Shown: positions 1 through 53,184 of the stretch, one piece after another
Layout of the letters: each line of letters begins with the position of its first letter
How positions within the stretch are numbered: the stretch's first letter is position 1
Source of the DNA: Gammaproteobacteria bacterium RIFCSPLOWO2_02_FULL_38_11
GTDB taxonomy: Bacteria; Pseudomonadota; Gammaproteobacteria; HIGHO2-12-38-15
Assembly (NCBI GenBank): GCA_001801745.1
Contig: MGYM01000039.1
Span: forward strand, 1 to 53,184
Length of the DNA: 53,184 nucleotides
Direction: 5' to 3'
Notes under the pieces: generated by a model
What the model saw: only the letters and a program-made list of their open reading frames with translations
Databases searched by the model: none
Told to the model about the DNA's origin: nothing
Program-made: the position numbers and the translations under genes

Positions 1-2
1 AG

Positions 3-554
3 ATTGTTGATAGAGATAATATTGATAGAAATGTACGGCTGGCTTTTTTAAAAGATGATTCGATAGGAAAAATTTTAGGTTTATCGTATAAACCACAACA
101 AGGTCCATTAAAAAAAATAAAAATCAAATTGGAAATTGATGTGAACCCTCCTTTGGGTGCCAGCTTTGAATTAAAATACCTTGATTTTCCCGTATTATTT
201 TCCGTACGTGCGTTGGATAAGAGTAGTTTGTTTGCAGGAAAACTTCATGCATTATTATGTCGTCAATATATAAAAGGACGTGATTGGTATGACTTTCTTT
301 GGTATATGTCGCAAGACGTTGATGTTAATTATTTATTTCTTAAAAATGCGATTGATCAGGCAGGGCCTTGGGCAAAAAAAAATGAAAAAGTAAATTCAAC
401 CTGGCTAAAGAAACAGTTGACTAAAAAAATCCAGGAAATAGATTGGAATAAAACGCTAGATGATGTTTCTCCTTTTATTAAACAAGCAGAACTTGCTTCT
501 TTGAAATTATGGTCGGCAGATTTGTTTATTTCAAAAGTAGTTAAGCTTCGTTAG
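3..554 (+). CDS. AbiEii/AbiGii-type nucleotidyltransferase (DUF1814-like toxin), C-terminal part; the 5' end lies outside the window
   Basis: The frame is open from base 3 with no stop before the listed ORF at 129. The motif GKLHALLCR...KGRDWYDFLWY matches what I recall for AbiEii-family proteins. Family call is from memory. Confidence 0.5.
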   Translation: MVDRDNIDRNVRLAFLKDDSIGKILGLSYKPQQGPLKKIKIKLEIDVNPPLGASFELKYLDFPVLFSVRALDKSSLFAGKLHALLCRQYIKGRDWYDFLWYMSQDVDVNYLFLKNAIDQAGPWAKKNEKVNSTWLKKQLTKKIQEIDWNKTLDDVSPFIKQAELASLKLWSADLFISKVVKLR

Positions 555-1281
555 TCTTGCTTCTTTTGATTTTATCGATTGAGATCCGTGTCATTCCTTT
601 TTCTTCGTCTTCAGGCAAGCTGATGGAGCCAAAGGCATGTCCGTAGAGAACCTCAAAAGTGGTAGGAAAATAATTTTCTTTATTTTTAGGATAAATTTTT
701 TCTAATTTTTTAAAAACAGTTTTTCCTGTTAAAAAAGGAAAAACCAGTTTTGATTTTTTGACGGATCCGGCTTGTTTTATTTCTTTAAATAAAGAAATTA
801 AATCTGGATAAAGTAAAGTAATGTCTTCGCGATCCAGGACGGGATTTTCAAATTTTAATTTGACCAGCATATCGCCTAAGTCATGCATATCATAAAATAA
901 ATTAACGTGGTCGTAATGATCGAGTTGTTGCCAGGCCTGGCGTAATTCTTTTAATGTGTCTGGCCCCAAGGTAGAAAACAAAAACAAGCCGTGAGGTTTT
1001 AGTACACGTTTTAGTTCATTGAAAAAAATGGGCAAATCGAGTATAGACTCTAAAGTAAACGTTGAACAAATTAAATCGATGCTATGTGTTTGAAAGGGAA
1101 GTTGTAATTGTGTTGGAAAGAATTCTGAAATAGTTGCATGCGGAAATTTTTTTTTGAGTAAATGACTTAAGTTTCCCTTGTTTTTTTCTAAATTTAAAAT
1201 TGTTTTAGGTTTGAGGGGGATATAATGGAGACGTTCTATGACCCGTTCATTGATTGTATTTAAAAAATCAAGCGTACTCAT
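541..1281 (-). CDS. Class I SAM-dependent methyltransferase, BioC-like, with a degenerate glycine-rich motif I
   Basis: 246-aa ORF. The post-motif-I region (IDLICSTFTLESILDLP..FFNELKRVLKPHGLFLFSTLGPDTLKEL) resembles BioC/UbiG-type methyltransferases. The expected (V/I)LDxGCGxG position reads ILNLEKNKGNLS. Confidence 0.55.
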   Translation of the reverse strand: MSTLDFLNTINERVIERLHYIPLKPKTILNLEKNKGNLSHLLKKKFPHATISEFFPTQLQLPFQTHSIDLICSTFTLESILDLPIFFNELKRVLKPHGLFLFSTLGPDTLKELRQAWQQLDHYDHVNLFYDMHDLGDMLVKLKFENPVLDREDITLLYPDLISLFKEIKQAGSVKKSKLVFPFLTGKTVFKKLEKIYPKNKENYFPTTFEVLYGHAFGSISLPEDEEKGMTRISIDKIKRSKTNEA

Positions 1282-1317
1282 CTATTCTCAAAAATGATTT
1301 TATGGTTGAGTATAGTA

Positions 1318-1346
1318 TTGACATTTCCATAAAATTTAACAATAGT
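1318..1346 (+). promoter_or_regulatory. Candidate sigma70 promoter for the sugar transporter operon (TTGACA-17 nt-AATAGT)
   Basis: TTGACA lies at 1318-1323, followed by a 17-nt spacer and AATAGT at 1341-1346, about 35 nt upstream of the ATG at 1381. Pattern match only. Confidence 0.3.
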
Positions 1347-1380
1347 GACCTACTTCATGGAACTTTGAGGAAAACTAAAA

Positions 1381-2703
1381 ATGGGAAAAGTCGAAACGAA
1401 AAGATCAACAATATGGAATCTCAATTTAGGATTATTAGGCATTAATTTTGCTTGGGGATTACAGATGGCTAACATGAGTGCCATCTATGAATCATTAGGT
1501 GCGAAACCCGATCAAATCCCCATTTTATGGCTTGCTGCGCCGCTGACGGGTTTGTTAGTTCAACCCATCATTGGTTGGTTGAGTGATAATACCTGGTGTC
1601 GTTGGGGGCGCCGCCGTCCTTATATTTTAATAGGGGCTATCTTTTCCACTGTCGCTTTGTTTTTAATGCCTTTGTGTCACAGTATCTTGATGGCGGCGAT
1701 TTTGTTGTGGTTATTAGACGCGATGATTAATGTGGGTATGGGTCCTTTTCGTGCGCTGATTCCTGATGTATTACCCGTACACCAACAAAAATTAGGATTT
1801 ACAATTCAAGGTATTTGTATTGCCTTAGGTTCTGTGTTGGCTTCTGTTTTCCCTTGGATTTTACAACATGTTTTCTTTGTTTCACACGAGGTGGTTGTGC
1901 AAGGTGTTCCTCGTTTAATTCAATTTTCTTTTTGGATCGGTGCTTGTGTTTTAATTTTCACAATGTTTTGGACTTTTTTCACAGTAAAAGAAACTGCGCC
2001 GGAAGTGACAATGAAATCGAAATTTAGCATCGGTGCTTTTTTAAGAAATTTCAAACAAGATTGTTTGAACATGCCCACGGTCATGAAAGATTTGTCTTGG
2101 GTGATGATGTTCTCCTGGGCAGGCATGTTTTGCATGTTTTTATATTTACCGGTGGCGGTTATTCATAAAGTATTTCATGCAGAAGTGGGGACAGCCGCAT
2201 ATGAGCAGGGCTTGGTGTGGGTGAATGTATGTTTTGGTGCTTACAGTATTTTCGTTTTATTTTCTTCTTTAATTTTGCCGTGGTTACTTTCTCGTTTTAC
2301 ACCTAAATTTACTTATGCCTTATGTTTATTGTGTGGTGGTTTGGCTTTAGCTTCTATTTTATTTATCAAAACACCTCATCAAGTTTTATTATTGATGTTG
2401 GGCGTGGGAATTGCATTTGGTAGCATGTTAAGTATTCCTTACACTTTAGTGTCGCGTTCTTTACCCAGAGAAAAATTAGGTAGTTTCATGGGAATCTTTA
2501 ATTTATTTATTGTAATACCTGAAGTAATCGTTTCTTTAGGTTTTGGTTGGGTCATGGAACATTTATTAGGTGGCGAACGTTATTTAGCCGTGGTATGTGG
2601 TGGTGTTTGTATGTTGTTGGCATCTGCTTTAGCCTTGCGAGTACGCTTGCTGCCTGAAAGCGAAGATGAAACGCATTTGCAAACACAAGAAAGTATTTCT
2701 TAA
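1381..2703 (+). CDS. MFS/GPH-family sugar:H+ symporter (SLC45/sucrose-maltose transporter-like)
   Basis: 440 aa with about 12 hydrophobic segments. The N-terminal signature is LAAPLTGLLVQPIIGWLSDNTWCRWGRRRPYIL (the RxGRR-type loop of glycoside-pentoside-type symporters). It sits directly upstream of a GH13 glucosidase and glucokinase. Confidence 0.75.
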   Translation: MGKVETKRSTIWNLNLGLLGINFAWGLQMANMSAIYESLGAKPDQIPILWLAAPLTGLLVQPIIGWLSDNTWCRWGRRRPYILIGAIFSTVALFLMPLCHSILMAAILLWLLDAMINVGMGPFRALIPDVLPVHQQKLGFTIQGICIALGSVLASVFPWILQHVFFVSHEVVVQGVPRLIQFSFWIGACVLIFTMFWTFFTVKETAPEVTMKSKFSIGAFLRNFKQDCLNMPTVMKDLSWVMMFSWAGMFCMFLYLPVAVIHKVFHAEVGTAAYEQGLVWVNVCFGAYSIFVLFSSLILPWLLSRFTPKFTYALCLLCGGLALASILFIKTPHQVLLLMLGVGIAFGSMLSIPYTLVSRSLPREKLGSFMGIFNLFIVIPEVIVSLGFGWVMEHLLGGERYLAVVCGGVCMLLASALALRVRLLPESEDETHLQTQESIS

Positions 2704-2850
2704 GGGTGCCTCTAAAAATTAGAAATTTTGCGTTAGAACGAGGCGCACTCATTTTTAAAAGCGCAGTTTGCAAGCGAGTAAATGAGCATTTTAAAAATGA
2801 GTGTAACAAAGTTATAATGCAAAAAAGCAATTTTTAGAGGCGCCCTTAAG
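2699..2850. mobile_element. MITE-like palindromic element, copy 1 (terminal inverted repeats CTTAAGGGYGCCTCTAAAAATT)
   Basis: The left end cttaagggtgcctctaaaaatt (2699-2720) is the reverse complement of the right end aatttttagaggcgcccttaag (2829-2850) with one mismatch. There is an internal second inverted repeat (actcatttttaaaa / ttttaaaaatgagt). Related copies lie at 13908-13940 and 24803-24950. Confidence 0.55.
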
Positions 2851-2852
2851 TC

Positions 2853-4454
2853 ATGAGAATTCAGCATCCAAAATGGTGGCATGGCGCCATCATTTATCAA
2901 ATTTATCCACGTAGTTTTTTTGATAGTAATCACGATGGAATTGGTGATTTGCAAGGAATCACAGAAAAACTTCCTTATATTGCTGACTTAGGTGTGGATG
3001 CGATATGGATTTCGCCTTTTTTGAAATCACCTCAAGAAGACTTTGGATACGATGTTTCTGATTATTATGAAATTGATCCTCTTTTTGGAAGCTTAGCAGA
3101 TTTTGATGCCTTAGTTCAAAAGGCGCATGCGTTAAAGTTGCGGGTATTGATGGATATGGTATTGAACCATACTTCAGCGCAACACCCTTGGTTTATAGAA
3201 AGTCGAAAAGATCGCAGCAACCCTAAAGCAAATTGGTATGTATGGGCCTCCCCGAAGCCTGACGGAAGTCCCCCGAATAATTGGCTCTCTGTGTTTGGAG
3301 GGGAAGCATGGGAGTGGGATTCAGTACGTCAACAATATTATTTTCATAATTTTCTTTCCTCGCAGCCTGATTTAAATTTCCATCATCCTGAAGTACTAGA
3401 AGCAATGTTAAAAGTAGGGCAATTCTGGCTTTCCCGTGGTGTGGATGGATTTCGTTTAGATACGGCCAATTATTATATTCATGATAAAGATTTGAGAGAC
3501 AATCTTTTGCGTGCTGACCATGAACCTTCTTCTGAAGGTGTGCCGCCGGATAATCCCTATGGGCGTCAATATCATCTTTATGATAAATCGCGTCCTGAAA
3601 ATTTTTTTGTTTTGAAACAAATTCGAAAATTAATGGATTGTTATCCAGACACAGTGACGATAGGTGAAGTGGCGGATGATCATTGCCTGGTGACAGCTGC
3701 GAATTATGTGAAAGGGCAAGAGCATTTACACATGGTTTATAATTTTCGTTTATTGGATGCCTCTTCCAATTTTTCTGCGAAATTTATTTATGACTGTATT
3801 CTTGAGCTGGAGAAACATCTTGAAGATGGTTGGCCTTGTTGGTCTTTCAGTAATCATGACGTACAACGTGTTGCAACGCGTTTTAGTCATGGCAAACCCA
3901 CGGATACATTAAGCAAACTTTTGCTGGCTTTATTATTCTCGTTGCGCGGTACAATTTGTTTATATCAAGGTGAAGAATTAGGTTTAGTTGAAGCGGAAGT
4001 GCCTTTTGAAAAAATGCAAGATCCTTACGGCCTTCGTTTTTACCCTGTGTTTAAAGGACGGGATGGTTGTCGTACACCGATGCCTTGGACGAAAGAGGGT
4101 GGTTTTTCAAATGCAGCGCCGTGGTTACCGCTTTATTTGCCGCATTTGATGCAATCAGTGAGCATACAAGAACATCATCCTGATTCAGTATTACAATTTT
4201 GTAAGCAATTTTTGCGTTGGCGAAAATCACAAGCAGCTTTGCTTTACGGTGACATTCATGATTTACGATTTGAAGGAAATATTTTAATGTTTGAACGAAA
4301 TCATGAATCACAACAAATAGCGCTTGCTTTTAATTTGGGAGAAGAAGAAAAAAGAATTGAGCAGAAGGGGGATGTGAAAATTTTAAAGGGGCATGAATTT
4401 TTATTTAAGTGTACCTCTAAAAGTAGCTTGTTAGGATTGATCAAACATGCGTAA
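2853..4454 (+). CDS. GH13 alpha-glucosidase / oligo-1,6-glucosidase-type alpha-amylase family enzyme
   Basis: 533 aa. N-terminus WWHGAIIYQIYPRSFFDSNHDGIGDLQGI..LGVDAIWISPF. Also carries GH13 conserved regions (DMVLNHTS, GFRLDTANY, GEV, FSNHD). Confidence 0.9.
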   Translation: MRIQHPKWWHGAIIYQIYPRSFFDSNHDGIGDLQGITEKLPYIADLGVDAIWISPFLKSPQEDFGYDVSDYYEIDPLFGSLADFDALVQKAHALKLRVLMDMVLNHTSAQHPWFIESRKDRSNPKANWYVWASPKPDGSPPNNWLSVFGGEAWEWDSVRQQYYFHNFLSSQPDLNFHHPEVLEAMLKVGQFWLSRGVDGFRLDTANYYIHDKDLRDNLLRADHEPSSEGVPPDNPYGRQYHLYDKSRPENFFVLKQIRKLMDCYPDTVTIGEVADDHCLVTAANYVKGQEHLHMVYNFRLLDASSNFSAKFIYDCILELEKHLEDGWPCWSFSNHDVQRVATRFSHGKPTDTLSKLLLALLFSLRGTICLYQGEELGLVEAEVPFEKMQDPYGLRFYPVFKGRDGCRTPMPWTKEGGFSNAAPWLPLYLPHLMQSVSIQEHHPDSVLQFCKQFLRWRKSQAALLYGDIHDLRFEGNILMFERNHESQQIALAFNLGEEEKRIEQKGDVKILKGHEFLFKCTSKSSLLGLIKHA

Positions 4455-5499
4455 AGTTTCCAGGAAAAAAACAATTGCAGTTTGGGATTTAGGTGCGACA
4501 AAATGTGCGGTAGGTATAATAGAAGTTGATCTTTTCATGGAGCGATTTAAGTTTATAACGAGCACTTCTTTATATTTAAATGATTTTTTCTCTTTAGATG
4601 ATTTAACACAAGGCTTAGAAAATAATTTAGGAACACGATTTTCTGATATTGATAAAATCATGATTGCTGGGGCGGGTATTTATGATGGATACACATTAAA
4701 TTTAGCGAATGGGTATCCCTACCCCATGGAATTTGCAGCATTAGCAAAATCGCGAAAATGGTCATCGATGACGGTGGTACATGATTATGTTCCGATGATG
4801 TGTGCGACCTTCATCGCAGATTTGTTGGATCCTGATCAAATTTCCTTTATCCATCCCGGTGTTTTAAATCCCTATGGTCGTCGTGTTGTTTTTGGTTTAG
4901 GAACAGGATTAGGTTTTAAAGATGGCTTATTATTGGAAAGAAAAAAATTTTGGTTAGGTGAAAATGAAGTGGGGCATATTGGGATTCCTTTTCCTCCGCG
5001 TGCGATGCCTGATGAAATTCAAGTACATAAAGAATTTATTGATTTTTTAAGAACGCAAACAGATATTTCTCCGAATCAATCGATTACATTTGAAAAAGTA
5101 TTATCAGGCCAGGGGACATCACGTTTACATCAATTTGTAACAGCCTCTAAAGATCATCTTTTGCCTCATGAAGTCGGAGATTTATTGCGTGCGGGACTTG
5201 CAGAAGAAACGCTTGCTTTATTGGCGTGGTATTTGGGGTTATTAATTGGAAGTTTACAATTAATTTTTATGCCCTCAGGAGGTATTTGGATGACGGGAGG
5301 TGTTTTATTGAAGCATGAAGAAATAGCACTGCACCCACAACTTAAAAAAGGTATTTTAGCAAGTCCTGCTTATATTAATGAACGCCGTTCTTTCCCGCTT
5401 GCCATTATCAAAGATAAAAATCTTGTTTTTTTAGGAGGAGCTTACTATCTTGCGTATCGTGCTTCTTTGATGGGGCAGTCTGTGCCAGCTTTTGCGTAA
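4447..5499 (+). CDS. glk: Glucokinase (divergent Glk family)
   Basis: 350 aa, collinear with E. coli Glk as I recall it: N-terminal IAVWDLGATKCAVG (ATPase phosphate-1 loop), GLGTGLG, EVGHIG, EKVLSGQG and a C-terminal GGIWMTGGV. It overlaps the glucosidase stop by 8 nt, suggesting an operon. Confidence 0.75.
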   Translation: MRKVSRKKTIAVWDLGATKCAVGIIEVDLFMERFKFITSTSLYLNDFFSLDDLTQGLENNLGTRFSDIDKIMIAGAGIYDGYTLNLANGYPYPMEFAALAKSRKWSSMTVVHDYVPMMCATFIADLLDPDQISFIHPGVLNPYGRRVVFGLGTGLGFKDGLLLERKKFWLGENEVGHIGIPFPPRAMPDEIQVHKEFIDFLRTQTDISPNQSITFEKVLSGQGTSRLHQFVTASKDHLLPHEVGDLLRAGLAEETLALLAWYLGLLIGSLQLIFMPSGGIWMTGGVLLKHEEIALHPQLKKGILASPAYINERRSFPLAIIKDKNLVFLGGAYYLAYRASLMGQSVPAFA

Positions 5500-5517
5500 T
5501 TCTTGTTTTTCATGAGG

Positions 5518-6309
5518 TTATTTATTTTTTGTGACATCACACAAATTATTTCGAGATTGTAAATCGTCTGTTAACAACAAACTAAATGAAATTAGAATAG
5601 GATAAAAAAAATAAAAAATCACACACATCATGATAAGGTTACTTAGGATAACGTGATTTTTATCGATGTGAAAAATATAAAAATGTGAAACTAAATCAAA
5701 AATAATAAAGAAAACCATATAAAAAGAAATGGTTGAAATAACGATGCGCCACCAGTTTGAAAGACACAAATTACGAGTGTAGTTAATAGATTCTTTAAAA
5801 GACAGCGAAGGTTCTCGAAGTAATGCAAAAAGATAGATAAAAACCATAGGAAAATATAAAATTCCCCAAATTATTAGAAACAAGCCGGTTGAATAAAACA
5901 AAAGTATAAAAAATGTCCTGTCTTTTGGAAAATGGGGAGCGATCTTTGTCAGTAAAACTGAAAGTAAAAAAGGAAGCATGAAGGTAAAAATACCTTGCCA
6001 TAATTTTTTTTGTATTTTAATAGATTGTTTAAATGCAATAGCATAAGAAGTTATTTTTTTATAATGAATATTAAATATCAAGCATGCTATAAAAGAATAA
6101 AAAATAAAAGAAATAAAAGAAAAAAACAAAAGCGTTTGTTTTGAATAAGGTAAAATAAATTTAAACTCGAAATAATAAGAGCTAAAATGAAAAACAATTC
6201 CAATCAACAATATACCCAAAAATAGTAGTTTTATTTGAGGATAGAGTTGAAACGAAAGTTTTAACGAAGAAAAATAAAGTGATCGAATTTTTTTTGGAGC
6301 CGTTGTCAT
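5518..6309 (-). CDS. Hypothetical polytopic membrane protein (about 6 TM segments)
   Basis: 263-aa ORF, very hydrophobic and F/I/L-rich, with no recognisable family motif. Confidence 0.45.
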   Translation of the reverse strand: MTTAPKKIRSLYFSSLKLSFQLYPQIKLLFLGILLIGIVFHFSSYYFEFKFILPYSKQTLLFFSFISFIFYSFIACLIFNIHYKKITSYAIAFKQSIKIQKKLWQGIFTFMLPFLLSVLLTKIAPHFPKDRTFFILLFYSTGLFLIIWGILYFPMVFIYLFALLREPSLSFKESINYTRNLCLSNWWRIVISTISFYMVFFIIFDLVSHFYIFHIDKNHVILSNLIMMCVIFYFFYPILISFSLLLTDDLQSRNNLCDVTKNK

Positions 6310-7057
6310 GTCGTTTGTCCAGATAATAAGAAAAATAAATTTTAATTTAATTCTGCAATTTATTTCAGAGTCTTGTTTCCAAAGCCAATGTATTTTATGT
6401 GCAAACCCCGCAGAGAATAATATAAGCCTTTGCCAAGCTTGTAAACGCGATCTCCCTTGGCTTACTTATGTATGTTTTAAGTGTGGGCAACCTTTGCCAA
6501 CGGCAATGCGTTTTTGTGGTGTTTGTTTGAGGCAAACGCCCCCTTATTTTAGAACGATCGCATTGTTTCATTATGATGATTTGATTGCCTATTGTATCAG
6601 TTTGTTAAAATTTCAAAAATGTTTAGCGCTAGGAAAGACATTCGGAGTATTGATGGCTGAGTGTTTATTGCAGCATTATCAAAACGATATTTTTCCTGAA
6701 TGTATTATCCCTCTGCCTTTACATGAAAAGCGTTTAAAAGAACGAGGTTATAATCAAGCTTTAGAGCTTGCTCGGCCAATTTCAACTTTATTAAAATTGC
6801 CTATCGATGTATTTTCCTGTGCTCGAATCAAAGCAACATTGCCACAATCAAATACGCCTTCAGTCAAAGAAAGAAGAAGAAATGTAAAGAATGCCTTTAG
6901 ATTACTTCAGCCTTTACCCTATAAACATATTGCGCTCGTAGATGATGTGATGACGACCGGTTCAACGGTGGCGGCATGTGCGAATGCTTTAATGCAGGGA
7001 GGGGTTAAGCGTGTGGATATTTGGTGTTGTGCTCGGACGGGTGGGAATTTTTTCTGA
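6308..7057 (+). CDS. comF: ComF-family protein (amidophosphoribosyltransferase-like, ComFC)
   Basis: N-terminal double CxxC zinc-finger region (CILC..CQAC, CFKCG..CGVC) and a C-terminal PRTase motif ALVDDVMTTGST. The start codon is uncertain because it overlaps the divergent upstream gene's start. Confidence 0.8.
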   Translation: MSFVQIIRKINFNLILQFISESCFQSQCILCANPAENNISLCQACKRDLPWLTYVCFKCGQPLPTAMRFCGVCLRQTPPYFRTIALFHYDDLIAYCISLLKFQKCLALGKTFGVLMAECLLQHYQNDIFPECIIPLPLHEKRLKERGYNQALELARPISTLLKLPIDVFSCARIKATLPQSNTPSVKERRRNVKNAFRLLQPLPYKHIALVDDVMTTGSTVAACANALMQGGVKRVDIWCCARTGGNFF

Positions 7058-7084
7058 GACGAGTAAATGCTTATCAGGGTGTGC

Positions 7085-7672
7085 CTAAAATTCATATATT
7101 TTTTTTTCTGTTACAAGGTAGCTTAAAGGGATATCCCAAGCTTCGACAGGGAGGCAGTCCACCTTTTGACATTCATAGGCCAATCCCACCAAAACAGGCT
7201 TTTTACATTCAGCATCATTTTTTAGAAATGCGAAAGTGCGATCATAATAGCCTTGACCTGAGCCTAAACGGTTTCCTTGCATATCAAAAGCCAGGAGGGG
7301 TACAAGTACTAATTCTAATTTCGAAGAAAAAATAAAATTTTTATTTTCTGGTTCCGGGATACCATAACAATTTGAAATTAATTTTTCTCCTGGCGTGTAT
7401 TTTGAAAACAGAAGTGTGTTTGTTGTATTTTGTAAAACAGGTAGATAAATTATTTTTTTTGTTTGTTGTGCTTGTTCTAAAATACCCTTTGTTTCAACTT
7501 CATTTTGATGAGCATAATAACTTGCAATATTTTGGCTCTCTTTAAATAATTTATGAAAATAAAGATGTTGGGTTATTTGAATTGCACATTGACGTTGTTG
7601 GGTAGGGCTTAAGGTTTGACGATGGTGACGAAAACGGGAACGCAATAGTTTTTTTGAAGGTAATTCTTTCAT
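7085..7672 (-). CDS. ygfA: 5-formyltetrahydrofolate cyclo-ligase
   Basis: 195 aa. Motifs IASYYAHQNEV, YLPVL and VLVPLLAFDMQGNRLGSGQGYYDRTF are typical of the family. A 6S RNA-like sequence lies immediately upstream, as in E. coli ssrS-ygfA. Confidence 0.85.
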   Translation of the reverse strand: MKELPSKKLLRSRFRHHRQTLSPTQQRQCAIQITQHLYFHKLFKESQNIASYYAHQNEVETKGILEQAQQTKKIIYLPVLQNTTNTLLFSKYTPGEKLISNCYGIPEPENKNFIFSSKLELVLVPLLAFDMQGNRLGSGQGYYDRTFAFLKNDAECKKPVLVGLAYECQKVDCLPVEAWDIPLSYLVTEKKIYEF

Positions 7673-7675
7673 AAA

Positions 7676-7856
7676 GACCGAGTGACTTGACAGCCTAATC
7701 TTGTTCCCCTGAACCCAGTGTTCAAGGTGGAGTAATATATACCATCATTAGGCTTCTCACTTAAAGTGAGCTTGCACACCGATGGTAGGGACTGTAACTC
7801 CAGAAAAATTGCTTAACGGGTTAAGAACGAAGACGAACCGTCAAGTACTCGAGTCA
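7676..7856 (-). ncRNA. ssrS: 6S RNA (ssrS)
   Basis: It occupies the conserved position just 5' of ygfA on the same strand. The roughly 180-nt transcript folds as a rod: the 5' segment gagtacttgacggttcgtcttcgttc pairs with the 3' segment gaacaagattaggctgtcaagtcactc. There is a terminal hairpin ctcac-tttaa-gtgag, and small hairpins (cttaac/gttaag, gaac/gttc) in the central region. Ends are approximate. Confidence 0.7.
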
Positions 7857-7862
7857 ACCTCC

Positions 7863-7890
7863 ATTATATTCACTTTATCTTAAATAACAA
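7863..7890 (-). promoter_or_regulatory. Candidate sigma70 promoter of ssrS-ygfA (TTGTTA-16 nt-TATAAT)
   Basis: On the minus strand, TTGTTA (7885-7890) is followed by a 16-nt spacer and a perfect TATAAT (7863-7868), about 7 nt upstream of the predicted 6S 5' end. Confidence 0.45.
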
Positions 7891-8040
7891 AAGAGAGAAA
7901 AAAGATTTGATAGATCTGATATAACGTCATTTTTTTGTAAGTTTTTGTCGAAATTGATTAATTTTTTGGTTATTTTTCTTGTTTCTCCTACTTTTTACTC
8001 CCATAATTAAAATTGTTGGATTTTGCTTAGGGTGATATTT

Positions 8041-8838
8041 ATGAAAATGATGGGGTCCCCCCAATTATTTCCTCAAAATGATTTTGTTATGAGGATTATA
8101 AGAAATTTTCGAGAAGGTAAGCCTTTATCAGCACGACAACTTCATTTCCTAAGACAAAATCAAGGGAGGGTAAGCACAGCAACGCTTGATCCTATCATGC
8201 ATTATTATCATATCTATAAACACCCCAGTTCTTCTTTTTTGTTGCCACAGTCGCATTTAGATCAATCTTTAATGCAACGTTTCAAAAGACAGCTTGAGGT
8301 TGATCTGGAAACCATGGGGCGTGGCATAGAAGTTGAGTTTACGATTGAGCAATATAATCAATTACGAAAATTTGTTGCCGGAGAACCTTATTTGCAAATA
8401 GGTGAGCCTATTTTACATCAAGGCTTGCCGAGTGTGCATTCGGGCGAGCATTTTCAATTTTTTAATATGCCTTCCTTGCATCGTGGTAGTCCGCACTTTG
8501 AGTTAGGGATGCCTTATCTGGACCCTGAGATGCCTTATCTTCATCGAGGCATGCCTTTGTTGCCTTCAGGTGCGCCACATCTGGATTTGGATTTTTTTCA
8601 ATGGGAAAATTTATACGGTATTGTGTCAGAGAGAAATAATTTTACGGCACGTGTGAAAGTGTATTTTGATCAATTAAGGAATCGCTTGTTACACATTGTT
8701 GTGCAAGATTATTTGCGCAAACAGCAGCAACAGCAGCAGTTACAGCTTCAAAAAGTCGTCGTTCCTTCTCAAATCATTCAATTAGCTAATAATCCATTTA
8801 CCCCTGCTCCTTCCCCGCCCCGGCTTGTTATGAGATAA
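8041..8838 (+). CDS. Hypothetical protein with ten GxPxLxx heptad repeats and a C-terminal polyQ tract
   Basis: ATG at 8041 is preceded by agggtga; the ORF track's TTG at 8023 is less likely. No family recognised. See the repeat feature at 8380-8589. Confidence 0.55.
   Translation: MKMMGSPQLFPQNDFVMRIIRNFREGKPLSARQLHFLRQNQGRVSTATLDPIMHYYHIYKHPSSSFLLPQSHLDQSLMQRFKRQLEVDLETMGRGIEVEFTIEQYNQLRKFVAGEPYLQIGEPILHQGLPSVHSGEHFQFFNMPSLHRGSPHFELGMPYLDPEMPYLHRGMPLLPSGAPHLDLDFFQWENLYGIVSERNNFTARVKVYFDQLRNRLLHIVVQDYLRKQQQQQQLQLQKVVVPSQIIQLANNPFTPAPSPPRLVMR
8380..8589 (+). repeat. Ten tandem degenerate 21-bp (heptapeptide) repeats inside the CDS
   Basis: Translation reads GEPYLQI GEPILHQ GLPSVHS GEHFQFF NMPSLHR GSPHFEL GMPYLDP EMPYLHR GMPLLPS GAPHLDL. 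The consensus is G-x-P-x-L-x-x. Confidence 0.8.
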
Positions 8839-9337
8839 GTGGTTTGAAATCTAAGATATTTTTTAATAGAACAAGCACGGCAATGATACAGGCGACAATA
8901 AGTAAAGTTTGAAATTCCCAGTTATCAAGAATTAAACCCAGCGCAAAACCAGCCGCAGGGGGGTGAGGCATGCGTAAAGTTACCATCAATAATAATGTTA
9001 ATGTCAGCGTTAACCCGCCTAAAATCACAGGGTAGTAAGCATAATAGAAGCTTGAAGGCGAGGGGAAATGATGCGTCAATAAAAAATGAAATCCTATGCC
9101 TAGGCTAATCGCAATAACATAACCTCCCACAATCGCTTTGTTTTGACCTGCAAGTGTGTGTGGTGCAGTGAAAATAATAAAAATACTGGATGCAATTGAA
9201 GACAAACCGATGGCATTAAAAATTGGGTGATAAGAAAATTTATTGAAAAAAGCAAGCAAAATCAATAAAACAATGCCGGCAAAAATTGCTTGGCGTAAAG
9301 TATAAAGAGCCGTTAGAATGAACCCCTTTAATTGCAT
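8828..9337 (-). CDS. HPP-family integral membrane protein
   Basis: Carries the signature RMPHPPAAG and has 4-5 TM segments. I prefer the internal ATG at 9337 (MQLKGF.., aagg upstream) over the ORF-track start at 9412, which would overlap the divergent PPTase gene. Confidence 0.6.
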   Translation of the reverse strand: MQLKGFILTALYTLRQAIFAGIVLLILLAFFNKFSYHPIFNAIGLSSIASSIFIIFTAPHTLAGQNKAIVGGYVIAISLGIGFHFLLTHHFPSPSSFYYAYYPVILGGLTLTLTLLLMVTLRMPHPPAAGFALGLILDNWEFQTLLIVACIIAVLVLLKNILDFKPLIS

Positions 9338-9352
9338 AGATAACCTTTTAAC

Positions 9353-10033
9353 ATGCTTAAAACGTGGAAGACGTTTGATTCTAGTGATGCGTTGGGAGAG
9401 GCAGATGTCCATGTCATTTTACTTGATGTGAATGATTTTATGGGACAACTCTCTGCTTATCAACTCTTTTTAAATGAAGAAGAGTTGATTAAAAACCAAC
9501 ATGCCCATTTCATCATAGCGCGAGGTATTTTAAGGCAATTATTGGCGTATTATCTGAAGTGTCATCCAAAAGAACTTGTTTTTGAATATGAAAAAAAAGG
9601 AAAACCGTCTTTAAAAAACAATGATCTTCTTTTTAATTTAAGCCATGCTCATCAGAAAATAATTTATGTTTTTTCAAAAAAAAGAAAAGTAGGAGTCGAT
9701 GTTGAGTTTAAAAAAAGAGAAGTTAACTTTTTAAAAATCGCAGAGCGTTTTTTTTCATTATCAGAAAGTCAATATTTAAAAAATTTACCTAGTGCACAAC
9801 TGCTTGATATGTTTTATCGTTTATGGACATACAAAGAAGCTTACGTCAAAGCTTTAGGCCAAGGGATAAGTTCATTCCAGGATTTTTCAATAGATGTAAA
9901 AAAAAACCCCCTTGATATAAATCATTTTAGGTTGTCAGAGTTTTTTTTTGCAGAAGAATATCAAGCTGCAGTGGCAATCGAAAAAAACATCCCATGCAAT
10001 ATCTTGTTTTTTAAATTAAACCAAGATCTTTGA
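9353..10033 (+). CDS. 4'-phosphopantetheinyl transferase, Sfp/EntD type
   Basis: Motifs KGKPSL, FNLSHA, VGVDVE and [12 protein letters not shown] are characteristic of Sfp-type PPTases. Confidence 0.8.
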
Positions 10034-10997
10034 TGGTATCCCGTTCTTTTCGAAGTTCATTCAGGGTTATCTGGATTTTTTCTTTTGCGAAATCATTGTG
10101 CTCTATATTTTGAATGATATGTGGTTTTTCTTGAGTAACCCGACAAGGAAATGAAAAAATAAGATTGTCATCAATATTGTAGAGTCCACCGCTGTTTAAT
10201 CCCACAGAAAAACATTCATCTGGCGGTGTTTGTGAAATGAGATGGCGTATGCTGTTTAATGCGGCATTGGCAGCAGAAGCAGCAGAGGAAGCACCGCGTG
10301 CTTTAATTACTTCAGCGCCCCGTTGTTGTACCTGTGAAATAAATTGATTTTGCAACCAACTTAAATCTCGAATAACTTCTGTGACAGGTTTGTGATTGAT
10401 CTTTGCATGATAGAAATCAGGAAATTGTGTGTTTGAGTGATTTCCCCATATAGCAACGTGATTAATTTCAGAAACGGGGACATTTGCTTTTTTAGCAAGT
10501 TGGCCTCGTGCACGGTTTTCATCTAATAAGGTCATGGCATAAAAACGATCTCTTGGGATGTCCGGCGCGTGGTGTTGTGCGATAAGACAATTTGTGTTGC
10601 AAGGATTCCCTACCACAAAAACACGAAGATCATTTGCTGCATATTCGTTTAATGCTTTTCCTTGAGCACTAAAGATAGTGCCGTTAATTTTCAGTAAATC
10701 AGAACGTTCCATGCCGGCTTTTCGAGGGCTAGAGCCCACTAAGATTGCCCAGTTCACATCTTTAAATGCAGAATTAGGATCTGAGGTGGAAATAATGTTT
10801 TTGAGTAAAGGAAAGGCGCAATCTTCCAACTCCATGATAATGCCTTGTAAGCTTGGGAGTGCTTGTTCAAGCTCAAGTAATTGCAATTCGATTTGAACAT
10901 CCGGGCCGAACATTTCACCTGCTGCAATTCGAAATAACAGTGCATAGCCAATTTGGCCGGCTGAGCCTGTTAGAGCTACTTTTACACGTTTTTTCAT
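10011..10997 (-). CDS. mdh: Malate dehydrogenase (LDH-like, type 2 family)
   Basis: 328 aa. N-terminal Rossmann motif [19 protein letters not shown], then VGNPCNTN and IWGNHS. Confidence 0.9.
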
Positions 10998-11024
10998 ATA
11001 TTTATATTTTCCCCTTAAGTCAAG

Positions 11025-13208
11025 TTAAGTCAAAGCAATTAATTGAGTAAATTCTAATGATAGCCATTTGATCCCTTCTTTTTTAAAACGGATTTGAATG
11101 CGTGTTTGAGGGCCTTGTCCTTCATAATTTAAAATAACACCCTCACCAAATTTTGCATGTCGAACAGTTTGTCCAATGTGGAAACCTGCAATTTTAACAG
11201 CTGCCACCTCAGGTTTTTTGTTGAAATGAGAAAAATTATTTTTAGAATGTTCTGTTTTTTGCATAGAGATTGGGAAAGTAAATTTAGCAGGGCGTACTTC
11301 ATCAAGCAAATCAGTGGGGATTTCGCGAAGAAAACGAGAAGGGGAATGATGATGCTCTTGTCCATGCATACGTCGTATTTCAGAGTAAGTTAATATTAAT
11401 TTTTTCATCGCACGTGTCATGCCAACATAACAGAGGCGTCGTTCTTCTTCTAAATTACCTTCATTTAAGCTCATGGGATGAGGAAATAAACCTTCTTCTA
11501 AACCACAAATAAATACGACAGGGAATTCCAAACCTTTTGCCGCATGAAGTGTCATGAGTTGTATGCAATCATCACCCGCTTTTGCTTCATACTCTCCGCT
11601 TTCTAATACAGCGTTTGATAAAAAATCAGTGAGTATTTGAACGGTTGTTTCATTTGAGGCAACCGGTAAGGCATTGATAAGTTCTTCTAAGTTTTCAATG
11701 CGTGCTTGGCCTTTTTCACCTTTTTCTTTTTGGTAATGTTCAATTAAACCTGATTGGTGAATGACAGCGGAGGTCAATTCAGGCAGTGATCGTGAATTGA
11801 GTAATTCTGTTAAGCTTTCAATGAGGAGATGAAATCGTTCTAAGGCTGTTTGTGCGCGTGTTGTTAAGCTTTGAGATTTTAAGGTAGATAACATGGCTTG
11901 CCACAGTGAAATTTGATTTAGTTTGGCTTGATCACGCAAAATGCCAAGGGTTTGTTCGCCAATACCACGTGTGGGCACATTAATAATGCGCTCAAAGGCT
12001 GTATCATCGTTTCGATTGAGGAGTAAACGTAAATACGATAATGCATCTTTAATTTCAGCTCGTTCAAAAAAGCGTAAACCACCATAAACCCGATAAGGAA
12101 CAGCTGCTTGAATTAAGTTTTCTTCAAGTACACGGGATTGTGCGTTTGATCGATAAAGTACTGCAATTTGTTTACGATCATAGCCTGCACGTAAATTTTG
12201 TTTGATTTTTTCAATCACAAAATTAGCTTCGTCCAATTCATTGAATGCGGCGTAAAGACTGATTTTTTCACCCGATTCACCAGCAGTCCATAAGTTTTTT
12301 CCTAATCGTTGATCATTATTGGCAATCAATGTATTAGCAGCAGAAAGGATAGTACTTGTTGATCGATAATTTTGTTCAAGTCGAATGGTATGTGCAGAAG
12401 GGAAATCTTGGCTAAAACGCTGAATATTTTCAACTTTTGCACCTCGCCAACCATAAATCGATTGATCATCATCACCCACGGTCATCAAACTGTTTTGTGC
12501 GCCCATGAATTGTTGTATCCAATGATATTGAATTGTGTTTGTATCTTGGAATTCATCTACGAGCACATGTGTGAATCGAGATTGATAATGAGAGAGTAGG
12601 TTGGGATTTTTTAATAACTCAACACAAGCAAGCAATAATTCAGAAAAATCAACCAGGCCTCGTTGCTTTCGTAAAGTTTCATAAGTTTCATAAACTTGTT
12701 TTAATGTTTTTGTGTGAGGATCATGCGCCTGTATCTGATTAGGACGTAGTCCAGATTCCTTTTTGCCATTAATAAAGTTTGTAACAGATCGGGGCGTCCA
12801 TCGTTCTTCGTCTAATTGTAATGATTGAATGCTGCGACGCACCAAGCGTACTTGATCGTCTGCATCAAGAATTTGAAAATTCTGAGGAAGTTGTGCTTCT
12901 TGCCAGTGCAAACGTAAGAGGCGGTGCGCTAGGCTATGAAAAGTGCCCACCCACATTGATTGCACGGAAGCCTTTAAAAGATTTTCTATGCGTTTGCGAA
13001 TTTCATTAGCTGCTTTGTTTGTGAAAGTAACCGCGAGAATATTATAAGGGTGAAGAGGGGTTGTTTTTAACAACCAGGCTATGCGGTGCACTAAAACACG
13101 TGTTTTTCCACTACCTGCGCCCGCCAGGACTAATAAATGTTGTTGGGTGGCGCAAACTGCTTCTCTTTGTGCAGGATTGAGTGCATCAAGAAAATCATCT
13201 TTTTCCAT
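11025..13208 (-). CDS. uvrD: DNA helicase II (UvrD)
   Basis: 727 aa. Walker A AGAGSGKT, then TFTNKAA, VDEFQDTN, YRS, and the helicase V/VI motif LMTLHAAKGLEF..VGMTRA. Confidence 0.95.
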   Translation of the reverse strand: MEKDDFLDALNPAQREAVCATQQHLLVLAGAGSGKTRVLVHRIAWLLKTTPLHPYNILAVTFTNKAANEIRKRIENLLKASVQSMWVGTFHSLAHRLLRLHWQEAQLPQNFQILDADDQVRLVRRSIQSLQLDEERWTPRSVTNFINGKKESGLRPNQIQAHDPHTKTLKQVYETYETLRKQRGLVDFSELLLACVELLKNPNLLSHYQSRFTHVLVDEFQDTNTIQYHWIQQFMGAQNSLMTVGDDDQSIYGWRGAKVENIQRFSQDFPSAHTIRLEQNYRSTSTILSAANTLIANNDQRLGKNLWTAGESGEKISLYAAFNELDEANFVIEKIKQNLRAGYDRKQIAVLYRSNAQSRVLEENLIQAAVPYRVYGGLRFFERAEIKDALSYLRLLLNRNDDTAFERIINVPTRGIGEQTLGILRDQAKLNQISLWQAMLSTLKSQSLTTRAQTALERFHLLIESLTELLNSRSLPELTSAVIHQSGLIEHYQKEKGEKGQARIENLEELINALPVASNETTVQILTDFLSNAVLESGEYEAKAGDDCIQLMTLHAAKGLEFPVVFICGLEEGLFPHPMSLNEGNLEEERRLCYVGMTRAMKKLILTYSEIRRMHGQEHHHSPSRFLREIPTDLLDEVRPAKFTFPISMQKTEHSKNNFSHFNKKPEVAAVKIAGFHIGQTVRHAKFGEGVILNYEGQGPQTRIQIRFKKEGIKWLSLEFTQLIALT

Positions 13209-13226
13209 GAAAGTTTCCAGTAAAAA

Positions 13227-13874
13227 TTATTTTTTGGTTTTTTGCAGCGCTGCTTGTGCAATAAGATAATTAATGATTTTCATTAACTCTTTGGGATCAC
13301 CGTTAGCCATCGCAAGATCAGTTTGATAAACATTGTCAATGACAAAGGTGGGGATTTGTATGATGCTGTATTGACGCATGAGTTCTGCGCCTTTTGCAAT
13401 TTGTGCATCGATGCCTGGTGAAAATTCATAGACTCCTATAAAATTGTCGCGTTGAATCCCTTGTTTTTGAAATATGAAAGCCAATGTTTCTTTATTTGCA
13501 TCAAGATGATCTTCTTGGACGGCTTTAAAAAGAGGCATCACCATGCGATTTGCGATGTGTAGGTTTTTGGAGACATAGAATGCTTTTGCAAGAGGATACC
13601 ATTCTTCATGAAAAACAGCCGGGACACGATCAAAAATAGCTATTTTTGGTTTGGTAATGAGCCAGATTTGGAGCTCAGGCTCAATTTTATAACAGGCAGG
13701 GCAGCCAAAACTAAAAAATTCAATTACTTCAACATTATTTTTATTATGAGTAGAGGGGTAGGGTTTAAGAAGCAGTTTGTAATTTTTCCCTAACGTAAAT
13801 GTTTCTGCAGACGTAGTTAAAGGCAGGCAACCTAACAAAATAAAATAAAATAAATAAAAATGAAATAAACGCAT
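13227..13874 (-). CDS. dsbA: Thiol:disulfide interchange protein DsbA
   Basis: Signal peptide, active site FFSFGCPACY, and a cis-Pro region IQIPTFVI. Confidence 0.85.
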   Translation of the reverse strand: MRLFHFYLFYFILLGCLPLTTSAETFTLGKNYKLLLKPYPSTHNKNNVEVIEFFSFGCPACYKIEPELQIWLITKPKIAIFDRVPAVFHEEWYPLAKAFYVSKNLHIANRMVMPLFKAVQEDHLDANKETLAFIFQKQGIQRDNFIGVYEFSPGIDAQIAKGAELMRQYSIIQIPTFVIDNVYQTDLAMANGDPKELMKIINYLIAQAALQKTKK

Positions 13875-13907
13875 AATGATGTTTCCCTTTAATGCAGTAG
13901 AGGTGTT

Positions 13908-13940
13908 AGAGTGCCTCTAAAAATTAGAGGTGCCCTTAAG
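13908..13940. repeat. Minimal copy (fused termini only) of the CTCTAAAAATT palindromic element
   Basis: agagtgcctctaaaaattagaggtgcccttaag consists of the two termini seen at 2699-2850, joined without the internal segment. It lies in the divergent dsbA/engB intergenic region. Confidence 0.5.
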
Positions 13941-13990
13941 TTTGGGTAAGCTTAACTTGTAATCATTGATTTGTCATCTTGAGAATAAGC

Positions 13991-14584
13991 ATGTTAAAAC
14001 TCGATTTCAAAAAAACGTTTTTTATCAAAAGCGCTGCGTATTTTAGCCAGTGTGTCTCTGATCAAGGCAAAGAAATTGCATTTGTAGGTCGCTCTAATGT
14101 AGGTAAATCCAGCGCTTTGAATGTTTTGGTGGGACATAAGCTTGCACGAACGAGTAAATCTCCTGGTAGAACGCAATTAATTAATTTTTTTGAAATTAAA
14201 AAAAATTATCGTTTAGTTGATTTGCCCGGTTATGGTTATGCTAAAGTTTCTGAAGAAGTTAAAAAACGCTGGGAAGAAAACTTAACGCGTTATTTTCAAG
14301 AAAGGAAAAGTTTAATAGGCATTGTCTTGCTTTGTGATTTAAGACATCTTTTGAAAGAAAATGATTTTAATTTTATTAAATTTATTTTAGATCTTCAATT
14401 ACCTTTGCATCTTCTGTTAACGAAATCAGATAAATTATCAAAACATGAGGGGCTTGAGAAATTAAAAAAACTTGAAAGAGAGTTTAAGGATGTTGAGCTT
14501 ATGAGTTTCCAGCTTTTTTCAGCGCATACAAAAGGGGGGCTTGATATTTTAGAATTGCAGTTGCAAAAATGGTTTAATTCTTAA
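13991..14584 (+). CDS. engB: Ribosome biogenesis GTP-binding protein EngB/YsxC/YihA
   Basis: G1 motif GRSNVGKSS, G3 motif DLPGYG, G4 motif TKSDK. ATG at 13991 is preferred over TTG at 13979. Confidence 0.9.
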   Translation: MLKLDFKKTFFIKSAAYFSQCVSDQGKEIAFVGRSNVGKSSALNVLVGHKLARTSKSPGRTQLINFFEIKKNYRLVDLPGYGYAKVSEEVKKRWEENLTRYFQERKSLIGIVLLCDLRHLLKENDFNFIKFILDLQLPLHLLLTKSDKLSKHEGLEKLKKLEREFKDVELMSFQLFSAHTKGGLDILELQLQKWFNS

Positions 14585-14667
14585 CAGCGCCTGAGGCTTG
14601 CTTTGGAGCGATTGTCAAAGTACCCTTTTGAGGTTGATTTTTTAGTAATTAATAAAAGGAAATTTTT

Positions 14668-15387
14668 ATGGATGCGTCGTCTCAATCTTTGAATCCAGAA
14701 AGTAACAAGAAATTACAAGGCGTTCTGCAACAATTAACGGATTTTATAGCGCGTTATGAAGTAATTGAGAAAAACCTAGAATTTCGAGGACAAGAATTAG
14801 AATCATTTTTGACAGACAGTGAAAATCGAATTAAAGAAACGGTTGAATCCATCAAAGATGCCTTACAGCATTATGAAGAAGTCATGTCAGAAATGGGGGC
14901 AGCACGTTTTCGGATTAATGTGGAAAATTTATTACAACAAGGAGAAGGGCATCTTCAATCTCTTCAAACTTTAGGATCAAAATTAATAAAAGAAATTGAA
15001 GTAGAATCCACAGAGTTTAATAAAAACGTTCAGAAGATGAGTCAGCACTTTCATGAGACTTTAAATGAAATTGATCTTGAAGAAGTTAAAGACACGGCAG
15101 AGCACATTTATCATTTGTTAGAAGAATTAAGTGTAGAAGCCATGAAAAAAATAAATAAAACTTTCCAAGGATTTTTTTGGAAAAACATGGTTATTATTAT
15201 TTTTTCTTTTATCGTTGCTGTGGTACTCATGGGTGAATATTTTAATAGTGAGTGGCCTTGGGAATCTCATAGTCGTGCTTCTGAAGAACGATGGGTGGGG
15301 GGGGACATTCTTCAATCCTGGAATACGATGGATCCGGCGGTAAGAAAATATTTGCAAGATAATGTTTTTACTGACAAACGATCCTAG
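14668..15387 (+). CDS. Hypothetical coiled-coil protein with a single C-proximal transmembrane segment
   Basis: 239 aa. About 170 aa are E/K/Q/L-rich with heptad character, followed by a TM segment NMVIIIFSFIVAVVLMG and a roughly 50-aa tail. No family recognised. Confidence 0.5.
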   Translation: MDASSQSLNPESNKKLQGVLQQLTDFIARYEVIEKNLEFRGQELESFLTDSENRIKETVESIKDALQHYEEVMSEMGAARFRINVENLLQQGEGHLQSLQTLGSKLIKEIEVESTEFNKNVQKMSQHFHETLNEIDLEEVKDTAEHIYHLLEELSVEAMKKINKTFQGFFWKNMVIIIFSFIVAVVLMGEYFNSEWPWESHSRASEERWVGGDILQSWNTMDPAVRKYLQDNVFTDKRS

Positions 15388-15398
15388 GGGTTATTTTT

Positions 15399-16466
15399 GT
15401 GATTGAAGTAGCACAGTTTTCCATTCCTTATTATCAATTTCTTGATGAACAAGCGCGTGCTGTAACAAGCTTGCCTGGCTTTGCAAAGCAGATTGACACC
15501 TTACTTCATTTTTATCGCTTGATGGTTTTGATAAGAACGTTTGATACAAAAGCGATTGCTTTGCAGCGCACAGGAAAATTAGGAACTTACGCTTCTATCT
15601 TAGGGCAAGAAGCCGTTTCAGTAGGCTTGGGGCACGCGATGAAGCCTGAAGATGTACTTTGTCCTGCTTATCGTGAATACGGTGCGCAGATTCAGCGTGG
15701 CGTAACACTTTCTGAGATTTTATTATATTGGGGTGGTGATGAGCGAGGAAATCAATTTCAATCTTCGCATGATTTCCCTATGGCAGTACCGATTGGAACG
15801 CAGAATTTGCATGCTGTGGGAGTGGCGTGTGCTTTTAAATATCGTAAGCAAGCGCGTGTGGCGGTGGCAGCTTGTGGCGATGGTGCTACCTCAGAAGGTG
15901 ATTTTTATGAAGCAATGAATTTAGCGGGTGTATGGAGTTTGCCAGTCGTATTTCTTGTTTCAAATAATCAGTGGGCGATTTCAGTTTCGCGTGATCATCA
16001 AACGCGATGTAAAACGCTGGCACAAAAAGCCATTGCAGCAGGTTTTGAAGGTTGGCAAGTGGATGGAAATGATGTCATTGCAGTCAGAGAAAAAATATCA
16101 GAAGCCCTTGAAAAGGCAAGAGGTGGTGATGGGCCTACGCTAATTGAAGCGCTGACCTATCGCTTGAGTGATCACACGACGGCAGATGATGCAAATCGAT
16201 ATCGTTCAAAACAAGCGCTTGAATTAGCCTATGCTAAAGAACCGATTCGGCGTTTAAAGCGTTATTTGATAGAACAGGGACATTGGTCTGAAGAAAAAGA
16301 AGAGAGTTTATTACAGCTGTGTGCAAAAGAAGTGGGGCAAGCAGTGATGGATTATCAATCGGTATCGTCTGTCACAACAGACGTGATGTTTGATTTTCAT
16401 TTTGAAAAATGTCCTGAAGAATTAGAAGAACAAAAGGCGATAGCATCAGGAAATAAAGATGGTTGA
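15399..16466 (+). CDS. 2-oxoacid (branched-chain keto acid/pyruvate-type) dehydrogenase E1 alpha subunit, TPP-dependent
   Basis: GTG start with an agggg SD. TPP motif region GDGATSEGDFYEAMNLAG...VSNNQWAIS. Confidence 0.85.
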   Translation: MIEVAQFSIPYYQFLDEQARAVTSLPGFAKQIDTLLHFYRLMVLIRTFDTKAIALQRTGKLGTYASILGQEAVSVGLGHAMKPEDVLCPAYREYGAQIQRGVTLSEILLYWGGDERGNQFQSSHDFPMAVPIGTQNLHAVGVACAFKYRKQARVAVAACGDGATSEGDFYEAMNLAGVWSLPVVFLVSNNQWAISVSRDHQTRCKTLAQKAIAAGFEGWQVDGNDVIAVREKISEALEKARGGDGPTLIEALTYRLSDHTTADDANRYRSKQALELAYAKEPIRRLKRYLIEQGHWSEEKEESLLQLCAKEVGQAVMDYQSVSSVTTDVMFDFHFEKCPEELEEQKAIASGNKDG

Positions 16467-17436
16467 AATTACTTTAGTAGAAGCCCTTAACCAAGCTTTA
16501 GCCTATGAAATGCAGTGCGATCCCAATGTACTTGTGTTAGGTGAAGATGTGGGTATTAACGGTGGTGTTTTTCGTGTAACGCAAGATTTACTTAAAAAAT
16601 TTGGTCCGGATCGTGTTTTAGACACACCTTTAGCTGAGTCTATGATAGCGGGAATGTGTGTTGGCATGGCAAGTCAAGGTTTAAGGCCTGTTGCTGAATT
16701 TCAATTTATGGGGTTTAGCTATCCTGGCTTGGATCAAATTATCAATCATGCAACGCGATTACGAAATCGAACGCGTGGGCGATTATCTTGCCCTATTGTT
16801 TATCGTATGCCTTATGGTGCAGGCATCCATGCACCGGAACATCATTCTGAAAGTACAGAAGCGATTTACGCGCATATTCCAGGTTTGAGAGTCGTCATCC
16901 CTTCTTCGCCTGCGCGTGCCTATGGTTTATTGTTAGCGGCTATTCGTGATCCTGACCCTGTTATTTTTTTGGAGCCTTCGCGCTTATATCGTCTTGTAAA
17001 GCAAGCAGTGGTGAATGATGGAAAAGCCTTGCCTTTAGATCGTTGTTTTAAATTACGTGATGGTAGTAATGTGACCTTAATAAGTTGGGGTGCGATGTTG
17101 CATGAAACTTTGAATGTTGCAAAACAAGTAGCAGAAGAAGGTATTGAATGTGACGTGATAGATGTCGCCACCATCAAACCTTTAGATCGTTTGAGTATCC
17201 TGACATCAGTTGAAAAGACAGGGCGTTGTATCATCATTCATGAAGCACCTTTAAATTGTGGTGTAGGTGCTGAAATTGCTGCGATGCTTGCAGAGCAGGG
17301 TTTATTTTTTTTAAAAGCGCCGGTAATACGTGTGACGGGGTACGACACAGTTGTGCCTTATTTTAAACTTGAAAAAAAATATCTTCCCAGTGAATCGCGT
17401 ATCAAGCAAGCGGTTTACACAGTGATGGAGTCTTAA
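16459..17436 (+). CDS. 2-oxoacid dehydrogenase E1 beta subunit
   Basis: 325 aa with the typical transketolase-like pyrimidine-binding region (GEDVG..GGVFRVT..DTPLAE). It overlaps the E1 alpha stop. Confidence 0.9.
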   Translation: MVEITLVEALNQALAYEMQCDPNVLVLGEDVGINGGVFRVTQDLLKKFGPDRVLDTPLAESMIAGMCVGMASQGLRPVAEFQFMGFSYPGLDQIINHATRLRNRTRGRLSCPIVYRMPYGAGIHAPEHHSESTEAIYAHIPGLRVVIPSSPARAYGLLLAAIRDPDPVIFLEPSRLYRLVKQAVVNDGKALPLDRCFKLRDGSNVTLISWGAMLHETLNVAKQVAEEGIECDVIDVATIKPLDRLSILTSVEKTGRCIIIHEAPLNCGVGAEIAAMLAEQGLFFLKAPVIRVTGYDTVVPYFKLEKKYLPSESRIKQAVYTVMES

Positions 17437-18542
17437 TGAAAATTTTTTATTTGCCTGATTTAGGAGAAGGTTTAGCGGAAGCGGAAATTCGTGAATGGCA
17501 TGTAAAAGAAGGTGACACTGTTAAATTAGATCAAGCCTTAGTATCCATGGAAACAGCCAAAGCAGTGGTTGATGTTCCTGCGCCACGTACGGGGAAAATC
17601 ATCAAACTCTATGGACAGGCGGGAAATGTGATAGCCACTGGTTCGCCTTTAGTTGAATTTGAAGAGGAAGAACGAGCCTTACGCTCCGATGCGGGTACAG
17701 TTGCTGGAAAACTAGAAATAGGTGATAGTTTATTAAATCAAATTACGCCAGAAATAACCCCCTTGCATCGCCATACAGTCATAAAAATCTTGCCTGCGGC
17801 GCGTATATTGGCGTCTCGTCACAAATTAGATTTAGAAAAAATAAAAGGGACGGGAGGGGGAGGGCAGATCACCCTTAGCGATGTTGAAAATGCCATGAAA
17901 AAGCCTTTATTAGAGGGCATGATCCCCCTAAAAGGGCCGCAGAAAGTGATGGCACAGATCATGTCTCAATCTCACCAAGAAGTAGTAGCTGTTACGTTGG
18001 TTGACGACGTGGATATTCATGCTTGGCAAAAAGAAACCGACATTACTATTCGCATTATGAGAGGAATAATGCATGCTTGTAAGGAAGAGCCGGCTTTAAA
18101 TGCCTGGTTTGAGGGCCATCATTTAGCAAAAAAAACATTTCAAGAAGTTAACTTAGGCTTAGCGATCGATTCCAAAGAAGGATTATTCGTACCGGTAATT
18201 AAAGATCTTGAAAAATATTCTGATCATGATTTAAGAAAAAAAATTAATGAATTAAAGCAGCAAGCATCGGATCGTAGCTTACCAAAAGAAGTTCTACAGG
18301 GTGCAACATTCACCTTATCAAATTTTGGTGTTTTTGCAGGTCGTTATGCCAACCCTATTATTGTCCCTCCGCAAGTAGGTATTTTAGCAATAGGAAAATT
18401 ACGTGATGAAGTTGTTTTTTTTCAAAACCAGTTCGAGGTACATCGCGTTTTACCGCTTTCTTTAACATTTGATCATCGTGCAGTGACAGGGGGAGAGGCG
18501 GCGCGTTTTTTGAGAGCGTTGATTGAGGTATTAAAAAAGTAG
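17436..18542 (+). CDS. Dihydrolipoamide acyltransferase E2 subunit
   Basis: N-terminal lipoyl domain (LVSMETAKAVVDVPAP), a peripheral subunit-binding domain (PAARILASRHKLDL) and a C-terminal catalytic motif LSLTFDHRAVTGGEAARF. Confidence 0.9.
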   Translation: MKIFYLPDLGEGLAEAEIREWHVKEGDTVKLDQALVSMETAKAVVDVPAPRTGKIIKLYGQAGNVIATGSPLVEFEEEERALRSDAGTVAGKLEIGDSLLNQITPEITPLHRHTVIKILPAARILASRHKLDLEKIKGTGGGGQITLSDVENAMKKPLLEGMIPLKGPQKVMAQIMSQSHQEVVAVTLVDDVDIHAWQKETDITIRIMRGIMHACKEEPALNAWFEGHHLAKKTFQEVNLGLAIDSKEGLFVPVIKDLEKYSDHDLRKKINELKQQASDRSLPKEVLQGATFTLSNFGVFAGRYANPIIVPPQVGILAIGKLRDEVVFFQNQFEVHRVLPLSLTFDHRAVTGGEAARFLRALIEVLKK

Positions 18543-18562
18543 GGAATAAAGCTTGGGTTTAT

Positions 18563-18639
18563 TGGTGGGCCCACTAGGACTTGAACCTAGGACCAAGGGA
18601 TTATGAGTCCCCTGCTCTGACCAACTGAGCTATGGGCCC
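18563..18639 (-). tRNA. tRNA with CAU anticodon, elongator type; most likely tRNA-Ile2 (lysidine), alternatively tRNA-Met
   Basis: The reverse complement GGGCCCATAGCTCAGTTGGTCAGAGCAGGGGACTCATAATCCCTTGGTCCTAGGTTCAAGTCCTAGTGGGCCCACCA folds as a 77-nt cloverleaf with an encoded CCA. Position 1:72 is paired and there is an A31:U39 pair, so it is not an initiator tRNA. The anticodon arm and variable loop resemble E. coli ileX as I recall it. Confidence 0.9.
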
Positions 18640-18779
18640 GAATTGTAAGTATACCAGCCAGGCCATCCTGGCCTTAGATCGTTCTCTTAAGAAAGTGCCC
18701 CTGGGCGACATCCTGTCGCCCGTTTGACGCCTCGCCTCGCTCGCGTCAAACCCAACTGAGCTATGGGCCTGAATTGTAA
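18621..18779. repeat. 28-bp direct repeat (tRNA 5' end plus upstream flank) bracketing a 103-bp GC-rich multi-hairpin insert
   Basis: ccaactgagctatgggcc[c/t]gaattgtaa occurs at 18621-18648 and again at 18752-18779. The insert contains the hairpins ggcca-tcc-tggcc, gggcgaca-tcc-tgtcgccc and gtttgacgc-N12-gcgtcaaac. Confidence 0.7.
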
Positions 18780-18841
18780 AGGACTACGCTGAGTTTCATT
18801 TTTCTGTAATTTCGCTACGCTCATTACAGACTACATTATAG

Positions 18842-20761
18842 TTAAATGTTGTTATTGTCACTTTCGTCTGAATTCTCTTCTAAGAAACTTCGCAATAATT
18901 CCGCACGACTAGGATGACGCATTTTTCGTAAGGCTTTCGCTTCTATTTGTCGTATACGCTCGCGTGTGACATCAAATTGTTTGCCAACTTCTTCAAGCGT
19001 GTGATCAGTATTCATGTCAATACCAAAACGCATGCGTAATACCTTTGCTTCGCGGGGAGTTAAGCTTGTTAATACTTGCCTTGTCGCTTCTCGTAAGCCT
19101 TCGTTAATCGCAGAATCTAAAGGCGAAAATAAATTTGCATCTTCAATAAAATCACCTAGATGTGAGTCTTCATCGTCACCAATCGGTGTTTCCATCGAAA
19201 TAGGCTCTTTCGCTATTTTTAAAATTTTTCTTACTTTGTCTTCAAACATTTCCATTTTCAGAGCCAAAACTTCTGGCGTGGGTTCTTGTCCCGTTTCTTG
19301 TAAAATTTGTCGCGAGATACGGTTTAATTTGTTGATTGTTTCAATCATGTGTACAGGTATGCGAATAGTACGTGCTTGATCTGCAATGGAACGTGTGATC
19401 GCTTGACGTATCCACCAGGTGGCATAAGTTGAGAATTTATAACCCCGGCGATATTCAAATTTGTCTACCGCTTTCATTAGACCAATATTGCCTTCTTGAA
19501 TTAAATCAAGAAACTGTAATCCTCGATTTGTGTATTTTTTTGCGATGGAAATAACAAGCCGTAAATTAGCTTCGACCATTTCCTTCTTGGCACGTCTTGC
19601 TTTTGTTTCTCCAATAGAAATTTGACGATTGATTTCTTTAATTTCTTGAATCGATAGATTTGTTTTTTCTTCAATTGCTTGTAATTTCTTTTGGATTCGT
19701 ATGACTTCATCTTGATGTTCTTTTAAAGCAGGAGAAAACTCTTTTTTTAAATTAATTTGTGTTTTTACCCAATTTAAATTGGCCTCATTTTTTGGAAAGG
19801 AATCAATAAAGTGTTTACGAAGCATGTTGCAATCGTTAACACAAACATTCATGACACCTCGTTCACATTCGCGAACTTGATCTAACATACCTCTCATTTT
19901 TCTCATCAAACGATCAAATTGACGCGGGATGAGTTTGAATTCCATAAATAAGGTCGCTAGTTTTTCTCTTTGTTGTATCGCCTTTTTATTGTTTCGGCCA
20001 TGTTTTTTTTCTAACTTTAATGTGACTTCATATAAATCACGTAAAGCATCAAATTTTGTTTTTGCTAAAACAGGATCAGGGCCTCCTTCGGGATCTTCTT
20101 CTGTTGTACCTTCAGCATCTTCATCTGCAGTTTCAGGCAGGGCAACGACAACATCTTCTTCTTCCTTTGCTGCTTTAATCTCAAGCTCGGGAGGAAGATT
20201 TTCTGTTTCTTGGAAGGTTTCATCAAGGATAAATCCATTAATAAGATCGGAAAGGCGAAATTCTTCTGTTTTTGTTCGATCGTATTCATGTAAAATATCG
20301 GAAATATTTTCTGAATATTGGCAAAGCGCATTCATGACTTGCTTCATGCCTTCTTCAATACGCTTAGCAATGACAATTTCGCCTGCCCGCGTGAGTAATT
20401 CAACAGTGCCCATTTCTCGCATATACATGCGCACAGGATCATTACCACCACCAAACTCATCACTTGCCGCCGCCAGCACTACCGCCGCTGCTTGTTCTAC
20501 GACTTCTTCATCCGCTTCTTCTTCTGGGTGGCTGACTTCTTCGGAGAGGGGGAGGGTTTCTGCTTCGCTAGCAGATTCGTAAACGTTGATATTCATCTCA
20601 CGTAACATTTTAGCGATATCTTTTACAATATCTTTCATTTGTTCTGCGGGAATGTGAGGGGGAAGATGATCGCAAATATCGGCGTAAGTAAGATGACCTT
20701 GTTCTTTGCCGCTTGCAATCAATTGTTTTAGCTGTAGACGTTGACTTTCAATGTCGCTCAT
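18842..20761 (-). CDS. rpoD: RNA polymerase sigma factor RpoD (sigma70)
   Basis: Regions 1.1 to 4.2 are recognisable: an acidic spacer, region 2 [56 protein letters not shown], and region 4 [31 protein letters not shown] at 20761 is preferred over TTG at 20770. Confidence 0.95.
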
Positions 20762-20872
20762 AGGGAACAAAAGAGTAATAAAATCGTCCGGGTATTATAA
20801 TCAGATCTTTTTAAATTAGCTAATCTGATCACGTTTTATGACTAAACGAATTTTTTATTGGAGAAAGGTCAT

Positions 20873-20962
20873 ATGCCAAACGGACTTCAAGATGTGAACC
20901 CTCGCTGCAATCTGAGCATCATCCCTATTCGAGAAGCTCGCATCTTAAAATCCGTTTGGCAT
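20873..20962. repeat. 90-bp palindromic element with roughly 25-bp inverted termini (ATGCCAAACGGAYTTYAAGATGYGA)
   Basis: atgccaaacggacttcaagatgtga (20873-20897) pairs with tcgcatcttaaaatccgtttggcat (20938-20962). It lies in the 380-bp divergent rpoD/accD intergenic region and shares the core AAGATGCGA with the element at 37486-37670. Confidence 0.6.
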
Positions 20963-21150
20963 AGTGATTTACTTTATTTTAGTTTCCCTGTTCACATCAT
21001 CTAAATACGTTTAAATACGCTTTTTATGAATTCGACAGGCAATAAATCTTTGTTATACCTCTCTAATATTACTGTTTAGGACTATATTTACTGTTACAAT
21101 CTAAGATATTTATTATAGGGTTCAGTTAAAGCTTAAGGTGGGCTTAATAA

Positions 21151-22017
21151 ATGAGTTGGTTTAAAAAACTGCTTCCTTCGGTTATTCGCACGGAGGCTAT
21201 TCAAAAGAAAGAAATTCCTGAAGGGATCTGGGCTAAATGCGAAGAATGCCAATCTATTCTTTATCGTGCTGAATTAATTCGGAATTTAGAAGTATGCCCT
21301 AAATGCAATTACCATCATCGTATTTCTGCTAGAACACGTCTATCTCAATTCCTTGACCCCGATACTTCAAATGAAATAGCCGGAGAGATCACACCTGAAG
21401 ATAAATTAAAGTTTCGTGATAGCAAAAAATATAAAGATCGTCTTCTTGCGGCACAGAAGAAAACAAATGAAAAGGATGCTTTAGTTGTCTGTGAAGGCAC
21501 CTTAGATCAAACGCAAGTAGTCGTTGCGAGTTTTGAATTTGATTTTATGGGTGGCTCAATGGGGAGTGTGGTAGGAGAGCGCTTCACACAAGCAGTCAAT
21601 CAATCGCTTAGGCATTTTTGTCCTTTAATTTGTTTTTCTGCCAGTGGTGGTGCAAGGATGCAAGAGGCTTTATTTTCTTTAATGCAAATGGCAAAAACAA
21701 GTGCCGCGCTGGCGCGTTTATCTGAAGAGCGCTTACCTTATATTTCTGTTTTAACGGATCCCACAATGGGCGGTGTTTCTGCTAGTTTGGCGATGCTTGG
21801 CGATATTATTGTTGCAGAACCTAAAGCTCTAATTGGATTTGCAGGTCCTCGAGTGATTGAGCAAACGGTTCGTCAAACATTACCCGAAGGATTTCAGCGT
21901 AGTGAGTTTTTGTTTGACCATGGTGCTATCGATTTAATAATTGATCGGCGACATCTGCGAACCACTATTTCAAGATTACTAAAAAAAGTGATGCGAGTTC
22001 GATCGGGGCATGTTTAA
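21151..22017 (+). CDS. accD: Acetyl-CoA carboxylase carboxyltransferase beta subunit
   Basis: N-terminal zinc finger CEECQ..CPKCNYH and a carboxyltransferase core ([18 protein letters not shown]). Confidence 0.95.
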
Positions 22018-23272
22018 TTCTTTAGAATCTTGGTTACAGTTTCTCGAAAAATTACATTTTAAAAACATTGATCTTTCTTTAGAACGCATCCAACGTGTTG
22101 CCCACCAATTAGGAATTCGTTTACCTGGGTTTGTTATCACTGTAGGGGGGACAAACGGCAAGGGATCTTGTGTCGCATTACTAGAAAGTATTTTATTAAA
22201 CGCAGGATATACTGTTGGCGCTTATTTTTCCCCCCATCTTATCTCTTTTTGTGAGCGTGCCAGAATTAACGGAAGAGAGGTTTCTACAGAAATCTTTTGT
22301 GAAGCATTTTCTATAATAAATCAAGCGCGAAAAGATATTACGTTAACCTATTTCGAATTTACAACATTAGCCGTACTTTATTTATTTCAACAAGCGGCTC
22401 TAGAGTTTTTATTATTAGAAGTGGGAATGGGCGGACGTTATGACGCCGTAAATATTCTGGATCCTGATATCGCGTTGATTACTTCTATTTCTTTAGATCA
22501 TACAAATTATTTGGGATCAAACTGTAATTCAATCGCAAGAGAAAAAGCCGGTATTTTTAGAAGAAATCAAAAAGTCGTTTATGGTGATCCTGTGATCTGG
22601 CCTTCTTTATTAGAAGAAGTCAAAAGTTTAGAGTGTCAACTCTATTCTCAAAATAGAGATTTTTTTTATATGCAACATGAAAAGCATTGGGATTTTGTGG
22701 GAGGAAAAGAAAGAAAAAATTTGCCTTATCCCTCTATTGCTTTACAGAATGCTGCCAGTGTATTGCAAGCTATCTCATTGCTTTTGCCTTCCTATAGCAT
22801 TCCTAACAAAGCTGTGATACAAGGTTTAAAAAAAATAAATTTAAAAGGACGTTTTCAACGGATCCAACATAAATCCGTGCATTTTACTTTAGATGTGGCG
22901 CATAATCCTGCTTCTGCAATATTATTGGCAGAGAATTTTAAAAAAATAAAAAATAGTAAACGTCGATATGCCTTAGTGGGAATGTTAATTGATAAAGATC
23001 ATCAGGCCACGCTAGCCCCCCTTGTCCCTTTTATTGATGCATGGTGGGTAACTGCTTTGCCGGGTGAGCGAGGGGCTTCGGCTGAGCACCTAGGTCAGTG
23101 TTTGAAAAAAATCACAAAAACGCCTATTTTATTATTTTCTCAACTTAAACAAGCGTATGATAATTTGATTTGCCATCTAGAACCCACTGATGATGTGCTT
23201 GTTTTTGGTTCTTTTTTGACGGTTGGCGGGGTTTTAAAAATACTGGAAGAAGATCTCGAAGGGTTATTATAA
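22010..23272 (+). CDS. folC: Bifunctional folylpolyglutamate synthase / dihydrofolate synthase
   Basis: P-loop VGGTNGKGS plus the Mur-ligase family layout. Conserved accD-folC synteny. Confidence 0.9.
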
Positions 23273-23274
23273 AG

Positions 23275-23772
23275 ATGTTATCTCGAAAACTATTTTGGAA
23301 TAGCAGTGTTATATTGGCGATAGGTTTTCTTTTCTTTATGTTTGGGGTAGATTTCAAGTTAATTAATCCTCGAATATTTATTGTATTGCCCAAAAAGCCA
23401 GATATCCCGAGCATACAGTTAAAGACGGTGGAGCCTAAAAAGATTCAAACAAATGAAGCGCAAGAAAAAGCGGTATTTAAAAAAATACCGGTTACTGTAA
23501 ATTCTCAAAAATTATTTCATGCTGAATCTAATGCGATTGCTTGGATTATTAAAATAAAAACAAACCAATCAGAAGCGATGAATTTGCTTAAAAAGCTCCG
23601 CCTAGAAGGTTTTACAGCATTTATGACGCCCTTAGAAGCTTCCCCTTCTCAGGATATTATTTTTCTTGGTCCCTATGTGCAAAAACAAGAAGCAGAACAA
23701 AACTTAAAAAAACTAGAAAATGCTTTCTCCTTTACGGGAGACATTGTAAGATTTGACCCGCTGAACTTTTAA
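23275..23772 (+). CDS. dedD: SPOR-domain cell division protein (DedD-like)
   Basis: N-terminal TM anchor and a C-terminal roughly 75-aa SPOR-like domain. It occupies the folC-dedD-cvpA position known from E. coli. Confidence 0.6.
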   Translation: MLSRKLFWNSSVILAIGFLFFMFGVDFKLINPRIFIVLPKKPDIPSIQLKTVEPKKIQTNEAQEKAVFKKIPVTVNSQKLFHAESNAIAWIIKIKTNQSEAMNLLKKLRLEGFTAFMTPLEASPSQDIIFLGPYVQKQEAEQNLKKLENAFSFTGDIVRFDPLNF

Positions 23773-23876
23773 AACAAGACTTAGATCGGGCAAGCGCGAG
23801 ATCTAAACTCTTAATCATATGATGAAATCTGGATTTCGCCGTGCTCAATCCAGACTATCAAAAGAGAGGGAACGAC

Positions 23877-24530
23877 ATGCTATTTACACAGTTTATATGG
23901 ACAGACTATCTCATTCTTTTCATTACCTTACTTTGTGCTATTTTTTGTTATAGGAAAGGATTTGTAGCCAGCACCTTAACTTATCTTTGTTGGATCGTAT
24001 CAATATTAGCTTCCTTCAGATTTGCTAATCCTGTTGGAAGTTTTTTCCAAAATATGATTCACAACGAATACGTACGCAATATAGTAGGTTTTTTTATTGT
24101 TTTTATTGTGTTTGCGCTTATCAGTGTATTACTTCTTTATTTATTTAATCATTTAATTGAAAAAGCCTTGTTGTACAAAACGGACAAAACGATCGGTGGA
24201 TTTTCTGGAATCATTGTCGGGATATTTCTTATTTCTGCCTTATTATTAATAGGGCGTTATAGCGGTATGCATAAACAAACTTTCTGGACGAAGTCTTATT
24301 TGATACCTTATCTTCAACCTTTTGAAGATATCATCAATGATGTATTGCCCATTCCAGCATCAATTAAAGCGCAGGAAGATGTGATACCTGAAGATATTGA
24401 TGAGAAAATCCAAAAAAACATAATAAATCCGGCTGAGGAAAAAATGGAAGAAAGTGTGCATGCTACTCAAGAAGCTGTCACTCAAAAAGTTGATGACACG
24501 AAAGAGCAAATTCAGACGTCAATAGAGTGA
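23877..24530 (+). CDS. cvpA: CvpA-family membrane protein (colicin V production protein) with an acidic C-terminal extension
   Basis: Collinear with E. coli CvpA (WTDYLILFITLL..RKGF..). ATG at 23877 follows agagaggg. About 60 extra acidic residues at the C-terminus. Confidence 0.8.
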   Translation: MLFTQFIWTDYLILFITLLCAIFCYRKGFVASTLTYLCWIVSILASFRFANPVGSFFQNMIHNEYVRNIVGFFIVFIVFALISVLLLYLFNHLIEKALLYKTDKTIGGFSGIIVGIFLISALLLIGRYSGMHKQTFWTKSYLIPYLQPFEDIINDVLPIPASIKAQEDVIPEDIDEKIQKNIINPAEEKMEESVHATQEAVTQKVDDTKEQIQTSIE

Positions 24531-24549
24531 ATTCAAGAGGATTAACTTG

Positions 24550-24807
24550 ATGGATATAAAAGATGGTACGCATTGGCGTGACTCTGCACGTAGTCCTCGA
24601 TTTTTTATGATTGATGCACGTGCAGCATTTCCACTGGTTTTTTTCTTATTGGCGATTCACTGGTGGACATTTTTTTTTGCGATCGGCACCATGATTTTTT
24701 TTGCTTTACTTTCTCGCTATGGTTTTACTGTTCCTGTTTTTTGGCGTTGGCTCCAGTCCTTTTTAGCAGGGCCACATCGTGTTGCGCGTGAATGGTGGAA
24801 GTCTTAA
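24550..24807 (+). CDS. icmT: Dot/Icm type IVB secretion protein IcmT
   Basis: 85 aa. The pattern HWRDSARSPRFFMIDARAAFPL, then a TM segment, then GFTVPVFWRWL..GP matches IcmT/TraK-like proteins. Located with icmS/Q/P/O. Confidence 0.85.
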   Translation: MDIKDGTHWRDSARSPRFFMIDARAAFPLVFFLLAIHWWTFFFAIGTMIFFALLSRYGFTVPVFWRWLQSFLAGPHRVAREWWKS

Positions 24808-24950
24808 TGGCGCCTTTAAAAATTAAAGTTATGAGCGAGAAAGGTAGAAAAAACAGACGAAAAAGCGGAGTTTATAAATAATAAATGAGCATTTTGAGGA
24901 GGTTTTTTCATACTTTATCGCCATGAATTTAATTTTTAGAGGTGCCACTA
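24803..24950. mobile_element. MITE-like palindromic element, copy 3, inserted between icmT and icmS
   Basis: The left end cttaatggcgcctttaaaaattaaa pairs with the right end tttaatttttagaggtgccactaa. An internal taaatgagcatttt block is shared with copy 1. The left end contains the icmT stop codon, and the right end supplies AGAGGTG 8 nt before the icmS ATG. Confidence 0.5.
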
Positions 24951-25289
24951 ATGGATATCAGTAATCAATTATGTCTTATTACAAAAGCGCTGAAAGTTAC
25001 GTTTACTTTGAATCAACGTGTGATTCCACCTGAGGAAATTTTTTTAGATACCGGATTATTGCCTGCTATTGCAAGAAGGGCAGATCAGCTTGCTTCTCTT
25101 TGTTTAGGTTATGGCTTAGGTGTTTCTTTTTCTGAGGCTGAAAATGCTTTGCTGGGGGTTCGGGTTGTTTTTGATGAAGTTACCCCTAATCTACTTCGTT
25201 ATTTATGTATTCTTGACGTTATACAAGAATTAATTTATGCCTCAGGTAATCCTGCCTCCGTGTCACTAGATGAACTTATGTATGATTAG
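24951..25289 (+). CDS. icmS: Dot/Icm adaptor/chaperone IcmS
   Basis: The core TGLLPAIARRADQLASLCLGYGLG...ALLGVRVVFDEVTPNLLRYLC...LDELMYD closely matches L. pneumophila IcmS as I recall it. ATG at 24951 is preferred over GTG at 24942. Confidence 0.85.
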   Translation: MDISNQLCLITKALKVTFTLNQRVIPPEEIFLDTGLLPAIARRADQLASLCLGYGLGVSFSEAENALLGVRVVFDEVTPNLLRYLCILDVIQELIYASGNPASVSLDELMYD

Positions 25290-25333
25290 GGTTTTTATAG
25301 GGTTTAGACCGTTGTTTTTTGCATAAATTCTAT

Positions 25334-25353
25334 TTTAATATTTCCTTAATAAA
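25334..25353 (+). promoter_or_regulatory. PmrA-type tandem box (TTTAATATT-tc-CTTAATAAA; TTAA-N7-TTAA)
   Basis: It matches the published Legionella/Coxiella PmrA element cTTAATatT-N2-cTTAATatT at 15 of 18 positions, with an 11-bp repeat phase. A possible -10 (TAAACT, 25361-25366) follows. It lies about 50 nt upstream of the icmR-position gene. Confidence 0.45.
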
Positions 25354-25402
25354 AATAGACTAAACTAAAACATAAAGAGAGTTTTATTTGAAGGAATTAT
25401 AT

Positions 25403-25663
25403 ATGCATACAGATGATGCAATAAGAGAAGTAAAAGATTTGCTTTCTGAAGAGCTCAATCGACTTCAAACATTGGTAAGTTATAAAGAAAAAAACAGAAA
25501 ACACAAAGAAGAATATGACCCTGTACAGGATATGGGTGTTACGCACCAAATCGATGATGATAGAATTAATTTAGAGTTAATAAGAAAAGCTTTGGTAGAA
25601 GTTCAGCAATTAGAGCAAACACAAATAAACGATAAAAAACAAACGAGCGAAATAAAGAGATGA
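25403..25663 (+). CDS. Small acidic coiled-coil protein in the icmR position (candidate IcmQ chaperone, FIR-type)
   Basis: 86 aa from the ATG at 25403 (aagga SD). There is no similarity to L. pneumophila IcmR that I can see. It lies between icmS and icmQ, and its stop overlaps the icmQ start (ATGA). Confidence 0.5.
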   Translation: MHTDDAIREVKDLLSEELNRLQTLVSYKEKNRKHKEEYDPVQDMGVTHQIDDDRINLELIRKALVEVQQLEQTQINDKKQTSEIKR

Positions 25664-26244
25664 TGATGACACCCAAACAAGATGATTGCGCAACCAACAA
25701 TAAACTTATTTCTATCATGGATAATTTGATCCAAGAAGGGCATTGGGATAAAAGTTTATTTTTGAAAGCAACCGAAAAAGAAATTCGGAATCTTCGTGAT
25801 AAATTAAGTCAAGAATTAGTAACAAAAGAAAATGCAAGGAGTGAAGAAGAGGAAAAGGAATTAAGAAGTATTATTCCTGAGGGCAAACAAATTGTTTACG
25901 TCGGTCTTTATCAAACAGATGGACTTAAATTAACGCAGTGGGAAAATGCTTTGGAATTTTTGTTGGCCAGTAGTACTTCAAAACCTATTTACACTGATGA
26001 GACTTGTGTAAAAGATATGCTACTTAAAAAGGGAGCTACCTATAACAACGCTTATGCAGCCATGCTCATTGATAAAGACGATATTATTCCAGTGCCTGAA
26101 AAAATCGTCACCGATAAATTTGGTCACGAATTGTTAACCTTAAAAGAAGATGCTTTAAAAGTAAAAAACATAAGATATTTTGTTCATAAAACGGGTTGTT
26201 ATATTTTAGAAAAAAAACGTTTAATTAGAGAAAAAAATTCTTAA
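25660..26244 (+). CDS. icmQ: Dot/Icm protein IcmQ
   Basis: 194 aa (L. pneumophila IcmQ is about 191 aa). The N-terminal region LIQEGHWDKSLFLKATEKEIRNLRDKL resembles IcmQ (GPWDKSNFL...). Position is between the icmR-like gene and icmP. Confidence 0.75.
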   Translation: MMMTPKQDDCATNNKLISIMDNLIQEGHWDKSLFLKATEKEIRNLRDKLSQELVTKENARSEEEEKELRSIIPEGKQIVYVGLYQTDGLKLTQWENALEFLLASSTSKPIYTDETCVKDMLLKKGATYNNAYAAMLIDKDDIIPVPEKIVTDKFGHELLTLKEDALKVKNIRYFVHKTGCYILEKKRLIREKNS

Positions 26245-26305
26245 TTTTTCCCTCCTGTTATATACTTTATGAAATTTATCATTCTATTAAATATAGGAGC
26301 CATCT

Positions 26306-27433
26306 GTGGCGGGAGCACCTCAGCAGCAACAATCACAGCAAGATAGTGGGATGGGAGCGCTTTGGATTGCTGCTGTTGTAATATTGGTGATTTGGGGAAT
26401 TTGGCATTTTTATCATACTCAGATCGTTACCTTCATCATACACGTAAAATTATACGAAGCTTATTTAGTAAGTCTTTTTACCTCATCAATCGACCCATTG
26501 ATTCAGGCTATCGAGAATCTGACGCCAGAAGCATACGGTACTCTTTCTGTCAATCAAGTATTTATAGTGAGTGAGAAAATAGGAAAATATTATCAATTTC
26601 CAATCCTCATTTTTTCTCTTTTCGCAGGAGTTTATATTTTTAAACGTAGTCCCATCGTACAGTATCGTCAAAAATACACGATGGAAACCTTGGTGACAGA
26701 AGAAGAAAAAAATTGGCCTCAAATCACACCCGTCATGAAATTAGATTTGATTAAAATGAATATTGACGAAGGACCTTGGGCTTCTGCAATGACGCCATTA
26801 CAATTTGTGAAAAAACATAAAATTTTTAAAACCGTGCCGATTGAAACAGCGGAAGCTATTTTAGCGCATAAAACAAAATATTATGTTTCATTGTTTTCTG
26901 ATCAAGCTCATCGTGTCTTGAGTATGCAAATGGGGCCTTTGTGGAATGGTATAGATGCTCTACCTATTCATATGCAAGCTTTATTTTCTATTTTTGCAGC
27001 AAGGGGCGCGAAAGATTCCAAAAATTCTTCAGATCTATTAAATCAAATATCATTTTCTTCGAAGTCTGGAAAATTAAATTTTTCAGGAACTGCTTCGCTT
27101 TTAAAAAAATATCGTACTCACAAAAACGTTCAGAAAATTATTTCTTCTCATGCTTATGTTCTAACGGTTTTGGCTTCGATGCTTCAGCTTGCGCGTGAAG
27201 ATGGTGTACTGAGTAGTGCTGATTTTTTATGGCTAAAACCCCTCGATAGACCATTATGGTATATGTTAAATACAGTTGGACGTAAAACCCCGTTTATTGA
27301 AGTAGCCGGGGCTTATGGGCACTGGAAGGCAGAGCTTGAATTTGGTTATCCCATTATTGTTCCGATGGTGAATGAAGCGGTAAAGGCCTTAGATGCCGCT
27401 TTGAAAGAAATTTTATATATCCCTGAAGAGTAA
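26306..27433 (+). CDS. icmP: Dot/Icm coupling-complex protein IcmP/DotM
   Basis: GTG start after aggag. The C-terminal block HAYVLTVLASMLQLAREDGVLSSADFLWLKPLDRPLWYMLNTVGRKTPFIEVAGAYGHWKAE is near-identical in pattern to L. pneumophila IcmP. Confidence 0.85.
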   Translation: MAGAPQQQQSQQDSGMGALWIAAVVILVIWGIWHFYHTQIVTFIIHVKLYEAYLVSLFTSSIDPLIQAIENLTPEAYGTLSVNQVFIVSEKIGKYYQFPILIFSLFAGVYIFKRSPIVQYRQKYTMETLVTEEEKNWPQITPVMKLDLIKMNIDEGPWASAMTPLQFVKKHKIFKTVPIETAEAILAHKTKYYVSLFSDQAHRVLSMQMGPLWNGIDALPIHMQALFSIFAARGAKDSKNSSDLLNQISFSSKSGKLNFSGTASLLKKYRTHKNVQKIISSHAYVLTVLASMLQLAREDGVLSSADFLWLKPLDRPLWYMLNTVGRKTPFIEVAGAYGHWKAELEFGYPIIVPMVNEAVKALDAALKEILYIPEE

Positions 27434-27438
27434 AATCA

Positions 27439-29775
27439 ATGGCTAGAGGCTTAGAAAAGCGTGACGAGCAGAATCCCCATCTGTTATTACGGGATACGCG
27501 TACCTTAGGGCAGCGGTTTCTCGACTTTTTTAGAGACCCTTTTAATTTATTATTTAGTTTTTCTTTGAGTGGTGTTGCTCCTTTTTTTCTTCCTCAATTT
27601 GCGGATCTTATTGGACTAACCAGTATTATTATATTTTTATTTGTTTTTAAGATTAAAGCCAAATTACCTTATCGCTTACCTTTGCGATCTTATTTGATGG
27701 ATTACAATGACATTACACCTGGTACCAACAAACCCAGGAAAGCAGCGGGTATTTATTTTTTTGGTAACCAACTGAGGACACAAGAAGAATTATGGTTTTC
27801 AAATGAAGACATGCGTACACATGTTCTCATTTTTGGTTCAACAGGTTCAGGTAAAACAGAAATGTTAGTATCGCTTGCTTTAAATTCTTTAATCCAAGGT
27901 AGTGGTTTTATTTATATTGATGGAAAGGGTGATAACGCATTGTTTGCAAAAATATATTCGATGGTGCGTCGCATGGGGAGAGAAGATGATATGCTCCTCA
28001 TCAACTTTATGACGGGCGCAAAGGATATTGTGGGGCCACAAGAAAAACGATTGTCTAATACGATGAATCCTTTTTCCACGGGTTCTTCAAGTATGTTAGC
28101 GCAATTGATTGTTAACCTCATGCCCGAATCCAGTGCATCAGCAGATGGTGATATGTGGAAAGGACGTGCGATTGCTTTCGTGGAAGCTTTAATGAAAGTA
28201 CTTGTATATGCCAGAGACAAAAATTATATTTTATTAGATGCAAATACAGTACGTAATTATTTTGAATTACCTCGCTTAGAACCAATAGTAATAGATAAAA
28301 TATTTTTACGTGATAATCAGGAACCTGTTAGTTTGGCAGATGCGCCTTCTATTATTCTTGAGCCGATCGATAATTATTTAAAAAACTTACCGGGTTATGA
28401 TCGAACAAAGAAAGGAAAACAAGTATCTCAAGTCTTAGAACAACATGGTTTTATTACCATGCAATTAACGCGGGTATTTAGTTCCTTGGCAGATACCTAT
28501 GGGCATATCATTCGTACGAACTTGGCTGAAGTGGATGTAAAAGATGTCGTTTTAAATCGCCGTATTCTTGTTGTGCTTTTGCCTGCTTTGGAAAAATCTC
28601 CCGATGAATTAGCAAATTTAGGAAAAGTTATTGTGGCATCGTTAAAGGCAATGATGGCGGCAGGATTAGGTGATGAAGTGGAGGGGGCTTATAGTGATGT
28701 GATACTGCGAAAACCCACTAATTCGCCTACGCCTTTTCTTTGTATCATGGATGAATATGGTTATTATGCCGTGAAAGGATTCTCCGTGGTACCTGCCCAA
28801 GCACGTTCGCTAGGGTTTTCTGCTGTTTTTGCAGGACAAGACTTACCAGCGTTTCAAAAAGCCTCAAAAGAAGAGGCTGCTTCTATTGGTGCTAACACGA
28901 ATATTAAAATTTGTATGAAATTAGAAGATCCTGCTGAAACTTGGGAATTTTTCCAAAAAACGGCGGGTGAAGCATATGTGGCAAAAGTTGATTCTTTTTC
29001 AACACAAGCAACCAATCTTACAAATACTTATTTAGATACGAAGAGTGCTTCAACAGAAAAACGAGCGCGTATTGATTTGATGGATTTAAAAGATCAGACA
29101 CCTGGTGAAGCTCATATCTTCTTTCGTTCTACAATTATTCGCGCGAGATTGTTTCGTGCAGATCCACCACCTGCACCTTTTATGCGGTTAAATCAATTAT
29201 TAAAAGTTGAATCGCCACCGATGCGGCAGTTAATTAATTTGAATAATACGCTTGTGAAATTTCAAGAACTACTCGCGTCTGGAAAAGTATTTGAAAACTT
29301 AAATGTAGAAAATAAAGATATTAGTTTTATTTCAAAAATATTAACTGATCATAAAGTAGCCGATCCCGTTGAGCGCGGTGTGAATGCGTTAATCTCTTTC
29401 TATAATCACACCGAAGGGACGCCGGTAACAGGAATAACGGATGAGGTTGAAACAGAATCCCAAAATGAGTTGAATATCTTTACTTCTTTGCGTGCACCTG
29501 AAGGTATCGACAAGATAGCGATTAAAGGAGATATTGCTTTATTTTCAGCGCCTTTACTGAATAAAAGCCTGCTTCGAAATCAACTGAGTTATATTGAACG
29601 CTTATCTGGAAAAACTGAAAAACAAGCTTCGACGATTGGAGAAGAAATTATAAAAGATATGCAGCTTGCGACGTACTATCCTCCTTTCATTGCAGAAAAG
29701 ATGTTGGCGCCTGCCTTTGTTGAATTAATCAATGATCTTTCTAAACGTATTGCTGCTTCAGCTGCTTCTAAGTAG
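27439..29775 (+). CDS. icmO: Dot/Icm type IV coupling protein IcmO/DotL
   Basis: 778 aa with two N-terminal TM segments, Walker A FGSTGSGKT, a Walker B-like CIMDEYGYY, and a long C-terminal adaptor-binding tail. Confidence 0.9.
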   Translation: MARGLEKRDEQNPHLLLRDTRTLGQRFLDFFRDPFNLLFSFSLSGVAPFFLPQFADLIGLTSIIIFLFVFKIKAKLPYRLPLRSYLMDYNDITPGTNKPRKAAGIYFFGNQLRTQEELWFSNEDMRTHVLIFGSTGSGKTEMLVSLALNSLIQGSGFIYIDGKGDNALFAKIYSMVRRMGREDDMLLINFMTGAKDIVGPQEKRLSNTMNPFSTGSSSMLAQLIVNLMPESSASADGDMWKGRAIAFVEALMKVLVYARDKNYILLDANTVRNYFELPRLEPIVIDKIFLRDNQEPVSLADAPSIILEPIDNYLKNLPGYDRTKKGKQVSQVLEQHGFITMQLTRVFSSLADTYGHIIRTNLAEVDVKDVVLNRRILVVLLPALEKSPDELANLGKVIVASLKAMMAAGLGDEVEGAYSDVILRKPTNSPTPFLCIMDEYGYYAVKGFSVVPAQARSLGFSAVFAGQDLPAFQKASKEEAASIGANTNIKICMKLEDPAETWEFFQKTAGEAYVAKVDSFSTQATNLTNTYLDTKSASTEKRARIDLMDLKDQTPGEAHIFFRSTIIRARLFRADPPPAPFMRLNQLLKVESPPMRQLINLNNTLVKFQELLASGKVFENLNVENKDISFISKILTDHKVADPVERGVNALISFYNHTEGTPVTGITDEVETESQNELNIFTSLRAPEGIDKIAIKGDIALFSAPLLNKSLLRNQLSYIERLSGKTEKQASTIGEEIIKDMQLATYYPPFIAEKMLAPAFVELINDLSKRIAASAASK

Positions 29776-29830
29776 CTTACTGTGACAAGGTCAAGTTTTT
29801 AATTTAAAATTTTTTATAAGGGTAAGCACG

Positions 29831-31510
29831 CTAAGTTTCGATATTAATTTTAATTTCTATTAGATATGATTTTAATTTACCTAAGCCTTTTATTTCTGTG
29901 ATTTCGCAAGGTGTAATTTTGTAATGTTCTTTCCTTAAAAGTGCGGCGTAAGTTTCTTCAGTGATTTTTACTTTATCTGGCACCCCAGTTGATTCCATGC
30001 GGCTAGCTCTATTAACTGCATTGCCCCATAAATCATAACTAAATTTTTTCTGACCGATAATGCCGGAAGTAACTACACCAGAATCAATCCCCACGCGCAC
30101 TGATAAACCTAAATTATGATCTAAATCATAGTGTTTTACGGCTAGAATTGCTTCGATACCAAAATTTGTAGCGTTATTTGCATGTTCTTTATGAGCTGAA
30201 ATTAAACCTGCAACAGCCATATAAGCATCACCAATAGTTTTGATTTTTTCCATGTGATATTTTTCGCATAATTTGTCAAATAAAGAAAAAATTTCATCGA
30301 GTATTCTGACTACAGCCTCAGGCGTATGCTTCGATGTAAAAGGTGTGAAATTTGTAATATCGATAAATACGATAGAAACATCGTTCACATTGCGCGGTAA
30401 AAATTGTTTTTTCTCTTTTAATTCTTCGATAACAAATTTAGGTAAAATATTTTCTAATAAATCTGCGGTTTTGGCTTGGGCTTTCCATAAAGCCTTGGCG
30501 ATCCAGCTCGCTAGTAAAGCTACCAATAATATGCTAACACTAATTAAAATTAACATTTGAATGCGCAAGGCATGTATTTTTTCGAATACTTCTTTTTTTT
30601 CATAAGTTATTGCCATGCCCATATTTAATTGCGGTACATAACTATATACAGCAACACGGGCGATATGTTGGTAAAAAAACTCAATCGGATCAGCAATTTT
30701 GCCGCGAATTGCTTGCGCTAATAAATTAGTAACTTCTGGTGACAATGCTAACTGGGAATAATTTTCATATTTGATAGCAGTGTCCATAACGATAGCCACG
30801 CTATTATCAATTTTAGCAGCTAAAATGGTATTTTCAGTTTTTCCATAACCTAATTGTCTTTCAACAATTCTTTTAATATCACGCAGATCTAATTCCATAA
30901 TTAAAATTGCTTTAAATGGCGTATCAGTTTCTATAATGTTAGATATATAAATATGAGTGCTTGAGTCTTTGCCTTGTTGATAAGAAGCAAAAAGGTAAGG
31001 TATGCGTAGAATTCTTGCTCCATCAAAACTTCGAAATAATGGTAAATTTTTTAAATCTTGTGCTGTTAAAGTTATATCCACTAAATTTTTATTAAAAAGA
31101 GAAAAGATTATTTTGCCTTGAGAATTTGCGATATAAATATCTTTAACACCCATTTTAGGCAGCAAGTAACTTAAATAATTAGCGAATAATTTTACATCCA
31201 AGCTTTCTTTGCTAGCCTGACCCCGCTCCATTTTATCAATTAAAGTTTGTAACCTAGGTAATTTGCTTATTTGTTTTATATCTAATTTTCTTTCATTAAT
31301 ATATTGATCGATAGTTTCAACTTTTTTTTGCACGGCTGTTAGCAATGTTTCATGAATTGTAAAATTAAAGGCATCATACGCTAAATCATAAGCAAAAATA
31401 CTCGAAAAAATCATAGGAAGTAAAGAAACCACTAACATCCAAGGCATAATCATGCTTTGAGAGAAAATGTACTCTACTGTTTTTTTAATTTTTATTAACA
31501 CAATTCCCAT
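29831..31510 (-). CDS. Membrane sensor adenylate cyclase (periplasmic Cache-like domain, TM segment, class III cyclase)
   Basis: TM1 (about aa 22-44), a roughly 270-aa extracytoplasmic domain, then TM2 (ILISVSILLVALLASWIA). The catalytic domain carries VFIDITNFT, EKIKTIGDAYMAVAG and YDLWGNAVNRASRMES. The Lys (KTIGD) and Asp (DLWG) specificity residues predict ATP use. Confidence 0.85.
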   Translation of the reverse strand: MGIVLIKIKKTVEYIFSQSMIMPWMLVVSLLPMIFSSIFAYDLAYDAFNFTIHETLLTAVQKKVETIDQYINERKLDIKQISKLPRLQTLIDKMERGQASKESLDVKLFANYLSYLLPKMGVKDIYIANSQGKIIFSLFNKNLVDITLTAQDLKNLPLFRSFDGARILRIPYLFASYQQGKDSSTHIYISNIIETDTPFKAILIMELDLRDIKRIVERQLGYGKTENTILAAKIDNSVAIVMDTAIKYENYSQLALSPEVTNLLAQAIRGKIADPIEFFYQHIARVAVYSYVPQLNMGMAITYEKKEVFEKIHALRIQMLILISVSILLVALLASWIAKALWKAQAKTADLLENILPKFVIEELKEKKQFLPRNVNDVSIVFIDITNFTPFTSKHTPEAVVRILDEIFSLFDKLCEKYHMEKIKTIGDAYMAVAGLISAHKEHANNATNFGIEAILAVKHYDLDHNLGLSVRVGIDSGVVTSGIIGQKKFSYDLWGNAVNRASRMESTGVPDKVKITEETYAALLRKEHYKITPCEITEIKGLGKLKSYLIEIKINIET

Positions 31511-31512
31511 TG

Positions 31513-32757
31513 TTAATCGACCTCAGCCAAGTATAATTTATATTCGAATAATTCCCATTCTGCTCTGGTGTTAAATTCTGGATAAACTATAGGCTCAATA
31601 GGATTGTAAGAAGACCAAACAATATCAAACAAACCTTTATTATTAATTTTGCCTAACATAACAGTACGCCAGGCATGAGCGTTGTAAGGATCTATGTAAA
31701 TAACGCCTGCGGGAGAAGCAACGCTTTGTCTTAACATAAAATTATAAATAACGTTTGGAGTTAAGCTTGGCGCTTCATTGGCAGCTTGCGCCCATAAATA
31801 TACGCCGGCATAAGCAGTAACGGCGGGATCATTTATATTTTTAGTAGAGCCATATTTATTTTGATAAGCTTTTAAAAAATCAGAATTTTCCGGTAAGTTT
31901 TGCGTTATAAAGTAGGACCAAGCAGCCAGATCGCCAGTGATTTTTCCAGCGCCAATTTTATTTATATCTTCAGGAGATAAACTAAATGACATGACAACTG
32001 GGCGTTTAATATCGCTAGCTAAGGTATTTAAACGTGTAAAAAAAGCTATGTTGCTGTCACCATTAATAGTATTGAAAATAATATCAGGCTGAGATTTTAA
32101 AATATCATTTATAGCATGATCTACATTATTACTGCCTAGAGGAATATAGGCTTCGCCAACTATATTACCGCCTAAATTTTTTACTTCATGTGTGATTATT
32201 TCATTGGCCACATGAGGAAAAATATAATTACTACCAACTAAAAATACTTTTTTACCATAATTATTTACAGTCCAGGCTATAGCAGGGATAATTTGTTGAT
32301 TAGGGGTGGTGCCTAAATAAATGATGTTTGGTGATTGTTCAATACCTTCATATTGAGTAGAATAAATTAATAAATTATTATATTTTTCCACTACTTCTTT
32401 TACTTTTTTGCGTGAAGCCGAAGTCCAACAAGCAAAAATTATATCCACCTTGTCTTTTTTAATCATTGTTTCAGCAAGCGTTCCGTAGCGCTTCCAATTT
32501 GAAGCAGCATCATATGCTACAGGAATGATTTTTTGCCCTTTAATGCCGCCGCGCGTATTGATCTCTTCAATTGCTAAAAGAACAGCATTAATGACCGGTT
32601 GTTCACTGTTTGCCATAGTGCCAGTTTTAGAAAAAAGCACTCCTACCTTAACTTCTCCATCGTTTTTAAAAACCTGTTTTTTTACTATCCAAGCAAATAA
32701 TGCTAAAACGATAAGGGAAATGATTAAAAGAAAAATATATTTGCGCAAAAATTGCAT
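31513..32757 (-). CDS. UrtA/AmiC-family (urea/short-chain amide type) periplasmic binding protein, membrane anchored, with no cognate ABC transporter
   Basis: N-terminal TM anchor. VKVGVLFSKTGTMANSE, LLAIEEINTRGGIKG, ACWTSASRK, YSTQYEG, GTTPNQQ, TINGDSN, GDLAAWSYF and INDPAVTAY track the UrtA/AmiC pattern as I recall it. The stop lies 2 nt before the cyclase start. Confidence 0.8.
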   Translation of the reverse strand: MQFLRKYIFLLIISLIVLALFAWIVKKQVFKNDGEVKVGVLFSKTGTMANSEQPVINAVLLAIEEINTRGGIKGQKIIPVAYDAASNWKRYGTLAETMIKKDKVDIIFACWTSASRKKVKEVVEKYNNLLIYSTQYEGIEQSPNIIYLGTTPNQQIIPAIAWTVNNYGKKVFLVGSNYIFPHVANEIITHEVKNLGGNIVGEAYIPLGSNNVDHAINDILKSQPDIIFNTINGDSNIAFFTRLNTLASDIKRPVVMSFSLSPEDINKIGAGKITGDLAAWSYFITQNLPENSDFLKAYQNKYGSTKNINDPAVTAYAGVYLWAQAANEAPSLTPNVIYNFMLRQSVASPAGVIYIDPYNAHAWRTVMLGKINNKGLFDIVWSSYNPIEPIVYPEFNTRAEWELFEYKLYLAEVD

Positions 32758-32816
32758 ATATTTAAAGGCCCCAATGGTTCATATTTTGTAACATAGGATC
32801 TAATATGATACTTCCT

Positions 32817-34220
32817 TTAATTAATTTTACGGCTGATAGGATTTTCTAGCGTGTTGTTTGCATAAGAAGATGAAACACTCAAACCTTTTAATAAATGCAA
32901 GGCCTCTTGTGTTTGATAATCTTTTTGAAGTACTTGAAGTAAGGCTTGATTGCTATCATCGGCAGTTGTTTTTATAGCGTTAGTCGATAGAGGATGTGGA
33001 GAAGCATTGTCAACAGATAAATGATTTTCTAGCTCAGATTCTTTAATATCAAAACCATCATCCTGATTTACTCTGCTCACTATTGTTTTGTTCTCTAATT
33101 TGATGTCAGGCACAATGCCTTTTGCTTGGATAGATCGTCCTGAGGGTGTGTAATACAAAGAGGTGGTCAGCTTCATGGCTGTTTTCCCACCCTCCAACGC
33201 AAATACAGTTTGTACAGAACCTTTTCCAAAACTTGTTTGTCCCATGATGATAGCGCGACGATAATCTTGTAAAGCACCTGCTACGATTTCAGAGCCGGAA
33301 GCGGAGCCTCCGTTGATGAGTATCACTAAAGGCGCCTTGTTTAGTAAATCTTTTTCTTTTGAAGAATCAACCGCAAAAATAGAATCAGGTGTTCTGCCTT
33401 TTGCAGATACAATGGGTTTGTGGCCATCAATGAATTTATCTGCAACCTCTACTGCTGAATCAAGTAACCCCCCTGGATTATTACGTAAATCTAATATCAT
33501 CCCTTTTAATTTTCCTCCGGATTTTTTTTCAAGTGTTTTTATTGCCTTGCTTAATTCATCGGGCGTTTGTTCTTGAAAATAACCTATACGTACGTAGCCA
33601 TAACCAGCCTCAAGTAATTCATGGTTTACACTTTTTAAATTAATTACTTTACGTGTAATGCGAACAGTAAAAGGTGAGGGTTGTCCTTTTCGGTAAAGAG
33701 TAAGGCTTACAACGCTATTATTGGGTCCTTGGATTTTTTTAATAACATCTTGTAAAGGTAAGTTCATCAAGGGCATGTTGTTAATTTTTAATAAATAATC
33801 GCCGGGTTTAATGTTCGCTTCTTTTGCCGGTGAGCCGTCTAAGGCGCTGATTACTTTTGTGGCGCTATCTTCTTTGATTAATTCTAAACCCACACCAGAA
33901 TATTTACCGGTTGTCGTAGAATTTAAAAAATGTAAATCTTCTTTATCTAAATAACTAGAATGTGGATCCAATCCTTCTAGCATGCCTCGTATGGCATTTT
34001 CATATAATTTTTCTTCTGAAACTTCTTTAACGTAATTTTTTTTGATATCTTCAACAGCGTCAAAAAATTTAGTTAAATTTTTCTGATGAGGGGTGTTGTC
34101 AATGTCATCTTGTAAACTTAAGGCAAGACTCAATCGTGTTGAAGTTAGAGAAAATAAAAAAACAAAAATCAAAATTGTTGTTTTTGATTTTTTATTCGAA
34201 GTCAGTGTTATCCTTTTCAT
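32817..34220 (-). CDS. Carboxy-terminal processing protease (S41 family, Ctp/Prc-like)
   Basis: Signal peptide, a PDZ domain (GSPAKEANIKPGDYLLKIN), an S41 catalytic region (LINGGSASGSEI with the Ser nucleophile) and a TSFGKG Lys region. Confidence 0.9.
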   Translation of the reverse strand: MKRITLTSNKKSKTTILIFVFLFSLTSTRLSLALSLQDDIDNTPHQKNLTKFFDAVEDIKKNYVKEVSEEKLYENAIRGMLEGLDPHSSYLDKEDLHFLNSTTTGKYSGVGLELIKEDSATKVISALDGSPAKEANIKPGDYLLKINNMPLMNLPLQDVIKKIQGPNNSVVSLTLYRKGQPSPFTVRITRKVINLKSVNHELLEAGYGYVRIGYFQEQTPDELSKAIKTLEKKSGGKLKGMILDLRNNPGGLLDSAVEVADKFIDGHKPIVSAKGRTPDSIFAVDSSKEKDLLNKAPLVILINGGSASGSEIVAGALQDYRRAIIMGQTSFGKGSVQTVFALEGGKTAMKLTTSLYYTPSGRSIQAKGIVPDIKLENKTIVSRVNQDDGFDIKESELENHLSVDNASPHPLSTNAIKTTADDSNQALLQVLQKDYQTQEALHLLKGLSVSSSYANNTLENPISRKIN

Positions 34221-34303
34221 AAAATACTTAAAAAAGTGAATTTAATGAAAGTATAGACCAAATTGGAAAATTAAGAGGCAGTTTTTGATTAAAAATAAGC
34301 CGA

Positions 34304-34876
34304 TCAAGCCCTTTTAGTAGAGGTTTCAGGGCTATGGAGATTGCAGAGCAAGCCTTTTCTCTTTTGAAGGGCGAGCTCCAAACCTTCTTTTTCCATTTTT
34401 TGATTTTGATATATTTTTTCTAGTGAACTTTGATGGGTCAAAAGAGTTTGGTTTGTCTTTTCAAGTAAATTGATGGTTTTCATCATTTGCTGGGCAAGCG
34501 TAAGCTGTGCTTGGTTTAAATGAGTGAGATAAACACGTATTTTTTCATCTTCGCTGACTGCTTTTTGTGTGAGAAGTGTTTGAAGAAGCGGTGTTTCTTT
34601 GATGCGATAAGCCAAGAGGAGTTGTTGATTTAGCGCTTCTTTTTCTTTTTGTAGCTTTACTTTTAATGCAGTTTCTTCTTGAGTTAACTGATTTATTTTT
34701 TCTTTTTCTTCAAAAATTATTTTTTTAGTATTTTCCATTTTGAGGCTTAAATTTGAAATTGAAATTTCGGTTTTTTGTATTTGCTTTTCTACAAGAAGTC
34801 GTTGATTTTCATTAGAGGTAAATGCAGCGTAGTTTAAGCTAGGGATAAAAAACAATAAGAGAAGTAATTTTTTCAT
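34304..34876 (-). CDS. EnvC-like coiled-coil protein lacking the LytM/M23 domain (truncated murein hydrolase activator)
   Basis: 190 aa with a signal peptide and a Q/L/K/E-rich coiled coil. It sits in the conserved gpmI-envC-ctp position. Only 83 bp remain before the next gene, leaving no room for a LytM domain. Confidence 0.5.
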   Translation of the reverse strand: MKKLLLLLFFIPSLNYAAFTSNENQRLLVEKQIQKTEISISNLSLKMENTKKIIFEEKEKINQLTQEETALKVKLQKEKEALNQQLLLAYRIKETPLLQTLLTQKAVSEDEKIRVYLTHLNQAQLTLAQQMMKTINLLEKTNQTLLTHQSSLEKIYQNQKMEKEGLELALQKRKGLLCNLHSPETSTKRA

Positions 34877-34890
34877 AAACTTAATCCTTG

Positions 34891-53184: not shown

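Follow-up and report, generated by a model that had tools for sequence, protein, structure and literature searches.

A membrane-anchored UrtA-like binding protein paired with a dCache adenylate cyclase: a predicted two-protein urea receptor

Two adjacent genes from an uncultured gammaproteobacterium encode a UrtA-like solute-binding protein (SBP) and a membrane cyclase that probably form a two-protein transmembrane receptor, converting the binding of urea or a close small amide into a cAMP signal. We place the probability of this reading, drawn from sequence, gene linkage and predicted structure, at roughly 60%. In the proposed mechanism, the SBP would be anchored by its N-terminus at the inner membrane, with its UrtA-type Venus-flytrap domain facing the periplasm and binding urea or a closely similar small amide. 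The SBP would touch the periplasmic dCache domain of a dimeric cyclase, and closure of the flytrap on its ligand would alter this contact. The change would then reach the catalytic dimer of class IIIa by way of TM2 and a helical linker, modifying cAMP synthesis either up or down.

Gene organization

The window, the whole 53-kb stretch of contig that was analysed, derives from an uncultured, Legionella-like groundwater organism. Sequencing runs containing the locus are DNA only and come from groundwater and soil metagenomes. Both ORFs were found on the minus strand in the ORF listing: the SBP gene at 31513-32757, encoding a UrtA-like protein of 414 aa, and the cyclase gene at 29831-31510, encoding a protein of 559 aa assigned as a dCache class IIIa adenylate cyclase from its ORF, Pfam matches and AF2 model. 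The gene junction (31508-31524, minus strand) reads TAA-CA-ATG, such that the SBP stop codon (31515-31513) is separated by 2 nt from the cyclase start codon (31510-31508), as an earlier note made from the sequence had stated. A GAGG (31524-31521) lies 10 nt upstream of the cyclase ATG, within the SBP coding sequence. Translational coupling of the two genes is plausible. A promoter and terminator scan of 29600-34400 returned sites no more numerous than in shuffled sequences, and none in the 59 bp that precede the SBP gene; this outcome neither favours nor opposes an operon with ctpA.

The whole 53-kb window contains no ABC permease or ATPase genes, in agreement with the earlier statement that urtBCDE or liv genes are missing nearby, and no urease, amidase or ANTAR genes. 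The pair does sit beside Dot/Icm genes: dotL/icmO (27439-29775, plus strand) is convergent with the cyclase gene, the two stop codons being 55 bp apart. A functional link to Dot/Icm was considered and rejected, since orthologous pairs occupy unrelated neighbourhoods; the adjacency to dotL/icmO, which is not conserved in orthologous loci, is probably incidental.

The binding protein

The SBP matches PF13433 (Peripla_BP_5) with an E-value of 3.4e-131 and 438 bits (cutoff 27) over profile positions 1-361 of 363, and also matches Peripla_BP_6 and ANF_receptor (32.7 bits for the latter, cutoff 25.4). Its nearest solved structures are UrtA-type (8tg1, 8hic and 7s6e/f), followed by AmiC (1pea), which upholds the UrtA/AmiC-type signature initially assigned to it. 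Identity to the solved UrtAs is 40-44%. The UrtA profile of NCBIfam (TIGR03407) gave 397.3 bits, under its curated cutoff of 492.75, indicating that the protein falls outside UrtA as that profile defines it. The type I binding fold, which holds the urea pocket and would lie in the periplasm, spans residues 36-396 (31570-32652, minus strand; Pfam coordinates).

The N-terminus begins with MQFLRK followed by 19 uncharged residues and lacks a lipobox. This hydrophobic segment, read from the sequence as residues 7-25 (32683-32739, minus strand), is a probable signal anchor, and the earlier report of an N-terminal membrane segment is therefore sustained. An N-terminus of this type, in which a positively charged region precedes a long hydrophobic segment rich in aromatic residues and no lipobox is present, occurs in 116 of the 120 nearest SBP homologues. 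It is plausible that the anchor stays uncleaved and holds the protein at the membrane. The SBP does not have the features of an AmiC-type cytoplasmic sensor: it carries the N-terminal hydrophobic anchor, and ANTAR and amidase genes are absent from the window.

UrtA-like SBPs of the signalling clade have the N-terminal membrane anchor and usually a W...W C-terminal tail. The window SBP is without the terminal W..SW.N portion of this tail, which is also missing from three other sensor-linked SBPs. If the C-terminal tail does the docking, the window copy may differ in this respect. A frameshift as the cause of the short C-terminus was rejected: the W..S..N read in the +1 frame is spaced wrongly relative to the clade motif, and about 20 contigs, assembled from independent samples, encode the identical protein.

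Urea as the predicted ligand

The urea pocket of P. marinus UrtA consists of W120, S122, Y141, Q144, E146, Y190, (F192), N246 and S274 and has been validated by mutation; changing four of the pocket residues significantly lowers or abolishes urea binding (PMC10392092). Transfer of these positions by alignment, which compares first-shell residues, showed that 9 of 9 are identical in the window SBP (W111, S113, Y132, Q135, E137, Y178, F180, N232 and S259). Of the 120 nearest homologues, 89 likewise have the complete nine-residue pocket. Because all nine experimentally defined residues are kept, the SBP is predicted to bind urea or a closely related small amide, and we infer that urea is the physiological one. 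The earlier note had proposed a ligand that could be urea, an amide or an amino acid; the urea class is supported by the pocket, but the breadth of that proposal is not, as conservation of the pocket points specifically to urea.

The same two-protein mechanism could serve another ligand, such as formamide, acetamide, hydroxyurea, or guanidine-like or carbamate compounds. AmiC shares the fold and binds acetamide, the signalling clade is just 40-44% identical to characterised UrtAs, and the pocket comparison covers first-shell residues. However, the identity of all nine of these residues, including the four that are sensitive to mutation (PMC10392092), makes a different ligand improbable, and urea, or an amide closely resembling it, is the preferred assignment.

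The cyclase

The AF2 model of the whole cyclase has a pLDDT of 90.5. All features that follow are on the minus strand. TM1 (residues about 21-41; 31388-31450) is a hydrophobic segment forming part of a long model helix, 18-82, and TM2 (residues about 314-338; 30497-30571) is a hydrophobic segment inside model helix 310-355. Between them lies the periplasmic sensor domain (residues about 42-313; 30572-31387), assigned as dCache from AF2 and Foldseek. This domain was modelled by itself (residues 40-316; pLDDT 89.7, pTM 0.86), as a fold search with the full-length model was dominated by the catalytic domain. The model has a long stalk helix and two PAS-like modules between the two TM helices, which is the dCache architecture. 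In a Foldseek search of the PDB, the best 50 matches were all dCache ligand-binding domains (probability 1.0, TM about 0.6-0.69), and the matches include Tlp3, DctB, McpH, Mlp24 and PctA/B. The window cyclase scores 29.9 bits against PF02743 (dCache_1), under the gathering score of 45; 64 of the 66 best sensor-domain homologues match dCache_1 at E<1e-4. The periplasmic domain of about 270 aa that had been described as Cache-like can accordingly be specified as a dCache domain.

TM2 is connected to the catalytic domain by a helical linker, ADLLENILPKFVIEELKEKKQF (30392-30496), that is kept in all orthologues aligned. In alignment the linker corresponds to the helix before C2 in mammalian AC9, and it resembles a cyclase-transducer element. 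No Pfam match to a HAMP domain was found in the cyclase.

The class III catalytic domain (residues 374-552; 29855-30391) matches PF00211 (Guanylate_cyc) with an E-value of 2.7e-57. The metal ligands D384 and D428, the ATP-specifying residues K424 and D493, and R472, N500 and R504 are all present and are invariant in six orthologues; the lysine and aspartate from which cAMP synthesis had been forecast are thus part of a conserved set. Structural matches to cyclase catalytic domains have TM values of 0.85-0.93, normalised to target. The top sequence matches of the cyclase are mammalian ACs and Rv1625c, and the catalytic domain also aligns with GC-A. With its complete catalytic hexad, the protein is predicted to be an active adenylate cyclase of class IIIa.

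Conservation of the gene pair

The SBP gene followed by the cyclase gene occurs in eight unrelated contexts (the window, L005, L010/L011, the P0028 contig, L012, L013, L098 and L100). Intergenic spacing, measured in the window and at seven other loci with L011 left out, ranges from a 23-nt overlap to +17 nt; the overlap is that of the called genes on the P0028 contig, and the remaining six loci (L005, L010, L012, L013, L098 and L100) fall between -11 and +17 nt. Some orthologous loci have a cNMP-binding protein, a cNMP-binding patatin or an Apyc1-like MBL hydrolase adjoining the pair, and such cNMP-related neighbours are consistent with a cAMP output.

The linkage extends beyond cyclases. For the nearest SBP homologues, a homologous dCache receptor is encoded downstream at every locus with readable downstream sequence. 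Where the output is not a cyclase, the SBP gene is followed by a histidine kinase (L008, L015 and L017) or a SpoIIE phosphatase (L016). The L008/L009 locus carries such an SBP-kinase pair from Anabaena/Nostoc. Across the loci checked, the receptors of the SBP clade end in a cyclase (8 loci), a histidine kinase, a chemoreceptor or a PP2C phosphatase. LuxPQ-type linkage was found at the 8 cyclase-type loci and at more than 15 loci with other outputs. An exhaustive profile search for the sensor-domain family returned 499 cluster representatives at E<1e-30; it was used instead of word-indexed searches, which found only 4 (sequence) and 12 (alignment) proteins. Among the best 66 sensor-domain relatives, the outputs are HK (38), cyclase (8), SpoIIE (7) and MCP (3), and the sensor domain of the cyclase is homologous to those of the SBP-linked kinases. 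As judged from these homologies, the SBP/cyclase pair is one output variant of a larger, widespread SBP-plus-dCache module. The divergence of SBP and sensor is congruent (r = 0.71, Mantel p about 8e-4, 13 pairs), a correlation that co-inheritance alone could yield. Elsewhere, the UrtA-like domain is directly fused to Ser/Thr kinases, ToxR-like wHTH regulators and, in one case, a HAMP-kinase, and therefore serves as a signalling ectodomain.

It could be argued that the SBP is simply an orphan UrtA serving a urtBCDE transporter encoded elsewhere in the genome, its position beside the cyclase being coincidental or purely regulatory. The likeness to UrtA is strong (Peripla_BP_5 and the 40-44% identity to solved UrtAs), the urea pocket is intact, and the visible portion of the genome is 53 kb. 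Yet the SBP scores below the UrtA equivalog cutoff (TIGR03407), and the pairing with a cyclase recurs in all eight contexts. Gene neighbourhoods also separate the two groups: true UrtA genes are located in urtABCDE operons, whereas no urt permease was found beside a signalling-clade SBP at any locus checked. Among 80 metagenome loci, the gene after an SBP with the W..W tail encoded a dCache sensor 12 times and a permease never, and the gene after a tail-less SBP encoded a permease 37 times and a sensor 3 times; the TM-anchored clade is thereby found beside permeases at 0 of 12+ loci, compared with 37 in the transporter clade. An orphan transport protein is very unlikely on these grounds. The survey of neighbourhoods proposed in the earlier note instead supports a transporter-independent SBP feeding a cyclase: the linkage is conserved, and the contrary pattern, urt or liv partners without linkage to the cyclase, is absent.

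A more substantial alternative, still unlikely in our judgment, is that the dCache domain of the cyclase is the ligand sensor proper and that the SBP adds a further, modulatory signal or else serves as inhibitor or stabiliser. In most dCache domains that have been characterised, the membrane-distal module binds small ligands directly. The structural neighbours found for the periplasmic domain of the cyclase are, without exception, ligand-bound dCache domains, and the sensor domain is well kept within the cyclase subgroup. However, the linkage to a UrtA-like SBP is kept across every output type and the SBP pocket is clearly conserved; moreover, LuxQ, the paradigm of an SBP-dependent tandem-PAS sensor, is listed without a ligand of its own (PMC8694187). 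It seems more likely that the SBP recognises the ligand and that the dCache domain acts as transducer.

Novelty and significance

SBP-dependent receptors are known with kinase, chemoreceptor, c-di-GMP enzyme and Ser/Thr kinase outputs. An adenylate cyclase example is absent from a 2021 review of such receptors (PMC8050422). Literature searches, which included urea-sensing kinases and PDB 8TG1, found no description of the UrtA-like SBP plus dCache module and no characterised two-protein SBP-plus-cyclase receptor for urea to cAMP, in line with the earlier note, whose author knew of none.

Membrane-anchored UrtA-like SBPs and their dCache transducers may constitute a widespread, undescribed family of urea or small-amide receptors with histidine kinase, chemoreceptor, PP2C and cyclase outputs, the ectodomain also being fused to Ser/Thr kinases and ToxR-like regulators. 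In this tentative proposal, which we rate at somewhat short of even odds, the window pair would be the first SBP-gated class III adenylate cyclase and might allow a bacterium that carries Dot/Icm genes and is probably host-associated to sense urea, through cAMP, as a cue from its surroundings or its host. If confirmed, urea could be assigned as ligand to hundreds of orphan receptors, some of them in genetically tractable cyanobacteria, and cAMP would join the outputs gated by solute-binding proteins. The pair would also provide a simple, testable two-gene cassette with which to study how a dCache domain and a class III cyclase are driven by a Venus-flytrap protein. In Legionellales-like organisms, the findings suggest a nitrogen-waste cue feeding cAMP signalling; at sister loci such signalling has patatin-like lipases that bind cNMPs and a putative hydrolase of cyclic nucleotides as neighbours.

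Comparison with known systems

The work of a type I SBP with a tandem-PAS/dCache domain has precedents in LuxP-LuxQ and BasB-BasT (PMC8050422). By analogy, the closest mechanistic counterpart of the window pair appears to be LuxP-LuxQ, together with the fused Dret_0059, rather than the ANF-receptor cyclases. Like the window pair, the Vibrio AI-2 receptor uses a dedicated, non-transport type I SBP encoded beside a membrane receptor (PMC8050422), and the SBP recognises the ligand while the periplasmic domain of the receptor is tandem-PAS/dCache-like (PMC8050422, PMC8694187); in the window pair the contact between the two proteins is predicted. LuxP is a soluble, AI-2-binding Peripla_BP_4 protein and the output of LuxQ is a hybrid histidine kinase, whereas the window SBP belongs to Peripla_BP_5, seems to be anchored in the membrane and has urea as its predicted ligand, and a class IIIa adenylate cyclase lacking HAMP provides the output. 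BasB-BasT of Halobacterium salinarum similarly pairs a type I SBP tethered to the membrane (Peripla_BP_6) with a transducer whose ligand-binding domain is dCache-like (PMC8050422), but this archaeal system relies on a lipid anchor, responds to amino acids and signals as a chemoreceptor. In Dret_0059 of Desulfohalobium retbaense (PDB 5ERE; Wu et al. 2017, Protein Sci 26:857, cited in PMC8694187), an SBP domain and a tandem PAS-like (dCache) domain cooperate within a single periplasmic sensor; unlike the window proteins, both modules are in one chain. 5ERE is among the Foldseek matches of the cyclase periplasmic domain. No sequence match to Dret_0059 was found among the solved-structure relatives of the window SBP, and its SBP part is not UrtA-like.

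UrtA of UrtABCDE systems (e.g. P. marinus 8HIC) has the fold and family of the window SBP, is about 40% identical to it and carries the same nine urea-pocket residues, but has a cleaved signal peptide (or a lipobox or TAT signal), another C-terminal tail and a urtABCDE operon. AmiC-AmiR of Pseudomonas aeruginosa demonstrates that a UrtA/AmiC-fold protein can act as a signalling sensor and not in transport (1pea). AmiC, however, is a cytoplasmic protein that sequesters the antiterminator AmiR and has acetamide as its ligand, whereas the window SBP carries an anchor at its N-terminus, has a pocket of the urea type and is partnered with a membrane cyclase.

The earlier note had likened the pair to ANF-receptor guanylate cyclases. 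That comparison is apt insofar as these enzymes, like the receptor adenylate cyclases of trypanosomatids, have an external type I periplasmic-binding fold that governs an internal class III cyclase. It fits less well than LuxP-LuxQ or 5ERE: in both of those cyclase groups the binding fold is fused to a single-pass cyclase chain, and in the ANF-receptor guanylate cyclases it is itself the receptor ectodomain, whereas the window SBP is a chain of its own that presumably exerts its effect via the dCache domain lying between.

Results

The gene for the UrtA-like solute-binding protein (SBP; 31513-32757, minus strand, 414 aa) and the adjacent gene for a class IIIa adenylate cyclase (29831-31510, minus strand, 559 aa) lie exactly as the earlier note had placed them, 2 nt apart: the TAA of the first (31515-31513) is followed by CA and the ATG of the second (31510-31508), with GAGG found 10 nt 5' of this ATG. 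Spacing in other loci is similarly tight, with values between +17 nt and a called-gene overlap of 23 nt, and from this conserved spacing the two genes are likely co-transcribed and translationally coupled. A same-strand block encoding an epimerase, GpmI (iPGM), a 190-aa coiled-coil protein and a CtpA-like S41 peptidase (32817-37450, minus strand) lies 5' of the pair. The ctpA-SBP gap is only 59 bp and is without a promoter-like site in a promoter/terminator scan (sites were no commoner than in shuffles), so one transcript may span this block and the pair. Rifle/ACD groundwater MAGs, under the names 'Gammaproteobacteria bacterium' or 'uncultured bacterium', encode proteins identical to both products, with no annotation beyond 'hypothetical protein' and 'PAS fold family'.

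By profile match the SBP is a member of Peripla_BP_5 (full-length, E 3.4e-131), and it also matches Peripla_BP_6 and, barely over threshold, ANF_receptor. Its closest solved relatives are UrtA-type (8tg1, E 1.6e-100; 8hic, 7s6e and 7s6f, about 1e-74), followed by AmiC (1pea, E 5e-56), in agreement with the UrtA/AmiC-type family first proposed. The SBP lacks two features that define UrtA, namely the curated score (the UrtA model is its top NCBIfam match, at 397 bits vs a cutoff of 492.75) and the operon context. No ABC permease or ATPase, urease or amidase was found in the window by Pfam searches of essentially all other ORFs and a motif scan, which extends the initial observation that transporter genes are missing nearby. 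Nor is the SBP AmiC-like, as an export anchor is present and AmiR is absent.

The N-terminus of the SBP (MQFLRK, 19 uncharged residues, KKQ) looks like a signal anchor, although cleavage after A22 may occur instead. An N-terminal extension of 20 aa or more is present in 117 of the 120 nearest homologues; across this set the longest uncharged run has a median of 18 residues, often with aromatic residues at its end, and a lipobox-like motif is found in only four. A terminal W..SW.N is carried by 113/120 of these homologues and is absent from the window SBP, which ends ...EWELFEYKLYLAEVD (31513-31560, minus strand); three further sensor-linked SBPs (L026, L040, L064) are similarly short and without the terminal W..W.

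A crystal and mutational study of P. marinus UrtA defined nine pocket residues (PMC10392092). Inspection of the ligand pocket, a check proposed in the earlier note, revealed that all nine are identical in the SBP (W111, S113, Y132, Q135, E137, Y178, F180, N232 and S259). The complete set is present in 89 of the 120 nearest homologues, and at least eight of the nine in 104. Because the pocket is fully conserved, urea is the best prediction for the ligand of the SBP.

The cyclase contains a Guanylate_cyc domain (Pfam, E 2.7e-57) with closest sequence matches to mammalian membrane cyclases and M. tuberculosis Rv1625c. Its class III catalytic set is complete and invariant in an alignment of six orthologues with 42-49% identity to the window protein: D384 and D428 are the metal ligands, K424/D493 form the substrate pair, and R472, N500 and R504 make up the rest. 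The substrate pair is ATP-specifying, bearing out the Lys/Asp specificity originally read from the sequence. The full-length cyclase was modelled with a pLDDT of 90.5 (AlphaFold2, 52-sequence alignment), and the predicted periplasmic part, residues 40-316, with a pLDDT of 89.7 and pTM of 0.86 when modelled alone. Despite a sub-threshold dCache_1 score (29.9 bits vs 45), this part is, by its modelled fold, a double Cache domain. The label 'Cache-like' used in the earlier note is correct, since the best 50 PDB matches of the model are all dCache ligand-binding domains (probability 1.0, TM about 0.6-0.69), including Tlp3, DctB, McpH, Mlp24, PctA/B and PscC. No HAMP domain was detected with Pfam; TM2 runs directly into a conserved helix, LLENILPKFVIEELKEKKQF, that aligns with the AC9 segment N-terminal to its C2 domain and that we take to resemble the 'cyclase transducer element' of class IIIa/b enzymes.

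The neighbourhood survey suggested in the earlier note took in the nearest SBP homologues in eleven genomic contexts other than the window's own contigs. In ten, the gene directly downstream of the SBP gene encodes a membrane protein whose periplasmic sensor domain is of dCache type or homologous; the remaining contig (L099) stops 54 codons into the gene that follows. The output of these sensors is a cyclase (L005, L010/L011, the P0028 contig, L098, L100), a HAMP-histidine kinase (Anabaena cylindrica, L008/L009; L015; L017) or a HAMP-SpoIIE phosphatase (L016), and the cyclase and kinase periplasmic domains are homologous (BLAST E 7e-21; alignment). A cyclase-specific motif scan of 185,579 species genomes returned only two orthologues, one in a MAG of an uncultured Legionella sp. 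and one in a gammaproteobacterial MAG from Rifle, each with the SBP gene immediately upstream. The Legionella orthologue (L012, 5965-7552) matches over 6001-7552, yet the sole listed ORF, at its start, is of 115 aa (5965-6312), which suggests a frameshift, assembly error or pseudogene.

An exhaustive profile search placed 499 cluster representatives in the sensor-domain family at E<1e-30. Pfam assigned the top 66 dCache_1 (64), HAMP (50) and histidine kinase (38) domains, with cyclase (8), SpoIIE (7) and MCP (3) among the other outputs. Divergence of SBP and sensor is congruent over 13 pairs (r 0.71, Mantel p about 8e-4), which fits inheritance as a unit and is no proof of contact.

The 80 loci returned by a metagenome scan with the SBP alignment split cleanly into two types. 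Signalling-type SBPs have a TM-like N-terminus and a C-terminal motif, EW..F..LY..W(G/N)..W.N, and are followed by a dCache sensor at 12 loci and by a permease at none. Transporter-type SBPs have signal-peptide, lipobox or TAT N-termini and other tails, and at 37 loci the genes that come next encode two multi-TM permeases and ABC ATPases, the true urtABCDE arrangement. In further signalling-type SBPs a cytoplasmic signalling domain is part of the same chain, as Pkinase-TM-SBP (Ser/Thr protein kinase; L028, L044, L046, L076), Trans_reg_C-TM-SBP (ToxR-like winged-helix regulator; L031, L032, L035) and SBP-HAMP-HisKA-HATPase (HAMP-histidine kinase; L042). These are candidate one-protein urea receptors.

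Genes flanking the pair in sister loci fit a cAMP module. A divergent MBL-fold hydrolase, which may be a cyclic-nucleotide phosphodiesterase, is encoded directly upstream of the SBP gene at four cyclase-type loci: L012 (3792-4559, minus strand; anti-Pycsar Apyc1 family, 94 bits, above threshold), L010 (6838-7656, minus strand; Lactamase_B_2), L100 (2487-3302, plus strand; Lactamase_B_2) and the P0028 contig (Apyc1 family among precomputed matches). The P0028 pair is also flanked by a gene for a 147-aa cNMP-binding protein. Patatin-like phospholipases neighbour the pair in L010 (10975-12126, minus strand), L100 (1084-2163, minus strand) and L098 (3056-4855, minus strand); the last is a possible cAMP effector because of its N-terminal cNMP-binding domain. 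None of these genes is present in the window.

As the earlier note had stated, the cyclase gene is convergent with dotL/icmO (27439-29775, plus strand); 55 bp lie between the stops. The type IVB secretion block (24942-29775, plus strand) also includes icmS (24942-25289), a small called gene in the icmR position (about 25403-25663), icmQ (25660-26244) and dotM/icmP (26306-27433), and marks the organism as Legionellales-like. This adjacency is real but not conserved: orthologous pairs are instead found beside sigma-factor/pyrF, LysR/MFS, COX/TatC, beta-lactamase/ThrE and other genes. A functional link of the pair to Dot/Icm was therefore rejected.

Elsewhere in the window, a 556-aa ankyrin-repeat protein (38480-40150, plus strand) is a candidate eukaryote-targeting effector in this Dot/Icm-carrying genome. 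An arn-like cluster (40126-45112, minus strand), similar to those for lipid A modification with aminoarabinose, encodes a polysaccharide deacetylase, a GT2 glycosyltransferase, a DegT-type aminotransferase, a small EamA-like membrane protein and an ArnT/PMT-family transferase bearing an Arnt_C domain. About 14 kb away from the pair is an operon for cytochrome c oxidase (cytochrome c, COX2, COX1, COX3; 46298-52112, plus strand), and on the P0028 contig, too, a COX operon is located a few kb from the SBP-cyclase pair, hinting at residual synteny between the two genomes.

Discussion

The pair is one member of a large family that combines UrtA-like SBPs with dCache sensors, and is predicted to form a urea-gated, binding-protein-dependent class IIIa adenylate cyclase. 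We place the probability that the SBP and cyclase constitute a two-protein receptor at about 0.6. In such a receptor, the anchored SBP would bind urea in its cleft, and the liganded or closed form would touch the dCache domain of the cyclase dimer in a different way. This change could be relayed via TM2 and the helical linker to the catalytic dimer, such that cAMP synthesis would rise or fall.

A review of SBP-dependent signalling covers chemoreceptors, kinases, c-di-GMP enzymes and Ser/Thr kinases, and no adenylate cyclase (PMC8050422). The pair is apparently an undescribed variant of this receptor principle, real and well supported. The earlier note had compared it to ANF-receptor guanylate cyclases; the likeness holds at the level of a type I binding fold outside and a class III cyclase inside, but not beyond. 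Dret_0059 (PDB 5ERE; its title is cited in PMC8694187), in which an SBP and a tandem-PAS sensor are naturally fused, is among the structural matches of the cyclase periplasmic model. The closest analogues are LuxP-LuxQ, which likewise combines a type I SBP with a dCache-like periplasmic domain (that of LuxQ), and BasB-BasT.
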